Virus record (IMG/VR): IMGVR_UViG_3300008262_000001
Length of the DNA: 64,000 bases
Direction: 5' to 3' (one strand)
Origin: a virus
Lineage: Duplodnaviria; Caudoviricetes
Shown: positions 1 to 64,000 of the stretch, piece after piece
How the letters are laid out: each line of letters starts with the position of its first letter
How positions within the stretch are numbered: position 1 is the stretch's first letter
Notes under the pieces: model-generated
Told to the model about the DNA's origin: nothing
What the model saw: the letters and a program-made list of their open reading frames with translations, nothing else
Database searches by the model: none
Program-made: the position numbers and the translations under genes

Positions 1-120
1 AGTTTCACATTTCACTTTACATTCAACATCACGAATTGGTATACACTGACCTCTGAAGTGAACAGTCATACCTCCCGTTTGTTTCCTATAGTGAAAGAAA
101 AATCTATATTTGCTAGGCAT
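1..120 (-). CDS. Hypothetical phage protein, truncated by the window edge (MPSKYRFFFHYRKQTGGMTVHFRGQC...)
   Basis: Hand translation: ATG at 120, open to position 1; GAAAC-N17-TAGTGT motif upstream. Confidence 0.6.
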   Translation of the reverse strand, partial: MPSKYRFFFHYRKQTGGMTVHFRGQCIPIRDVECKVKCET

Positions 121-129
121 AAATTTTTT

Positions 130-157
130 ACACTAGAAGCTAATAAAGTTTCGTTTC
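130..157 (-). promoter_or_regulatory. Putative promoter, class GAAAC-N17-TAnnnT
   Basis: GAAAC (157-153), 17-nt spacer, TAGTGT (135-130); same geometry recurs at 46750 and 59080. Confidence 0.45.
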
Positions 158-160
158 TAA

Positions 161-415
161 TTAATAATTCGAAGGAAGCATACCCGCTTCATAACGGCTT
201 TTGCCGTTCTTAAGAAGGAATTCAAGCTCTATCCACTGGTTTTTAGTCAACCTTTTTTTACTTGTGACTTTATCCCAAAGACTAGAAAAGAATTTATTTG
301 TGCGGTATTTGAAATGCAAAAAATCCCAAAGTCTTTGATAATAAGCAACTTCAGAATCAGAGAAATCCTTGTATTTTGATTGTCCCGAATTTTCAAAGAG
401 TTTGATGTGTTTCAT
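161..415 (-). CDS. Hypothetical protein with MKHIKLFEN N-terminal tag
   Basis: 84-aa ORF coupled to upstream ORF; N-terminus shared with several other ORFs. Confidence 0.75.
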   Translation of the reverse strand: MKHIKLFENSGQSKYKDFSDSEVAYYQRLWDFLHFKYRTNKFFSSLWDKVTSKKRLTKNQWIELEFLLKNGKSRYEAGMLPSNY

Positions 416-846
416 GTTAAACCTAATATTTTCGGAGAAAGCTCATAAAAGTTAGAAAGAAAGTCATGAGCCAAAGCTTGATTGATTTCTACTAATTCTA
501 TACCATCTTCCCAGTCTCTCAGACCTTTTCCTATCTGTAAATTTTTGATGTTGTTATTTACAAACTGTACCATGTCCTCATCATCGGGATCATAATTTTC
601 CCAATCATATTCCCAATCAGGATCTCCGTCTTCATCAGTACCATAATAGATTTTTTCAACATCTGCATATTCACCAAAATCTTTCTTATCAAAATCTGAA
701 TAATAAAAAGCCCAAAGCTTGTTGGTCTTCTTATCTTTTAAAATCAGAAAGTCTCCTTTAGAAACACGCTTGACAAATTCGAAGGATTCAGGTCTATCGG
801 AAGATTCATTTTCTAGAATAAAACTGCTGAACTTTTTAATTTCCAT
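412..846 (-). CDS. Acidic hypothetical protein with tag-like N-terminus (MEIKKFSSFILENE)
   Basis: 144-aa ORF, D/E-rich, operon packing. Confidence 0.75.
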   Translation of the reverse strand: MEIKKFSSFILENESSDRPESFEFVKRVSKGDFLILKDKKTNKLWAFYYSDFDKKDFGEYADVEKIYYGTDEDGDPDWEYDWENYDPDDEDMVQFVNNNIKNLQIGKGLRDWEDGIELVEINQALAHDFLSNFYELSPKILGLT

Positions 847-849
847 GTA

Positions 850-1200
850 TTATTTATCCAAAGAAGATCTTGCTTTCTCAATTCGATCTATCTCAAGAAT
901 TTGGTCCTCTAAAATGGGTAAGATCTTTTCTAAAAAACTTTTATTAGGAATTCCGTAAATAACTCCTAAACTGGAACCTTGGAAATAAACTTCTGTGGAA
1001 GGTGAATCACAACAGGGATCTTCTTTAACTTCGTAAGTGAAAATACCAGAGAAATCTGTGTGATTGAAATTTTTCTCGAGGTATTGTAAACTTATATCAC
1101 TTACACTTCTGGTATTGACAATGAGGTTGATTTTTTTTGTCTTAGGAGGGAAATTAAAACTAAGCAAACAAACGGAGAGAAGTAAAAAAATATATTTCAT
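850..1200 (-). CDS. Secreted hypothetical protein, possibly a degenerate thioredoxin-like fold
   Basis: Hydrophobic N-terminus MKYIFLLLSVCLLSF; no CxxC; PSTEVYFQG..LG.IYG resembles a thioredoxin C-terminal half. Confidence 0.55.
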   Translation of the reverse strand: MKYIFLLLSVCLLSFNFPPKTKKINLIVNTRSVSDISLQYLEKNFNHTDFSGIFTYEVKEDPCCDSPSTEVYFQGSSLGVIYGIPNKSFLEKILPILEDQILEIDRIEKARSSLDK

Positions 1201-1242
1201 CTTTTTTATAAATTTTAGTGCAATTTATAAAAAAAATTCGAT

Positions 1243-3921
1243 TTAGTTAATAAAAGTATAAGAAGCACCACCTGCACCGAAATCTGGCTCAGAATAAACC
1301 CCAACAAGATTAGAGAAAAACACTCCTCCTCTACTATCATTAACTGAACTTGTATCCCAATCATCAACATTTACCCATCCATTAGTTCCATCACATTGTA
1401 CAAAAAATTCTAATACAGTATCTAACGGAACTGCAGAAACAGTATAGCTTAATTGTTGCCAAACACCACCTGTTGAAGATGCTGTTGCAACAACAGTATC
1501 TTCTAAATTACTTGACATACTATTGAATCGATAAACCAATTCTGGGTTAATCCCGTTATATTGGACTCCATCTGCCAATGTAGATAATCTTACCCAAACA
1601 GATACTGTGCTTGACTCTCCTGCTACTACAGGAATTCTTACAGTGTTACTTGCCAAAATTCCATATCTAAAAGCGGGGGTCAATCTTGTTGATGGAGCTG
1701 AAGTTCTAAATATAGTTGTGTCTGTTGAAATATTTCCAAGGTTTGTGTAAATTGTGTTACTTCCTGTTACACCATTCTCTTTAAAAACTTGTATTCCTTG
1801 TATGTATGGTGTTCCCTTGAAGAAATTGTTTCTTGAATTTACAGTTCCAAAAAATTGTGGATTTGAGACCATAAGATTTCCACCTCTAGTATAGTCTGAA
1901 CGGAAAATTGAAGTGCTAAAGGCATTTGTTCCACCTGTTGGAGAAATTGCAAAAGAACAGTCAACGAAGTGCATATAATCTGTGTATGATGGAACCTGAC
2001 TTGCTTGTGGATAAACAGCACTTGCAACAGTAACGTTCCTGTCTCTCCAAAGGTAACAATCTTTAAAAATAACTCTATTAATGAGATTGGTGTAAGTTAT
2101 TAAAGAATTACTCGATCCAAAAATGTAAGCAGAATCAAAAGTTATTTGTGAGGAAGAATAAAGCATGTCATAATTGACAAAAGTTATTGCTGTTCCTCCA
2201 GCATTATAGAAGACCCTCCATCCTGGAATAGTTAAGACACTTTTATCCGAAAATTCACTCGCAACTGTTGCTGAAACTCCAAATTGTGCACCAAAAGAAC
2301 CATTCGAATATATTCTCCAGTTATCAAAAATAGTATTAGTACCAATAGGATAGCATCTTGCTGTGCCAGACGAATATGTATTTAAAATCACTCCAGTACT
2401 GGAGGAGGAGGTAAATATATTTCCATCACTAGATCCAATCCAGTATTGAACAAAACAGCTTCCGTTTCTTACAAAGAAATTGTTCCTCCAAGTTAAACTA
2501 TCAACACCGGCTACAGCAAGAAGAGTTATTCCTGCTCCGCTGTAATTGTAGATAACATTATCGGAAAAAATAAGGGAGGATCCAGTACCTGCCACTGATG
2601 TACCAAGATAAAATCCAAGACCTGAAGCGAGGGGGGTTGATTGGTAAAACGAGCAATATCTAATTTCAACACTCATATCTTGAGCATTTCCTGTATTGGT
2701 CCCAACACTAACTCCTGCTGTTGTCGCTGCTGTTCCTGCACATTGCAAAAACTGCGTGTATTTACAGTTAACAACAGTATTTTGTCCGGTGATTTGTACA
2801 TTCGTTGAAAGTGTAGTAGTAGCCCCAACAGTAATAATTACATTTCTATTTAGGTTTGCTATATCTGCTTCAGTCCATGAACTTGAACTTCCTGAATGTG
2901 CATTGGTCAATGCTGCAATTGAAGCAGTTGTTGAACTAACTCCAGAAGCAAGGTTTTTTATCTCAGCTTGAGCAGCAGTTGTAGATGTTGAAGCTAAAAC
3001 GATAGTCTCTCCGGATTTCCAGTTAGTTGGAGTTGCACTTAGTGTTATTGATGTTGCACCAGCAGAAGCATCTGCAGCTAATTTAATTCCTGTGCTTTTT
3101 TCTTCCCCATAAGTTATAAAAGTTCCTCCACTTATAAAAAGACTGAATTGATTGGCTGAAGTAACATTTAGCTCTAATCTTGCAAATCCACCATTAGGAA
3201 TCGGATTCGTTGAATCTCCCATTTTTAAAGTGCCCCCACTAGTGACGAACATGTTACCACTCAACCTAAGTATGTAAGTTGCTGCTGTTGTGGGATATTG
3301 AAGAGTGCCTTTTGTTGCTATGTAGATCTGGCCATACACAGTTGCACTGGATGTTTGGTTCATCGTCACCGCATATGAGTTACTAGTTCCCGCCCCAGTG
3401 TAATTTCCAGCAATAATTAATACGTCAGTAGCTGCTGGAGCTGCATTAGTAGTTGTAACTAATCCCCTGCTCCAGTTTGTTGTCCCTGACGTGTATACTG
3501 TAATTTGGTTTGCAACAGAGGTAGAGAGTCTTACTGCATAGTTAGTTGCTGCTAATAATGTTATATCAGAAGCAAATTTGAAATAAGCCCACCCTAAACC
3601 TCTCGCTCCCGTTCTAGTACTCAGAACAGCGGGAAGATCCGAAACGTTAACAGTTACAGTTGCACCAGCAACTGCTGCACCAGCAGTCGTGTTAAACAAA
3701 GCAACAGTAAAAGTTCCGGAAGGACTTGTAGTTGTGTTTAATATTTGTATAAGAATTCCAGAAGTTGTAATTGCACCAGGAGTAAAAGCTGTTGAGTTAG
3801 TTGGGGTAGTTGTGACTGTTCCTGGGGCAACAACTGAATCCAAAAAAGAAGCTGCATTCACAACGTCCCAAGTTGAAGCATCTAGAAAATTACCGCTTTG
3901 TACAGAGACCAGAGTTGCCAT
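1243..3921 (-). CDS. Large beta-helix (pectin-lyase-like, G8-like) fibre/spike or adhesin
   Basis: 892 aa, T/S/G/A-rich; G8-like segment (ILRLSGNMFVTSGGTLKMGDSTNPIP); repeated short beta strands; N-terminus (SGNFLDASTW) like 8422/9946. Confidence 0.6.
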   Translation of the reverse strand: MATLVSVQSGNFLDASTWDVVNAASFLDSVVAPGTVTTTPTNSTAFTPGAITTSGILIQILNTTTSPSGTFTVALFNTTAGAAVAGATVTVNVSDLPAVLSTRTGARGLGWAYFKFASDITLLAATNYAVRLSTSVANQITVYTSGTTNWSRGLVTTTNAAPAATDVLIIAGNYTGAGTSNSYAVTMNQTSSATVYGQIYIATKGTLQYPTTAATYILRLSGNMFVTSGGTLKMGDSTNPIPNGGFARLELNVTSANQFSLFISGGTFITYGEEKSTGIKLAADASAGATSITLSATPTNWKSGETIVLASTSTTAAQAEIKNLASGVSSTTASIAALTNAHSGSSSSWTEADIANLNRNVIITVGATTTLSTNVQITGQNTVVNCKYTQFLQCAGTAATTAGVSVGTNTGNAQDMSVEIRYCSFYQSTPLASGLGFYLGTSVAGTGSSLIFSDNVIYNYSGAGITLLAVAGVDSLTWRNNFFVRNGSCFVQYWIGSSDGNIFTSSSSTGVILNTYSSGTARCYPIGTNTIFDNWRIYSNGSFGAQFGVSATVASEFSDKSVLTIPGWRVFYNAGGTAITFVNYDMLYSSSQITFDSAYIFGSSNSLITYTNLINRVIFKDCYLWRDRNVTVASAVYPQASQVPSYTDYMHFVDCSFAISPTGGTNAFSTSIFRSDYTRGGNLMVSNPQFFGTVNSRNNFFKGTPYIQGIQVFKENGVTGSNTIYTNLGNISTDTTIFRTSAPSTRLTPAFRYGILASNTVRIPVVAGESSTVSVWVRLSTLADGVQYNGINPELVYRFNSMSSNLEDTVVATASSTGGVWQQLSYTVSAVPLDTVLEFFVQCDGTNGWVNVDDWDTSSVNDSRGGVFFSNLVGVYSEPDFGAGGASYTFIN

Positions 3922-4129
3922 TATTCAATTACTATTTGTGTTAAAGTTTGATCTGGATATAAATTCAAAGCTATCTCTCTTACTCTTTCTTCCATTTCTA
4001 TTGTAGTGTATGGTTGGCTAAAAATTACACCAGATAAACTAAATTGGAGTTGATTGTTTTCGTCGTCAGAAAAATTAAGATCAAAGAAATCATCATTACC
4101 AACACACCTTTTATTTATTAAATATGCTA

Positions 4130-4133
<4 letters not shown>
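3921..4133 (-). CDS. Small acidic protein, possible fibre assembly chaperone
   Basis: 70 aa, translationally coupled directly upstream of the beta-helix gene. Confidence 0.55.
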
Positions 4134-7344
<3,211 letters not shown>

Positions 7345-7357
7345 TCAGTCCAGAATA

Positions 7358-8020
7358 TCAAAATCTAATATCTACTTTCTTCTGAGATTTGATTTGAACT
7401 GTTACTTTTTTAGCTCCTTCCACAATAAATGTTTCTTCCCAAGGAATGAAAATAGTGTCATCAACTATAACTTCTAATCTGACACGACCCGTTGATTTTT
7501 CTGGATAGAAATTCATTTTTTTAAGTGCAACCGCACATTTTCCGTCCTTACTTATTTTACCGTAGAAAACGAGATTGCAAATTTCATGATCAAAGACCAA
7601 TCGAACTTGCGAAGATGAAAGTTTTGCTCCCTGTACTGAGATGTTACATTCAAAAACTTCTTCCTTGTCTCGATAAATTTTATATAAGGAAGATTCTGAT
7701 TCATCTTCAGTATTTTCCGATTCTATTTCTTGGTCATCCTCTTCAAAATCGTCTTGGATGTTATCATGGTTGGAACTGTGGCTGTGATTCTGTGGATTTT
7801 CAACCTCGTGTTCCCTTGGAGGAATATTTGTGTTTTGTTGAATGACTTGTTCAGACTGAGAACTAACTGGAATATTTTTGTTGAACGATTGTCCGAGAAT
7901 TCCAGAAATAAAAGAATCTACTGATCCAAAAGTGGCAACATTATTTCCAGATCCCCTGTTCAAGGCTTCTAAAATTGCAGAACTTGATCCTTTATGTTTC
8001 CAATCCTCGTATTTTTGCAT
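7358..8020 (-). CDS. Hypothetical protein with acidic linker and beta-rich C-terminal domain
   Basis: 220-aa ORF within the structural operon. Confidence 0.7.
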   Translation of the reverse strand: MQKYEDWKHKGSSSAILEALNRGSGNNVATFGSVDSFISGILGQSFNKNIPVSSQSEQVIQQNTNIPPREHEVENPQNHSHSSNHDNIQDDFEEDDQEIESENTEDESESSLYKIYRDKEEVFECNISVQGAKLSSSQVRLVFDHEICNLVFYGKISKDGKCAVALKKMNFYPEKSTGRVRLEVIVDDTIFIPWEETFIVEGAKKVTVQIKSQKKVDIRF

Positions 8021-8388
8021 TATTTTTCTTTAATTTCTGCCTTCACTTGTATGTGTTTTTTACTATACAGATCCAAAGTTTTTTGAATATCATCAATAGT
8101 AATTTTAGCGGTTTTCGTTATCTCTTTTTGTAATTTCTTCTCTTTTCCTTTCACCTGTACAATAACCTCTAAAAGTTTATTTATCTTCTCTTCTTCTACC
8201 TTTTTCTTAATCAGCTTCTTTCTCATGGATTCCCAAGGATCCATTTCATCAAGAGCTAAAGTAAGGTCCCCTCCAACTATACCTCCAACAGTGTCTTCTA
8301 TTAATATCGCAACATCTATCCAAATATAGTCAGTGCCAATCCATTCCTCCTCAACTTCTTTCCAATCTAAAAAATACTTGTATGACAT
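8020..8388 (-). CDS. Hypothetical protein
   Basis: 122-aa ORF, preceded by GAATATATAC motif. Confidence 0.7.
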   Translation of the reverse strand: MSYKYFLDWKEVEEEWIGTDYIWIDVAILIEDTVGGIVGGDLTLALDEMDPWESMRKKLIKKKVEEEKINKLLEVIVQVKGKEKKLQKEITKTAKITIDDIQKTLDLYSKKHIQVKAEIKEK

Positions 8389-8392
8389 CTTT

Positions 8393-8402
8393 GTATATAT
8401 TC
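8393..8402 (-). promoter_or_regulatory. Putative late promoter (GAATATATAC)
   Basis: ATATATA-family motif 4 nt upstream of ATG. Confidence 0.55.
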
Positions 8403-8421
8403 AGAGAGATTATCTTTCTCC

Positions 8422-9942
8422 TTAACGAACCCAAGGTACACCTATGGTTTTTGGTATTGTTGGTAACTGTTGCCAATTAAGAGTTGCAGCTCCAATTGTT
8501 CCTTTGTAAACCCAGATTGTTCTACCATTAGAGGAGTCGATATCAGTGGCAGTAACGTGTCCTACATCTAGGCTTCCCCCATATGGAACAGTTAAAATTG
8601 TTGTTGTTCCAGGTGTACTAGATCTTATAATCGCATTATTAGAAGCTACACCTAAAAAAGTAAGAGAATTTGTTGTATAAATTAAATTCGATCCAAAAGT
8701 ATGAGTTACACCTGTGCCTTGACCAGTATAAGTTTCGAATGTACATCCATGGGTTCCACTAAACACAACATTGTTTAATGCAGAAAAATTTGCTAAGTTG
8801 AAACCACTATTGTTTATAGTGAATGAACTTACAGCAGGACACGCTACTGTACTACCAGTAGAAACAATTGTTCCCGAGGTGAAAATAAAAGTTCTTAACC
8901 AAGAAATCGTACCAGAAAATGTAATAGTTCCAGAGGTGTTGATTATTAAAGTGTTACTTAAATTACCAGTAGAAGTTCCGCTAATAGTTCCCGTGCCTGT
9001 CATAACTATTTTTGCAGTTCCAGAAGGAGAACCACCGGCGTTGTTATTAGTGAAGTTACCCCCTATATTTACATTTATTCCTGGACCATTAATATTTGCT
9101 ATAGAACTTGGAATTGTAAAGTTGCCTGTAAAATTAAGATCTGATATTAAGGTCGTGGTATTGGTAGAATTGTTTGTTTGGCAATTTTGAAATGACATCC
9201 CCGAAGCGTCAAAAGTGTTAAACCCTGCAAGTAAAATAGTTCCTGTGTGTGTTACTGCACCATTGATGTGAGTAAAAATCGTAGACAAAGTTAGAAGGGA
9301 TATATTTATATTGACATCACCTGCTCCATTAATAGTTACTGAAGCCATAGCCCATCTAGCATTTGTACTACTTGTTATGTTCATAGTGGTTCCAAGATCA
9401 GGTGCAAAAACTAGCGCAGATGTCCCTACGACGGAAGAAAGATTATTCCATTGTACTGATGATCCTTTAAAGGTAATTGTATTACCATTCCAAGTCCATG
9501 CGGTTGTTCCGGAAAGAATAAAAGCACCAGATTGTGTCCAGTTACTACCCCAGGTAAGAGTTGCAGTACCAGTACTTTTTTGTATAATCATTGTCACCGA
9601 GCAAATACATCCAAGGGATGATAAAGAAAGTGTTGTCCCTGGAGTAAGTCTAAGCGACGATGAACCTGCCATAGTCATAGATGAAGAGCCAAGTGCAACA
9701 TTACCAGTCACAATCAATTCGGTATCAAAAGTAAGGGTTCCTGTATAACTTGTACAAGTAAGATTTAAACAGTTACGGGTAGCGCCAGCATTTATGATAC
9801 AGTTAGCACTAGCAGCCTCGAAAACAGCATTGTCAAGAGTAGTTGGAACAGCTCCTGCTGAATAAGTAGGGGATGGCGTTGCACTCCAATCACCAGTAGC
9901 TCCCCAGTTTGTACCTGTACTCCTAAAATAATATGTGGCCAT
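8422..9942 (-). CDS. Beta-helix fibre/adhesin-like protein (paralogue of 9946-11556)
   Basis: 506 aa, T/G/S-rich; shares C-terminus (THTF...LDVG.V..TDIDSS.G.T.W.Y.GT....NWQQLP). Confidence 0.65.
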   Translation of the reverse strand: MATYYFRSTGTNWGATGDWSATPSPTYSAGAVPTTLDNAVFEAASANCIINAGATRNCLNLTCTSYTGTLTFDTELIVTGNVALGSSSMTMAGSSSLRLTPGTTLSLSSLGCICSVTMIIQKSTGTATLTWGSNWTQSGAFILSGTTAWTWNGNTITFKGSSVQWNNLSSVVGTSALVFAPDLGTTMNITSSTNARWAMASVTINGAGDVNINISLLTLSTIFTHINGAVTHTGTILLAGFNTFDASGMSFQNCQTNNSTNTTTLISDLNFTGNFTIPSSIANINGPGINVNIGGNFTNNNAGGSPSGTAKIVMTGTGTISGTSTGNLSNTLIINTSGTITFSGTISWLRTFIFTSGTIVSTGSTVACPAVSSFTINNSGFNLANFSALNNVVFSGTHGCTFETYTGQGTGVTHTFGSNLIYTTNSLTFLGVASNNAIIRSSTPGTTTILTVPYGGSLDVGHVTATDIDSSNGRTIWVYKGTIGAATLNWQQLPTIPKTIGVPWVR

Positions 9943-9945
9943 AAT

Positions 9946-11556
9946 TTATATATTGAAGCTAGAGATTGTTGTAGGTTGAACTGGAAGTTGTTGCCAATTA
10001 GTAGTTCTAAGAAAAGTCCCCCTATAATCCCAGACTGTTTGTCCCTGTGATGAATCAATATCGGTTGGATTAACGTATCCCACATCTATAGTCGCTCCCT
10101 GTACAACAGTGAAAACTGCTTGTGTGCTTGGGACAGACGAAACAAAAGAAATCCTAGAAGCTTCAGTTCCAGCTAAAGTAATTCCTTCATTAACTGTATA
10201 CGTTTTGCTTGCAGAAAAAGTATGGGTAAGTCCTGCAACCGAGGAGTTGTACGTCCTAAAAGTTGCTCCTTGAGATCCAGCGAAAATAGGTGCACCCCCT
10301 GTTGCAGCAAAAAAGTTGGGAAATGGGAAAGTAGCACTGTTTAAATTATAAGTTGTTGATCCAGATACTGTCCACCAATTCGCGTTGGGCTGAGTAAATA
10401 CAATCGTACCTGATGTGTGTGTAAAACTTCGGCCAGCCCCACCATAGAGATTATTTGTACTAAAAAAAGTTACAGTCCCTGAGCAATTTATAATTAAATC
10501 TAAACCAAATCTTGCAGAAGCTGGGAGTGTTGCACCTGTTAAAGTGAAGGTAGGCGAAACAGAAGTAACATTAATTATAGTTGTCCCTGTAACTACTTGA
10601 CCTCCAGCATTGTGCAAGGTTGTAAGATTTCCGGTTAAGTTAATAGTGGATCCAGAAAGTGTGGGACTGATAGATTGCAAAGAGTTCCCAAAAAAAAGAG
10701 TTCCACTAATTTGTATATTATTAGCTAATGTGAAAGTAGCAGTTCCATTAAAACGTATATCCCCTGCTATAACACCAAAAGCATTTATAGATAATGTTGA
10801 GGCTACAGTAAATCTCAATTCTGTTGAGGCAGTAACTGTCACGCCTGCACTTGAAGTATGAGTGATACTTCCAAAATCTATGAATTTATTTGGATAATTA
10901 AACAAAACACTCCCTGCACCATTTATAGTTAGAGAATTTCTTAAATTGTTGTTTCCTGAGGTGTTTGGGTAAGGTGTGCTTATCGTGCAAGTCGTAGAAA
11001 CTGGAGGTGCCAAAATTATTCCTGCGGTTCCTTGAACAGCTATCGCTTGTGTTGCTGATCCCACTGTTAAATTTCCTCTTGCAGTTATTGACAATCCTGC
11101 TCCGTTCACAACCTGGGTGAGGGAAGTTCCTGGAATAAATTCAAGATTTCCTTCAATAGTCCAATTATCCCCTAAAGTTATAGTCCTACTTGCACCGGAG
11201 CCTTGAGGTGCAAATCTTAGATTTCCTGTCCAAACTTTTCCTCCGGAAGTCATTGTGAAAGTGCCATTGAAAGATAAAGTTCCTGTTCCTGCCACAGTCA
11301 TACCTGAAACAAATGTAAAAGGCTGTGAAGTTGCACTACCCGCACCCTGAGAAAGTGTTACACCGGAGTTAATAGTAAAAGTATTTGTGTAATTTGTAAA
11401 ATTAACACCATTGATTGTAGCATTTGCAGTCACTGTTAATGGACCAGAAGTAGCAGTAGCAATTACACTGTCTGCAGCTACTGGAACAACTCCACCTACC
11501 CATGTCCCAGTTGCGTTCCAGTTACCACCTGTATTACTTATAGTAATTACTGCCAT
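9946..11556 (-). CDS. Beta-helix fibre/adhesin-like protein (paralogue of 8422-9942)
   Basis: 536 aa; GGNWNATGTW N-terminus as in autotransporter-type passenger repeats. Confidence 0.65.
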   Translation of the reverse strand: MAVITISNTGGNWNATGTWVGGVVPVAADSVIATATSGPLTVTANATINGVNFTNYTNTFTINSGVTLSQGAGSATSQPFTFVSGMTVAGTGTLSFNGTFTMTSGGKVWTGNLRFAPQGSGASRTITLGDNWTIEGNLEFIPGTSLTQVVNGAGLSITARGNLTVGSATQAIAVQGTAGIILAPPVSTTCTISTPYPNTSGNNNLRNSLTINGAGSVLFNYPNKFIDFGSITHTSSAGVTVTASTELRFTVASTLSINAFGVIAGDIRFNGTATFTLANNIQISGTLFFGNSLQSISPTLSGSTINLTGNLTTLHNAGGQVVTGTTIINVTSVSPTFTLTGATLPASARFGLDLIINCSGTVTFFSTNNLYGGAGRSFTHTSGTIVFTQPNANWWTVSGSTTYNLNSATFPFPNFFAATGGAPIFAGSQGATFRTYNSSVAGLTHTFSASKTYTVNEGITLAGTEASRISFVSSVPSTQAVFTVVQGATIDVGYVNPTDIDSSQGQTVWDYRGTFLRTTNWQQLPVQPTTISSFNI

Positions 11557-11795
11557 TATTCAATCAATCCCAATTTTTGTTGTTGTGTAATTCCACAATT
11601 TTCTATACCCAAAATTATATAATCTTCATCAGGAGGCATAAAGTGAGGAATATCTACTGTTATTTTAGTTCCATCAAAATCATATTCAACTAAAGTGAAA
11701 ACTATGTTTTGATCCTGCATTATTGATTCAGTTTCTGATATGAAAATCTCAGCAGGATAAGTTTCTTCTCTTCTTTGTAAAATAGTGTAAGTCAT
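11556..11795 (-). CDS. Small acidic protein, possible fibre assembly chaperone
   Basis: 79 aa; same relative position as 3921-4133. Confidence 0.55.
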   Translation of the reverse strand: MTYTILQRREETYPAEIFISETESIMQDQNIVFTLVEYDFDGTKITVDIPHFMPPDEDYIILGIENCGITQQQKLGLIE

Positions 11796-11799
11796 AAAT

Positions 11800-16792
<4,993 letters not shown>

Positions 16793-16796
16793 GAAT

Positions 16797-17552
16797 ATGA
16801 GCTACAGATTAGAAAATTTTCTAGAAAAAATATCTTCTAAAAAGAAAGTCCTTTTTTTAACAACATCCAATAGATGGGAAGGAAGTAAAGAGGTTCCAAA
16901 ATCTACACTTTTGGCAAGATCAATCAAAGAAAGAGTAAGCGCAACAACTGAGGTAAACATAATTGATGTGCCTTCTTTAAATATTTTCCCCTGCGAAGGC
17001 AACGTTTCTGGAGTAGATGGAAACAACTGTGGAATTAAAGATTCATTGCTTAAGGATTCAGAAAAAAATCCTTCAGGATTTCATAGATGTTGGGCTTCTC
17101 TCAATCACGAAGAAGACGAACTTTGGAAAATTTCTAAGGAGATGTTTGAATCGGAAGCTGTAGTTTTCTTTATCAGCGTGAGATGGGGACAAGCCAATGC
17201 TTTCTATCAAAAACTAATTGAGAGATTGAATTGGATAGAGAACATTCACTTTACTTTAGGTGAAGATAATTTTGTTTCTGATATTGAAGCTGGTTGTGTG
17301 GTGGTTGGTCAAAACTGGAACGGGGAAAATGTTTTAGAAACCCAAAAGCAGGTCTATGAATTCTATGGATTTCAGGTTCCAGATGAGCTTTCTTTTTACT
17401 GGCAATACACCCAAGATATTATGGACGAAACCCAGGAATCTTATGAGGAAGCTCCTAAAGCTTTTGTAAAAGAATTTGATCTTTCTATTTCCTCTTTAAA
17501 AGAATCTCTAAACAAAGCTTTTCAAGGCTTAAAAAGACTTTTTGATTTTTAA
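16797..17552 (+). CDS. NAD(P)H-dependent FMN reductase / WrbA-like flavodoxin-fold protein
   Basis: VLFLTTSNR, NIFPCEG..C, EAVVFFISVRWG..KLIERL; start moved to ATG 16797 after the promoter motif. Confidence 0.7.
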   Translation: MSYRLENFLEKISSKKKVLFLTTSNRWEGSKEVPKSTLLARSIKERVSATTEVNIIDVPSLNIFPCEGNVSGVDGNNCGIKDSLLKDSEKNPSGFHRCWASLNHEEDELWKISKEMFESEAVVFFISVRWGQANAFYQKLIERLNWIENIHFTLGEDNFVSDIEAGCVVVGQNWNGENVLETQKQVYEFYGFQVPDELSFYWQYTQDIMDETQESYEEAPKAFVKEFDLSISSLKESLNKAFQGLKRLFDF

Positions 17553-17986
17553 CAGGGGAAGAGTTTTTGTCCGACTAATTGCCATATTTTTTCAATACGA
17601 TCTTCGAAAAAGTGTAAGTTCTCCTTTCCCTTTAAAGGATTTGTAAAATCCCATTGTATTGATTCTATTCCCAAGATCCCTCTATCAGATTCTAATTGGA
17701 CTTCAAAGGTAAACTCAAATAGTTCAGGATCTTCAATGACTTGCTTTAGATCATAACAATAACAATAGATCGTGTACTTGAGTTTATCTTGATCCATGAA
17801 TTCTTTAGTGTACGCATCATAGCAAAAATCTCCCTTGATTTTTTTTGCATCAAATCTTAAGTACCCTGAGGAGATAAGTATGTTTCTGAAAATATAGGAA
17901 TTAGCACTTCCTGTTTGAAGAGACTCAATCGAGATAGAACTTTCCCTCTCTGTATGTGACCGAAATTGGATCGTTGGTTGGGGCAT
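17549..17986 (-). CDS. Hypothetical protein (start uncertain)
   Basis: ORF track; 62-bp overlap with the upstream gene suggests a later start. Confidence 0.55.
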   Translation of the reverse strand: MPQPTIQFRSHTERESSISIESLQTGSANSYIFRNILISSGYLRFDAKKIKGDFCYDAYTKEFMDQDKLKYTIYCYCYDLKQVIEDPELFEFTFEVQLESDRGILGIESIQWDFTNPLKGKENLHFFEDRIEKIWQLVGQKLFPC

Positions 17987-18599
17987 ATCTTCTATTTAAA
18001 ATACTACAGTTCACAAAAATTGTGTCATCATCCGTATAAGTTCCATATCCCTCGTGGATGTGACCAAAACAATTTAATTTAGGCTTTATCCTTTTTATTG
18101 CTTTATAAAGCTCTTCACAGCCAACATCTTCACCCTCTAAAACCTTACTCAAGTCATTTCCTAGATAAGCTGGGGGTCCATGGGTAATTAATACATCTAC
18201 ATTTTCCGGAATTTTATTCCAATGATGTTCTATGCTCGATCCTCTAAATCTGTTAAAAGCCCAATTATGAAACCATGGAGTTATAGGAGATCCCCAGAAT
18301 TTTATTCCCTCTAGTTCAATACCATTATCAATTAATAGATTTATCCCTCTGGAATCAGTCATATTTTTTGCTTTGTCAAATTCCTTTTCAAACAAAAAAT
18401 CGTGATTTCCTGGAATCAAAATTTTATGGGTATGTGGTAAACTTCCGAACCAATCACAGAAATCTATGACCTGGTCTTCTTTACCGTTCATAGAAACATC
18501 TCCACAGTGGATTATAAAATCACCATTTGGAACATCCATTGTTCCATCGTTATGTCTGCAGTGGGTGTCGGAAATCAAAATTAATTTAAGATCTTTCAT
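17925..18599 (-). CDS. Calcineurin-like metallophosphoesterase (MPPED-like)
   Basis: ISDTH, CGD, GNHD, THGPP, GHIHE motifs. Confidence 0.9.
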   Translation of the reverse strand: MKDLKLILISDTHCRHNDGTMDVPNGDFIIHCGDVSMNGKEDQVIDFCDWFGSLPHTHKILIPGNHDFLFEKEFDKAKNMTDSRGINLLIDNGIELEGIKFWGSPITPWFHNWAFNRFRGSSIEHHWNKIPENVDVLITHGPPAYLGNDLSKVLEGEDVGCEELYKAIKRIKPKLNCFGHIHEGYGTYTDDDTIFVNCSILNRRYAPTNDPISVTYREGKFYLD

Positions 18600-19066
18600 C
18601 TTATCGATTCATGAATTATTGGTCCTTTAAAGCTTCTTTCTAAAACCCTTTTCCCAAATATAAAGGAAAAATTGTAATCAGATATAATTTGACTTTGGAC
18701 TGTTTCTAAAACATTCGAGCTAGTTAATGTGAGTTGCGTTGTTGCTTTTGTCCTTATTAAAGTGACTTTATACTTTCTCCTTTTTATGGGCTCTTTGAAA
18801 TGGCCAAAATCAACTATTAATCCGCACTGTCTTATCTCCCAATTCAAAACCATAGACTCAGAATTTTTAGTGAGGTAGAGAAGTATCTCTGTCCGATCTA
18901 GTGGTAAAGAAATTAAAAAAATATCGAATCTGTTCTTTCTAAAAATCCATGGGAAAAATCCATATAGGGGAGTAAAGAAAAGGTAATGGACTTTCTTTTT
19001 ATAATTAAAAGAAAAATGGCCAAGTGCCCACAACAGATTTGATATTTTCAGAAATAAGCTTTTCAC
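18596..19066 (-). CDS. Hypothetical protein
   Basis: 156 aa, GTG start, coupled to the next gene. Confidence 0.55.
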   Translation of the reverse strand: MKSLFLKISNLLWALGHFSFNYKKKVHYLFFTPLYGFFPWIFRKNRFDIFLISLPLDRTEILLYLTKNSESMVLNWEIRQCGLIVDFGHFKEPIKRRKYKVTLIRTKATTQLTLTSSNVLETVQSQIISDYNFSFIFGKRVLERSFKGPIIHESIR

Positions 19067-19076
19067 ACATTATCTA

Positions 19077-19229
19077 TCAAAGTGTAAATTTATTTCCTCC
19101 TAATTTCTCTTCTAATTCAGAGAGGCTAAATTTTTTGTAAGCTTCAAAAAGAAGCTCTAATTTCATTTTTTCTTCAAGAGTTAGTACTTCAAGTTCTTCA
19201 ATTTCTGCTGATCTAAATAAATTTTTCAT
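19077..19229 (-). CDS. Small hypothetical protein (MKNLFRSAEIEE...)
   Basis: Internal ATG at 19229 chosen to avoid overlap with the divergent gene. Confidence 0.5.
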   Translation of the reverse strand: MKNLFRSAEIEELEVLTLEEKMKLELLFEAYKKFSLSELEEKLGGNKFTL

Positions 19230-19286
19230 ATGGGTTGTTTTATGTTGTATGTGTCTTAAAGAGTGTTGTTTCGGAACAAAACAATA

Positions 19287-19598
19287 ATGGGCAATAAAAT
19301 ACACATGACAGTAATTAAAAATAAAGTAAATCCAGAAAATCTTGAAGATTGGTTCACAACGAATAGAGCAAAGGTGTATGAAAGATCAGTTGAAACAGCT
19401 TCATTATTAGTAAGTAATTTACATTTAGAGCAAGAAATACTGTTTGAATTCTATTGGAATGATGATGTGTATGCAAAAATATACATGAACAAAAAAGACG
19501 TCAAAACTGCCATGGAAAAGGCTTTAAATTTCTTTGTTGAGCAGGAAATGTATGAAAAAGCCCAAGCATGTAAGGATATTAAGGACCTTGCAGTTTAA
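19287..19598 (+). CDS. Hypothetical protein with UVR-like C-terminal hairpin
   Basis: ALNFFVEQEMYEKAQACKD resembles the UvrB/C A..EdYE.Aa.irD motif. Confidence 0.6.
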   Translation: MGNKIHMTVIKNKVNPENLEDWFTTNRAKVYERSVETASLLVSNLHLEQEILFEFYWNDDVYAKIYMNKKDVKTAMEKALNFFVEQEMYEKAQACKDIKDLAV

Positions 19599-19688
19599 GA
19601 AAAATCTACAAAACATCTGTAGAAAAAATCAGAAAATATTATTTTGTTTAACCTTTAGTTGTTAGATTAGCGCAGCAACAAATAACAA

Positions 19689-19922
19689 ATGACAACAAAA
19701 CTCAATGTTATGAACACAAAAAGTGAAAGTATTGATCGAGCATTTATCGACATTAAGGATGAGAAAGAATTCAAGCTTTGGTTAAAATTCATAGCTTCAG
19801 TTTACAAGAACGGTGGAGATATCAAAAAACCTGTTGATATTCTTTGGAAAAGCTTAGAAGGGGAATTAAGCTCCATTAATTCTAAAAACAAAATCCGCAG
19901 AAAAAAAGGAATTGCTGCTTAG
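19689..19922 (+). CDS. Hypothetical protein
   Basis: 77-aa ORF with basic C-terminus. Confidence 0.6.
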   Translation: MTTKLNVMNTKSESIDRAFIDIKDEKEFKLWLKFIASVYKNGGDIKKPVDILWKSLEGELSSINSKNKIRRKKGIAA

Positions 19923-20014
19923 AAGATTTCTTCTAAATAAGCATACATAGACATTATTGCGGAGATCCAAATAATTAGAACAATCCACTGCCAGTTGTTT
20001 CTGATGTACTTCAT
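19919..20014 (-). CDS. 31-aa single-TM microprotein (MKYIRNNWQWIVLIIWISAIMSMYAYLEEIF)
   Basis: Hand translation; fills the gap below the ORF-track cutoff. Confidence 0.55.
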   Translation of the reverse strand: MKYIRNNWQWIVLIIWISAIMSMYAYLEEIF

Positions 20015-20025
20015 AGTGATAGGTT

Positions 20026-20553
20026 TTATATTTTTACAGTTTTAGTTTTAATCTCTGATAAATCTACATTGATTTTATCTCCTTGCACAATAAAGGAAAT
20101 ATTTTCCAATGTATTTTTTAGTCCCACCAGTGCAACGTTTTCTCTTTTTTCACTATCTCTCTTAAATCTCCTTAGTAATGTTCCAAAGACATTTTCCTCA
20201 GTGTAAACTATAGGTGTCTTTATTTTTGAGGTTTTGTTCAAATTATCCATAATGAAATCTCTGTCATCAAAAGTTTTTCCTGGAGCAATATAAAAAACAT
20301 AAGGTGTTGTAACAGAAGAAAACACCTTATCCCTTTCTCCTTTGAAATCGAAAGGTTCAACAACTAAAGTATTTCGTAATTCACTGCTAACTTGTTGGGC
20401 ATATTGAATTGACCCATCTTTAGAACCGAAGTCAGCAACTAAAACCCTTGTACCTCTTATTCTTGTTTGAAATACCAGACTCTCAATAGTTGATTTGAGT
20501 TTTAACAATGAGTCACTACAAGGAATAATTATAGTGACTAAATTCTTGATCAA
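20026..20553 (-). CDS. Glycosyltransferase family 2-like protein
   Basis: LVTIIIPC...TIESL..Q...VLVADFGSKDGS GT-A N-terminus. Confidence 0.7.
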   Translation of the reverse strand: MIKNLVTIIIPCSDSLLKLKSTIESLVFQTRIRGTRVLVADFGSKDGSIQYAQQVSSELRNTLVVEPFDFKGERDKVFSSVTTPYVFYIAPGKTFDDRDFIMDNLNKTSKIKTPIVYTEENVFGTLLRRFKRDSEKRENVALVGLKNTLENISFIVQGDKINVDLSEIKTKTVKI

Positions 20554-20560
20554 AATTTAC

Positions 20561-20881
20561 TTATCTTAAAAAAATTTGGTGAATACTTATTGCAACCACC
20601 CAAACAAAGATTATTCTAAATAATCTATTCATACTTGGGTCTATTATTTCGTTATAAAAATCCTTGATGTTTTGATCCCTCTCACCTATCTTTATTCTGT
20701 TTCTTGTCATCATTAATACAAAACTCAATCCTAAAATTTGATAGTACTTAAAAGTGTTTAAATAAGGAATTTCATAAAAATAAACAATGGAATAAACACA
20801 AAAAGACTCCAAAACAGCAAGGGGAAGTGCCAATAAAGTGGCTAATACGATGGCTGAAGAAAGTCTTTTTAAAAAATCCAT
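20561..20881 (-). CDS. Membrane protein
   Basis: Three hydrophobic segments; AAATATATAG at 20885-20894. Confidence 0.7.
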   Translation of the reverse strand: MDFLKRLSSAIVLATLLALPLAVLESFCVYSIVYFYEIPYLNTFKYYQILGLSFVLMMTRNRIKIGERDQNIKDFYNEIIDPSMNRLFRIIFVWVVAISIHQIFLR

Positions 20882-20892
20882 AATCTATATAT

Positions 20893-21348
20893 TTATATTG
20901 TGTGTGGAATGTCTATTCTTCTGCAGTTCTGGATTTGTGCTTCATTCATCAAAAAATTATTAATGTAACCCATAATATTAGCTGCTCCTATTGGGTTAGC
21001 AGAATGAACCAAAATTAAGGGAAAAACTATAGGAGTTTGTTTTTTGTGCTTTCTTTCCAAATCATCCCTCTCTGGATTCTCAAGATAAAATTTATCAACT
21101 AACCACTTAGCACAATCATAACCAGTCTTTTCTGAAATATTTCCATAGTCCAAAACGTAGTTTTTAGATACGTTTCTAAAGTATTCCTGCATAGCAGTAT
21201 CACCCAGGTCATGATCCAACGATATAGTGTTTATTTTAGCAAACCCTATTTCATCAACTTTTTTTACAAATTCGTCGTAGTTCCTACAAACAATCCAAGT
21301 TTGATCAACAGGGGTTCTTAAGTCGTCTAAGTAGATTTTAACCATCAT
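20893..21348 (-). CDS. Cyclic-phosphate-processing receiver (cREC)-type domain protein
   Basis: IYLDDLRTP, ISLDHDLG, TGYDCAKWL, VHSANP.G motifs. Confidence 0.75.
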   Translation of the reverse strand: MMVKIYLDDLRTPVDQTWIVCRNYDEFVKKVDEIGFAKINTISLDHDLGDTAMQEYFRNVSKNYVLDYGNISEKTGYDCAKWLVDKFYLENPERDDLERKHKKQTPIVFPLILVHSANPIGAANIMGYINNFLMNEAQIQNCRRIDIPHTI

Positions 21349-21797
21349 CTTGTGTTTAGTGTTTTAATTAACCAGGTTTTACATTCTGCTCCTAATCTTA
21401 TAGCTGCTTTCTCCGCACTTATTTCATACGGGTGGTTACTAAGATTTCTTTTGTAAACCCTTAAATAAACATCATACATAATAAGTATGTTCTGCTGATA
21501 GTGCTTCCATTCATGTATCATAGTCCTGCAGATATCAATTAGAGATCTATGATTTTTAAGATAGACTACGATTTCATTTCTGACTTCATCATAGTGACCC
21601 CTATATTTTTTACTTCTCTCGTTCAGAATCTTTAATTTTGGAAACCCTAGTTGATATCTGGACCCACCTAATCTGTAAGAGCACCAAACAAAAGCTAATT
21701 TAGCAACTTCTTTCTGGAAGGTTGGGTTTTTGTGATTTGCAGCATCACTAGGAAGTTTAAGATAAGTTTTTCTTCGCAGGTAAGAATCTATGTTCAT
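21345..21797 (-). CDS. HExxH zinc metallopeptidase-like protein
   Basis: MIHEWKHYQQ followed by HPYEISAE. Confidence 0.65.
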   Translation of the reverse strand: MNIDSYLRRKTYLKLPSDAANHKNPTFQKEVAKLAFVWCSYRLGGSRYQLGFPKLKILNERSKKYRGHYDEVRNEIVVYLKNHRSLIDICRTMIHEWKHYQQNILIMYDVYLRVYKRNLSNHPYEISAEKAAIRLGAECKTWLIKTLNTR

Positions 21798-21986
21798 TCG
21801 GTCAAGGTTGTGCCTAGGCCCAAAGGCTTAAGCAAGGTTAAAAAGGTTAGTGTGAATCTTTCCCCTCTGATCTTTAGCACAACTAAATTAATCAATCAAT
21901 CCGCTGATCAGACAGGAGAAAAAGACAAGATTTGAACAGCTGGATGTTCAAATCGGAGTGTAATAAGGTTAGATTAAACTACAGTA
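21798..21986 (-). ncRNA. Candidate structured RNA / terminator plus leader
   Basis: 190-nt ORF-free gap; perfect 10-bp hairpin 21929-21954, a long imperfect stem about 21858-21924, a third hairpin before the ATG. Confidence 0.4.
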
Positions 21987-22211
21987 TTAATTTTCAGCAA
22001 TACACTTGACCCTAGTTCTGCTATTTGCATCAAGATGATACTGATACCAAACCATGGCCTTGTCCTTTTCATAAAATGTAGCACCCCACTCTGAATGTTC
22101 TTCAAAATATTCAGACCAGAAAAGGCCTAAAATTTTTTTCTCGACCCTCCAAAAAGGTTTTCCGTTGTTGATTAACTTGTCTTTTATCTCCAGAACTCTG
22201 TACTTAGCCAT
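21987..22211 (-). CDS. Hypothetical protein
   Basis: 74-aa ORF in the thyA operon. Confidence 0.65.
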   Translation of the reverse strand: MAKYRVLEIKDKLINNGKPFWRVEKKILGLFWSEYFEEHSEWGATFYEKDKAMVWYQYHLDANSRTRVKCIAEN

Positions 22212-22215
22212 GTTG

Positions 22216-22452
22216 TTAATTTGTGAGTGGTGAAACTATTGCTGGATGTGATTGTAGCTTACAAATTACTTCGTTCCATTGATCCGATTGTATATTCATT
22301 GCTTCATCTGTATGGCCTTTGTCTGCAAAATCTTTGAGCAGTTGAGCTAATTCGATTGCACACAGAATGTTATCTCTCTTTGATAATTTTCCGGTGTAAG
22401 GGTTAGTGTCAGATGAAAGAATTACCAGATTTACTAATTTTCTAGTTGTCAT
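22216..22452 (-). CDS. Hypothetical protein
   Basis: 78-aa ORF in the thyA operon. Confidence 0.6.
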   Translation of the reverse strand: MTTRKLVNLVILSSDTNPYTGKLSKRDNILCAIELAQLLKDFADKGHTDEAMNIQSDQWNEVICKLQSHPAIVSPLTN

Positions 22453-22456
22453 AAAT

Positions 22457-23527
22457 TTAATTAGATAGTGGTGCTTTGATTGTTGGGTGAGATTGATAAT
22501 TATCTATTTGAAAATCTTTATAGGACCATTTACTTATGTCTTCCATAATAGAGTTACTATCTGACCTTAAATCGTTAATTTGCAGTTTAGGTAATGGGTA
22601 AGGTTCTCTACCAATTTGTTCTTTAGCCTGTTCAATATGATTTAAATACAAGTGAGTGTCCCCCAAATTACCAATCAATTCATCTGGAACCATATTAACT
22701 TCTTTAGCAATTATTTCAAGTAGTAGTCCGTATGATGCTATGTTGAATGGTAAACCTAAGAATGTATCTACTGAACGTTGATTCCACATTAAAGAGATTG
22801 CTCGTTTAGGATATCCATTATCGTCTAACCATTTATCATATGAATCTATTCTGTCAATACTATCAACCTTAAATAAATTCAATCTTTCTTCCAAACTCAA
22901 CTCTCTTGTATAAACTTGAAATCCATAATGACAAGGAGGAAGTACCATCCTGTCTAATTCGCTTACATTCCAAGCTGAAACCATTAATCGTCTACTGTCT
23001 GGGTTTGTTTTCAGTTCGTTGATTAGGTTTGCGATTTGGTCTATTTGTTTTGTATAAACACCAGGGTCTACTATTTTCTCATCACGAGTTGCATTTCGAC
23101 GCCATTTCCTCCACTGTGCTCCATATATTGGTCCTAATTCACCCCACTTTTTAGCAAACCCATCATCCGTTTTTATTTTGTTGATGAATTCTTCTTGTGT
23201 TATAATAGCGTTACCATCAATATATTCAATATTCGGTTCCCAATACTTGACATATGACTTATACGCATCACCATCCCAAATATGACAATTGTTATCAACC
23301 AAATACTTAATGTTAGTATCACCCCTTAAAAACCACAACAGCTCGGTCACCATTGTCTTCCACGCCATCTTCTTTGTTGTAAGAAGTGGGAATCCATTTT
23401 TCATATTATGACGGATGGTATAACCAAAAATTGATTTGGTTCCAGTACCAGTCCTGTCTTTCTTTTCAACACCATAATCCAAAATTGTTTGGAGTAGGTC
23501 TTGGTATTGCTTATCTAGAGAATTCAT
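22457..23527 (-). CDS. thyA: Thymidylate synthase
   Basis: DRTGTGT, ELLWFL.G, LGPIYGAQWR, SRR, LPPCH (catalytic Cys), QRSVD..GLPFN. Confidence 0.97.
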   Translation of the reverse strand: MNSLDKQYQDLLQTILDYGVEKKDRTGTGTKSIFGYTIRHNMKNGFPLLTTKKMAWKTMVTELLWFLRGDTNIKYLVDNNCHIWDGDAYKSYVKYWEPNIEYIDGNAIITQEEFINKIKTDDGFAKKWGELGPIYGAQWRKWRRNATRDEKIVDPGVYTKQIDQIANLINELKTNPDSRRLMVSAWNVSELDRMVLPPCHYGFQVYTRELSLEERLNLFKVDSIDRIDSYDKWLDDNGYPKRAISLMWNQRSVDTFLGLPFNIASYGLLLEIIAKEVNMVPDELIGNLGDTHLYLNHIEQAKEQIGREPYPLPKLQINDLRSDSNSIMEDISKWSYKDFQIDNYQSHPTIKAPLSN

Positions 23528-23533
23528 TTAATC

Positions 23534-23782
23534 TTATGTGTTTGTAATAAAAGCATCTATCTTACTTCTTTCTTGTTTCATCGAATCTGGATAACTTGTG
23601 TAATTAATAACTTGTCCCGAGCCGTCAACAATACTAAGCTCTCCGTCTAAAAAATAGAGAATTTCAGCTTTGGTTAAGCATCCTAATACATTTTTATCTG
23701 TTCCTCTAAGCACAAAATTTTCATTCGACTTTTCTAAAACCAATACTGGTCCTTCACTATTCAAAAGTTCCATAGATTTCAT
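23534..23782 (-). CDS. Hypothetical protein
   Basis: 82-aa ORF. Confidence 0.6.
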   Translation of the reverse strand: MKSMELLNSEGPVLVLEKSNENFVLRGTDKNVLGCLTKAEILYFLDGELSIVDGSGQVINYTSYPDSMKQERSKIDAFITNT

Positions 23783-23785
23783 CTC

Positions 23786-23914
23786 TTAACTTTTTGGTCC
23801 GTAGCCTCTGTTTTTTGATTCAATTAAACCTTTATTTACAATTTCTAAAAAATTGTCCAGCTTTTTCCATAGCCTTCGAATGTAATTCTTGAGGCAAATG
23901 AAACTATTTTTCAT
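23786..23914 (-). CDS. Small hypothetical protein (MKNSFICLKNY...)
   Basis: Internal ATG overlapping the stop of the upstream gene. Confidence 0.45.
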   Translation of the reverse strand: MKNSFICLKNYIRRLWKKLDNFLEIVNKGLIESKNRGYGPKS

Positions 23915-24086
23915 ACTCTTCATAAGTGTATTCTCTGTTTGGTTCTTCATCGTTCCATGAGAGGGATTGAATGATACCTGCAGCAACCTTTTCTGTACAA
24001 AAAATGTGTGCAAAAGATTCGTGTCTTGTTATCTGACCAGTATCTGGATCTGTATCCTTCAAAATCAGCCTAAATTTTTTTTCCAT
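23904..24086 (-). CDS. Hypothetical protein
   Basis: 60-aa ORF at the head of the operon. Confidence 0.6.
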   Translation of the reverse strand: MEKKFRLILKDTDPDTGQITRHESFAHIFCTEKVAAGIIQSLSWNDEEPNREYTYEEYEK

Positions 24087-24218
24087 TAAGAATTCGTAAT
24101 AAAGATAAACAAACTATTTTAGCTTTCTGACGTTGTTAATAAGTTGATAAATCGTTACTTTTAAACAACAAAGCTTAAGTGTGATTAATTATATCTACTG
24201 GACTAGATTTGTTCCGGT

Positions 24219-24800
24219 CTATAGAGATCCGATAGTTGAAAGGATTCTGTCTAACTCAGATTTTAGCTCAGTCTGGTTTGGAGAAGATTCTAAGATGTTA
24301 TCTGCTAAGATTGCAAGTAAAGAAACAAGTTGATCAAATTCTTTATAGTACTTCATGTTAGCATCCCTTTTGTTCAAGGAAACAAGATCGACTGTGATTT
24401 CATTTAAAAAATCTAAAGCAGTTTGGATATTTCCTCTGTACTTAAATTCCCCGTCCTCATCATTCACGCTTGTTTCCATGAAGTCCTCAATTGAGTCACA
24501 AGCGACTTGTAATTCATTTTGTGTATTTGCTGATGAACTTGATTTAGATTTTATATCCTTTACATCTTCCACACTTAATTTGGTTACTAGATCTTTTGGA
24601 ACTTTAAAATTATTGCCAGAAGAATCCAAAGGATTTAGAACCCAAAATTCTGGTGTTTCATCTATAATTTGTCCTTTGCCTCTGTAAGTGTCAACATAAC
24701 TGCCAATTTCTATCCCCTCAGTCTCATCATGAATATAATCGCCAGGATCACTTAGGAATTTATCAAGATCAAAGTTTTCAAAAATTATTAGATGCTTCAT
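24219..24800 (-). CDS. Hypothetical protein with MKHLIIFENF tag
   Basis: Start moved to ATG 24800, after GAATATATAAG (24814-24824). Confidence 0.75.
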   Translation of the reverse strand: MKHLIIFENFDLDKFLSDPGDYIHDETEGIEIGSYVDTYRGKGQIIDETPEFWVLNPLDSSGNNFKVPKDLVTKLSVEDVKDIKSKSSSSANTQNELQVACDSIEDFMETSVNDEDGEFKYRGNIQTALDFLNEITVDLVSLNKRDANMKYYKEFDQLVSLLAILADNILESSPNQTELKSELDRILSTIGSL

Positions 24801-24833
24801 GTAGATTTTATTGCTTATATATTCAGACAAACC

Positions 24834-25898
24834 CTATAAAGAATCTAATGTTATCGTGCTTACTAAATTCTCAGCATCTTTGTGTTGGATGAGGTCCCAA
24901 ACTTTCTCTGGTGATGCTTTTTTATCTTGTGTCATTTCTAGGGCTTTTCCTGTCCAGTCTGATTTTACCGCCATGTTTAAAGCTTGCATTTTCAAAGTTG
25001 CATCTTTATTTTCCATGGCTAAACATTCTGTTACTATTGAAGTAGCCTGGTTCAGCAGATGTTTACAGCAATCTTTATATTGTGTGCTAACTGGTATATC
25101 ATGAAAGGTAAAAATATCCTCGAAGTAATTAGAAGAGACACTATATCTTAAATCAACTAAAATCGCATTACTGATGCTTTCTATAGCTTTATTTTTGTTT
25201 GCTAATACTTCATGTGAGTGATTAGCTTCTGTGTTAGCTATTAAGTCAGAATGGATTTCTATAAGGGTGTTTAATGCTTGTAGCTCCTTCGCTCCTTCGA
25301 CTCCCTCAATAGTTAATCTTACATGATCATCGTTCAAAAGTCTTGAATAATTTGTGACTGGTAAATTGATTCCAAATGCCTTAGGTAAAAACTTTATCAG
25401 TAATTCTAAAACTTGTGATGGGTGAACTGTAGGAGTGTTCAACCAAAGATTGTTCGCAATTTGAGTAACAGGAGTAATTGAATTATAGCTTAAAAAGAAT
25501 TCACCGTCTATTTTAAATTCACCAAGATATTCCAATCCTGTAACTATATCAACACCTCCTCGAACAAGAATATCACCATCAGAAAAATCGTTTGGTAAAT
25601 TGAACCTTCCCTTAGAATCAGAAACGGTTTGATTGGTGGTGCCATCAGGATATAAAAAAGTTACAGTTGAACCAGAGAGGGGAGCATCTGAAATCACACC
25701 TGCAGCAGAACCAAATCCTCCAAGGGTTGACATAGAATAATCGCCGGTATCGTTGTCACCTTCTTCGTATGAAAAGGGAATCTTCCTATCTTTTTGTGAT
25801 TCGAATAGTGACCTTTCTCTTTTCCAGATTTCAAATTTAAACCTAAGTTGATCCTCTGATAAACCTGGGTGTTTTGATCTGAAATCGCTAATTTTCAT
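24834..25898 (-). CDS. Hypothetical protein with a carboxypeptidase-regulatory-like/large-adhesin-type beta domain
   Basis: GVISDAPLSGSTVTF..TVSDSKGRF..GGVDIVTG..ITPVT resembles a domain of large secreted proteins; GATATATAAG at 25904-25913. Confidence 0.6.
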   Translation of the reverse strand: MKISDFRSKHPGLSEDQLRFKFEIWKRERSLFESQKDRKIPFSYEEGDNDTGDYSMSTLGGFGSAAGVISDAPLSGSTVTFLYPDGTTNQTVSDSKGRFNLPNDFSDGDILVRGGVDIVTGLEYLGEFKIDGEFFLSYNSITPVTQIANNLWLNTPTVHPSQVLELLIKFLPKAFGINLPVTNYSRLLNDDHVRLTIEGVEGAKELQALNTLIEIHSDLIANTEANHSHEVLANKNKAIESISNAILVDLRYSVSSNYFEDIFTFHDIPVSTQYKDCCKHLLNQATSIVTECLAMENKDATLKMQALNMAVKSDWTGKALEMTQDKKASPEKVWDLIQHKDAENLVSTITLDSL

Positions 25899-25923
25899 AT
25901 TAGCTTATATATCTTGAATAGGT

Positions 25924-26910
25924 CTACTTGTTAAACCCCAAATTACCACCCTTTTTGATTGATGGTGACTTTTTCATTTCTTTTAAACTACTGATAGCAT
26001 CTTCGAAATCCTTTCCCATAACTACAACACTTATGATGAGTTCTTTTAAATGTGAGAGGGACATGTTGTCAGTTTCTTCTACCCATTTATCAACATCGAT
26101 ATTGGAGATATCTTGTTCAGACAATTTGTTTGTAATGTAAGATTTCCTAATTTCAGAAGAAGGCATTTCCACCTTGTACCTTCTATCAAATCTCGATGGA
26201 CGATTTGTAATTCTTTCTTGTAGTTTTTCTGGGTAGTTAGTTGTTGCAATATAGACTACATTTTCTATTTGCTTAACACCATCTAAAATATTTAGAAGCT
26301 TGGTTGTGGAATAACGATCTTCACTTGCTAAAGAATCTATATCTTCTAAAATAACAATGAGAGGTCTTTCTGGTTCTATTTTCCTGAGGGTTGGAATAAA
26401 ATCTATAAAATTTTTAAAATCTTCCTCTTCTTTAATATTTACGACTATTCCTTTTTCTTTTTCAATTAATTTTTTTATACACAATTGGATAATTCCAGAT
26501 TTTCCACATCCCGGATCTCCCCAAAGTAAAATGCCTCTTTTATGTACAAAATTATATTCTTTGTAAACTGACTTTTTATCCCAAAAAAGCTGTATGTCAC
26601 TCAATATACTAGAGATCTCAGGGGAAGGAAGCTCATAAAGTTCATCAATATTTAGCTTCTGCTTAACCATAATATGAGACTGTATGTTCGAACTCCAAGA
26701 TATTTCGTAAAGTCCAGCCGGAATTTGTGGAACGGAAACATAAGAAGGTGCAAAAGTATCATTCTGTAAAATGGACCATCTTGTGGGCGATTGTGTGTCA
26801 ATATCGTCAACTTCCTCGCTAAATGGATCTATGAAAGGTGTCATTTCTATTTTCTCTCTCATCTTTTTTAGAAAATTATTCGTATCTCTTTGTATCTTTT
26901 TATTTTTCAT
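25924..26910 (-). CDS. AAA+ ATPase (classical AAA clade)
   Basis: Walker A GDPGCGKS, Walker B ILEDID, TTN sensor, RPSRFD SRH. Confidence 0.92.
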   Translation of the reverse strand: MKNKKIQRDTNNFLKKMREKIEMTPFIDPFSEEVDDIDTQSPTRWSILQNDTFAPSYVSVPQIPAGLYEISWSSNIQSHIMVKQKLNIDELYELPSPEISSILSDIQLFWDKKSVYKEYNFVHKRGILLWGDPGCGKSGIIQLCIKKLIEKEKGIVVNIKEEEDFKNFIDFIPTLRKIEPERPLIVILEDIDSLASEDRYSTTKLLNILDGVKQIENVVYIATTNYPEKLQERITNRPSRFDRRYKVEMPSSEIRKSYITNKLSEQDISNIDVDKWVEETDNMSLSHLKELIISVVVMGKDFEDAISSLKEMKKSPSIKKGGNLGFNK

Positions 26911-27934
26911 TCAATAAAAATCTGTTACTTATCACTTTGAATGATATCTTTCTATCTAGACTTCTTATTACTACACCCTCTCTATCAAAATTTTTGTTCA
27001 AGCAAGATTTGTTATCGGAATATAAAAGAAGCTCATCGATTGTACCAGGAAGCTCGAAATTTGTTTCTAAAATGGGTACAGGGGTCAAACCTAATGATGA
27101 CATGAGAGAAGAGAAACTGGAAAAATCTAAATACCTCCCTTCATCGATATTATACACATTAAAAAAGAAAACAGTTTGACCTATAATTTTATAAGGATTA
27201 CTTTGCACGCCTTCCCCTACTAATTCTCCTTGCAAAGAAGCGTTGAATCCTAAGGATTTTAGTTTATTCTCCAAATCTAATGTTCTTGCTACTTTCCAAA
27301 AAGTATTGTCAGGAGTTTCTAAAAGTTCGAGATTTCTCGAACAAACACCAAATTCTCCGTCTTTGAAATAATATGTGGCAGAACTTCCGTCCAGTTTTTC
27401 TGTAACATAGTATTGACCTGAATTCTCTTTGAAAACAGAATATGATTCTGTCAAATTTTGTATACGCTCCTCGTCGGTTTTAGGAATAAAAGACGGAAAT
27501 AATCCCTTTGCAATTCCTGCTAGAGAAGCTGGAACAGGAGGTTCATATTTGATGATTCCTAAGCATTCTGAAACGTCCTGTCCTTCTTCCCAATTTGTAG
27601 TATCAAATTGATTTCTAATTGAGATCTGCTGAGCACTTTTTAGAGCAATAATTAATCCCTGGGAAATCTGTCCCCGGAGTTTAATTGTTTTCAGTCTAAA
27701 TCCCTCAGATCCGTCGCTCATTTTTTTGTAAGAGCTTTTTCTAAGAAATTCAAATTCTGGTTCTATAGGAAGAAAAGAATCAATTTCACAATAAACAACT
27801 TTGTCACCTTCCTGGTGATTTACATTTTTAGCAACAACAACACTCCATCCATTAACTATGGCCAATTCAATAGCGTCTGCCCCTTCAATTGGCAATATTT
27901 GTTTGATTGTTTGTACAGTAGCAAGTTTTCTCAT
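26900..27934 (-). CDS. ATP-dependent RNA ligase (Rnl2/DRB0094-like)
   Basis: MRKLAT..I..I.PIEGADAIE N-terminus; motif I TEKLDGSS; QGELVG; EGVV; FKVIS. Confidence 0.9.
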   Translation of the reverse strand: MRKLATVQTIKQILPIEGADAIELAIVNGWSVVVAKNVNHQEGDKVVYCEIDSFLPIEPEFEFLRKSSYKKMSDGSEGFRLKTIKLRGQISQGLIIALKSAQQISIRNQFDTTNWEEGQDVSECLGIIKYEPPVPASLAGIAKGLFPSFIPKTDEERIQNLTESYSVFKENSGQYYVTEKLDGSSATYYFKDGEFGVCSRNLELLETPDNTFWKVARTLDLENKLKSLGFNASLQGELVGEGVQSNPYKIIGQTVFFFNVYNIDEGRYLDFSSFSSLMSSLGLTPVPILETNFELPGTIDELLLYSDNKSCLNKNFDREGVVIRSLDRKISFKVISNRFLLNEK

Positions 27935-28218
27935 CTTTTTATTTTAATTATTGCTTGTTCGTAATCTTTTTGCCCGATATTATAAAAATCAACATCTACT
28001 GAAACACTGGACCATTTCGGATTGACCCCCGTCCAAATCTCTTGTGAGTCCCTGTATATTATTTTACAATTCTCGATTTTGTTTCCTAAAACTTGCCTAA
28101 TTTCCAATAAGGCATTTTCAATGTCATTGGTCAAAGACTTGTTCCCAAGATTTAAATCTATCAAACTAATCACATCATCTTTTAGTTTCCAGGTATAATC
28201 ACTTTTTCCTATCCTCAT
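27931..28218 (-). CDS. Conserved hypothetical protein
   Basis: SDYT..D...IDLNLGNKSLTNDIEN..IIYRDS..IWTG; coupled to the RNA ligase. Confidence 0.7.
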   Translation of the reverse strand: MRIGKSDYTWKLKDDVISLIDLNLGNKSLTNDIENALLEIRQVLGNKIENCKIIYRDSQEIWTGVNPKWSSVSVDVDFYNIGQKDYEQAIIKIKR

Positions 28219-28229
28219 AGTTTTTTTTA

Positions 28230-28249
28230 CAAAAATAGAAAACCAATTC
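28230..28249 (-). promoter_or_regulatory. Bacteroidota-type -7 box (TATTTTTG) preceded by GAA-N9
   Basis: Matches TAnnTTTG; same geometry at 38091-38110. Confidence 0.45.
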
Positions 28250-28274
28250 GAAATAAAAAAAGAATACTATCAAA

Positions 28275-28700
28275 TTGTTAGCAATTGAATGTCAGAAATC
28301 AATATATAAATGTATGGATCTTCTTGATAGTGGATGGTATTATAAAGAGCCCATAGATTTCGAACATAAACAATGGGTTCTGTTCGCCTATTTACAAAAG
28401 GTTGATGATGCCTTTTATAGTCGAATTTTTTCCCCGTGGTTATTACACACAGAAAAAATCACAGATGACATGAAAATATCCCTAGGATATTTAGAGAGCT
28501 TTAAAAAGGGATTAACAAAAAAATCAATACTTTTTTCTGTCGAAGGGTTAAGTTTAATAGAGAACAAACCAGCAACTAAAGAAATAGATATAGTACAAGA
28601 AATAGTGCAATTCTCAATTCCCCTTTTAGAGCAGAGAATTGATCTAGGAAGAAAATTACACTCACAATATCCAACAATTCTATATGACAAACAACTATAA
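28275..28700 (+). CDS. Hypothetical protein
   Basis: WYYKEPIDFEHKQWVL; start TTG or downstream ATG. Confidence 0.7.
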   Translation: MLAIECQKSIYKCMDLLDSGWYYKEPIDFEHKQWVLFAYLQKVDDAFYSRIFSPWLLHTEKITDDMKISLGYLESFKKGLTKKSILFSVEGLSLIENKPATKEIDIVQEIVQFSIPLLEQRIDLGRKLHSQYPTILYDKQL

Positions 28701-28881
28701 TGAATATTTAGAGCAGATAAAGAAGAAACTTGATGCTTTAAACAAAGCTGCAGGAGTTAATCCTCAGGAAAATATACAGATCCAAAACCACAGAAACAAT
28801 GGAATGCCTGGCAATGACATTTTCGATATGCTAGGAAACGGAGCTAAAATGTGGATGGAAAAAAATAACAATTCCAAATAA
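28684..28881 (+). CDS. Hypothetical protein
   Basis: 65-aa ORF overlapping the upstream stop. Confidence 0.55.
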   Translation: MTNNYNEYLEQIKKKLDALNKAAGVNPQENIQIQNHRNNGMPGNDIFDMLGNGAKMWMEKNNNSK

Positions 28882-28939
28882 TGCTCAAAACATTATCGTA
28901 ACTTAATGGTCAGTTGGAATAGAATTAGAAAAAGATGAG

Positions 28940-29818
28940 ATGAGAGATTTTAAAATATCTATAAGATATACTGATCCGTCAAAAAACCTTGCTAGATATT
29001 TTGCAGAGGTAACAAAAGAGAAAATGCTTTCCGTACAAGAGGAGGCAGAACTTGCAAAACTAGCTAAAGAAGGTGATCAAGAAGCAAAAGAAAAAATTAT
29101 CAAGTCAAATCTCAGGTTTGTAATTTCAGTAGCTAAATCTTACGCATCAAGTAAATATCCAGTCGAGGATATTATTTCTGAAGGAAACAGAGGACTAATA
29201 GAAGCAATAGATAATTTTGATCCTTCTCAGGGATTTAAATTTATAAGCTATGCTGTGTGGCATATCAGAAAAAATATTCTATCTTTCTTAAATACACACT
29301 CAAGAACAATCAGACTTCCACAAAATGTGATTAGTGAAATGAGAAGGTATCAGGAAGCAGAAAACTTTTTTATAGCAGAGCATAGTAGAGAACCTTCGGT
29401 AGACGAAATCCTCAGACTTATAGACGAAAAAGGAATGAAGCCTTTTCCGTCAGCAGTGATTGAAACTATAACGAACAAACCCGTTCAGGTTTCACTAGAT
29501 TATGACACTGATGGAGAGGGAGAAAAAGCTTATTCTCCTATTAACTGGATTTCATCTGAAGAAAACACGGAGGATCGGATTTTTAAAAGAGATGAACAGG
29601 AAGCAATCCGTTTAATTTTTTCATTCTTAAAACCTTTCGAAAAGGAAATTGCTGAAATGAAATTCGGTTTAGGTGAAAGTGGAGTGGAAAAAACTTTTAA
29701 TGAAATAGGAATCCACTTTGGTAAAAGCTCCGAATGGGCAAGGGGAACCTTTCGAAAAATAGAAAGAAAAATGAGAAGAATAGCAAGATTAAAAGGAATA
29801 AAATCTAGCTCTATGTAA
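28940..29818 (+). CDS. Sigma-70 family RNA polymerase sigma factor, Bacteroidota RpoD-like (no region 1.1)
   Basis: SNLRFVISVAKSY, EGNRGLIEA..FDPSQGFKFISYAVWHIR, RTIRLPQN; region 4 HTH present. Confidence 0.93.
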   Translation: MRDFKISIRYTDPSKNLARYFAEVTKEKMLSVQEEAELAKLAKEGDQEAKEKIIKSNLRFVISVAKSYASSKYPVEDIISEGNRGLIEAIDNFDPSQGFKFISYAVWHIRKNILSFLNTHSRTIRLPQNVISEMRRYQEAENFFIAEHSREPSVDEILRLIDEKGMKPFPSAVIETITNKPVQVSLDYDTDGEGEKAYSPINWISSEENTEDRIFKRDEQEAIRLIFSFLKPFEKEIAEMKFGLGESGVEKTFNEIGIHFGKSSEWARGTFRKIERKMRRIARLKGIKSSSM

Positions 29819-30134
29819 GTTTTACTTCTTGTATTTTAAAAGGCAATTGTTTTTTATAATAGTATAGATGGAAGAAAATGTATTCTTCCTCATTCATGTA
29901 TCCCATTGCAAATTGTCTTTTACCCCATTCAACATCTTTTCTACTTTTCAAATATTTGTGGGCAATCTCCCCGCCTTTTTCTATATCTTCTTTCAATTTA
30001 TTATTTAACTGTTTACGAATGGCTTCACATTTTCTTTTTGAAAGAGAAATTTCTTGGATCCATTCATACATTTTGTCTTTCTCATAATAACAACCCATGA
30101 TCATGTAAACAACATCAGGACTTTTTGCTTTCAT
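29811..30134 (-). CDS. Hypothetical protein (MKAKSPDVVY...)
   Basis: Start moved to ATG 30134 because of the upstream small ORF. Confidence 0.55.
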   Translation of the reverse strand: MKAKSPDVVYMIMGCYYEKDKMYEWIQEISLSKRKCEAIRKQLNNKLKEDIEKGGEIAHKYLKSRKDVEWGKRQFAMGYMNEEEYIFFHLYYYKKQLPFKIQEVKLT

Positions 30135-30264
30135 TTTTGAGATTAATTTTTTTCCATTCGATTCTTTTCTTCCACATTTCCTGCTTATATCCATTGGTGA
30201 AAAACCAACCAATAGACTTATCTAAAAAATAGTCTATGTAGAGCAGTGCAAGTTTGAAGTTCAT
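30115..30264 (-). CDS. 49-aa hypothetical protein (MNFKLALLYIDYFLDKSIGWFFTNGYKQ...)
   Basis: Hand translation; below the ORF-track cutoff. Confidence 0.5.
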   Translation of the reverse strand: MNFKLALLYIDYFLDKSIGWFFTNGYKQEMWKKRIEWKKINLKNESKKS

Positions 30265-30464
30265 AAACACAAGATTAATCAACTATCGCTCAGTAGAAAA
30301 AGAAACTTTTTAGCACTTTACTGTTAAATCATAGATGATCTTAGTTTTTACTATAATTTTTCTTATTGTAAATCAACTGATTGGGTTTCTATTGATTGAT
30401 CTTGAAAAGAGACCATATGATCCTGTAGGGTCAGTATTTTTTATAAATTTCTGGAGTGTGGTAC

Positions 30465-30488
30465 TTCTTTGGAGATTTTTCCAAAGAA
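30465..30488. terminator. Hairpin, probable intrinsic terminator
   Basis: Perfect 9-bp stem TTCTTTGGA/TCCAAAGAA, 6-nt loop, directly after the stop of 30493-31095. Confidence 0.55.
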
Positions 30489-30492
30489 AAGA

Positions 30493-31095
30493 CTAATGCC
30501 ACCAGGCCCTCATATCACTTCCATCATATTGACTATCGAAGTCATCTGAGTTATCAAAAATTGCCTTGTAATCAGGACCTTTGATAATAGCAATGATTTC
30601 TTCCCAGTGATCTTGAGCAATTTCTTTTGATCTTCTCATCACTTTTAAATTGTGACTTTTCTCTTCAGGAAGTCCCGTATCAATCATCCTGTACGTCATA
30701 CCATCACCAGAAGGTTCCCAGACTATTTCTGTATTAATGATCGGTCCTAATTCTTTCTCTGCCAATCCCATGTAGTCATCTTTCAAGAAAATATCTAAAA
30801 GGTAAGAGAGTCTTTTCATTTTCTCAACCTTTTTATTTTTACTTACAGTTTCTTCAAACGAATATTTGTCGATATACTTTGCTATATCATCTAAGGATGT
30901 TTTTACCAAAGGAAGAATAGAATGAGCTCCATTGTAGTTATTGTAATTCCAAAGATCCTTTCTAAAAACCCAGAGATTTCTAAAAAATCTAGGCAGGTCA
31001 TATCTAAATAAATCGTAAATCTTCCAATGTGCCATTCTCCTTGAAGAAATCTTCATCAGGTTTTTCATGAAGGTGTTTGTGAATTTGAGTTCCAT
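30493..31095 (-). CDS. Conserved hypothetical phage protein
   Basis: 200 aa; CATATATAAA upstream (31098-31107). Confidence 0.75.
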   Translation of the reverse strand: MELKFTNTFMKNLMKISSRRMAHWKIYDLFRYDLPRFFRNLWVFRKDLWNYNNYNGAHSILPLVKTSLDDIAKYIDKYSFEETVSKNKKVEKMKRLSYLLDIFLKDDYMGLAEKELGPIINTEIVWEPSGDGMTYRMIDTGLPEEKSHNLKVMRRSKEIAQDHWEEIIAIIKGPDYKAIFDNSDDFDSQYDGSDMRAWWH

Positions 31096-31157
31096 AGTTT
31101 ATATATGACTGGGTTTAAAACGTAGGTGGGATAAATACATTACAAATATAAGAATAA

Positions 31158-32012
31158 ATGAAACACCTCAAACCAATAGAAGAGTTTATAAACGAACAAC
31201 TTTTTAGAAATGCCTATGGAAAGTTTCTAGACCTATTAGGATTGGGTGGACCAGAAGAAGTTAAAGACCCTAAACCTTCTATAGTTGGTGGTAGTGTGAG
31301 ATTTTCAGGTTCAGGTGATAAGGGTAAAAATATTCAGCTTCTTATTGACGCAATGAAAAAGCACGGGATCACAAATCCTTTCACACAAATAGCAATTCTT
31401 GGAGTAGTAGGAAAAGAAAGTGGTTACATTCCAAAAATAGAAAAAGGATACGGAAATACCTCACCGGAAAGAATTAGAAAAATATTTGGAGCAAGAGTAA
31501 ACGATCTGACAGATGCTCAAATCGATCAAATCAAGACAAATGATGAGAAATTCTTTGATCTCGTTTATGGACCAGGTGATAAAACAGGGAAGTCTCAGAA
31601 ATATGGAAATTCAGCTCCAGGAGACGGTTGGAAATTTAGAGGAAGAGGTTTCAACCAATTAACCTTCAAAGGATCATATGAAAAAATGCAAAAGTTATAT
31701 GATTCAAAAGGAAAGCTAAACAGACAAGTAAACATTGTAACAAATCCAGATTTACTTGATGATCCGGAAGTTGCAGCAGAATTTGCGGTTCTTTATTTCC
31801 TATCTAGAGCATCAAGTCCGCAAATGGCTCAAAAATTTGGTGTTGCAGATATAAACGGTTTTAAAGATCAATTCACTGCTACCAAAGCAATGACTAATGC
31901 AAATGCTGGTTGGGGTAACGATGTTACCAATGACGAAGGATTCGTACGTGCCCAACAATTTGCAGCTAATTTTTCAGTTGATCTATCTTCAGGAACCGCA
32001 ACGATGGCTTGA
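31158..32012 (+). CDS. GH19-family lysozyme/chitinase-like muramidase with MKHLKPIEEFINE tag
   Basis: GKESG (catalytic Glu), GDGWKFRGRGFNQLT, NPDLL; GATAAATAC at 31130-31138. Confidence 0.85.
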   Translation: MKHLKPIEEFINEQLFRNAYGKFLDLLGLGGPEEVKDPKPSIVGGSVRFSGSGDKGKNIQLLIDAMKKHGITNPFTQIAILGVVGKESGYIPKIEKGYGNTSPERIRKIFGARVNDLTDAQIDQIKTNDEKFFDLVYGPGDKTGKSQKYGNSAPGDGWKFRGRGFNQLTFKGSYEKMQKLYDSKGKLNRQVNIVTNPDLLDDPEVAAEFAVLYFLSRASSPQMAQKFGVADINGFKDQFTATKAMTNANAGWGNDVTNDEGFVRAQQFAANFSVDLSSGTATMA

Positions 32013-32131
32013 TATATAAGGTATTGAAAAAGCGTACTGTTGTATACTACAGTAAGTCCTTCGGAAATTAGGAAAATTTTGAAATCCTTTAGGTTTTTCT
32101 CCTCTTAAAATTTCCACAAAATAGGCGAAAC

Positions 32132-32632
32132 TTGTCATTTAATTTTATTCATAAACCCCTTGTGATTTTTGATTTCATGAATCAAATAGGAATTTTTTTA
32201 TTCAACAAAAATTTTACTCTAAATAATTTCTTTAAAGTAATATTAATATGCTTTCTTTCCAATTCTGCGAAAGCACAGACTAACCAATATGTCGTCGATC
32301 TAGAATACTACAATGGTGTTTTAGAAAGAATGGTACAGCTTCAAAGGGATAGTATGCACACCCTTGAATGGAAGCTACAAAGAACTAAAGTTGTTATGTT
32401 GAAAGAGCACCTAAGGAAAAAAGCTTGGGTGAAAGTTGCAATAGGAGAAACAGCTTTAATCGCGGGAGCAGTTGTTGGGGTTTTAACTGGAGCATGGATC
32501 CCTGCAGCAATGGCAGTTGGATTAGTTGAAATTTTTCTTTTAGTTGAAGGAAAATACAGATTGAACATTAAACAATTAAAAATAATTAGAAGAGAAGCCT
32601 CAGGCGAAAAACTTAGCAACTACATAAAGTAG
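32132..32632 (+). CDS. Secreted/membrane protein with coiled coil and C-terminal TM (start probably ATG 32177)
   Basis: Signal ending NSAKA|Q; hydrophobic C-terminal hairpin. Confidence 0.6.
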   Translation: MSFNFIHKPLVIFDFMNQIGIFLFNKNFTLNNFFKVILICFLSNSAKAQTNQYVVDLEYYNGVLERMVQLQRDSMHTLEWKLQRTKVVMLKEHLRKKAWVKVAIGETALIAGAVVGVLTGAWIPAAMAVGLVEIFLLVEGKYRLNIKQLKIIRREASGEKLSNYIK

Positions 32633-32661
32633 GTGCTAATAAATAAATTAATAAATTATAA

Positions 32662-34944
32662 ATGAAAAATGTATTAGCAGTTGTTTCATTTGTACTACTT
32701 TCTTTTCTGTCACTCGGACAAAGTTTGATAGATGATATAGGTAGACAAGTGTTACTTACACCGAAGCTTGATGCAAGGAAGCATCAGGTGGACGAATTTT
32801 TGGATTTTTACAATGTAGAGATTGTGAGCTATTTAGATCAGCTTGACATCTATGTTGTAAGAACAAATGATTTTGATCTTCTCACAGCACTCTGTGAGGA
32901 TAGTGGTTTATTTGGTATAATCGAAAGAGATAGAATGGAAGAAATCAAATTCGATTATATTCCCAATGATACTGAATTTGCCTCTTGTTGGCATTTGAGA
33001 CAAGCAAATGACAAAGACATTGATGCAGATGAAGCTTGGGATTTACTTCCAACAGACAACCAATGGGTTTCTGTTGCTATGTTTGATGGTGGACTTGATA
33101 TGACAATTCCCGAATTTGTTGGAAATGTCGACAGCCCGTTTAATGCTGTGAATGGTACTAACTCAGTTCCCTATGTTAACTCAGAAGATAAACATGGTAC
33201 TGCTTGCTCTGGTACAATAGCAGCAAGAACCAATAACGGAATTGGTGTTAGCAGTGTTGGTAACAACTTTGTTAAGGTTATGCCTGTCAACATTATGTCG
33301 CAGGTTTATGCAGGAGGAACTTTTGGAACTTCTACCGGAATTCAAGTTGCAGCAGTTAATGCAGCAATGGCAAATCCCAATTGTGTTGCTATTGCGATGT
33401 CTTATGGTGGTAGCACATACTCTGCAACTCTTGAAAATGCTTTTTTGAATGCAAGGGCAAACGGAAGAGGAGGCAAAGGAATGATGGTATTTGCTTCTTC
33501 CGGTAATGGTTATTCAGGAACTGCAGCTCAATATCCAGCTAACTACAATGGAGTTTGGGGGGTTGGTGCAACAACCTCATCAGATACAAGAGCTAGTTTT
33601 TCGAATTATGGTCAAATCTGTGACATTTCTGGACCCGGTTCAGCAATTAGAACCACTGACAGACTTGGTGCCGAAGGATATGATCCAACTGACTACAAGA
33701 GCGTTAGCGGGACATCTTTCAGTTGTCCAATAACAGCTGCAGCTTCAGCAGTTATCGCTTATAAAAACTGGGAGTTAACTGATGATGAGATTTTGCAAAT
33801 TCTATCTTCAACTTGTGAAAAGGTTGGTGGTTACACTTACACTAATAATCCAACTTGGCCTTACAGTACTAGAAGTAACGAATTAGGTTATGGAAGGATT
33901 AATCTTAAAAATGCAGTTATTGCAACACCCACACCTGGTGGTCCACCTCCACCTCCACCAACAATAGTTTCTAACTACACTGTTAACAATGTAATAGTAA
34001 CTCCAGCTAGTGTAAACTTAGGAGAGACAATTTTAGTAAACTACAACGCTATAGTTACTGAAGAAGTAAATGTATCAACTACCTTTGCCACATTTGTTGG
34101 CGTACAATATAGATATTCAGCAAACTCTACATTGGGTGATGCAGATGACATTATAATTGGTGTCGATAGTGTGAGCTTAGGTGGAGGAAATAATTCTGTA
34201 ACTAGATCTTTCTCCTATACAGTTGATGGGATGGCAGGTACACGTTACATATTCGTAACCATAAACTATGACAATGCAGCAGAAGAAACTATAACTTCGG
34301 ATAACACAAGTTTCAAAGCTTTCAATGTTGCAAATCCATCTATGACGGGAACAGACCTTCGTGTGGAACTTGTTCAACCAGTAGCAAATCCCTGGACGAC
34401 TTCTCTCCAGATAGTAAACACACAATGGAGAGCGGTTAACACAGGAACTACAACAATCAACCAGATCAATTACACAAGAAGATGGATTGATTGCACAGCA
34501 GCTTATGGATGTGTAACAAATTCAACTTGGACAGGCACTTTGCTTCCTGGACAATCAACTTTGCTTCCTGCAAACAACACTTATATAAGTGTGAATCTTT
34601 GTCACCCAACAAGATGTGCAGTTCCAGTAGGAACTTCGAACACTTTCAGATTGGATGTGATAAGTGTGAACGGAACAATGGGGGACACTGATCCAACTAA
34701 CAATAGGGTTGATCTTGTTTTCAATCGCCTTGCAACAAGTGGAGAAGATATCATCGGTAATTATCCTCTTCTTGACGATCCTGAAGGTGTTTATATTGAA
34801 GACGATTATCCAATTGCTGTAGAGATCTACACAATTACTGGAGCTTTATTGGACATTAACAGATATAGTGAATTACCAAGTGGTATTTACATTATCAAAG
34901 CTCAATATATGGATAGAACAGAAACTTTCAAATGGGCTAAATAA
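32662..34944 (+). CDS. Secreted S8 subtilisin-like protease with CARDB-like domains and a T9SS C-terminal sorting domain
   Basis: Signal peptide; triad FDGG / HGTACSG / GTSFSCP; oxyanion SGN; Pro linker; C-terminus VEIYTITG..LPSGIYIIK..TETFKWAK. Confidence 0.9.
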   Translation: MKNVLAVVSFVLLSFLSLGQSLIDDIGRQVLLTPKLDARKHQVDEFLDFYNVEIVSYLDQLDIYVVRTNDFDLLTALCEDSGLFGIIERDRMEEIKFDYIPNDTEFASCWHLRQANDKDIDADEAWDLLPTDNQWVSVAMFDGGLDMTIPEFVGNVDSPFNAVNGTNSVPYVNSEDKHGTACSGTIAARTNNGIGVSSVGNNFVKVMPVNIMSQVYAGGTFGTSTGIQVAAVNAAMANPNCVAIAMSYGGSTYSATLENAFLNARANGRGGKGMMVFASSGNGYSGTAAQYPANYNGVWGVGATTSSDTRASFSNYGQICDISGPGSAIRTTDRLGAEGYDPTDYKSVSGTSFSCPITAAASAVIAYKNWELTDDEILQILSSTCEKVGGYTYTNNPTWPYSTRSNELGYGRINLKNAVIATPTPGGPPPPPPTIVSNYTVNNVIVTPASVNLGETILVNYNAIVTEEVNVSTTFATFVGVQYRYSANSTLGDADDIIIGVDSVSLGGGNNSVTRSFSYTVDGMAGTRYIFVTINYDNAAEETITSDNTSFKAFNVANPSMTGTDLRVELVQPVANPWTTSLQIVNTQWRAVNTGTTTINQINYTRRWIDCTAAYGCVTNSTWTGTLLPGQSTLLPANNTYISVNLCHPTRCAVPVGTSNTFRLDVISVNGTMGDTDPTNNRVDLVFNRLATSGEDIIGNYPLLDDPEGVYIEDDYPIAVEIYTITGALLDINRYSELPSGIYIIKAQYMDRTETFKWAK

Positions 34945-34967
34945 ACCCAAGACGAAATATATAAGAA

Positions 34968-34999
34968 AGAGGCTTGGCATCCCGCCAGGCCTTTTTTTT
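34968..34999 (+). terminator. Intrinsic terminator
   Basis: GGCTTGGC-ATCCC-GCCAGGCC stem followed by T8. Confidence 0.85.
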
Positions 35000-35019
35000 A
35001 AACTAAATAACTTGTAACT

Positions 35020-35373
35020 ATGAAAAATCTAATCACTATCTTACTTGTGTTGTTTGGTTACTCCGCATTTTCTCAAGACGGATTGTATTACTTCAATCAA
35101 AATGGAAGAAAAGACACTATAGTGAGTTTATACAATTCATCAGTACCTGAGAGAATTCCTATCGGAGACACTTTAGTTACAAGGATAAAGAAAAATCAGA
35201 TTGATTCAGATGGAGATTTCTTTTTGTTGCTTAAAAGTGGTACAGAAATAAAAGGAAAAATCTTCGTTAAAGAATCTAGAAAATACATTTTATTTGACTT
35301 GTATATAGAAGTAATAAATTACACGAATGGTAATTATTACTCAGCTAAAAGATTTTTAAAACCTGAAGATTAA
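35020..35373 (+). CDS. Secreted hypothetical protein
   Basis: Signal peptide MKNLITILLVLFGYSAFS|Q. Confidence 0.7.
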   Translation: MKNLITILLVLFGYSAFSQDGLYYFNQNGRKDTIVSLYNSSVPERIPIGDTLVTRIKKNQIDSDGDFFLLLKSGTEIKGKIFVKESRKYILFDLYIEVINYTNGNYYSAKRFLKPED

Positions 35374-35957
35374 TTAACCCTATAATTTGGGTAAGATCCT
35401 AGTGTTGGTTTGACATTTGGAAAATAATACATCTCTACGATCTGTCCATATTGTATTTCCTTCCAAAAGCCTCCAGGAACGGTTGATCCTGTTGGCTGCT
35501 TAATTGTATTTTTAGAAAAGTCTAGTTTAATATGCACGTAGACATCCTGAGACTTAGCTATTTCTCTTTCTCTTAACTCCAACATTCTCCAAACACCTCT
35601 ATTCAAGTCTTGGTGCTGTAAAGCACAATTCAAATATGTAAAGGTTTTATGTAAAGTAGCTTTGTCGCAAGAAAAGTCAGCAGCAGGTGCCAAATGGCCT
35701 TTATCCCAAACGTTGTTTTCATAATCTTCATGTGAAGATGTGTGGATTGAATCACATTTGTAAAAATCCATACCAGCTCTAGAAGCCTTGCCATTTGGGC
35801 ATTTCACACTATACCAAATTTCTAGAGGTTGTTCAAATTCTTCAGAGTACAAAATAGTGAAAATGTCAGATTTGACTTTAATAACCCTTGGAGGATAAAA
35901 ACAAAAAGAAGTTAAGAATGCAAATAATAAAACGTAAATAATTCTAGCTTTCATCAT
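35370..35957 (-). CDS. Secreted DNA/RNA non-specific endonuclease (NucA/Serratia type)
   Basis: WDKGHLAP, TF.YLNCALQHQDLNRGVWRMLE; N-terminal hydrophobic signal. Confidence 0.88.
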   Translation of the reverse strand: MMKARIIYVLLFAFLTSFCFYPPRVIKVKSDIFTILYSEEFEQPLEIWYSVKCPNGKASRAGMDFYKCDSIHTSSHEDYENNVWDKGHLAPAADFSCDKATLHKTFTYLNCALQHQDLNRGVWRMLELREREIAKSQDVYVHIKLDFSKNTIKQPTGSTVPGGFWKEIQYGQIVEMYYFPNVKPTLGSYPNYRVN

Positions 35958-36292
35958 CTAAATTTATTGGGATAGAGAAGTCTAAGTTCGTGTCCTTGTG
36001 GAATATCTTTTTTACGTATTCCAAATATCTTTTCTTCTGGACAAGGATCTATCGAATTTTGTAACCTACCATTAATCCAGGTTTCAATTGTTTTAAAATT
36101 GTTTGTACAAGCCCAAGTTTCTATAGATCTGTTCCAATATGATCCAACAAGAAAAGGAAATCTAATATTTGTGTTATTAACAACTTCAGCTATTTCACTA
36201 CCTTGGAGATTAACAGTTATTTCCCCTGACATTTTATGTCTGAGGATCATACTTCTTTGATTGAAGTTTTCGTATAATTTCAAATTTTTCAT
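35954..36292 (-). CDS. Hypothetical protein with MKNLKLYENF tag
   Basis: Start moved to ATG 36292, coupled to the upstream stop. Confidence 0.7.
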   Translation of the reverse strand: MKNLKLYENFNQRSMILRHKMSGEITVNLQGSEIAEVVNNTNIRFPFLVGSYWNRSIETWACTNNFKTIETWINGRLQNSIDPCPEEKIFGIRKKDIPQGHELRLLYPNKFR

Positions 36293-36855
36293 TACCACGG
36301 GTTACTTGATTTGATACCTAATAACTTTCTGTATCGTGCCACATTGCAACTCCAATACTTAGCTTTCCATTTAGGACCAGGATTATCACATCCCATTCTT
36401 TTTTGGAAAGACCTAGCTTTTTTTGGATCTGCGTTATTCACTCTCATACCAGGTTCTCCAAAACCGACTTTTACAACATTTCCTTTCTCGTTTTTAGTGT
36501 AAACTGAAAATTTTCTGGGACCTCCAGGGGTTCTGTATGGTTTATTAAGATTAACCTTTCTTCCTCTGTATTCTGCTTCATCAATATCTTCATAGTCTTC
36601 AAATGGAACATCTAAGTAAATCTCTTGACCCTCGTAGATTGCTTTGGTGCCAGCATCAGTAGAAATTAACCAAACCTCATCCTCATTAAGAGCAATTTTT
36701 CCCGTGTTATAAAGAGTTCTTGCTTCATTAACAATTGAAAGCCAAGCATCGGATTCAACTCTAAATACACTCTCTAAAATGCTAAGTCCATTTTCAAAAT
36801 GGTATTGCATATTTTCGGAGATTTTAAAATTTTCGAAGTCCTGTAAATGATTCAT
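36292..36855 (-). CDS. Conserved large-phage protein (EAEYRGRKVNLNKP...KARSF..R..CDNPG...YWSC) with tag-like N-terminus
   Basis: MNHLQDFENFKISE; GATATATAAA at 36861-36870. Confidence 0.75.
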   Translation of the reverse strand: MNHLQDFENFKISENMQYHFENGLSILESVFRVESDAWLSIVNEARTLYNTGKIALNEDEVWLISTDAGTKAIYEGQEIYLDVPFEDYEDIDEAEYRGRKVNLNKPYRTPGGPRKFSVYTKNEKGNVVKVGFGEPGMRVNNADPKKARSFQKRMGCDNPGPKWKAKYWSCNVARYRKLLGIKSSNPW

Positions 36856-36880
36856 ACAGGTTTATATATCCTATTTCTGG

Positions 36881-38065
36881 TTATCCAAAATAGAATCTTT
36901 TTCTAACTTGTAAGAGTAGATCTTTCACGAAATCGGGCGCAACACTTTCTGGTAAAGACGATTCTTTAAATAATCTATCAATTTCAATAATGTCTTTTTC
37001 TGCAAAGCTTATCAAACTCTCAAGATCAATTTCTCCTCTTCTTATCGCTAATAAATCATGTGCATTTTTTCTTCTAACTAAAACTCCTTTTCCCTCTGCA
37101 ATCTCTTTAGCCATTTCAAGAAGTCTGCGACAGTGCATCATGTTTTTACCATCAATTTTTTGGCCATGAGATTCAACATCTACCCATCTTTGCAAATTCC
37201 TTTTTTCAAGCCACACTTGATATTCATTGAAATCCTTACAGTGCATAATGTAACCGTCCTTGTTGTAAATGATGTTACAAATAGGGGTTTGTCCATTTGG
37301 TATCGAGGAAAGACGTAATTGATTTGATTCTGCAACACTTGCCCCATGTCCAGTTTTTACAAGACCTTTGTAGCTGAATCCCAATGGTAGACCAGATTCT
37401 TTTCTGGTTTCTAAATATATTTCACGAGTTTTAGTCGGAACTTGTTCTGAAAAACATAAATGAGCGTCGGTGTCATAGTAAAGAGCATATATGTCTCTTG
37501 CATTTGGTACGTTTACTGCACCAATGAATTTCTCGTCATATCTTCCATTGTTCCATTGCTTCCATGGTATAGACTTTTCATCTTCAATTACATAACAAAA
37601 ATCTAAAACGTCCTTGCGTGAGACTTTGTCTTTGTCCCAGTTTTGTTTCTTGTCCTGTCCCTTAGCCTTCTTGATTTGCTGAATTGCATAACCAGCAAAA
37701 GAATTAGAACATTTCTTAGTCACAAATTTGTCCTTATAACGGAGTATTTCATCCATTGCTGGATGTTTGTATAGAATACAGTCTTCGGGCGTGTTTAGAA
37801 GCTCTAAAATAGTTGGATTGTTAGTAGATGCAAGTTCTAAAAATCTCTTAATCTCATAAAAGACAGTGTCATTCTTGTCATCGTTAATTTGGTCTTTATA
37901 CCCATACCCAAGTATATCATCAAGGCTTTGAATATAAATTCCAGCATAGTCAACATCAGAAGTTGGAAGAGCTGTTCCGTAAACTTGCGACCCACGTTTC
38001 ACAACCAGTAATAGCTCAGCTCCTGAAATTTTAGAATTGACTAAGTTGGTAAACTCTTTCATCAT
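36881..38065 (-). CDS. Pol-beta superfamily nucleotidyltransferase, RlaP-like
   Basis: RGSQVYG...SDVDYAGIY; NNPTILELL; C-terminal KNMMHCRRLL..A..I....LLAIRRGE. Confidence 0.85.
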   Translation of the reverse strand: MMKEFTNLVNSKISGAELLLVVKRGSQVYGTALPTSDVDYAGIYIQSLDDILGYGYKDQINDDKNDTVFYEIKRFLELASTNNPTILELLNTPEDCILYKHPAMDEILRYKDKFVTKKCSNSFAGYAIQQIKKAKGQDKKQNWDKDKVSRKDVLDFCYVIEDEKSIPWKQWNNGRYDEKFIGAVNVPNARDIYALYYDTDAHLCFSEQVPTKTREIYLETRKESGLPLGFSYKGLVKTGHGASVAESNQLRLSSIPNGQTPICNIIYNKDGYIMHCKDFNEYQVWLEKRNLQRWVDVESHGQKIDGKNMMHCRRLLEMAKEIAEGKGVLVRRKNAHDLLAIRRGEIDLESLISFAEKDIIEIDRLFKESSLPESVAPDFVKDLLLQVRKRFYFG

Positions 38066-38090
38066 GATGAGAAATTTTTAATTTTCTTCT

Positions 38091-38110
38091 CAAAAGTAGA
38101 AAAAGTGTTC
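38091..38110 (-). promoter_or_regulatory. Bacteroidota-type -7 box (TACTTTTG) preceded by GAA-N9
   Basis: Matches TAnnTTTG. Confidence 0.45.
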
Positions 38111-38124
38111 CATACAAAAAAATG

Positions 38125-38589
38125 CTAATAGTGTAAATCTAAAAATAGAATATCTGGATCGTCCTTATAAAATACTGGACTCCAAACTGGATGGTATTGA
38201 TTTTTTAAGGTGTCATCTAATTCTACAATGTGGTCTAGAGGATTTTCAACTTTGGGAAATTTACCAGGTTCACCATTCTTCCTTCTTGTTACTTCTTCCT
38301 TCATTCGGATATTCATGGTCTTTGTCCAATGGTAAGAATCTCCCTCCTTCAAATAAACTCCCCATCCTTCAGATTTTGATCCTGGAGGGTAAATACCATC
38401 CGGGCAGCTTTCACATCCTGACATTCCAGAAATATCTTGTCCATCATAATAACTATCTTCTATTCTCTCAACTATTACAGGAGCTTCGTCTGGAATATTA
38501 TTTTCCTCAATAAATTTTTTCAAATCACCTACAGTCATAAATCCATTACTGGCGTACTTGAAAAGGTCTTTTTTATCTAACTTTCTCAT
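38125..38589 (-). CDS. Hypothetical protein
   Basis: 154-aa ORF. Confidence 0.7.
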   Translation of the reverse strand: MRKLDKKDLFKYASNGFMTVGDLKKFIEENNIPDEAPVIVERIEDSYYDGQDISGMSGCESCPDGIYPPGSKSEGWGVYLKEGDSYHWTKTMNIRMKEEVTRRKNGEPGKFPKVENPLDHIVELDDTLKNQYHPVWSPVFYKDDPDILFLDLHY

Positions 38590-39386
38590 TTTCTAAACCA
38601 ATTTATCATTCCATCGTAAAAAGCAGAACCATGATTTATAGATCCATAATCCCTGTGTTCAGCAAAGTGTTCCTTATCTAATTCTTCCATGCTTTCTTCA
38701 TCGTCAACAAAGACTCTTTTTTTGGGATAAACATTCGTGCGTCTTTTCTTCAACTCATCCCACCAGTCATTTTGTGTCATATATTCGAAATCTGGCTGTA
38801 TCCTAATTTCCCCAGTCTCATATCCAAGTAATATTTTTGCAGGAAGTCCATAGTACCAAATTTTTCTTCCCTCCTCTTCCTCTGGATTTAAAAAGTTATA
38901 TGGATGATCCAGCATTTCATCAATCTTAACTTGGGCATGGGCTAAGGCACCTTTCATCTCTCTATAAAAGAATTTATAAACTTCTTTACCATTGGCACTA
39001 ATAGTGCATTTTCCACCACTTCTTATATCCCATTCGTCCCACTTGTACTTAGTAGAGTTAAATTGTGAATAATGTATACCCCAGCAAACTCGATGAACAC
39101 CATTGTCAATGTAAGGGATAAGCTCACGAATAATCGGGGCTTCAACTTCTCCAAACTGATTTGTAGTTTCTTCATAATCAGACCAATCTAACCACCATGT
39201 TTCAGGTTGGCCGTTGTATTTTCCTAAAAGATGACTATAACCTTCTATAGAGTAAACCTGGTAGTTTTTATCACCAATCCTGATTTCGAAAATTTTTCTA
39301 ACATTAGATCTTCCAAATTCATCTTTACCGAATTTCTCACAAGCTTCATGATAAGTTAATCCCTTTTTCCCCATTTTAGTATTCAT
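38586..39386 (-). CDS. Conserved hypothetical phage protein
   Basis: 266 aa, Trp-rich, operon packing. Confidence 0.75.
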   Translation of the reverse strand: MNTKMGKKGLTYHEACEKFGKDEFGRSNVRKIFEIRIGDKNYQVYSIEGYSHLLGKYNGQPETWWLDWSDYEETTNQFGEVEAPIIRELIPYIDNGVHRVCWGIHYSQFNSTKYKWDEWDIRSGGKCTISANGKEVYKFFYREMKGALAHAQVKIDEMLDHPYNFLNPEEEEGRKIWYYGLPAKILLGYETGEIRIQPDFEYMTQNDWWDELKKRRTNVYPKKRVFVDDEESMEELDKEHFAEHRDYGSINHGSAFYDGMINWFRK

Positions 39387-39396
39387 GTTTTATTTT

Positions 39397-39618
39397 TCAA
39401 AATTTATAAATCCATAAGTGGTTATGGATGTTCAGAAAATCAAGTTCAATTTCAAATTTTGGAGAATGAGAATCCTCATATCTGTCCCAGTTAATTTTAA
39501 AATTGAATAGACTGATTCCATCAGAAAAATCTCTAACTTTCGAAAAAATCTGGATCTCCCAATACAATTTTCTTTTTGTTGACAAGACCCCACTTCTACA
39601 AAATCCTAAAAAACTCAT
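39397..39618 (-). CDS. Hypothetical protein
   Basis: 73-aa ORF. Confidence 0.6.
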   Translation of the reverse strand: MSFLGFCRSGVLSTKRKLYWEIQIFSKVRDFSDGISLFNFKINWDRYEDSHSPKFEIELDFLNIHNHLWIYKF

Positions 39619-39878
39619 CTAATTTTTTTTAGCCAATTTACGAAATGGTCTGCTATTTCTTTGTCTTCCCATTCGTATTGGGTAAAACCATTTCTGCAAT
39701 ATTCTCCAAAGTTTATCATGTCAATCATGGAAAAACCGGGTGTACTTTTAAGTAAGACCTCAACACGATTTGGATCTACGCCTTCTCCTTCTTGCTCAAT
39801 AGATTTCCATTCTTTCTCTATTGAGTCGGAATCTAATTGACTAAATCTATAAGACAATGCTTCTATAATTTCACTCAT
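39615..39878 (-). CDS. Hypothetical protein
   Basis: 87-aa ORF. Confidence 0.6.
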   Translation of the reverse strand: MSEIIEALSYRFSQLDSDSIEKEWKSIEQEGEGVDPNRVEVLLKSTPGFSMIDMINFGEYCRNGFTQYEWEDKEIADHFVNWLKKIR

Positions 39879-39886
39879 ATTTTTGA

Positions 39887-40408
39887 TTATTTAGAACCTA
39901 TTAAAATCTTTCCATCAACGCTAACCTGTGTCTGTATAACCAATCCATCACTATAAGATTCTTGGCTCACACAGACTTCGATTGCTTCAGAAAAAACTAA
40001 ATTTTGAATCGCTGCAATGTCTAAATCATTACCATCAAAATCTTTACCTAGTTCATAAGGAAAAGCAAATATCGGATCTGCTTCTTCTATTTGGTTACCC
40101 ATGAAATCTAGAGGGGACGAAATAATGTACTGTCCATTTATAAGAAATAGTACTTGACATTCGGGATCGAAGAAATCTTTACAAGTTATAAATATCGAAG
40201 AAAAATTGTTGATTAAATCCCCTTCTGCTTTCAAAGATTGTTGGTTTTGAGTATCCGATATTTCGTAATAACCGTTATTCAATCCATGAATTTGATAAAC
40301 AGATTTGTCAAGATTTGATACTACGAAATTTCCAATATTTTTATCCAAGTTTCTTAATAGGTCTAATCTGACTAGTTTTACTTTTCCCTCTAATTTGTCC
40401 ATTTTCAA
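39887..40408 (-). CDS. Hypothetical protein
   Basis: 173-aa ORF; GAATC-N17-TATAAA upstream (40453-40426). Confidence 0.65.
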   Translation of the reverse strand: MKMDKLEGKVKLVRLDLLRNLDKNIGNFVVSNLDKSVYQIHGLNNGYYEISDTQNQQSLKAEGDLINNFSSIFITCKDFFDPECQVLFLINGQYIISSPLDFMGNQIEEADPIFAFPYELGKDFDGNDLDIAAIQNLVFSEAIEVCVSQESYSDGLVIQTQVSVDGKILIGSK

Positions 40409-40483
40409 AGATTTTAAAATTTAAATTTATACGAAGCAAAACTGAAAAGATTCAAGTTTTTAGAAAAAAAGGATAAATAAACC

Positions 40484-40816
40484 ATGTCTAAGGGGTTTGT
40501 TTATTTAATCGTAGAAGCAAACGAGGATGGTCGCGAAAGGTTTAAAATAGGAATTACTAAAAATCACCCTAGGCAAAGATTAAACAAGCTAAAAACGGGG
40601 AACTCAAATGAGCTTGAGCTTCTTAAATTTTATGAAAGTGAAAACTACAAGAGGATTGAAAAATGGTTTCACATGAAATATGCCTCTAAGAAAACCATAG
40701 CTAAAAACGAATTCTTCGACCTTTCAGATGTTGAAGTTATAAATTTCATCAACGATTGTGTGGAGATAGATTCTACTATTTCGATATTAAAGAAGGAAAA
40801 TCCCTACTTTAATTAA
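40484..40816 (+). CDS. GIY-YIG superfamily protein (T5orf172-like)
   Basis: GFVYLI...FKIGITK..RQRL..LKTGN...IEKWFH...NEFF. Confidence 0.85.
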   Translation: MSKGFVYLIVEANEDGRERFKIGITKNHPRQRLNKLKTGNSNELELLKFYESENYKRIEKWFHMKYASKKTIAKNEFFDLSDVEVINFINDCVEIDSTISILKKENPYFN

Positions 40817-41401
40817 TTACTTCCTAGGTTTTCTTTCTTTCTTAGCTCTTTGATAGAGTTTTTTATCGTGCATCTTTGTTGTTTTGCCACCAGTTATAAA
40901 AGAATTTACTCTTGCCATTGCCCATTGCTGAGGTGTCGTGCCCGGCACATGGCCGGTCTTCCATGCGACATACCCTTTTTTCCAAACCTGTGTTAATATA
41001 CCTTGTGGGAATCCAGTTTTTTCTGATTTGTTTTTTAGTGCCTTCCTTACTGGACTTGATGGAGAGCTGACACCTTCGAAAAGGAATCCTTCAATTTCTA
41101 AGATTGAATTTTCATCCATTTGGTTAAGTTCTTCTATGAATTCCTGTTCTAAATCTTCCAGAACTTGCATGAACTCGAAAGGATCAGTTATAATATTTTC
41201 ACCAAACATTTGTTTGTATTTCTTTGTGTATTGACTTTGCTTTGTTTCTACCTTTTCTCCCTTTCCCGCTTTTCTAGATTTATAATCTGCATCCCAAGGA
41301 CCATAAGCAGAAGAATCATCATCACGCTTTTTAGCGTGTTTTTTTATTTCCCTTCGCATTACGTTAGGATTTTTTGTTAGATATTTCTTAGGAAGTTTCA
41401 C
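40817..41401 (-). CDS. Conserved hypothetical protein (DUF5824-like, from memory)
   Basis: AWKTGHVPGTTPQQWAMARVNSFITGGKT; GTG start; GATATATAAA at 41415-41424. Confidence 0.65.
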   Translation of the reverse strand: MKLPKKYLTKNPNVMRREIKKHAKKRDDDSSAYGPWDADYKSRKAGKGEKVETKQSQYTKKYKQMFGENIITDPFEFMQVLEDLEQEFIEELNQMDENSILEIEGFLFEGVSSPSSPVRKALKNKSEKTGFPQGILTQVWKKGYVAWKTGHVPGTTPQQWAMARVNSFITGGKTTKMHDKKLYQRAKKERKPRK

Positions 41402-41501
41402 GCAAGTAGGTTTCTTTATATATCTTAAGAAACAAATACAACAACCAAAACTAAATTAAAAGAGTAGGTTCTGAGCAATTTGGAAACTAACTTTTGAAGA
41501 T

Positions 41502-44500
41502 ATGAAAAAAATAATAGACTGTTTTACATTTAATAATGAATTCGAACTTCTGGAGCTTAGACTTGCTGAAATTTATGATGTTGTGGATCAATTTATATTG
41601 GTAGAGGCAAACACAACACACCCAGGAAAAAATAAAATATTTTTCTTTGAAGAGAATAAGTGGAGATACGAAAAATGGATTGATAAAATTATCCATCTTA
41701 AAGTAAATTTTCCTTTGCACTTAGATACTTGGGGAAGAGAAAAATATCAAAGGAATTCAATTATGCCTACTTTATACTCGTTAGGATTATCAAATGATGA
41801 TATAGTTGTAATTAGTGATCTCGACGAAATCCCAGATTCGAGCACACTAAACTACATAAAAACTAGTTATCCAATGAAAGGATTATTTAAGCTAGAGATG
41901 GATCATTATTGGGCTTCTATTTACAACAAATTAGTATATCCAGAAAAATGGTATCATGCAAAAATAGTAGACTGGGAGACTTTAAAAGGAAGAACCCCAG
42001 ATGAGTGCAGGCTAGATTTTAATTGTCAATGGTGGGAAAGAGGAGGATGGCATTTATCTTATTTTGGAGGTCCTGAAATTATAATTAACAAAATCAATAG
42101 TACTGCTCACCAGGAATTAAACCAGGAAAGATTTAAGATAAAGGATGAGGTAATAAGAAAGGTGAAAGAGGGATTAGATCTTTTTGACGAATGGAGAACA
42201 TTCCAAAAAATAGATCCTTTAGAAAATACATATCTTCCTAAAAACTGGGGAATTCTTTCAAAAAACGAGGAAAAATATGGGAATAAAATAAAAAACAAAA
42301 ATAACCTAGTATTAGGAGCCGCCATAAATCTTTCATTAGAAGATATAAGAATTTTTGTAGATTCATTTAGAAGTAAAAATCTTAATGACGATGTATATCT
42401 GATTATTGAAGAATCAGCATCGCAGGATAAATTGGATTACTTAAAAAAGAATTCAGTAGAAATACTCTCATTTGAATCAGGGCAAATACTTGAAACGCAA
42501 CCTAATAATTACAGGTTCATCAAATTCTTAGATTTTTTAAAAGAGAAAAATACATATAAAAATGTTCTTCTATCGGATGTTTCTGATGTATATTTTCAAT
42601 CCGACCCATTTGATGGATTAGATGGTGAATTCATATTTTTTGCGGAGGAGGATGAATCAGAATCAATAGGTTCGAACAAATTCAATTCTAGATGGATAAT
42701 ACAATGCTTCGGTGAAGAATACTTAGAAAAAATTAAAAATGAGAAAATAGTTTGCTGTGGAACTATTGTAGGATCATATGGGAATATTCTTAAGTATTGT
42801 AAAAAAAGCTCCTCAGAAATGATCAGAATGTATAATGAGAGGAAAGACTTCTTTTATGACATGATGGATCAAGGAATACACAACTATATCTGCTATAATT
42901 CTATAGAGGATTTTGTAAATCCGAGCATCAAGAAAAACGGGGATTTTTTCGCAACAATAGGTATTACCTGTGGAGTAGCACCTGAATCAATAGAGGTGAA
43001 TGAATTAAAGATCCACGTCAATAAAAAAATACCATCGGTAATCCACCAATATAATAGATCCCGTGAAATTACAGATTCTATTAAGACACTATTACAGTTG
43101 GAAGGAATCGGAGATAAAGTTCTTGAAACTAAAATAGAGGGGTTTTCTATTCTAACATTAAGCAATGATGCTATCGGAAGAGGAATAAATAAGGGTGAGT
43201 CCTGGGAGCCTCATATAGTTTCTTTTCTAAGAAATTACCTAGATAAAGAATCCGTTTTTGTCGACATAGGAAGTAACTACGGATGGCATTCATTGATAGC
43301 ATCTAGCTTATGTAAAACAGTCCACAGTTTTGAGCCTCAATCTTTAATTTATTCTCTCCAGAAAGAAAGTATCAGGAAAAATAAATTTGAAAACATAATT
43401 CAATATAAAAAAGGATTAGGTAGCATAATAACACAATCCAATCTTTCTCCTATAAATTATCACGAAAATGGACTAAATATAGGTGACCTGGGTGTGGGAT
43501 TAAACGGGGAAAATATAGAAATTATAACTCTTGATTCTATAAACATAGAGAAAGTAGATTTAATTAAGATTGATGTTCAGGGGTACGAAAATTTTGTCAT
43601 AGAGGGAGCTACGAAAACTATAGAAAAAAATCGGCCTATCATAATAATAGAGATAGAAGAATTCCAGCTTTCTAAATTTGGTTTTTCTTCAGCTAACATA
43701 TTTGAAAAAATAAGAGGCCTGAATTACGAAATCTATCTGATGGAACATTCTTATCCGTCAGATCATATCTGTGTTCCTTTAGAAAAAGCGGATGAATTTG
43801 AGAAAAAAAATAATATAGATCCACTCACTGAAAACAACAACATAAGTAACAGTTATGCTAATGGAGTAAGAAAGAAATTTCTGAAATCAAAAAAAAGTTT
43901 ATCTGGAATACTAGACTTTAATAGAATAAACGGATTTGATAGCGAGGGCGGAACAGACAAAGGAACACTTCATAGCTACATAGAAACTTACGAAAGGATC
44001 CTATCTAAATACATTGGAAAAAAATCATCAATACTGGAGGTTGGAGTTCAATACGGGGGATCATCCCTTTTATGGCACGAGTATTTGGAGGATTCAAATC
44101 TAGTAATGGCAGACATTAAAGATCAGATAGGAAAAAATATATTGGACAGATTAAATCAGGAAAGATATAAATTCCACATTTTTGATGCTTACACTAAGGA
44201 ATCACTAGAAAAAATCAAAGAAGAAAATCCCGAAGGATTTGATATTTTGATAGATGATGGACCTCATACATTAGAGAGTCAAAAGTTTTTTATCAAAAAT
44301 TACATATCACTAGCAAAAGAAAATAGTGTTATGATTATCGAGGATATTCAAGATATAAATCATACTGCAATATTAAAAGAATGCTTACCTGAGGAATACA
44401 GGGAATCTATAGAGATTATAGATCTTAGAAATCAAAAAAATAGGTACGATGATATAATGTTTATAGTACATATTGGAGATAAAAAATATAAATCCTCCAA

Positions 44501-45131
44501 TTTGGATTTTACATTTGGATGGATTTCTCACAATAAAGAGGCTTTTGAAAAATACCTAGGTCCTTCTCTAGAAAAAATAGATGGAAAATATCAATCTATA
44601 TCCACGGACGACTCAAAAAATCCAGCATATAATTACAATAAAATAATAAGTGAATGTAAAACAAAATGGCTTATTTTGTGCCACGAGGATGTAGCATTTT
44701 CTAATGATCTTTTAGATCAAATAAAAGAAACCGTAAAATTAAACCCAGATTCTAAATTTTTCGGGATGGCAGGATCTAATGGCAATCAAATAATTTCTTC
44801 AGATTCAAAAGAGTCGAGAGATATTTTAACAGCGGATTCATGTTTTATAGTTATTGATACAGAAAACTTAGATCTCAATTTCGACGAAAATACATTTGAC
44901 GATTTTCATTTATACGTTGAAGATTTTTGTGTACAATTAGGAGAAAATGGAAAGACTATATTGTGTGATTACACGGAACCCTATAATTACCCAGATGAGA
45001 AAGAAAATAAGAAAAAATGGATTCTACATGGAGGATCTACATATTTTCAATTGGGTTCTCAGTGGGGAAGATATAAAGAATACAAGGAGAAGTTAAATAA
45101 AAAATGGGGAAGAGAAATTCCAACTACATAA
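41502..45131 (+). CDS. Five-domain glycosyltransferase/methyltransferase fusion (GT17-like, GT-A-like, FkbM MTase, class I SAM MTase, GT2-like)
   Basis: IIDCF.FNNE..SDLDEIP..GWHLSYFG; LLSDVSDVYFQSDPF..DQGIHN; VDIGSNYG..KIDVQGYE; TDKG..HSY..LEVGV..IDDGPH; CHEDV..DDFHLYVEDFC. Confidence 0.85.
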   Translation: MKKIIDCFTFNNEFELLELRLAEIYDVVDQFILVEANTTHPGKNKIFFFEENKWRYEKWIDKIIHLKVNFPLHLDTWGREKYQRNSIMPTLYSLGLSNDDIVVISDLDEIPDSSTLNYIKTSYPMKGLFKLEMDHYWASIYNKLVYPEKWYHAKIVDWETLKGRTPDECRLDFNCQWWERGGWHLSYFGGPEIIINKINSTAHQELNQERFKIKDEVIRKVKEGLDLFDEWRTFQKIDPLENTYLPKNWGILSKNEEKYGNKIKNKNNLVLGAAINLSLEDIRIFVDSFRSKNLNDDVYLIIEESASQDKLDYLKKNSVEILSFESGQILETQPNNYRFIKFLDFLKEKNTYKNVLLSDVSDVYFQSDPFDGLDGEFIFFAEEDESESIGSNKFNSRWIIQCFGEEYLEKIKNEKIVCCGTIVGSYGNILKYCKKSSSEMIRMYNERKDFFYDMMDQGIHNYICYNSIEDFVNPSIKKNGDFFATIGITCGVAPESIEVNELKIHVNKKIPSVIHQYNRSREITDSIKTLLQLEGIGDKVLETKIEGFSILTLSNDAIGRGINKGESWEPHIVSFLRNYLDKESVFVDIGSNYGWHSLIASSLCKTVHSFEPQSLIYSLQKESIRKNKFENIIQYKKGLGSIITQSNLSPINYHENGLNIGDLGVGLNGENIEIITLDSINIEKVDLIKIDVQGYENFVIEGATKTIEKNRPIIIIEIEEFQLSKFGFSSANIFEKIRGLNYEIYLMEHSYPSDHICVPLEKADEFEKKNNIDPLTENNNISNSYANGVRKKFLKSKKSLSGILDFNRINGFDSEGGTDKGTLHSYIETYERILSKYIGKKSSILEVGVQYGGSSLLWHEYLEDSNLVMADIKDQIGKNILDRLNQERYKFHIFDAYTKESLEKIKEENPEGFDILIDDGPHTLESQKFFIKNYISLAKENSVMIIEDIQDINHTAILKECLPEEYRESIEIIDLRNQKNRYDDIMFIVHIGDKKYKSSNLDFTFGWISHNKEAFEKYLGPSLEKIDGKYQSISTDDSKNPAYNYNKIISECKTKWLILCHEDVAFSNDLLDQIKETVKLNPDSKFFGMAGSNGNQIISSDSKESRDILTADSCFIVIDTENLDLNFDENTFDDFHLYVEDFCVQLGENGKTILCDYTEPYNYPDEKENKKKWILHGGSTYFQLGSQWGRYKEYKEKLNKKWGREIPTT

Positions 45132-45139
45132 CAAAATAA

Positions 45140-45685
45140 ATGAAAGATCTAATTTTTGAAAAAATCTGGAATCTCCAGACTAACACACCTACACTTAAGA
45201 AGTTTTTCTCTTTTAATTTAGAGGATCTTCAGGATAATCCAGAAGAGTGCCTAAAAGAAATAGAGGATTATCTAGAAAAGCACAAGGATAAAATAGTAGA
45301 TTTCTCTTTTGAATCATGGATCGACGAGGAGACTTTCCGTCCTATACTAATGATGAAAATGTATCTGGTTGAATCATTAGCGATGCACCTATATCCTTCC
45401 AATACTTTTAATTCTTTGCTTCCGTCTTCTAAAGAAGCAATGCTTATAAGAGAAAGGATTACAAATATGATAAGTGAATATGGATTTGAATTTAATACAG
45501 AAGAGGTCAGAAAAGTAATTATAGAGAAGCTTAAGTATATTTTAGGTGGGGTAGAGATAATAGACCTAACAACATTTGAAAATATTGACAATGGTGTACA
45601 TAATTTCATCGTTAGGCATGAAGACAATGAAATGACCTTAAATGAATATTTAGAGCTCGTAGCGAGCAAGAAAAGACATGAATAA
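45140..45685 (+). CDS. Hypothetical protein; C-terminus weakly resembles a tail-sheath C-terminal domain
   Basis: FEFNTEEVRKVI..L.YIL...DLTTFENIDNG. Confidence 0.5.
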   Translation: MKDLIFEKIWNLQTNTPTLKKFFSFNLEDLQDNPEECLKEIEDYLEKHKDKIVDFSFESWIDEETFRPILMMKMYLVESLAMHLYPSNTFNSLLPSSKEAMLIRERITNMISEYGFEFNTEEVRKVIIEKLKYILGGVEIIDLTTFENIDNGVHNFIVRHEDNEMTLNEYLELVASKKRHE

Positions 45686-46070
45686 GGAAGTTTTAAATAT
45701 AGCTTTAATAGCACATGATGGTAAAAAAGCAGATATGGTAAGCTTTGTAACCAAGCGTTTAGATTTTTTTAATCGGAACGATGTGGAAATATATGCTACA
45801 GGTACAACCGGTAAATTTTTAAAATTTGCAGGAATACAGAAAGTACACTCCATGCTAAGCGGACCTAATGGAGGAGACGCACAAATAGGATCTATGGTGG
45901 CTGAGGGAAAGGTAAAAGCTGTTATTTTCTTCCGGGATCCGTTAAACTCACATCCACACGAACCGGATATACAGATGCTTATGAGGATCTGTGATGTTCA
46001 TTCAGTTCCATTAGCTACAAATTATATGACAGCTAAATATGTAATTGACTGGTTTACTACAAACACTTAA
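45678..46070 (+). CDS. mgsA: Methylglyoxal synthase
   Basis: IALIAHDGKK, ATGTTG, SGPNGGDAQI, FFRDP..HPHEPDI..L.R.CD.H..PLATN; catalytic set looks intact. Confidence 0.95.
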   Translation: MNKEVLNIALIAHDGKKADMVSFVTKRLDFFNRNDVEIYATGTTGKFLKFAGIQKVHSMLSGPNGGDAQIGSMVAEGKVKAVIFFRDPLNSHPHEPDIQMLMRICDVHSVPLATNYMTAKYVIDWFTTNT

Positions 46071-46711
46071 TTAGATTTCTTTCTTTGGTCATCTTTGAAA
46101 TCAAGGTCCTTTGATATTTTAGAAAAATCTTCCCCTTTATAATCGAGCTTAGATTTTCTATACTGGGAAACATTATTAGAGAAGGAAGTAAACACATTAT
46201 CAACACCGGAATCTGTAGAAGCATAAGTTATAGAATTACCACCTTTGATTCCAATAGATCCCCCAGTTTTAATAGCATCTTGATTTGCAGCAAGGAATAA
46301 GAAGTTCCAACCCTCTTCTGTTGTGGTTTCTATCATCTTCATGATGGCTTCTCTCTTATACTCTCTACTTGCATTTTCTTCACCATCCGTAATAATTACA
46401 AAAACAACGTCTCTGTCAGTTTTTAATTCCTCTATGGTTTTTCCTATTGCATCCAAAAGAGCAGTTCTACCGCGAGGTTTAAAATTTTCACCTAGAATTA
46501 AATTCTCAGCTTCGGTAACTGGAATACTCTTATAGTTAATCTCATATCGATCGTCAAATTGAACTAAGGTTATGTAAGCCTTTCCCTCGGAATTCTTTTG
46601 CTCATCCAAGAATTTATTAAACCCATTAACTGTGGATTCTCCGATTTCTCTCATAGATCCTGATCTATCTAGAACTACTACAATTTCTGTTTCTTGTAAA
46701 TTTTTTTCCAT
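46067..46711 (-). CDS. vWA domain protein
   Basis: MIDAS: VLDRSGSM, G.TALLDAIG, IITDGEENAS. Confidence 0.92.
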   Translation of the reverse strand: MEKNLQETEIVVVLDRSGSMREIGESTVNGFNKFLDEQKNSEGKAYITLVQFDDRYEINYKSIPVTEAENLILGENFKPRGRTALLDAIGKTIEELKTDRDVVFVIITDGEENASREYKREAIMKMIETTTEEGWNFLFLAANQDAIKTGGSIGIKGGNSITYASTDSGVDNVFTSFSNNVSQYRKSKLDYKGEDFSKISKDLDFKDDQRKKSN

Positions 46712-46749
46712 TAGTAATTAATTATTTAGTGCCTTTTGATTGGCTATTT

Positions 46750-46777
46750 ATTTTAGCATTCGAAATCTATTAGTTTC
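46750..46777 (-). promoter_or_regulatory. Putative promoter GAAAC-N17-TAAAAT
   Basis: Exact 17-nt spacer, upstream of the vWA gene. Confidence 0.5.
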
Positions 46778-46793
46778 CTAAAGTATATAAAAT

Positions 46794-47063
46794 ATGGAGA
46801 ACCCACTACCATTTGAGGAGGAATGGATTTCAGATAAAATCTCTATAAGAAGATTTGCATCAGATACAAATTCAGAGGAACTAAAATGGCATTTTGATGA
46901 AGAGGATCGGGTAATTGAAACAGAAGAAAACACAGATTGGCAATTCCAATTTGATAATAAATTACCACAGCCAATACTTGGTAAGATTCTAATCAAGAAA
47001 GGAGAATGGCACAGATTAATCAGGGGTTCTTCTGAGTTGAGTATCAAAATAACAAGATTGTAA
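46794..47063 (+). CDS. Small cupin-like protein
   Basis: LKWHFDEEDR...WQFQFDN.LP...GEWHRLIRG. Confidence 0.65.
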   Translation: MENPLPFEEEWISDKISIRRFASDTNSEELKWHFDEEDRVIETEENTDWQFQFDNKLPQPILGKILIKKGEWHRLIRGSSELSIKITRL

Positions 47064-47091
47064 TTTTTTTTAAACTCGCGATAAATACTTC

Positions 47092-47265
47092 ATGAGCAAC
47101 GAAGAATATTTAGAAGAAATTTTACACGAAGCACACAGATTAGGTGTGGTTTCAGAGATAATCTCTAGGGTTCCAGAGAACGTTCAAGACAGGGAAAGAA
47201 CTGATGCTTTCTTAAAGGCTTTCCGTGAAGTTGTCAAAGAAAAAAATTTAGAGCATTCTCTCTAA
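47092..47265 (+). CDS. 57-aa hypothetical protein (MSNEEYLEEILHEAHRLG...)
   Basis: Hand translation; GATAAATAC at 47080-47088. Confidence 0.6.
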   Translation: MSNEEYLEEILHEAHRLGVVSEIISRVPENVQDRERTDAFLKAFREVVKEKNLEHSL

Positions 47266-48281
47266 AGAATAATTTCACTATCAAGATCTATAAGGTTGTG
47301 ATCTCCGTCTGGTATCTCAACATAGTCATACTTCTTATAAGTCTTAGCATAACTTTTAGCCTTGTCTTTTAGAATTTGAACTATATCTGAAGGCATTTTA
47401 GTCCCAAAGCAATCTTCAAAAATATATTTGTAAATTCTAATCGATGCGTTGCCTACCAGTCCTGGAGTTTCGTTATGTTCTATACACCAAGCCTTGTTTT
47501 CATTGTCAATAGCAACATCTAAACCAACAAAGTTGAGATTAGGATAGAAGTCAAAAATAGATTGAGCTATAGGCTTTATTTGACTCCAATATGGAAATAA
47601 ATTGATATCTATAGGTTCCCAAATAAACTTGGATTTGATCTCTTTTTCCTTTGCCTCATTTACTCTCAAAGATTTTGATTTTTTATTATTTGGAGTTCTG
47701 CACCAAACGCCAAAAGCCTTTATTCTTTGATCATTGTTACCCTTAAATAACATTATTCTATACTCGTCTTGAATAGGAATACATTCTTGGTAAACATCAA
47801 ACTTCTTATTTCCTAATTGCTCAATAGAATCTATTTTTTCTACACCCTTGGATTGATAGGAATCATCTTTTTTGGCAATGATAGGAAATCTTAATGTTTT
47901 TAAATCCTGCTTATTGAACACTGTCTTTGGGAACCAATCTACTTTTTTATCTAAAGCTTTTTTAGCAAGATCTTTCTTGCCTGGATCGAAGTCTGACGGA
48001 TGATTATAAATTAAAGACTTCTTAGGTAAATCACCATTCTTCAAAAGATCTTTTGATCTTTTCGGATTTCTCCAGAAAAGCAATGGCAATTCTTTGTCTA
48101 TTTTATTGAATTTATTTCTTTCATAGAAATCCACCCAATAGTTTTTCATATCATCACCTATCTCTTCCTCAGCATCCTGAAAGTTTAGGGAACAATAGAT
48201 TTGTACCTTTTTGAAAAAGTCATTAACCATTTTTTCAATGTTAGATTTTTGGAAATTTTCAAAAAGTTTGATGTGTTTCAT
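47262..48281 (-). CDS. RimK-like ATP-grasp ligase with MKHIKLFENF tag
   Basis: FPKT, FPIIAK....SKGV, YQECI....EYRI, GLDV..D....CIEHNETPG; GATATATAC at 48286-48294. Confidence 0.8.
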   Translation of the reverse strand: MKHIKLFENFQKSNIEKMVNDFFKKVQIYCSLNFQDAEEEIGDDMKNYWVDFYERNKFNKIDKELPLLFWRNPKRSKDLLKNGDLPKKSLIYNHPSDFDPGKKDLAKKALDKKVDWFPKTVFNKQDLKTLRFPIIAKKDDSYQSKGVEKIDSIEQLGNKKFDVYQECIPIQDEYRIMLFKGNNDQRIKAFGVWCRTPNNKKSKSLRVNEAKEKEIKSKFIWEPIDINLFPYWSQIKPIAQSIFDFYPNLNFVGLDVAIDNENKAWCIEHNETPGLVGNASIRIYKYIFEDCFGTKMPSDIVQILKDKAKSYAKTYKKYDYVEIPDGDHNLIDLDSEIIL

Positions 48282-48295
48282 AGCAGTATATATCT

Positions 48296-48330
48296 AAAAT
48301 AAAAGGGTCAGACTTTGGATGTCTGACCCT
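48296..48330 (-). terminator. Intrinsic terminator after the endolysin
   Basis: Perfect 10-bp stem AGGGTCAGAC/GTCTGACCCT, 7-nt loop, T-rich tail on minus strand. Confidence 0.85.
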
Positions 48331-48348
48331 ATAAAATTAAAATAGTGT

Positions 48349-49182
48349 TTAGGCCAAGAGGCTATAGTATTCTTTGAAATGTTTGATACGATCAGGTAAT
48401 CCAATAGTTCCTCCGTTTACTCTCTTTGTTACTGCTGTGACAGTTGCATCATCTGCACCTTTATCACATATGCTCCAAAGTCCGTTATTGTTGAAGAAAA
48501 ATGCAGCAGACATCAATGGATATTTAGTTGCAACTAAATCTGGATTGGCTAAGATATCTTCATCAACCATTTTATCGAAAGCTGAGTAATTAGATTTTCC
48601 TGTTAGTTGGATATAACCTCTACCTCTGAATTTATAGCCATCACCAGAAGCTTCATCTCCATTTCCCATTCTAGAAGAATAAACCTTGTTGGCAATTTTT
48701 TCGGGTTGTCTAGAATATGATTCGTTTAAGTTTCCAGGAAAGTATTTAGGAAAAATCTTTTTAAGGCCATCAGCTGAATAGTTTAGATTCTCAGAGACAG
48801 CTTTGAAACCTCCTGATTCATGACCACACTGAGCTAAGAAGTGTGCAAGTCTTAAAGTGTTTGTAATTCCAAATTTTGCAGCAGTGTCTGGAATCTGTGC
48901 AATCACTGCATCCGGAATATGACCTTTTAGTTTATCCAGCTTGAAAGAGCTTGATGGAATGGTAACTGGTGATGCTGAAGGGGCATCAGGAAAAGAAGCA
49001 GTAACTCCCATCCGATCCAATGTTGCTGGGCCTGCTATTCCGTCAGCAGTGAGACCGTGTTTTTCTTGCCATTGTTTTAGCGATTGTTCTGTGCCTGGAC
49101 CGAAATTTCCGTCTGCTCCAATTCCTAGAGCTTTCTGTAATCTTTCCACATCAGGACCTTTAGAGCCGAGTTTAAGAATCAT
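48349..49182 (-). CDS. Modular endolysin: peptidoglycan-binding domain + GH19
   Basis: LKLGSKGPDVERLQ..LG..DG.FG..T..DGIAG..T; AHFLAQCGHES, GDG.KFRGRGYIQLTG; GATATATAG at 49198-49206. Confidence 0.92.
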   Translation of the reverse strand: MILKLGSKGPDVERLQKALGIGADGNFGPGTEQSLKQWQEKHGLTADGIAGPATLDRMGVTASFPDAPSASPVTIPSSSFKLDKLKGHIPDAVIAQIPDTAAKFGITNTLRLAHFLAQCGHESGGFKAVSENLNYSADGLKKIFPKYFPGNLNESYSRQPEKIANKVYSSRMGNGDEASGDGYKFRGRGYIQLTGKSNYSAFDKMVDEDILANPDLVATKYPLMSAAFFFNNNGLWSICDKGADDATVTAVTKRVNGGTIGLPDRIKHFKEYYSLLA

Positions 49183-49223
49183 GAGATATATTTTTTACTA
49201 TATATCCCCAAAAAGTCCTTAAT

Positions 49224-49472
49224 TTACTTAAATGAAATCACTTCGATCTCAATAGAATCTCCTGGACAATATTGTTTATCTACCACGAACGTGTTGTCCC
49301 AACAATCAGTTTTAACCCTCCATTGATTTTTCCTGTTGATTTCATCCATAACAGAAACTATTGGAATTTTTTCAGAAGAAACAACTTCACATTTGACTTT
49401 CTTGACTTCCTTTTGTTTATCGAAACAGCCGATAATGAAAACTGGAATGATTAAATAAATTATTTTTTTCAT
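49224..49472 (-). CDS. Small lipoprotein
   Basis: MKKIIYLIIPVFIIG|C lipobox. Confidence 0.65.
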   Translation of the reverse strand: MKKIIYLIIPVFIIGCFDKQKEVKKVKCEVVSSEKIPIVSVMDEINRKNQWRVKTDCWDNTFVVDKQYCPGDSIEIEVISFK

Positions 49473-49478
49473 AGTCTT

Positions 49479-49664
49479 TTAGTATCGTTTAAAATCTCTT
49501 AAATAAACATGGACCCTTTCTTCAGGAATAGAAAAACAGAAACTTTTTTGTGTGAGTTTATTTCCTCCAGGAAATTTATCATTCATAACTTCAAAAAGCT
49601 CCTTTCTGCTTCCTTCCAATTCAATACCTTCAATGTCAGGGTAATTTAGTGTTTTTCTTCCCAT
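49479..49664 (-). CDS. Hypothetical protein
   Basis: 61-aa ORF. Confidence 0.55.
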   Translation of the reverse strand: MGRKTLNYPDIEGIELEGSRKELFEVMNDKFPGGNKLTQKSFCFSIPEERVHVYLRDFKRY

Positions 49665-49748
49665 GAATATTTTAGTCGTGAAGTCGGAAATAATTCGTCC
49701 AATTGTTATTCACCTGCGAATCTATGGGAATTTTCTAAATAAAAAAAA

Positions 49749-50438
49749 TTATTCTCCAGATTTTCCTGATCCTTGCGAAGCATATTTAACACCCATTATA
49801 GTACCGATAATACTAAAGGCATTTGTTAATAGAATACCAAACATATTGCTCCAGGTAGAACTAATTATTTGTGTGTCCTTATCTGTGAACATTGCAGTTA
49901 AATAAAGCCCGGTTGTGACCAAACCTACTCCTAGAATTATATAAAGAGCAACCCTTACTATGGTGCTAATTAATTCGAATTGTGTTCTTTTCTGTAGAAC
50001 ATCTAAATCATTTTCAGCATTTTGTTTAGCCTTTTCTGCTTCTTCCCTTGCTCTCTCAGATTTAAGCATTTCTTCCCTGAGTTCTTGACTCATCCTTTCG
50101 TTGTCATCTTTCCAGAGTAGCAGTTCTTTATTTTGACTTTCGATTTGTTCTTTAGAAGTTTCTGTTTGAGTAAGGGCTTCCTGAAGCTCCTCCATTATTC
50201 TTTTGTTCTCATCATTAAGATCCAATAACTCCTTATTTTTTGTCTGGATCTGTTTGGTGATTTCGAGCCTTTTCTTCCTAGTGGCAATATCTTTCTCTGA
50301 ACACTTTTTTAAATACTCGCTAAATTCCTCGTCCCCACCAGAATCTATTACTTTAATGATGTTACCTTCTAAAAAAAGATTTTTAGATTCAGAGATGGAA
50401 ATTAATTCCTTCTTTATTTCACTGGTTAGTTTAATCAC
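49749..50438 (-). CDS. Coiled-coil membrane protein with two C-terminal TM helices (last gene of the TCS operon)
   Basis: GTG start overlapping the response regulator TGA; about 110-aa heptad region; two hydrophobic segments. Confidence 0.75.
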   Translation of the reverse strand: MIKLTSEIKKELISISESKNLFLEGNIIKVIDSGGDEEFSEYLKKCSEKDIATRKKRLEITKQIQTKNKELLDLNDENKRIMEELQEALTQTETSKEQIESQNKELLLWKDDNERMSQELREEMLKSERAREEAEKAKQNAENDLDVLQKRTQFELISTIVRVALYIILGVGLVTTGLYLTAMFTDKDTQIISSTWSNMFGILLTNAFSIIGTIMGVKYASQGSGKSGE

Positions 50439-50866
50439 TTATAAACTTTGAAAGGTGCAGTTCTTTTTTTGTATCCGTCGTAATCCTTTTTAAATTCTTC
50501 AAGTCTTGGTTCAATATCATCAGATTTTATAATCCAAAATTGAGCTCCCGCTTGTATTGCTTTAGCCTGTTCATCGGGTTCATTAGATGATGAAATTATA
50601 CCTATCACAACGTGATTTCCGTATTCAAAGTTGATTTTTCTAATAAGCTCGATACCATCAAAGGAAGAACCTATGATATTCAAGTCAACAAAAACACATT
50701 CTGGTTTTTCTGCTGGGTTTTTCTGCCACTGCTGGAAAAGTTTAGCAGCTTCATCTGAGCTGTTCAAGGTCTTTAAAGAAAGAGTTATATCTAACAATGA
50801 ACAGGAATCCTCAAAAACTAAGTGGAATAAGTCCTCATCGTCTACTAACAAAATTGAATCAATCAT
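50435..50866 (-). CDS. Single-domain CheY-like response regulator
   Basis: LLVDDE, phospho-acceptor CVFVD, IISSS, conserved K in WIIKS; no output domain. Confidence 0.92.
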   Translation of the reverse strand: MIDSILLVDDEDLFHLVFEDSCSLLDITLSLKTLNSSDEAAKLFQQWQKNPAEKPECVFVDLNIIGSSFDGIELIRKINFEYGNHVVIGIISSSNEPDEQAKAIQAGAQFWIIKSDDIEPRLEEFKKDYDGYKKRTAPFKVYK

Positions 50867-50870
50867 AATT

Positions 50871-52154
50871 TTATTTCAGTTTAATTATTATTTTGGTTCC
50901 GATGTCATTTTTATCACACAACATCTCAAATCCGTGCTCCTTAAAAATTACATTAGAAATACTCAAACCCAGTCCCATTTCCCCTTCCTCTTGTTCTTCC
51001 CTTTTGCGTTTGATGATTTTTTCAAACTGTTTTCTTGTTAGTCCTCTCCCGTTGTCTTGAACTACGAGATTTTCTTCTTCCATGTAAATTCTAACATATT
51101 TATCCTCGTTGTCATTATATTTAAGTCCATTCTTTATAAGATTATCGAGTGCATTACAAAATAATACTGCATTAACCTCTAAGTCAGGAAGCGACTCAAG
51201 TTTAACCTGGTTTGAATAAGAGGTGTTGCTCATATAGTTTTGCAATATCTCGGAAATACTAATCAACTTTTTATCTAAAACAACATTTTGCTTTACCAAA
51301 TTAGTAAACTCGTACACACTCTTGTAAACCCTTTGAGTGTGAGCCAATCCATCCTTAATCATTTTTAAAGAGGTCTCTATCTTAAGATTTTGTACTTCTT
51401 CTGGAGATATCCTCTTTTCTAAAGAAGTCAGTCCCCTAGGAATGTATGTGTTAATTCCCGAGTGCATATCGTGCCTGATAATTCTGGCTGCGTGCTCTAA
51501 ATAAGTGTTCTTTTTGTTTATATCGTCTAACTGGCTTTCTATCTCTCCGTCTTTGACCCTGATTGTTTTTCTCTGTAAAAGAACCATAACTCCAAGTATT
51601 GAAAGAACTAATCCAATAATTGCAGTATAAAGATATTTCTTATATGTTTCTTTTTCAGTCTTTAAAATTTCCTTGTCAACTATAAGATTTCCATTTTCGT
51701 CTTTTAAATCTCCAGATTCAAGAGTTAAGGTAACAATGTTCTTTTCCTTTTTAAGAGTTTTAATTGTTCCCTCTTTAGTTTCGACTAATTTTTGATTAAC
51801 AACTTTTGCTTGGAGTAACGAATCTCTCTCTTGAATAAGCTTATTTATTTTATTATCAATCTCTTGAAGAATATTCTTTAAATCCTGCTTGGGAAGTTCT
51901 TCGTAAGTTTTTGGTAACGTCTCTAAGAACTGTAAATCTTTTTTAACGCTTTCAACTACAAATAGTTCATCTTCCAAGATTGTTGCGGTTATGACTTTTT
52001 CCTCCTTAGGTTCAAACACCTTTTCTGGTTCAACCCATACAGGGCGTATTCTTCTGTCCACTACTGTATCTTGCGATAAAGAAAATAAAGGTAAGAATAG
52101 AATTAAAAGGATAAGGGCATTTTTCATTTTTTCCATTGTGATTTGTGTTTCCAA
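50871..52154 (-). CDS. Histidine kinase with exported coiled-coil N-terminus and one TM
   Basis: Signal MKNALILLILFLPLFSLS|Q; TM YTAIIGLVLSILGVMVLL; H-box RHDM, N-box DNLIKNGLKY, G1 QDNGRG, G2 GLGL. Confidence 0.9.
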   Translation of the reverse strand: METQITMEKMKNALILLILFLPLFSLSQDTVVDRRIRPVWVEPEKVFEPKEEKVITATILEDELFVVESVKKDLQFLETLPKTYEELPKQDLKNILQEIDNKINKLIQERDSLLQAKVVNQKLVETKEGTIKTLKKEKNIVTLTLESGDLKDENGNLIVDKEILKTEKETYKKYLYTAIIGLVLSILGVMVLLQRKTIRVKDGEIESQLDDINKKNTYLEHAARIIRHDMHSGINTYIPRGLTSLEKRISPEEVQNLKIETSLKMIKDGLAHTQRVYKSVYEFTNLVKQNVVLDKKLISISEILQNYMSNTSYSNQVKLESLPDLEVNAVLFCNALDNLIKNGLKYNDNEDKYVRIYMEEENLVVQDNGRGLTRKQFEKIIKRKREEQEEGEMGLGLSISNVIFKEHGFEMLCDKNDIGTKIIIKLK

Positions 52155-52711
52155 ACTTTTCTTTGTCTGATTCTTTCTTGACCAACAAGTTCCAAATCAC
52201 CTAGTCCCCCAAATCCCCTTTCTCTTGATCCTGGACCTTGTCCGTTTTCAGAATATTCTAAGAATCTTCTATATTCACTGTCTTTCATCCTTGGTAAAAA
52301 AATTCCATAGTCGTCAGTTGTAAGAAAATATCTTGAAAGGTCTAAAACATAAAGCTCAGTATCTAAAGGACTTGAGGTGAAAATAATCGAAGGTGAAAGT
52401 GACCATTTCCATATGCTATCTAAAAGAGCGTTATTCCATGCTAAAGAGGAATCTAATGAATTTTTGAGACTATCAATTTCTTTATTTTGTAATGAAATAA
52501 AACGATTAAGACTATCCGTTGTGTTTTTAAAAGCTTTAAATTTATTTAGCATCAACAGATTTTGTTCATCGATAGTTCTGTTAATCTCTTCACTTTGTGC
52601 GATTGTCAGAATAACTACAGAGTCCCCACGAAAAATAGTTTGAATGGGATATTGGTTTTGTGAATAAACCAAAGAAGAAATTAGGAGGAAAACTAATAAT
52701 AGCGTTTTCAT
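52124..52711 (-). CDS. Secreted coiled-coil protein (TCS accessory)
   Basis: Signal MKTLLLVFLLISSLVYS|Q; coupled on both sides to kinase genes. Confidence 0.7.
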   Translation of the reverse strand: MKTLLLVFLLISSLVYSQNQYPIQTIFRGDSVVILTIAQSEEINRTIDEQNLLMLNKFKAFKNTTDSLNRFISLQNKEIDSLKNSLDSSLAWNNALLDSIWKWSLSPSIIFTSSPLDTELYVLDLSRYFLTTDDYGIFLPRMKDSEYRRFLEYSENGQGPGSRERGFGGLGDLELVGQERIRQRKVWKHKSQWKK

Positions 52712-54834
52712 TATAGCATCTTTATTTTCATCTTGGTCCCTATTTGGTTTTTCTCACAAGTTATAGAAAATCCATGCTCGTGAAGAATTGCTACACATAT
52801 GTTTAAACCTAATCCGGTTCCAGATTCCTTTTGCCCCTCTTTCCTAGTATAGGGTTTAGATAAATGTTCAAAGTCTTCCTGTGTTATACCTCTTCCATTA
52901 TCCTGTATATAAAGAGTATCTTCTTCAAAATAAATCTTGACAAATTTTGTTTCCGAGTCATTGTACTTAAGTCCATTCCTTATTAGGTTGTCTACAGCAG
53001 TACAAAATAGTGGTTCATTCACGCTGATTGTTGGAAGATCTGAAATGATAACTTGACTATGATAAGCAGTTGCAGAAAGATAGTCCTGTAGGATTATTTT
53101 TAAATTACAATCTGTTCTATTTAGAACTACATCCTTCTTTACTAAATTTGTAAATTCATAAACACCCTTGTAAACCTTCTGGGCATGTCTAAGACCTTCT
53201 TTGATCATTTTGATTGGAGCTTCAATTTTAAGCGAATCTATATCTTCCTGTTTGAGCCTTCTTTCTAAAGATCCTAGTCCTCTAGGAATATACGTATTAA
53301 TCCCAGAGTGCATATCGTGTCTTAAAATTTTAGCAGCATGTTCCAAATAAGTGTTCTTTTTTTCTATTTCATTTTTTTGTTTAACAGATTCAGTAACATT
53401 AGTAGCAATTTTCATTATTCTATATGGTTTCCCATCAGTAGTTAAAATTGGATTATAGGTGGATTGAAGAAAAACCTGTTCCCCATTTTTTCTGATCCTA
53501 ACTACATCGTTTGAAAAATAAATTCCCATGCATAGATTTTTCCACATGTTGGAATATTCCCTACTATTTTTCTCCTCTTCTGAAACAAACAAACTATGAT
53601 TCTTTCCTTTTATTTCATCAAAAGAATCGTAACCCATAGTTTCCAAAAAAAGATTATTAGCAAACATTATATTCCCGTCTAAATCAAATTCTATAACAGC
53701 ATTGGATTGATTGATAGCATTCATCCTATTTCTAATCTCAGTTTCTTTTCTTATAACTTCAGTTACATCTTGTCGAATGGAATGGAATCCCTCTAGTTTA
53801 CCCCCAGAATCAAAAATTGCCTTGATATAAGTATCAACATAATATAAATGTCCATTCTTCGATCTGTTAACTACAATGTCATTCCATATTTGTCCATTCA
53901 AAACTTTCTCATACATTTTCCCCCAGTATCCATCAGGTTGTAGACCGGAGTTTACAATAGAGTGATCTTGACCACAAGCTTCTTCTAGACTCCAACCAGA
54001 AACTTCAGAAAATTTTTCGTTGACATAAGTTATTTTTCCGTTTTTATCAGCTATTGAAACCAGAGATGATTTGTCGATAAAATTTTCAGTTTCTTTGATT
54101 CTCCTAAGCAAATCATTGGTTTCGTGCATCGAGAATCCAAACGAATATAGCGAAGAAAGGATCTGTGCAAAATTAACTTCTATTTTTCTCCATTTCCTAG
54201 AGGTGAGATTCTCTATACAAATCACACCAATATTTGATCCCTTGTACCAAATAGGAACATCCAGCATCGATTTTATCCCTAAAGGTTTTAGATATGGATC
54301 AGTAAAACATCTTGTGGAGGGATGGTTTTCAGCATCATTTGCAACTATTATTGGTTCATTTCTCAAAGCTTCAAAATACTCTGAAAAATCTTTTTCGAAT
54401 AACTCTATTCCGTCTTGGAATGAATCTTCTAATTTTGAATACAATTGCTGACAAACAATCCCAGATCTATCTTTGTTATACAACCAAATAGAAGCTCTAT
54501 CTGCATCAATCGTTTCCGTTATTTCTTTAGTTACAGACCTTGCTGCTTGATCGATATCACCAAAATAGTAAATTTCATTATATGCCTGTTTAATCAGGGA
54601 AGAATTAATTTTCTTAGAATAATCATTCAGAAATATTGTGTCTTTCGTTTTGATTTTGAGATCCCTAATGAGCATAAAAAAGAAGGGAGCGAAAGAAAGG
54701 AAACAAATATATTCGGTTATCCTAGTTAACCTAGAACTTTGTACGGTCTCGAAAAGAACTAATGTTTTTACCGAAAAGAATATTGTCATTAAAACAATAC
54801 AAACCAGTAAAGATATTTTAGAGGATTTAAGCAT
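52711..54834 (-). CDS. Sensor histidine kinase: 2TM-GAF-PAS-PAS-HisKA-like-HATPase
   Basis: GAF (RASIWLY..SMLDVPI..GVICIE); PAS (YVNEKF..SG..GQDH; FANNLF..MGY..GKNHSLF); RHDM, DNLIRNGLKY, QDNGRG, GTGLGL. Confidence 0.93.
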   Translation of the reverse strand: MLKSSKISLLVCIVLMTIFFSVKTLVLFETVQSSRLTRITEYICFLSFAPFFFMLIRDLKIKTKDTIFLNDYSKKINSSLIKQAYNEIYYFGDIDQAARSVTKEITETIDADRASIWLYNKDRSGIVCQQLYSKLEDSFQDGIELFEKDFSEYFEALRNEPIIVANDAENHPSTRCFTDPYLKPLGIKSMLDVPIWYKGSNIGVICIENLTSRKWRKIEVNFAQILSSLYSFGFSMHETNDLLRRIKETENFIDKSSLVSIADKNGKITYVNEKFSEVSGWSLEEACGQDHSIVNSGLQPDGYWGKMYEKVLNGQIWNDIVVNRSKNGHLYYVDTYIKAIFDSGGKLEGFHSIRQDVTEVIRKETEIRNRMNAINQSNAVIEFDLDGNIMFANNLFLETMGYDSFDEIKGKNHSLFVSEEEKNSREYSNMWKNLCMGIYFSNDVVRIRKNGEQVFLQSTYNPILTTDGKPYRIMKIATNVTESVKQKNEIEKKNTYLEHAAKILRHDMHSGINTYIPRGLGSLERRLKQEDIDSLKIEAPIKMIKEGLRHAQKVYKGVYEFTNLVKKDVVLNRTDCNLKIILQDYLSATAYHSQVIISDLPTISVNEPLFCTAVDNLIRNGLKYNDSETKFVKIYFEEDTLYIQDNGRGITQEDFEHLSKPYTRKEGQKESGTGLGLNICVAILHEHGFSITCEKNQIGTKMKIKML

Positions 54835-54846
54835 TTAGTTTACTTG

Positions 54847-54855
54847 CTATATATC
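54847..54855 (-). promoter_or_regulatory. Putative late promoter GATATATAG heading the TCS operon
   Basis: Motif 12 nt upstream of ATG. Confidence 0.55.
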
Positions 54856-54875
54856 CCCTAAGTAGACAAAGGAAC

Positions 54876-55304
54876 CTATGATTTTCTTAATTCCCTAGAT
54901 AATTCTTTTTCCTTAATAGAAGCTCTTTTGTCATAGTTTTTCTTACCCCTAGAAAGAGCAATTTTTATTTTGATCTTACCTCTTTCATTGGTAAATATCA
55001 AGAAAGGAACGATTGTAATTCCTGTACTTAATCCTCTTTGCAATTTTGCAATCTCACTTTTTTTAAGGAGTAATTTTTTAACCCGTAAAGAATCATGAGA
55101 AAAATCACCTAAAGGAGAAACATTTAAGCCTTTAAGAAAAATTTCATTTTTGTCAATATAGCAAAAAGCATCTACCATAGACACCTTACCTGATATTATA
55201 GACTTTACCTCTGAGCCTAACAATTGAATTCCTGCTGTATACTCCTCAAGAAAAAAATAATCGAAAGATGCTTTCCTGTTTTTAATGTAAATACTATTCT
55301 TCAT
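54876..55304 (-). CDS. smpB: SsrA-binding protein SmpB
   Basis: NRKA.FDY...EY.AGI.L.GSEVKS, KKLLLKKSEI..L, TIVP, GKKNYDKR. Confidence 0.93.
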   Translation of the reverse strand: MKNSIYIKNRKASFDYFFLEEYTAGIQLLGSEVKSIISGKVSMVDAFCYIDKNEIFLKGLNVSPLGDFSHDSLRVKKLLLKKSEIAKLQRGLSTGITIVPFLIFTNERGKIKIKIALSRGKKNYDKRASIKEKELSRELRKS

Positions 55305-55328
55305 ACGTATAGATCCAATTGCTAAATG

Positions 55329-55532
55329 TTAAGTGGTCTTTGGTGGAACCTTTATTGTTATAGAGTCACCATTTGAAGATAATTCGAAGCCTTCTGGAGA
55401 GAGATTTTTAAAATATTCCAGATAAAAATCAACACGCTCATTTTTTGGACTATTTGAAACAGGTTCTAGGGTAAAAGACTTATATGTCTGTATCCTTGTT
55501 CCATAACGTCCAAAATCTGAAAAGGTAGTCAT
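55329..55532 (-). CDS. Hypothetical protein (MTTFSDF...)
   Basis: 67 aa; GATATATAAG at 55535-55544 overlapping the upstream stop. Confidence 0.6.
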   Translation of the reverse strand: MTTFSDFGRYGTRIQTYKSFTLEPVSNSPKNERVDFYLEYFKNLSPEGFELSSNGDSITIKVPPKTT

Positions 55533-55535
55533 AAC

Positions 55536-55871
55536 TTATATATCTGAAAATCCATCCCTATAGTTGATAAGATAATTCATCGATTTAATCCAGGCATAAA
55601 GGCACACAACAGCGTTTAATTTTTGTAGTATTGGATCTTTCAAACCACAAAGTGTAAGCAAAAGGAAAATCAATCCAGATATTCCCACTATGGTTAAACC
55701 GTGAGTCCATACCCAAGGCTGCAAAGTGTTTGTAATTAGCTTTATCACCACAGTAAAAAAGAGGACAAGATAAATGAAACTGATTATAATATTTTCATCA
55801 AGTCCCAATATGATACCAACATCCTTTGCTGTTGCTATAGCTAAAAATATCGTGTATGCTAATTTTGACAT
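55536..55871 (-). CDS. Multi-pass membrane protein
   Basis: Three to four hydrophobic segments. Confidence 0.7.
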   Translation of the reverse strand: MSKLAYTIFLAIATAKDVGIILGLDENIIISFIYLVLFFTVVIKLITNTLQPWVWTHGLTIVGISGLIFLLLTLCGLKDPILQKLNAVVCLYAWIKSMNYLINYRDGFSDI

Positions 55872-55874
55872 AGG

Positions 55875-57290
55875 CTAGAATCTTTTTAGAACATAAAGTT
55901 TGTTACTTGACCTTGTGTAGGCTGTGTATTTTATCCGATTTCGTTCAACAACATTGATGTTGACGTCTATATCATCTTCCAGAACAAAAGCTGCTTGATA
56001 GGTGCTTCCCTGGGATTTATGAGCAGTGATTGCATAAGCGTAACTTACGTCTGCGAATCTTCTGAGAAATTCATAATACTTTATCCACGATTTATCTTTC
56101 CCTTTTTTCTCTATTGCTGTTTTTTTCAAATGGTTTGCTATCACCTGAAACCCACTTTCGCTTGATTCGTGAAGGATATCTATATAAAATACTAGTTCCT
56201 TTCCATCATCGTTTAGAAAGCTAACTCCTGTTTCATAATACTGAAGAACAATTGATTGATCTTCTATGCTAAATTTAGAATCCTTAACTTTGAAATTGAC
56301 AACTGAGAATTCGTCATTAGTATTAAATAGGATTTCATTGTTCTCTATAACAGGATTATTAGCAATTAATTTTTCACCAATCAAGATTTTTGCTTCTAAT
56401 GATTTATCACCATAAATAACTTTCCTTGCTAGGTTATTCATGGTAGAAACAGTTTTGTTCCTCCAAGCGATTATCTTTGCATATTCAGGATCTTCTTTAA
56501 ACCTGTCGGAATTGAAGTATGAATCCAGAATTGAAGGGAACTTAGATTTTATTTCTGGTGAGTTTAGATTTAAGTACTCGATGCCCTCTCCCCTTTCGGA
56601 TATTTTGGTTTGTGTCCCTGTGTCAATACTTGGATTTTCAAGATCACTCCTGATTAATATTGAGGTATCGATAATTGGATTACCCTCTTTCTGTCTCATT
56701 ATTTTTTTAAGCTCAACAGTACAAATTCCATAAAGCTGGGCAAGTTCTGGTCGGAAGGGTATGCAATCAGGTCTTCCCACAGGAGGAATTTGTGCAGGAT
56801 CTCCCATACAAATAATTTTGATTTTATCCCTATATTTTATGATCTCATGGAATAGATCGTCGCTCAACATTGAAACCTCGTCAATCACTAAGAGTTTTGT
56901 TGAAGCAATTGGAGGTCTGAATTCTCCGTCGTTTACAAACTCTTGCTTACCATCTGAAGTAATTCTCTCTTTCAGTCCAAGCATTTTGTGGACGGTAGTG
57001 AACACTATCCTGTTGTTAATGATACCAGTTTGTTTCTTAATAACCCTAACAGATTTATTAGTGGGACCAGTTACTGCTATTTTATACCAAGCTTTATTTG
57101 GATAAAGAGCTTCAAGAACATACTTGACTAAAAGACTCACACAAAATGTTTTGCCAGTTCCTGCCCAACCCTTGAGTACATAAATATCATTGGAAGAACC
57201 TGCAACAAAGTCCTTCAATTGATCAAATGCTAGCTGTTGATCCTCATTCAACATTGAAGAATCAAATAGCCTAATTTCTTTTTTGCCCAC
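55875..57290 (-). CDS. SF1B DNA helicase, Dda/RecD-like
   Basis: GWAGTGKT, IDEVSM, GDPAQIPPV, AYAITAHKSQGSTY, YTAYTR. Confidence 0.92.
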   Translation of the reverse strand: MGKKEIRLFDSSMLNEDQQLAFDQLKDFVAGSSNDIYVLKGWAGTGKTFCVSLLVKYVLEALYPNKAWYKIAVTGPTNKSVRVIKKQTGIINNRIVFTTVHKMLGLKERITSDGKQEFVNDGEFRPPIASTKLLVIDEVSMLSDDLFHEIIKYRDKIKIICMGDPAQIPPVGRPDCIPFRPELAQLYGICTVELKKIMRQKEGNPIIDTSILIRSDLENPSIDTGTQTKISERGEGIEYLNLNSPEIKSKFPSILDSYFNSDRFKEDPEYAKIIAWRNKTVSTMNNLARKVIYGDKSLEAKILIGEKLIANNPVIENNEILFNTNDEFSVVNFKVKDSKFSIEDQSIVLQYYETGVSFLNDDGKELVFYIDILHESSESGFQVIANHLKKTAIEKKGKDKSWIKYYEFLRRFADVSYAYAITAHKSQGSTYQAAFVLEDDIDVNINVVERNRIKYTAYTRSSNKLYVLKRF

Positions 57291-57348
57291 TTTCTTTTTT
57301 GGATAAATGTAAGAATTATAGTGAAAAAGAGTGGTTTGGGTTCGAAAT

Positions 57349-57987
57349 TTATTCTACTGGATTTCCCATTTCGTCGAATTTGTAGTTGTTTGACTCAATT
57401 CTTTGTTCAACCTCTTCTGTCTCGTATTGAGAATCTATTGATCTTGAAATTCTATCTAAAACGAAAATCATATGAGATTTGAATTTCTTTTCCGCTTCCC
57501 CTATATAGTGGTCTATTCTAGAAACCCTTTCTTTGGTCATCTCGTCCTCGTTTTCGATCTCAAATTCTATTTGTGTATATGAACCGGAATCTTTAAAAGT
57601 GTAATAAAGATCTTCCCAATAAAAAGGAGAAATTCCAAGCCATCCAAGAAACATTTCATTGTGGTTGATTTCCAAAGCTTTTGCACAGTGAATGTATCTT
57701 CCCACCTCAAAACTTATTCCAGTCCTTTCATTACCGATCATTGGAGATCCATCAAGATCTTTATCATAGTTTGGGCCGAATATTCTAAATAAATCCTCGT
57801 GTGTGGGTTCAAAAAGATAATCATCATCCACTACCCAATAAGGAATATCCTCCGCTCCATATTCTCCCATTTCCATTCCCTTTTGTATTTTAGAAATGGC
57901 ATTTTTCTTCGCAGGATCGGAAAGCTCTTCAAAACTGAAAGTTTTTGTCCCTTGTTCAAAGAGGACGAAATTTTTGATAATTTTCAT
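57349..57987 (-). CDS. Acidic hypothetical protein with tag-like N-terminus (MKIIKNFVLFE)
   Basis: FSFEELSD.AK..AI; C-terminal Y.FDE.G; GATATATAG at 57992-58000. Confidence 0.7.
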   Translation of the reverse strand: MKIIKNFVLFEQGTKTFSFEELSDPAKKNAISKIQKGMEMGEYGAEDIPYWVVDDDYLFEPTHEDLFRIFGPNYDKDLDGSPMIGNERTGISFEVGRYIHCAKALEINHNEMFLGWLGISPFYWEDLYYTFKDSGSYTQIEFEIENEDEMTKERVSRIDHYIGEAEKKFKSHMIFVLDRISRSIDSQYETEEVEQRIESNNYKFDEMGNPVE

Positions 57988-58006
57988 CCTCCTATATATC
58001 AGAAAC

Positions 58007-59065
58007 TTACTTCTTAGACTTCTTGTCAGTCTTTTCTACTTTTTCTTCTTTTGGCGAGTTGGTAACATCTACAAATTCTCCAAGTTGAATACCAGGGATT
58101 ATATCAGAGATATCAGGGATAGAAATGGAAGGAGCTTTTGGAACAACAGATTCCACCTTAGTTATAGTTTCTCTTGGTGAAAATATTGGATTACTTAAAT
58201 CATCTCCTTTTAAGATATTCAAGACATACGTGTGGTCAAACAAATTACCAGGAGGTGTTGCAACTTGAATTGCATCGCCAGTTATGTCGAATGGATCGTA
58301 GAGACTATTTCTGGTGCTTCCGATTTCAAATTGTGATGTGATGTTTTTGTGAATATCATAGCCAAACACTGTTGGTGAATTACCTATCCAAAAAACGTAC
58401 GATGGCAAGCCTAAAGCAGCTGCAGCGTGTTGCATATATGAATCTATGAAAATTCTTTTATCGCTGAACATAAGAGCTAAAGCTAACACTCTTGGGCCAT
58501 GTGAAAGATAATCTACACCATTTAATCCCATTTGATCCTCTCTCTTAATCTGAATAACTCTATAATCATTCTTGAATTCATCAGCTATTCTTTGAGCTAA
58601 GTATGGAGGAATATCCCTTGCCCAGGAATATTTGTTGTTGGTTTGTGCACCACCAAATGGTTGGATGAGTAAAATTGGTTTTGTTTTATTGAGCAGCACT
58701 TCTACTTGATCTCTTTCGAGATGGGTAAAGTAAAGTTCGGGGGTTGTACCTAGAGAATCGATTCCATATAAATCGCACCAGACATCAACTAGATGTTTTT
58801 TTCTATAAATTGCTTCAGTACTTCCGTAAGGATCATGTGTGAAGATCAATGTGTCTTTATCTTTGACATAATCATCGTAAAAATAAGCAGTTTGTCCAAA
58901 TTGAATAACTCTATGAACCCTTGGATTGTTAATCCAAATATCTGGATGAGCTGTAAGTATTACAATTTTTCTATCAGGATATTTAAAGTTCATAGCACGA
59001 ACAACTGCTGTTGCTATGACATTTTTACCTATTCCTCCTGAGATTTGAAAAACAACGTATTTCAT
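58007..59065 (-). CDS. Glycosyltransferase, GT9 (heptosyltransferase)-like GT-B fold
   Basis: GGIGKN..AT..VRA....YPD, NNP.V, LIQPFGG..WAR.IP, IDS..QHAAAALGLP..V.W. Confidence 0.75.
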   Translation of the reverse strand: MKYVVFQISGGIGKNVIATAVVRAMNFKYPDRKIVILTAHPDIWINNPRVHRVIQFGQTAYFYDDYVKDKDTLIFTHDPYGSTEAIYRKKHLVDVWCDLYGIDSLGTTPELYFTHLERDQVEVLLNKTKPILLIQPFGGAQTNNKYSWARDIPPYLAQRIADEFKNDYRVIQIKREDQMGLNGVDYLSHGPRVLALALMFSDKRIFIDSYMQHAAAALGLPSYVFWIGNSPTVFGYDIHKNITSQFEIGSTRNSLYDPFDITGDAIQVATPPGNLFDHTYVLNILKGDDLSNPIFSPRETITKVESVVPKAPSISIPDISDIIPGIQLGEFVDVTNSPKEEKVEKTDKKSKK

Positions 59066-59079
59066 TTTTATCTTTCTAA

Positions 59080-59107
59080 ATTATAGAAGATAAAATGACA
59101 TTGTTTC
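59080..59107 (-). promoter_or_regulatory. Putative promoter GAAAC-N17-TATAAT
   Basis: Exact 17-nt spacer, 15 nt upstream of ATG. Confidence 0.55.
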
Positions 59108-59112
59108 TAAGA

Positions 59113-62100
59113 TTAGGCCAATAATATTTTGTAAGCTGTTCCATTTATATAAGCACATAATGCACAGGTTGCAGCTGACGAAGTTGTAAGAAGGAGAGGC
59201 GAAGAAGAAGATCCCAAGGAAAGTGTAGAGCTAACTCCTGTTGCACCAACTCCTATTATGATACTGTTACAAACGTTATTTGTAGTAGAATCAGCGCCAT
59301 ATCCTATAATAATATTATTACACCCAGTTGTTAAAGTTCCATCGACAGATAGTGCTCCAATAGCTACGTTGTTGCAACCTGTAGTAACAGAACAACCTGC
59401 TGACCTTCCAAGAAAAGTATTATATTCACCCAAGGTGTTGCACGAACCTGCATTACTACCATAAAACGAATTGAAGCCTCCTGTTGTATTTCGTAATCCA
59501 GCTTGGTCACCTACAAAAGTATTATTAACTCCTATGGTGTTACTACAAGCATTACAATTGCCTATAAAAATATTATTAGAACCGGTTGTATTCAAATATC
59601 CAGCTCTGTAACCTAAAAATATGTTTTCGTCTCCACAAGTGTTACAAAATCCAGCTTGCGAACCAACAAATGTATTATAATGTGAAGGTTTACCTATCGC
59701 AGGAATTGTATTGTAACCTGCTTGGTAACCAATGTAGGTGTTTTCAGAACCAGTAGAGTTGCAGTATCCACTTTGGAATCCAACATATGTGTTGTGATAA
59801 CCAGTAGTATTTGCCCCTCCAGAATCTGCTCCTACAAACACGTTTTTACAACCAATCGTATTTGCGTCTCCTGCACATGTTCCTAAGTAAACGTTACAAG
59901 ATCCTGTTGTGTTTGAAAATCCACTACAGAATCCTAGAATAGTATTATTTGTTCCAATAGTGCCGCAAAAATAAGAACAAGATCCAATTGCAATATTATT
60001 TGATCCTGTAGTATTGGCTTGTGCTGCTTTGTTTCCAAGAAAAATATTATCGTTTCCACATGTGTTATTATACCCCGCACCATTTCCTAAAAAAGTATTT
60101 CCACCTCCTGTCGTATTTAAACCACCTGAACATGTTCCAATATAAACATTTGAACATGCTGGAGTTGTTTCGTTAGTCCCTGCACAAGCTCCAACAAAAA
60201 CACTACATCTTGTTCCCGTTGAATTTTTTCCGGCTTGGTAACCTATTGCAGTTTGTAATGCAGATTCTGAACCCAAACAACCCGCCTGGTATCCTACATA
60301 TGTATTACGAGCTCCTGTAGTGTTACAATAACCAGATTCAAAACCTACAAAGACGTTTGAATCACCAGTTGTGTTAAGATGTCCTGCACAGGTTCCTATG
60401 AAAGTTGAACAACCACCAGTAGTATTACACATACCGGACAAGTAACCAACAAAGGTATTTTGTGATCCAGTTGTACTGAATCTACCTGCTAATGTGCCTA
60501 AAAAAGTATTATTTCCTCCAAAAGTATTCGTGAATCCCGAGCATATTCCCAAAAATGTATTAGATGAGCCAGTTGTATTACATGCTCCGCTGTTGAAACC
60601 TATGAATGTATTGGATCCACCAGTAGTGTTTTTACCACCACCACTTGCTCCAACGAATGTATTACATGCACCTGTTGTATTTAGAGATCCAGCATATGCA
60701 CCAATCATTACGCTTCCATTGGAACAAAGTGTACAATTACCTGAATTTCTTCCTATAAGTACCATATCGCAGCTACAATCAAGCCTTTGCCCTGCCAAAT
60801 TTCCTAAAACCACATTACAAGCAACATAACTTTGACAGCTAGAACCACCTGGAGAGGTTGCTGCAATACAAGTACCTAAAAATATATTGCCAGTGTTACA
60901 TACGAAACAATTGTGCATTACAATACATCTTCCTATCGCAATTGTCGAAGAAGAATCGTAGGAACCTCCTCCCCCCTGAATCAAACTTCCTATATTTATG
61001 GGACTAGTTCCAGAGCCACCGACTCCAACATTATATCCAATCGAAATGTATTCGCATGTACTAGGAGTATTTTTTCCATTTGTTTTTCCGATTGTTATAC
61101 CACATCCTGTTGCACATATACCAACCTCTCCAATTGCTATTGTACTGTTTATCTGATCAGCAAAAGCTAAAACAACATCGCTAAACTGTGGGTTGAGCAA
61201 AACATTTCCACAACCAGAAGGAACTCTTGTTGAATTACTGATGATGATATTACAAGTTCCTCCTGTGAAATTTCCAGCTACTCCTCCAGAAGCTCCTAAA
61301 ATAATATTTTTGGATCCTGTCGTCATACCAGTAGCAGCACAATTTCCTATAATGAGATTGTTGGATCCTGTCGTCATAGCAGTAGCAGCAAGATGTCCTA
61401 TTATAATAGATCCTGTTGATCCTGTGGCTGAAAAAGCCGAACAATTACCGATAAAAAGGTTAAAAGAACCAGTGGCATTACATCTACCAGCTAAAATGCC
61501 TATTGCTAGGTTATTAGACCCAAATGTATTGGTTAGGAGCGTGCAGGTTCCAATTGAAATGTTACAAGCCCCTGTTGTATTGTTTAGAAGCCCGCAGGCT
61601 CCAATTGCAATGTTACAAGAAGCTAGCCTGTTTGTTAATAACGAGCATTGGCCAATTGAAATATTATCTGAGCCTAAATTGCAAAAGGAGCCACATTGTC
61701 CTAATGAAATATTATTTGTCCCTGTTTGGTTTCGGGCAGAGTTACATAGTCCAATTGAGATATTATCGGTTCCTCTAGTGCCGCACAGTTGAGACGATAC
61801 GCCTATTGCTATATTACAGCTTCCAGTTGTGTTTTTGGACCCAGCAAAATTTCCTAAAAAAATGTTATCAGTCCCGCAATTTACACATCCAGCAAGCCTA
61901 CCAATTGCTATTGTATCAGCGCCTACAGTACTTTCAAGTCCTGCACAAACTCCAATAAAGATATTGCCCGACAGAGTAGTGTGACCAGCTCCACTACATT
62001 CGCCGATGAATATATTTTTTTGCCCAGTACTGACGTTTAGCCCTGAACAACTTCCTAGAAAAATATTACCGCATCCTGAAGAGCTTGAAAATCCAGAACA

Positions 62101-62778
62101 GGGTCCTATAAAAATATTATTGTGACATCGGTTTTTATTTCCTGCTTGATATCCTATAAAAACGTTTTGACAACCAGAAGTTGCTCCAGATCCAGCTTCA
62201 TATCCTATCATGATATTACCACAGGAGTCTGCTCCGGTTAAATTAGCTCCTGCCTGATATCCTATAAGAACTCCTCCTGTAATGTTGCATGCTGATTTTC
62301 CAGCTTCTGCCCCTATAAACACGTTTCTTCCCTGAGTGTTTAGCGCGCCACTACATTCACCAATAAACACATTGGAAGTTCCTGTTGTAGTAACGCATCC
62401 GGAAAGATTACCAATATAAACGTTGCTACATCCAGTAGTCGTGAGAGCACCAGCTGATGCTCCAACAAAGATATTATTGCAACTAGATCCACATAATCCT
62501 GTTCCTGCCCCTTCTCCTATTACAATATTTCTTGCTCCAGTCCCGGTTTGGTCGGGGATAAATATGTTACCGCACGCTTGATTGTAAACCCCTATTCCGC
62601 TTAATCCCCCACTTCCATCATTAATCTGAAAAGATCCAGTGACCCCTCCAGGCGATGCCCCTGATCCGCCAGAAGCACTTCCGTAGGTGAAGATATCATT
62701 AACTGGATCGTAAATAGGAATTTGTCCTGTTGCACCAGTTGAGCTTGAACATACGGAGATAAATTTTCTATCCGACAT
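59113..62778 (-). CDS. Cys-rich 17-aa repeat (N-T-F-x-G-x-x-A/S-G-x-x-N-T-T-G) beta-roll fibre/adhesin
   Basis: 1221 aa, dozens of repeats of the trimeric-adhesin/tail-fibre head type; GATATATAG at 62793-62801. Confidence 0.8.
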   Translation of the reverse strand: MSDRKFISVCSSSTGATGQIPIYDPVNDIFTYGSASGGSGASPGGVTGSFQINDGSGGLSGIGVYNQACGNIFIPDQTGTGARNIVIGEGAGTGLCGSSCNNIFVGASAGALTTTGCSNVYIGNLSGCVTTTGTSNVFIGECSGALNTQGRNVFIGAEAGKSACNITGGVLIGYQAGANLTGADSCGNIMIGYEAGSGATSGCQNVFIGYQAGNKNRCHNNIFIGPCSGFSSSSGCGNIFLGSCSGLNVSTGQKNIFIGECSGAGHTTLSGNIFIGVCAGLESTVGADTIAIGRLAGCVNCGTDNIFLGNFAGSKNTTGSCNIAIGVSSQLCGTRGTDNISIGLCNSARNQTGTNNISLGQCGSFCNLGSDNISIGQCSLLTNRLASCNIAIGACGLLNNTTGACNISIGTCTLLTNTFGSNNLAIGILAGRCNATGSFNLFIGNCSAFSATGSTGSIIIGHLAATAMTTGSNNLIIGNCAATGMTTGSKNIILGASGGVAGNFTGGTCNIIISNSTRVPSGCGNVLLNPQFSDVVLAFADQINSTIAIGEVGICATGCGITIGKTNGKNTPSTCEYISIGYNVGVGGSGTSPINIGSLIQGGGGSYDSSSTIAIGRCIVMHNCFVCNTGNIFLGTCIAATSPGGSSCQSYVACNVVLGNLAGQRLDCSCDMVLIGRNSGNCTLCSNGSVMIGAYAGSLNTTGACNTFVGASGGGKNTTGGSNTFIGFNSGACNTTGSSNTFLGICSGFTNTFGGNNTFLGTLAGRFSTTGSQNTFVGYLSGMCNTTGGCSTFIGTCAGHLNTTGDSNVFVGFESGYCNTTGARNTYVGYQAGCLGSESALQTAIGYQAGKNSTGTRCSVFVGACAGTNETTPACSNVYIGTCSGGLNTTGGGNTFLGNGAGYNNTCGNDNIFLGNKAAQANTTGSNNIAIGSCSYFCGTIGTNNTILGFCSGFSNTTGSCNVYLGTCAGDANTIGCKNVFVGADSGGANTTGYHNTYVGFQSGYCNSTGSENTYIGYQAGYNTIPAIGKPSHYNTFVGSQAGFCNTCGDENIFLGYRAGYLNTTGSNNIFIGNCNACSNTIGVNNTFVGDQAGLRNTTGGFNSFYGSNAGSCNTLGEYNTFLGRSAGCSVTTGCNNVAIGALSVDGTLTTGCNNIIIGYGADSTTNNVCNSIIIGVGATGVSSTLSLGSSSSPLLLTTSSAATCALCAYINGTAYKILLA

Positions 62779-62835
62779 TAAGACTTTTTCTTCTATATAT
62801 CATAGAAGAAAACTGGGAACATAGTTTCTTGACAA

Positions 62836-63348
62836 TTAAATAGAACTGAGAAAAATTCTCAATTTATGTAAGCATTCCTTATCATATAAATTGAAAATAG
62901 GTATTCCTAAATTTTTGGCTATCCTCATGGCTTGTCCAGTGCCGCCTTTTATTAATCCCCCTTGTGTCCAGCAAACTATAAAATCTACTGGGGTAGAGAG
63001 ATCTTGACCTAATACTTGAAAGCTATTCCTTGTCATTAAATCCTTAGCAGATCCTGATAGTCCTGTCCAATTCGGGTGGTGTTTTTTTGCCAACTCTCTA
63101 GCTTCTAAAACTATTTTTGGTTCAAAGATATCTAAGAAAAGATCTGAAATATTTTGATTGAATCCTTTCCAGGGTAGATAAATTTCTTTCTCCCCTTTAA
63201 ATAATGATTCAAACATTAGATCAGCCCCAGGGGCACCTCCAGATCTTAGTGTAAAATTATTTTTATGGAGCATCGAGCAAACCTCCTCAATCATTGGCTT
63301 GACTCCATTTGGGGTTTCTCTAGAACCTATTCCTGCAAAATATTTCAT
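62836..63348 (-). CDS. SLOG/DprA-like Rossmannoid protein
   Basis: AGIGSRETP, LRSGGA.GAD, RN..QVLG..L..PV.F..CWT, GGTG.A..IA. Confidence 0.8.
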   Translation of the reverse strand: MKYFAGIGSRETPNGVKPMIEEVCSMLHKNNFTLRSGGAPGADLMFESLFKGEKEIYLPWKGFNQNISDLFLDIFEPKIVLEARELAKKHHPNWTGLSGSAKDLMTRNSFQVLGQDLSTPVDFIVCWTQGGLIKGGTGQAMRIAKNLGIPIFNLYDKECLHKLRIFLSSI

Positions 63349-63356
63349 AAATAAAT

Positions 63357-63683
63357 TTAAATCTTTTTATAGAAGTCTTGACCTGAACCAGTGACATACC
63401 TAACTGAAACACCACCTTTCGTGTGTAATTCGACAAATAACGGATTTCCTATCTGCATACAGATATGAACTTCTCTATAATTCAGTTTCATTTCAATTAG
63501 AGGTTCACGATCTTTACCTAAGAATTTTAATTTACTACCCTCTATATTTATTTTTTCACTGATGACCACATGAACGCATCCATCTTTTCCTGACGCATTC
63601 CAATCTTCTGCTTTGGGTAAATTATCGAGGGGAATCAATTTAATTTTTCTGTGATTTGCTAAAAATAATGGAATCTTCTCCAT
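63357..63683 (-). CDS. Hypothetical protein
   Basis: 108-aa ORF. Confidence 0.6.
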   Translation of the reverse strand: MEKIPLFLANHRKIKLIPLDNLPKAEDWNASGKDGCVHVVISEKINIEGSKLKFLGKDREPLIEMKLNYREVHICMQIGNPLFVELHTKGGVSVRYVTGSGQDFYKKI

Positions 63684-63972
63684 TTATCCAAGCTCCTGGT
63701 TCTCCAATTTCTATTTTTTCGTCTGTGTAAAACCCAAGTCCGTTCTCCAAAACAACCCAATATTTATATTCGGAACCCCTATCCTGCATCTCAACTTCGG
63801 TGACAGGAATAGGGAACCAAGCGTTTTCTATAGTTTGTTCTATGTCATTCCTCTTTTTAGATTCTTGAGCTTCGTTTTTTCCAGAGGGAAAGAAAAAACT
63901 GATTAGAACCGATGAAGTTGCAAGTACAAGCATAGCAACTACGAAAGTCCTGAAAGCACTGAAAAATTTCAT
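63640..63972 (-). CDS. Membrane-anchored hypothetical protein
   Basis: N-terminal TM segment. Confidence 0.6.
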   Translation of the reverse strand: MKFFSAFRTFVVAMLVLATSSVLISFFFPSGKNEAQESKKRNDIEQTIENAWFPIPVTEVEMQDRGSEYKYWVVLENGLGFYTDEKIEIGEPGAWINGEDSIIFSKSQKN

Positions 63973-64000
63973 AAAGCTTTAAATTATTCTTTTTCCCAAA

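Follow-up and report, generated by a model that had tools for sequence, protein, structure and literature searches.

The window analysed here is a stretch of 64,000 nt from the IMG/VR virus record IMGVR_UViG_3300008262_000001 (Caudoviricetes). On its plus strand, the open reading frame at 32662..34944 encodes a protein of 760 aa, exactly as first given, in which an apparent Sec-exported subtilase is followed by two Ig-like domains and a short C-terminal tail. The gene lies between two small open reading frames that also encode putative exported proteins, and a nuclease gene follows on the opposite strand. The features of the locus are collected in Table 1.

Table 1. Features of the protease gene and of its surroundings in the window.
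Feature	Position	Strand	Description
Promoter-like motif ATATATAA	32012..32019	+	Heads the two-gene unit of upstream ORF and protease gene
Upstream ORF, 151 aa from ATG 32177	32177..32632	+	Signal peptide ending AKA/Q; C-terminal hydrophobic helix
Sec signal peptide, residues 1-19	32662..32718	+	Conserved n-h-c layout; predicted cleavage between G19 and Q20
Propeptide, residues 20 to ~98	32719..32955	+	I9-like beta-alpha-beta-beta-alpha-beta fold (AlphaFold2)
Peptidase S8 catalytic domain, residues ~99-421	32956..33924	+	PF00082; D142/H178/N282/S352
Pro-rich linker, residues 422-435	33925..33966	+	From sequence
Two Ig-like beta-sandwich domains, residues ~436-560 and 561-690	33967..34731	+	Predicted by AlphaFold2
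Variable disordered linker, residues 691-716	34732..34809	+	pLDDT <50 over 693-714
C-terminal tail, residues 717-760	34810..34941	+	Shortened type A CTD-like element
Intrinsic terminator	34968..34999	+	Closes the protease transcription unit; hairpin followed by eight T
Small exported protein p117, 117 aa	35020..35373	+	Signal peptide ending AFS/Q
Exported non-specific nuclease (Endonuclease_NS)	35370..35957	-	PF01223, E 2.3e-19; DKGH active-site motif

The signal peptide of the protease ends in SLG/Q, and Q20 was invariant in the aligned homologues (43/43). Cleavage before Gln fits the Bacteroidetes Q-rule (PMC5837995). The AlphaFold2 model of the propeptide had pLDDT values of 90-96 over residues 21-90, dropping past residue 90, and its top Foldseek matches were unprocessed pro-subtilisins (TM 0.64-0.69); the Pfam I9 search of the protease gave no match. 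I9-type propeptides are typical of secreted subtilases, though not strictly defining. PF00082 matched residues 136-411 over profile positions 4-288 of 288 and scored 99.5 bits (cut-off 21.8; E 2.7e-28). The catalytic residues D142 (FDGG), H178 (HGT) and S352 (GTSFS) and the oxyanion N282 (SGNG) were invariant in 43 homologues, and the mean pairwise identity of the S8 domain within the family was 79%. Judged from its sequence, the phage protein is an exported, apparently active subtilase in pre-pro form.

Beyond the catalytic domain, the Pro-rich linker carries GGPPPPPPT at residues 426-434, with P430, P432 and P433 invariant. The two Ig-like domains were modelled mostly at pLDDT 83-94, and the Foldseek search with the C-terminal model, dominated by these domains, returned generic tandem Ig/FnIII-like proteins, e.g. 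RbmA and factor XIII, and nothing specific on the tail. No CARDB domain (PF07705) was matched by Pfam in residues 436-760 at E values up to 0.1. The original prediction had proposed a Sec signal ending LG/Q, an intact Asp/His/Ser triad, a poly-Pro linker and two CARDB/Ig-like modules: the first three were all found, and of the last only the Ig-like fold is confirmed. The variable linker after the Ig-like domains is deleted in several subclades and has a family identity of 27%, compared with 40% for both the tail and the propeptide. By eye, this linker possibly holds a remnant (NYPLL...GVYIE) of the first two strands of a CTD.

More than 120 full-length homologues, with 49-95% identity to the phage protease, were found on contigs of T4-like jumbo phages. 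The synteny of the gene was matched on a 264-kb scaffold of a relative and on 40 IMG/VR viral contigs that carry a relative, the longest of 322 kb, and a homologue with 51% identity adjoins the terminase, T4 portal, prohead protease and Gp23 genes. Among GenBank phages, megablast with the 25 kb around the gene found no match, and tblastn with the protease found distant S8 domains only, in Bacillus and Acinetobacter phages (<=35% identity). The closest bacterial S8 had at most 41% identity and was on a 4.8-kb contig. Because of the virus record, the shared synteny and the distance of the bacterial S8 proteins, we consider the gene to be the phage's own, as the original prediction had supposed, and the comparison indicates that it has been kept across a large clade of freshwater T4-like jumbo phages, whose hosts are most likely Bacteroidota. 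It is extremely improbable that the gene represents host DNA misjoined to a phage contig, or a recent host passenger without a phage role: the order of signal peptide, S8, Ig-like domains and CTD is typical of Bacteroidota proteins (e.g. those at the chromosomal loci L009 and L010), but the same neighbourhood recurs in independent assemblies from at least 16 studies, the flanks are phage genes, the GC content resembles that of the surrounding sequence and the nearest bacterial homologue is this distant, by which a misassembly is refuted in practice.

A second protein in the same phage genome carries a CTD at 28.2 bits, above the TIGR04183 cut-off of 23, and at least 12 signal peptides of the genome end before Gln. 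Because of these two observations, the host is likely a member of the Bacteroidota with a type IX secretion system (T9SS). Among the relatives, a canonical CTD protein is encoded ~430 bp downstream of the protease gene, directly past the small p117 gene, and reaches 34-52 bits with the HMM of reference CTDs, the lowest value coming from an ORF truncated at the end of its contig.

Each of the 16 ATATATAR sites in the window precedes a gene on its own strand, 12/16 of them within 60 nt of the start; these 12 include the sites before the tail fibre, virion-protein and endolysin genes. The ATATATAA site that heads the protease unit is conserved in a relative with 93% identity (L006), and other clades present an equivalent ATATTTATA motif before the protease gene or the nuclease-protease cassette. 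Scans for sigma-70 and Bacteroidota-type (TAnnTTTG) promoters gave nothing above chance. We infer that ATATATAR is a late-type promoter motif and that the protease is made late. At the other end of the unit, the terminator stem has a GC-rich core of 9 pairs, extended to 17 pairs by RNAfold via flanking A and U runs; its free energy is -24.2 kcal/mol (z -6.15), and 0/200 shuffles folded as well. The hairpin had been overlooked by the terminator scan and was confirmed by folding. L006 keeps both the hairpin and the T-rich tail. Immediately before the terminator there is another ATATATAA motif (34957-34964), which borders directly on the 5' arm of the hairpin.

The nuclease gene is a conserved neighbour, adjoining the protease gene in 31/42 related loci, in both clades; homologues of the nuclease have signal peptides ending before Gln, and the nuclease lacks any CTD. 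The upstream ORF has no match in Pfam or PHROG. It has homologues in 6 related loci, and only in L006 is it directly 5' of the protease gene. In 6 clade-A loci the p117 gene directly follows the protease gene, and in one more (L063) it precedes it; Q19, D20 and G21 of the p117 protein are invariant. A predicted complex between the mature catalytic domain and p117 as a potempin-like inhibitor scored 0.00, which has no weight either way. Two other roles for the protease were rejected: that of a virion component, against which the conserved cleavable signal peptide argues, and a lysis-cassette role, on the position of the PG-binding/GH19 endolysin gene, 13 kb off at 48349-49182.

The tail forms the extreme C-terminus, up to the stop codon, of a protein with a Sec signal peptide. 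TIGR04183 scored it at 14.8 bits (hmmscan) or 18.9 bits (six-frame), below the cut-off of 23, over profile positions 21/22-71 of 72, and 12/43 homologues matched the same profile, all of them below the threshold; Por_Secre_tail (PF18962) of Pfam did not match the protease. By comparison, bona fide CTDs from two Flavobacteriales genomes scored 38-61 bits over positions 1-72. An HMM built from 30 Flavobacteriales CTDs gave ~10 bits with the isolated tail and 5.4 bits with the full-length protease. This was too weak by itself, and therefore we compared profile with profile. With hhalign, the tail family matched the 30 CTDs with a probability of 92% (P 5.9e-7), and the reversed control and 20 column-shuffled controls did not exceed 0.8%. 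The alignment placed 48 columns on reference positions 36-93, with a gap of 10 residues: the tail aligns with the host CTDs from their third strand to the C-terminus, the fifth strand is deleted and the first two, which include the YPNP region, are unaligned. In the clade of the window, the aligned CTD motifs are YTITG, LPSGIY and a C-terminus ending in K..K, and in the 'LPxGxY' strand L738 and G741 are at least 90% conserved across the family. These motifs are degraded in the largest subclade, which has KGLNIIHIHY in place of the GxY signature and whose hhalign match falls to 46%.

The AlphaFold2 model of the tail contains three strands (719-724, 743-748 and 754-759) at pLDDT ~75, preceded by 22 disordered residues; it is a model and no solved structure, and it gives no support to the seven-strand 3+4 sandwich. 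As indicated by the profile comparison, the tail shares its ancestry with type A CTDs, with a likeness beyond chance. Judged by the family HMMs and the model, it is not a canonical or full type A CTD. The original prediction had taken the final ~50 aa for a type A CTD: the string it quoted is present and the relatedness holds, and what fails is a full, recognisable CTD, with both CTD profiles negative at their thresholds. The T9SS export and the roles that it had put forward, receptor clipping among them, are conjectural.

The explanation we favour, which we consider plausible and towards which we lean slightly, is that the host T9SS exports the protease. The gene would be co-transcribed with the upstream small ORF from the late-type promoter motif, ending at its own terminator. 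Sec would export the product, signal peptidase I would cleave it before Gln20, and the I9-like propeptide, as suggested by its fold, would help the enzyme to fold and hold it inactive in the periplasm until self-cleavage. The tail, descended from a type A CTD and shortened, but still with the sheet that bears the beta3-beta4 loop and the C-terminal Lys motif, would then pass the enzyme to the T9SS and across the outer membrane. Once outside or on the cell surface, the protease could, speculatively, degrade surface or matrix proteins late in infection, beside the exported nuclease; its most likely targets might be protein receptors and debris in which the progeny would otherwise be caught. The T9SS route is plausibly supported by the sequence of the tail, which appears to keep both the beta3-beta4 loop and the C-terminus, reported as the functional motifs needed for T9SS secretion (PMC11285876).

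Export by Sec only is possible as well, although we doubt it. In this case the protease would be held in the periplasm or outer membrane, inhibited by its propeptide, and freed with the nuclease at lysis, and the tail would be a vestige of a CTD that has lost its role as a secretion signal and now serves folding, stability or another contact. The tail is under the TIGR04183 cut-off and has no Pfam match, only half of the sandwich is predicted, as three strands, and the largest subclade lacks the GxY signature, all of which speak against the T9SS route, as does the possibility that a late-made enzyme simply leaves the periplasm at lysis, its promoter motif placing its synthesis near that point. 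Furthermore, the partner nuclease is apparently exported with a signal peptide and no CTD, and in Porphyromonas gingivalis an intact, well-folded CTD is reported as required (PMC11285876). On the other hand, essentially all intact full-length homologues, down to ~46% identity, keep the tail with its conserved strand residues, and compact phage genomes are expected to lose a useless appendage. Moreover, the parts that appear to be retained are the two functional motifs, and in two distant phage S8 genes the tail is missing along with the signal peptide.

We consider it quite improbable that the tail has acquired a new job unrelated to secretion, its exposed face pairing with some other protein, such as an exported phage neighbour, a protein of the outer membrane or another copy of itself, and anchoring or targeting the protease in the envelope. 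Such a half-domain of three strands would leave a hydrophobic face open, exported proteins flank the protease gene on both sides, and the short form is stable throughout the family, with canonical CTDs still present on further proteins that these phages encode. The persistence of full-length CTDs elsewhere in the same phages also counts against the T9SS route, as the short form may serve another purpose. Nevertheless, the proposed partner is a conjecture, the small flanking genes are conserved in one clade only, and the alignment is still CTD-specific, terminal Lys motif included.

Returning to T9SS export, a bolder form of it, which we regard as rather unlikely, would make the tail a natural minimal T9SS tag, a 'half-CTD' consisting of a single sheet with the beta3-beta4 loop and the C-terminal motif, long maintained in the family. 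The late protease would be exported with the nuclease, or just ahead of it, as an 'exit kit' that strips protein receptors and the matrix of DNA or protein from the dying cell, leaving the progeny untrapped.

Phage cargo of the T9SS is already known. 'Cryophage' encodes cargo with a type A CTD (Bellas et al. 2020, Nat Commun, PMC7468147), and crAss-like phages carry proteins with T9SS sorting domains (de Jonge et al. 2019, PMC6949934). As in the present case, these are hydrolase genes of Bacteroidota phages with host-type export signals and presumed use of the host T9SS, and the genome studied here also has one CTD protein above the family cut-off. The known cargo, however, comprises glycoside hydrolases, a PA14 protein and BACON proteins, whose CTDs are recognisable and whose genes are variable and 'flexible', whereas here we have a protease, conserved throughout a jumbo-phage clade and paired with a nuclease, whose tail is shortened and sub-threshold. 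New in the present case are the shortened tag, which the family conserves, and the exported nuclease with which it is paired.

Similar proteins are also known from bacteria. Among PDB sequences, mirolase (8ehe, E 3.2e-22) matched the catalytic domain best, only marginally above thermitase. This T9SS-secreted KLIKK protease of Tannerella forsythia is likewise subtilisin-like, with a signal peptide, a prodomain and a C-terminal sorting element; it differs in its complete seven-strand CTD (PMC11285876), in lacking such tandem Ig-like domains, in being chromosomal and in having a dedicated inhibitor, potempin C. The chromosomal S8-plus-CTD proteins of Bacteroidota (e.g. those at L009 and L010) resemble the phage protease in having a signal peptide, an S8 domain with 31-35% identity, long extensions rich in beta structure and a sorting element at the C-terminus, but they are ~1,640 aa long, their full-length CTDs score 39-49 bits with the reference CTD HMM, and they show no synteny to the phage genes. 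The nearest parallel to the tail itself comes from the CTD of HBP35 of P. gingivalis, the final 22 residues of which are enough for the secretion of GFP (reviewed in PMC10202324): this minimal signal contains the C-terminal strands with the GxY and terminal Lys motifs, the parts that the phage tail appears to keep. It is, however, an engineered truncation in one species, whereas the short form in the phages occurs naturally and is conserved. Other work reports that CTDs cannot be exchanged between species (PMC11285876).

Should the tail fail as a T9SS signal, the protein would be an ordinary exported subtilase encoded by a phage, its host-type tail having decayed. If it works, it would be the smallest natural signal accepted by the T9SS and a compact export tag for Bacteroidota, and it would bear on which parts of the CTD are read by the translocon. 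Widespread jumbo phages of lakes would then, late in infection, send a protease paired with an exported nuclease into the envelope of the host or through it, which would point to a release or receptor-destroying function, unstudied in Bacteroidota phages.

The subtilase begins with MK and a hydrophobic core ending SLG, followed by Gln20, a signal-peptide layout common to all 43 aligned homologues and in which Q20 is invariant. Residues 136-411 match Peptidase_S8 in Pfam (E 2.7e-28), and D142, H178, the oxyanion Asn282 and S352 are invariant in the same alignment. The Sec signal ending LG before Gln, the intact Asp/His/Ser triad and the poly-Pro linker (GGPPPPPPT, residues 426-434) of the original prediction were thus borne out. 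In the AlphaFold2 model of residues 21-428, the stretch 21-95 folds as a beta-alpha-beta-beta-alpha-beta unit, with pLDDT values of 90-96 up to residue 90 and lower ones beyond, and the best matches of the whole model were unprocessed pro-subtilisins (TM 0.64-0.69). Together, this unit and these matches indicate a predicted pre-pro-enzyme. Two confident beta-sandwich domains were obtained in the AlphaFold2 model of residues 436-760, which used 42 homologues, and their structural matches were generic tandem Ig/FnIII-like proteins. For these modules, predicted as CARDB/Ig-like, only the "Ig-like" label holds, because no CARDB domain was matched by Pfam in the protease. Two distant phage S8 genes (loci L083 and L084, 33-34% identity) encode neither signal peptide nor tail: their products have a Lys-rich N-terminus and stop immediately behind the second Ig-like domain, possibly as intracellular or packaged forms of the protease.

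The predicted type A C-terminal sorting domain (CTD) of the Bacteroidota type IX secretion system (T9SS) was recognized as a relationship but not as family membership. Indeed, the profile TIGR04183 (Por_Secre_tail) matched residues 719-760 over positions 22-71 of 72 with 14.8 bits, and the tail reached 18.9 bits in a six-frame search, against a curated cut-off of 23 bits; the Pfam version of Por_Secre_tail had no match in the protease. TIGR04183 matched at E < 1 in only 12 of 43 homologues (best E 5.7e-4). For scale, two Flavobacteriales genomes had 85 and 149 matches, those listed with scores of 38-61 bits across the whole profile. The tail is therefore outside the type A CTD family definition. 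In the profile-profile comparison between 30 host CTDs from two Flavobacteriales genomes (the reference CTDs) and the tails of the protease family, tails of the window's clade matched with a probability of 92% (P 5.9e-7, 48 columns). The probability stayed at or below 0.9% for reversed tails, for 20 column-shuffled ones and for four of five other protease slices, and the remaining slice reached 10% through a 10-column propeptide match. The aligned region of the reference CTD begins at its third strand and runs to the C-terminus, with a 10-residue gap at the fifth strand, and the first two strands, which bear YPNP, were unaligned. The largest subclade, in which the GxY strand reads KGLNIIHIHY, gave a profile match of only 46%.

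AlphaFold2 placed only three strands in the tail, preceded by 22 disordered residues. This stretch reads NYPLL...GVYIE, which on inspection is spaced roughly as expected for decayed first CTD strands; other subclades lack it through deletion. What the tail retains is the beta4-beta3-beta6-beta7 sheet (numbering of PMC11285876), with the beta3-beta4 loop and the C-terminal motif, both found relevant to T9SS function (PMC11285876); the beta5-beta2-beta1 sheet is missing. Mean pairwise identity was 40% for the tail, 39% for the propeptide and 27% for the linker, and L738 and G741 of the tail are at least 90% conserved. On our reading, the tail descends from a type A CTD and is under selection, and it is a putative T9SS signal. 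So short a signal is possible, since a C-terminal piece of 22 residues from the HBP35 CTD suffices for secretion of GFP (review PMC10202324). Against it counts the requirement for CTD integrity in P. gingivalis, in which study CTDs were also not exchangeable between species (PMC11285876). The main rival reading, a protease exported by Sec only and released at lysis, its tail being a vestige, we consider possible although less likely. That the half-domain tail, keeping one sheet and lacking the other, has turned into a docking element appears improbable.

The reading of the tail as a T9SS signal requires a suitable host. In the genome of the whole virus record (G000, contig C1), the clearest candidate T9SS cargo is a HYR_4C protein with a signal peptide ending IFS before Gln, three HYR_4C domains and a CTD of 28.2 bits (NCBIfam cut-off 23). 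The 77-78% relatives L046-L048 encode an exported protein of 642 aa with a complete canonical CTD; its gene lies some 430 bp downstream of that of the protease, right after the 117-aa gene. This CTD scored 34-52 bits on the HMM built from the reference CTDs, the lowest value belonging to an ORF truncated at the contig end. Both the last domain and the CTD of the 642-aa protein are similar to their counterparts in the HYR protein. A 199-aa ORF of G000, weakly matched by the reference HMM (11.6 bits, E 0.005), possibly carries a third CTD-like tail. In a crude heuristic scan, at least 12 G000 proteins had a predicted signal peptide ending directly before Gln. This Q-rule, reportedly confined to Bacteroidetes (PMC5837995), was noted earlier in P. 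gingivalis phages (PMC10367356), and its frequency here suggests a sizeable exported set adapted to a Bacteroidota host. Considering the above-cut-off CTD, the canonical CTD of the relatives and the Q-rule peptides, the host is likely a Bacteroidota with T9SS.

The source of the window is a 174,942-bp IMG/VR virus record (63% complete by CheckV), and the neighbours of the protease gene include a sigma factor, collagen-like tail fibres, a virion structural protein, thymidylate synthase, a Dda-like helicase and an endolysin. Over 120 full-length homologues (identity 49-95%), all metagenomic, came out of the protein search. Relatives lie on 40 IMG/VR contigs, the longest of 322 kb; a 93% homologue is found in identical gene order on a 264-kb scaffold, and a 51% homologue directly follows terminase, T4-type portal, ribosomal protein S21, prohead protease and Gp23. 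In relatives (locus L003), an S21 gene is within the head module, between portal-region genes and the prohead protease. The window DNA is present in lake/freshwater metagenomes from 16 studies. Among 185,579 species genomes, the closest match came from a Flavobacteriaceae MAG, where a 4.8-kb contig encodes a protein 41% identical in the protease domain, and the remaining bacterial matches were at most 35% identical. The phage neighbours, the 40 contigs and the syntenic scaffold confirm that the gene is phage-encoded. Given also the virus record and bacterial relatives no closer than 41%, misassembly and recent host capture were set aside: the host-derived misassembly that the original prediction named as its refutation was looked for and ruled out, and host contamination is effectively refuted.

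In 31 of 42 related loci, the nuclease gene is the immediate neighbour of the protease gene. In the large clade it directly precedes the protease gene and shares its strand, and in the window's clade the two genes converge; the nuclease homologues have Q-rule signal peptides without CTD. For the 117-aa gene, adjacency to the protease gene is limited to seven clade-A loci. Sixteen copies of the motif ATATATAR are present in the window (9.1 +/- 3.0 expected), always upstream of a same-strand gene, in 12 cases at most 60 nt from the start and usually at 11-23 nt. The genes behind it include those of the tail fibre, the 1221-aa virion protein and the endolysin, and the motif looks like a T4-late-like promoter of the phage. 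One site heads the 151-aa/protease unit and is kept in L006, the 93%-identical relative. L046 and L047 have a related motif, ATATTTATA, 29-30 nt ahead of the protease ATG, and in clade B ATATTTATA stands ahead of capsid and tail genes and of the nuclease-protease cassette. We infer late expression of the protease with structural and lysis genes. The gene is followed by a strong terminator (-24.2 kcal/mol, z -6.15); transcripts from the ATATATAA site, without the full stem, could read into the 117-aa gene, and upstream transcripts would stop.

Coordinates of the protease gene and associated features (window positions unless a contig or locus is named)
Feature	Coordinates	Strand	Remarks
Protease gene	32662-34944	+	760 codons, open throughout
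151-aa ORF	32177-32632	+	Upstream of protease gene; signal peptide ending AKA before Gln, C-terminal hydrophobic helix
117-aa gene	35020-35373	+	Downstream of protease gene; signal peptide ending AFS before Gln
Endonuclease_NS gene	35370-35957	-	Convergent with protease and 117-aa genes; signal peptide, DKGH active-site motif
Second lysin-like gene	31158-32012	+	284 aa, no signal peptide; partial match to endolysin family phrog_181; 650 nt upstream of protease gene
True endolysin gene	48349-49182		Also phrog_181
Promoter-like ATATATAA motif (from 34957) with protease terminator	34957-34999		Motif, one of the 16 ATATATAR sites, just upstream of the terminator and abutting its 5' arm; layout kept in L006
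ATATATAR, examples	16744-16751, 49198-49205, 62793-62800	-	
ATATATAR of 151-aa/protease unit	32012-32019	+	
HYR_4C protein	G000:C1:20772-22475 (= L001:1-1704)		Outside window; 567-aa open frame, 554 aa from likely start Met
642-aa CTD protein	L046-L048, 8713-10638	+	
199-aa ORF	G000:C1 ~131634-132230	+	
Genes for signal peptides ending before Gln, examples	C1:8576-9721, 9732-10295, 10295-10852, 19587-20048, 41565-42152, 42140-43405, 103586-104206		Crude scan
Ribosomal protein S21 gene	L003:3570-3761	-	
Distant phage S8 genes	L083:6001-7827, L084:1347-2945		

Phage-encoded T9SS cargo is already published: "Cryophage" has three genes of this kind (Bellas et al. 2020, PMC7468147), and T9SS sorting-domain proteins were noted in crAss-like phages (de Jonge et al. 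2019, PMC6949934). In the literature searched, we found no description of a protease as phage T9SS cargo, of the conservation of such cargo through a large jumbo-phage clade, of a stable cut-down tail beside canonical CTDs in the same phages, or of the pairing of such a protease with an exported nuclease. With moderate confidence, we propose that the protease would be made late as a pre-pro-subtilase and exported by Sec, with the propeptide holding the enzyme inactive, and that the reduced CTD would pass it to the host T9SS, so that it could act on surface or matrix proteins beside the exported nuclease. More speculatively, its role may be receptor destruction or debris clearance around lysis.

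Follow-up and report, generated by a model that had tools for sequence, protein, structure and literature searches.

The locus studied here lies on the minus strand of a window of 64,000 nucleotides (the whole stretch of viral DNA that was analysed) and consists of five coupled genes at 49749-54834, in the order HK1, sec195, HK2, RR and cc229. The first-pass annotation had proposed a five-gene signalling operon at this position, and the proposal proved to be real, with all five open reading frames being as it described them. The genes and the motif that precedes them are as follows:

54847 to 54855, minus strand: GATATATAG motif, 12 nt 5' of the HK1 ATG, a candidate phage promoter element with the consensus GATATATAN
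52711 to 54834, minus strand: HK1, a 707-aa sensor histidine kinase with two membrane helices, GAF, PAS, PAS, a divergent DHp and HATPase_c
52124 to 52711, minus strand: sec195, a secreted 195-aa protein with a signal peptide, beta-hairpin, long helix, small beta domain and basic tail
50871 to 52127, minus strand: HK2, a paralogous kinase with an N-terminal signal/membrane helix, exported coiled coil, second membrane helix and DHp-CA
50435 to 50866, minus strand: RR, a 143-aa stand-alone receiver (Response_reg 38.2 bits, cut-off 30.2)
49749 to 50438, minus strand: cc229, a 229-aa coiled-coil protein with an N-domain (residues 1-36), a helix (37-185) running into membrane helix 1, a hairpin and membrane helix 2

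As read from the sequence, HK1 and sec195 meet in a TAATG with an overlap of 1 nt, the sec195/HK2 junction is ATGA provided that HK2 starts at its tenth codon (52127), HK2 and RR are separated by a gap of 4 nt, and RR and cc229 overlap in a GTGA. The longest open reading frame of HK2 begins with a TTG at 52154, and the ATG at 52127 within the ATGA overlap is the likely start.

The GATATATAG motif occurs four times in the window, in comparison to 0.58 expected copies, and 0 of 100 shuffles reached four; all four copies are on the gene strand and stand 4-15 nt 5' of an ATG. Across the genome record, 10 of 14 gene-strand copies stand 4-18 nt before an ATG, and variants with one mismatch are found 5' of about 30 more open reading frames, giving about 40 genes in total. 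We infer that GATATATAN serves as a promoter. The operon had been described as standing behind one motif, and the motif is indeed found upstream of HK1, but its true consensus is GATATATAN and about 40 genes carry it, so it is not a specific mark of the five-gene operon. The use of GATATATAG as a specific late marker was rejected on account of the same one-mismatch forms, and no motif of this type, one-mismatch forms considered, was found directly upstream of the capsid gene. The cassette may be expressed late, and the earlier claim that it acts late in infection does not stand as made, as it rests on a motif that so many genes share.

The kinases were examined through their domain matches and their catalytic motifs. 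HK1 carries a GAF domain (60.8 bits), two PAS regions and a HATPase_c domain (54.3 bits, Pfam cut-off 26.4), while HK2, whose HATPase_c domain scores 46.3 bits against the same cut-off, has an exported coiled-coil region of about 150 aa and a DHp-CA that directly follows the second membrane helix with no HAMP. HK1 had been regarded as a soluble, purely cytoplasmic sensor, which is incorrect, since its N-terminus has two conserved hydrophobic helices (residues 9-27 and 43-61) that anchor it in the membrane; its homologs, more than 2000 of which were found, align from residue 1. The cores of HK1 and HK2 are 58% identical over 221 aa and, as had been noticed, nearly identical around the H-box, which in HK1 reads RHDMHSGINTY. 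The H, N, G1 and G2 positions are invariant across 12 kinase cores, with the N-box Asn, DNGRG and GLGL kept, in agreement with the claim of intact N/G1/G2 boxes. No Pfam HisKA model matched the DHp/H-box region even at E<=1, and HisKA has a Pro where the phage RHDMHSG has a Gly; the kinase-core profile matched HK853 at 9.6e-13, and the invariant His of RHDMHSG stands where expected, ahead of the helix aligned with DHp helix 2 of HK853. In comparison to the HK853-RR468 pair of Thermotoga (PDB 3dge), the core of HK1 and HK2 aligns from DHp helix 2 through the ATP-binding domain, and the two systems have in common the H-box His at its expected position, the N/G1/G2 boxes and a receiver-only partner. 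The system studied here differs in that it is phage-encoded, has two kinases per receiver and has a dedicated membrane protein always coupled to the receiver. The profile matches together with the intact catalytic motifs bear out the description of the locus as a complete two-component set.

The PAS pair of HK1 was searched with an 82%-identical homolog (P0002) as the query, and it matched MmoS (3ewk; 1.6e-24, as a tandem PAS alignment), Aer (8dik; 2.7e-13) and NifL (2gj3; 3.2e-8). The HK1-family PAS has an H-x-I-V-N-S-G stretch in common with MmoS, and the contact stretch R-H-P-D of Aer corresponds to N-S-G-L in the HK1-family PAS. By sequence membership the pair belongs to the FAD-binding PAS subfamily of the Aer/NifL/MmoS type, as the resemblance to Aer and NifL PAS noted earlier had suggested.

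Among the 59 distinct IMG/VR variants, the fixed unit is HK1-RR-cc229, and sec195 together with HK2 forms an optional insert present in 17 of them. In the tree, the HK2 cores of five lineages make up one group nested among the phage HK1s (87/88; inner four 95/89), and the insert arose by one duplication. The sec195 gene lies between HK1 and HK2 in six of six lineages examined and its product is presumed to be a periplasmic co-sensor of HK2. It has no Pfam or PHROG family; its AF2 model (pLDDT 77) is mostly one long helix, and a fold search of AlphaFold DB clusters gave nothing significant (best E 0.27). HK1 and HK2 hardly differ in DHp helix 1, where the receiver-specificity positions lie, and the cassette has a single receiver, so the simplest reading of the sequences is that both kinases converge on it, as had been expected.

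The receiver has D9, D10, D61, S92-S94 and K114 invariant in 26 sequences and consists of Response_reg only, followed by a conserved C-terminal tail of about 25 aa. Since Pfam finds no output domain in it, its output would be exerted by protein-protein contact, which agrees, at the level of sequence, with the earlier expectation of a protein-protein rather than transcriptional output. Its homologs form 3870 clusters, the 120 matches listed being 85-94% identical, and across loci in MAG assemblies of 39-66% GC it is 63-78% identical. Single-domain response regulators are known to bind kinase-like or motor partners, as DivK does with DivL, PleC and DivJ (PMC5361649) and as in the MrrA hub (PMC5964349). 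RR resembles DivK, MrrA and CheY-FliM in that it has no output domain and in that several kinases converge on one small receiver. In contrast to the DivL/FliM group, its presumed partner cc229 is not a kinase or a motor protein and ends in a two-helix membrane hairpin, the binding of the two being weakly predicted, and cc229 has no sequence relationship to DivL, FliM or PhyK.

In the gene order, cc229 is coupled to the receiver. The cc229 start lies 0-51 nt from the RR stop in 59 of 59 distinct IMG/VR variants, which are mutually related so that these and other synteny counts are non-independent, and the same holds at loci of 39-66% GC. The cc229 protein has two C-terminal membrane helices, the second of which is nearly invariant, and a cytoplasmic domain of about 150 aa. 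No Pfam, PHROG or holin family matched cc229, and a fold search against the PDB gave nothing significant (best E 4.6), the model being mostly one long helix; the Atlas feature search returned unnamed viral clusters only, labelled 96-100% viral. Complex prediction for RR with cc229(1-160) gave a score of 0.41 in comparison to 0.01 for the best control, with a partner pLDDT of at least 87 and with runs agreeing in at least 96% of contacts. Of 80 solved complexes, 58 reached the mark used for such predictions, as did 2 of 110 mismatched pairs, and the range of passing scores up to 0.60, in which the RR-cc229 score falls, holds 7 of the 80 solved complexes and both of the passing mismatches. The prediction thus lends weak support to a contact between RR and cc229, and cc229 is presumed to be a direct partner or effector of the receiver.

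Further information came from a bacterial-looking contig (L027) with genes for CreD and for proteins with T9SS sorting domains. On this contig, the gene overlapping the receiver stop encodes the cc229 N-domain and coil fused to a canonical HisKA and HATPase_c core, with 39% identity to cc229 over 131 aa (2e-24), and it thereby resembles the receiver-controlled kinases, being a kinase whose sole extra domain is the cc229-type N-domain; the Atlas feature search gave nothing usable for this N-domain or for sec195. Given this fusion to a HisKA kinase in the gene next to the receiver, the N-domain was taken to be a signal-input module, and it is probably the docking site for the receiver. Another reading of the fusion is a second kinase that has its own sensor domain, and the fusion is no proof of binding between the N-domain and the receiver.

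It is conceivable that the real target of RR lies elsewhere, in a host protein (of motility, envelope or stress) or in the phage or host transcription apparatus, and that cc229 is an anchor, a scaffold or a phosphatase-like modulator. Among the first 18 IMG/VR loci RR is far more conserved (mostly 82-88% identity) than HK1 (58-76%) and cc229 (50-65%), its tail is conserved over loci of 39-66% GC, which would fit several simultaneous partners, and no cc229-like gene accompanies the kinase and receiver of one bacterial locus (L028). We nevertheless consider such a target unlikely, given that cc229 is coupled to RR in all 59 phage variants, that the L027 gene next to the receiver joins its N-domain to a kinase, and that the weak predicted contact stands well above its controls. 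A second alternative makes the N-domain an independent sensor instead of a docking site and puts cc229 upstream of or parallel to the kinases, for example as a membrane co-sensor modulating HK1. This seems improbable: the N-domain does occupy the sensor position of an otherwise ordinary kinase in L027, and both HK1 and cc229 are membrane-anchored, but the gene order and the start/stop overlap couple cc229 to the receiver and not to a kinase, the weak predicted contact is likewise with the receiver, and kinases without a sensor domain (L042, L020) still keep cc229. Our preferred reading is that RR acts through cc229.

The distribution of the cassette was determined in viral and bacterial collections. 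RR was found on at least 549 viral contigs, and the cluster is conserved across hundreds of contigs from related phages; the cassette is under strong purifying selection, with thousands of protein clusters from freshwater metagenomes. A search of 50,697 GenBank phage records at the DNA and protein level yielded no relative of the cassette, only generic PAS/ATPase matches, and no paper describing it was found in the literature. A sample of 401 Bacteroidota genomes had a close RR copy in one genome and a close copy of the cc229 N-domain in one, and the H-box pattern was found at 8 loci among 185,579 species genomes, of which at least one (L023) lies on a phage contig binned in error and five more have a cc229 homolog. 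These rare bacterial copies, the L027 kinase fusion among them, point to an exchange of genes with Bacteroidota hosts. Kinase-receiver homologs of 57-65% identity in two Bacteroidota assemblies make a host counterpart conceivable, so that the phage kinases might phosphorylate host regulators, or RR might drain phosphate from host kinases, and thereby reprogramme the host. Such cross-talk has little likelihood in our view, as the rarity of RR and H-box homologs in bacteria means that most hosts would have no matching partner, and the phage encodes its own complete kinase-receiver pair.

The IMG/VR record is a fragment of 175 kb, about 63% complete, and its T4-type Gp23 capsid gene has its nearest relatives in Lak, Tenacibaculum, Chryseobacterium and Flavobacterium phages; the host of this large freshwater phage is probably a member of the Bacteroidota. 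According to ARAGORN, the 175-kb record has four tRNAs, and no tmRNA was detected. The reading of the locus as host DNA, as an assembly chimera or as passenger genes that were captured recently and do nothing for the phage draws on two-component systems being typical of bacteria and on the cellular gene SmpB adjoining the cassette, and it is very improbable and already contradicted by the results, since the capsid gene is accompanied by tail fibres and a lysin in the virus record, the helicase-SmpB-HK1-sec195-HK2 order recurs with 100% identity in an independent JGI assembly, and the receiver and cc229 are found on viral contigs and in viral clusters as given above; the phage origin assumed at the outset was thus upheld.

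Downstream of cc229, the following features were found:

49479 to 49664, minus strand: 61-aa open reading frame between cc229 and the lysin, no family found
49224 to 49472, minus strand: 82-aa open reading frame with a lipoprotein-like N-terminus, a hydrophobic stretch ending in IIGC (by eye), no family found
49198 to 49206, minus strand: second GATATATAG copy, 15 nt 5' of the endolysin start
48349 to 49182, minus strand: endolysin, PG_binding_1 and glycoside hydrolase 19 (Pfam)
48304 to 48330, minus strand: hairpin with a T-run, resembling an intrinsic terminator, after the lysin, the sole one on the gene strand within 48200-55400

The 82-aa product is a possible outer-membrane spanin component. 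A GH19 lysin is found within the flanks of the cassette in 36 of the 59 variants (24 of 35 when the count is limited to variants with 2.3 kb or more on each side), being directly downstream in 18, further downstream in 7, divergent upstream in 9 and upstream on the same strand in 2, while 23 of the 59 have no GH19 lysin homolog within 6 kb; a Pfam scan of the genes that follow the cassette in L003, L039 and L040 matched no family. The neighbour of the lysin in those 18 of 59 variants is cc229, which has two membrane helices, as might be expected of a holin or antiholin, but also 229 aa in all and a cytoplasmic domain of about 150 aa. In relatives, the lysin is followed by a gene of the Pfam family Phage_holin_10 (Pam3-gp28-type; 55.8 bits, cut-off 27), and a homolog of this conventional holin is present elsewhere in the genome of the studied phage, for which reasons cc229 was rejected as the only holin. 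The idea of cc229 as a holin paralog was also dropped, since hhalign of its membrane part against Phage_holin_10 homologs gave a probability of 0.6%. Both the endolysin linkage and the optional nature of sec195 and HK2 are points that the first-pass annotation had missed.

Signal-dependent control of lysis has known counterparts. LytSR of Staphylococcus aureus acts through holin/antiholin-like membrane proteins. The two-component system LytSR of staphylococci, with the holin-like LrgAB/CidAB proteins, is described as tied to murein-hydrolase activity and cell death (PMC2996381). The cassette differs in that LytR is DNA-binding and transcriptional whereas RR, being Response_reg only, has no LytTR or other DNA-binding domain, in that LytS belongs to a different class of kinase and crosses the membrane several times, and in that cc229 is unrelated to LrgA/B. 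Lysis inhibition in T4 depends on the holin T and the antiholins RI and RIII and senses superinfection with no phosphorylation. It is likewise a signal-dependent timing of lysis by small membrane and cytoplasmic proteins acting on the holin; unlike in T4, the link of the cassette to a holin is drawn purely from gene neighbourhood.

Starting from the observed gene content, catalytic motifs, conservation, synteny and domain fusion, we infer phosphotransfer, RR-cc229 binding and a lysis role as follows. HK1, membrane-anchored and sensing through its cytoplasmic GAF and flavin-type PAS domains, and HK2, with an exported coiled-coil sensor that probably works with sec195, would autophosphorylate on the His of RHD and pass the phosphate to Asp61 of RR. 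Phosphorylated RR would bind the cytoplasmic N-terminal domain of the co-translated cc229, and the signal would travel along the cc229 coiled coil to the two-helix membrane hairpin as inside-out signalling, so that a membrane event of the lysis programme might be tuned by the redox/energy state of the host and by an envelope cue. We give about an even chance to this phage-specific branched two-component pathway with RR acting via cc229 and most likely tuning such an event. A more specific version, which we put forward tentatively, is a phosphorylation-driven lysis clock, in which the redox/energy cue from HK1 and the periplasmic cue from sec195/HK2 would meet on RR and the cc229 hairpin would restrain or release the Pam3-type holin and the GH19 endolysin.

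The usual view is that phages sense their environment via host systems or small peptide signals, and the phage studied here is predicted to carry its own complete sensor-to-effector phosphorelay. It offers a testable case of a virus deciding during infection from intracellular and envelope cues, and two new protein families, of which cc229 is presumed to be a receiver-coupled membrane effector and sec195 a periplasmic kinase partner, while the rare bacterial copies, including the L027 fusion, provide a handle on how RR relays its signal. If the lysis clock were true, it would amount to a new form of lysis inhibition that depends on a signal and is common among the abundant jumbo phages of fresh water. 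With the cassette the virus can probably monitor the condition of its host and intervene at a membrane step, for which lysis is the likeliest candidate.

The segment 49749-54834 encodes five open reading frames, all on its minus strand, in the following gene order:

HK1, minus strand, sensor kinase of 707 aa; GAF, two PAS regions and HATPase_c in Pfam
sec195, minus strand, secreted protein of 195 aa; no family match in Pfam or PHROG
HK2, minus strand, sensor kinase of 427 aa if read from the first TTG, and of 418 aa if it starts at ATG 52127; HATPase_c in Pfam
RR, minus strand, stand-alone receiver of 143 aa; Response_reg in Pfam
cc229, minus strand, coiled-coil membrane protein of 229 aa; no family match in Pfam or PHROG

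The junctions in the same order, with HK2 read from its ATG, are TAATG, ATGA, a 4-nt gap and GTGA. The five-gene operon proposed in the first-pass annotation was recovered in full, with overlaps at every junction except that of HK2 and RR. A simple hydrophobicity scan placed two membrane helices at the N-terminus of HK1, a signal-like helix and one membrane helix around ~150 exported residues in HK2, and two C-terminal membrane helices in cc229. The N-terminus of HK1 is conserved and its homologs align from residue 1, which indicates that the long ORF is the real gene and that HK1 is membrane-anchored.

The cores of HK1 and HK2 share 58% identity over 221 aa and are almost identical around the H-box, as the first-pass annotation had noticed, and its statement that the N, G1 and G2 boxes are intact also held, since the RHDMHSG histidine, the N-box, DNGRG and GLGL are invariant in the 12 aligned kinase cores. 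The kinase-core profile matched HK853 (9.6e-13) from DHp helix 2 onward, and no Pfam HisKA model matched the DHp region even at E<=1, so the H-box is of a divergent type. In RR, residues D9, D10, D61, S92-S94 and K114 were kept in all 26 aligned sequences; judged by these residues, kinases and receiver look functional. The tandem PAS region, represented by that of an 82%-identical homolog, matched the FAD-binding tandem PAS of MmoS (1.6e-24) as well as the PAS domains of Aer and NifL, which backs the earlier suggestion of an FAD-type PAS as a resemblance, and such a resemblance does not show that HK1 binds flavin.

That the locus might be host chromosome or a chimera is excluded for practical purposes by the virus record, its capsid gene, the other phage genes and an independent assembly. 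The whole genome record (G000), a virus record of IMG/VR, is linear and 174,942 bases long, with a CheckV completeness of 63%, and contigs of up to ~316 kb encode identical proteins. Its Gp23-type capsid gene (131 bits) has its nearest relatives in an uncultured 462-kb phage, the Lak megaphages of Prevotella, phages of Tenacibaculum, Chryseobacterium and Flavobacterium, and the Sphingomonas phage PAU, while the window also encodes collagen-like tail fibres, a tail-spike-like protein, a Dda-type helicase, SmpB and a PG_binding+GH19 endolysin. The independent JGI assembly has the identical order helicase-SmpB-HK1-sec195-HK2, with SmpB, HK1 and sec195 100% identical at the protein level. The locus is thus phage-encoded, as first claimed. 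The cassette is immediately preceded by the SmpB gene (54876-55304, minus strand; Pfam SmpB, 151.9 bits), and no tmRNA was found by ARAGORN in the 175-kb record. The two collagen-like proteins, with many PHROG tail-fibre matches, are very long (1643 aa at 11800-16731 and 835 aa at 4822-7329, both minus strand), and the GC content reaches 46% at about 14-16 kb of the window.

The cluster proved to be conserved in related phages. Among metagenome relatives, HK1 has more than 2000 homologs, cc229 6382 clusters and RR 3870 clusters, and the receiver is encoded on at least 549 IMG/VR contigs, of which 80 loci were analysed and gave 59 distinct variants. In all 59, cc229 comes next after the receiver, and signs of the sec195+HK2 insert were seen in 17. 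The sec195 family lay between HK1 and HK2 in each of the six lineages whose context was examined, down to 25% identity. In the kinase-core tree the five HK2 copies cluster together (87/88; inner four 95/89) within the phage HK1s, a topology that fits one duplication with later loss or exchange. HK1 is modular in its sensor part, with forms lacking GAF, PAS-only forms and forms with no sensor, and RR and cc229 are kept in all of them. RR is the most conserved part: the 120 matches listed are 85-94% identical to it, and in contigs of 39-66% GC the identity is still 63-78%, C-terminal tail included.

A scan for the H-box pattern in one genome per species (185,579 species) returned eight loci, in MAGs of mixed phylum labels. 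T4-type topoisomerase II genes mark one of them, L023, as a mis-binned phage contig, whereas two, L027 and L028, have a bacterial look. The L028 locus (G001:C1, ~505900-518600), on a contig of 967 kb from a 2.8-Mb Bacteroidetes assembly, is neighboured by TauE, sulphur-transport genes, cytochrome c, TetR and ABC1, with an M15 peptidase gene 2 kb downstream. The kinase of this locus has several additional PAS repeats and its receiver shares 63% identity with the phage RR, but cc229 is absent there; this locus may represent either a transfer from phage to host or the ancestral source. In L027, on a Bacteroidota contig, the neighbouring genes encode CreD and proteins that bear type IX secretion (T9SS) sorting domains. 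Its protein P0418 (7109-8158, plus strand), a soluble protein of 349 aa, is encoded by a gene overlapping the receiver's stop. The first ~124 residues of P0418 are homologous to the N-domain and coil start of cc229 (39% over 131 aa, 2e-24), and the remainder is a canonical HisKA + HATPase_c core; P0418 may be a second-tier kinase controlled by the receiver. The fusion shows that the cc229 N-domain is an input module, with the coiled coil linking it to an output. Close copies of RR and of the N-domain were each found in only one of 401 sampled Bacteroidota genomes. Because the N-domain directly follows RR in both the phage and L027, RR is the most parsimonious candidate ligand.

The AF2 model of cc229 (pLDDT 83) shows a small N-domain, then one helix (37-185) extending into membrane helix 1, and finally membrane helix 2, whose sequence hardly varies and has many Gly, Thr, Asn and Ser residues. 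That of sec195 (pLDDT 77) comprises a signal peptide and beta-hairpin, then a helix of 70 residues, a small beta domain and a basic, disordered tail. Neither model matched a known fold. The predicted complex of RR with cc229(1-160) scored 0.41 in comparison to 0.01 for the best control, with contacts agreeing to at least 96% between runs and partner pLDDT of at least 87. Of 80 solved complexes, 58 passed the mark used, as did 2 of 110 mismatches; with scores of 0.60 or under, only 7 of those 80 passed it, together with both mismatches. The prediction thus gives weak support to a docking of RR on cc229, and an output of the pathway through cc229 is moderately supported.

The motif GATATATAG precedes HK1, the lysin, a holin homolog and tail-spike-like, baseplate-hub/peptidase-like and tail-fibre-like genes. 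Its one-mismatch forms, GATATATAN, stand before ~40 ORFs of G000, 3-23 nt ahead of the ATG and nearly all on one strand, with window copies at 49198, 54847, 57992 and 62793. The pattern looks like that of a phage promoter lying so near the ATG that transcripts would have very short leaders. Directly upstream of the capsid gene no GATATATAN was found, nor was any RNA run listed that contains the locus; late expression of the cassette is thus plausible at most.

The flanks of 36 of the 59 variants contain a homolog of the GH19 lysin (48349-49182, minus strand); among the 35 variants with 2.3 kb or more on each side, 24 have one. The variants are related, so that these counts do not represent independent events. 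The homolog lies immediately after cc229 (18), downstream on the same strand but further off (7, the layout of the window), divergently just before HK1 (9) or upstream on the same strand (2), and 23 variants had no GH19 homolog nearby. On the gene strand, 48200-55400 contains a single terminator-like hairpin, which lies just after the lysin, so cassette and lysin may share transcripts. A role of the cassette in lysis is plausible and ranks as the leading hypothesis rather than as a result. Relatives have a 55-aa gene of the Pfam family Phage_holin_10 (55.8 bits) next after the lysin. The Pam3-gp28-type holin homolog of G000 (G000:C1:17439-17603) stands behind its own GATATATAG, ~27 kb from the endolysin and, unlike in relatives, not beside it. 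cc229 was also considered as a holin relative, and no detectable relationship to the phage's holin was found. Directly after the endolysin terminator, a 339-aa ATP-grasp-like protein (47262-48281, minus strand) gave weak matches, below cut-offs, to the ATPgrasp_ST and YheCD families.

Full-text literature searches returned no description of such a phage-encoded kinase-receiver cassette. A jumbo-phage survey (PMC7824862) reported only a divergent receiver, never linked to kinases, and such genes are not mentioned in a paper on huge phages (PMC7162821). The 'moraphage' study (PMC12619734) described large freshwater phages that carry DnaK/DnaJ genes and are predicted to infect Bacteroidota, without mention of kinases; relatives of the phage studied here likewise carry DnaK/DnaJ genes. 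Within a few kb of the cassette, the related phage contigs L003 and L007 carry DnaK/HSP70 (L003 also DnaJ and GrpE), and L003 and L024 carry PrkA (L024 also SpoVR). The phage two-component pathway, whose mechanism we infer, is real, intact and strongly conserved, with cc229 as its new membrane partner.
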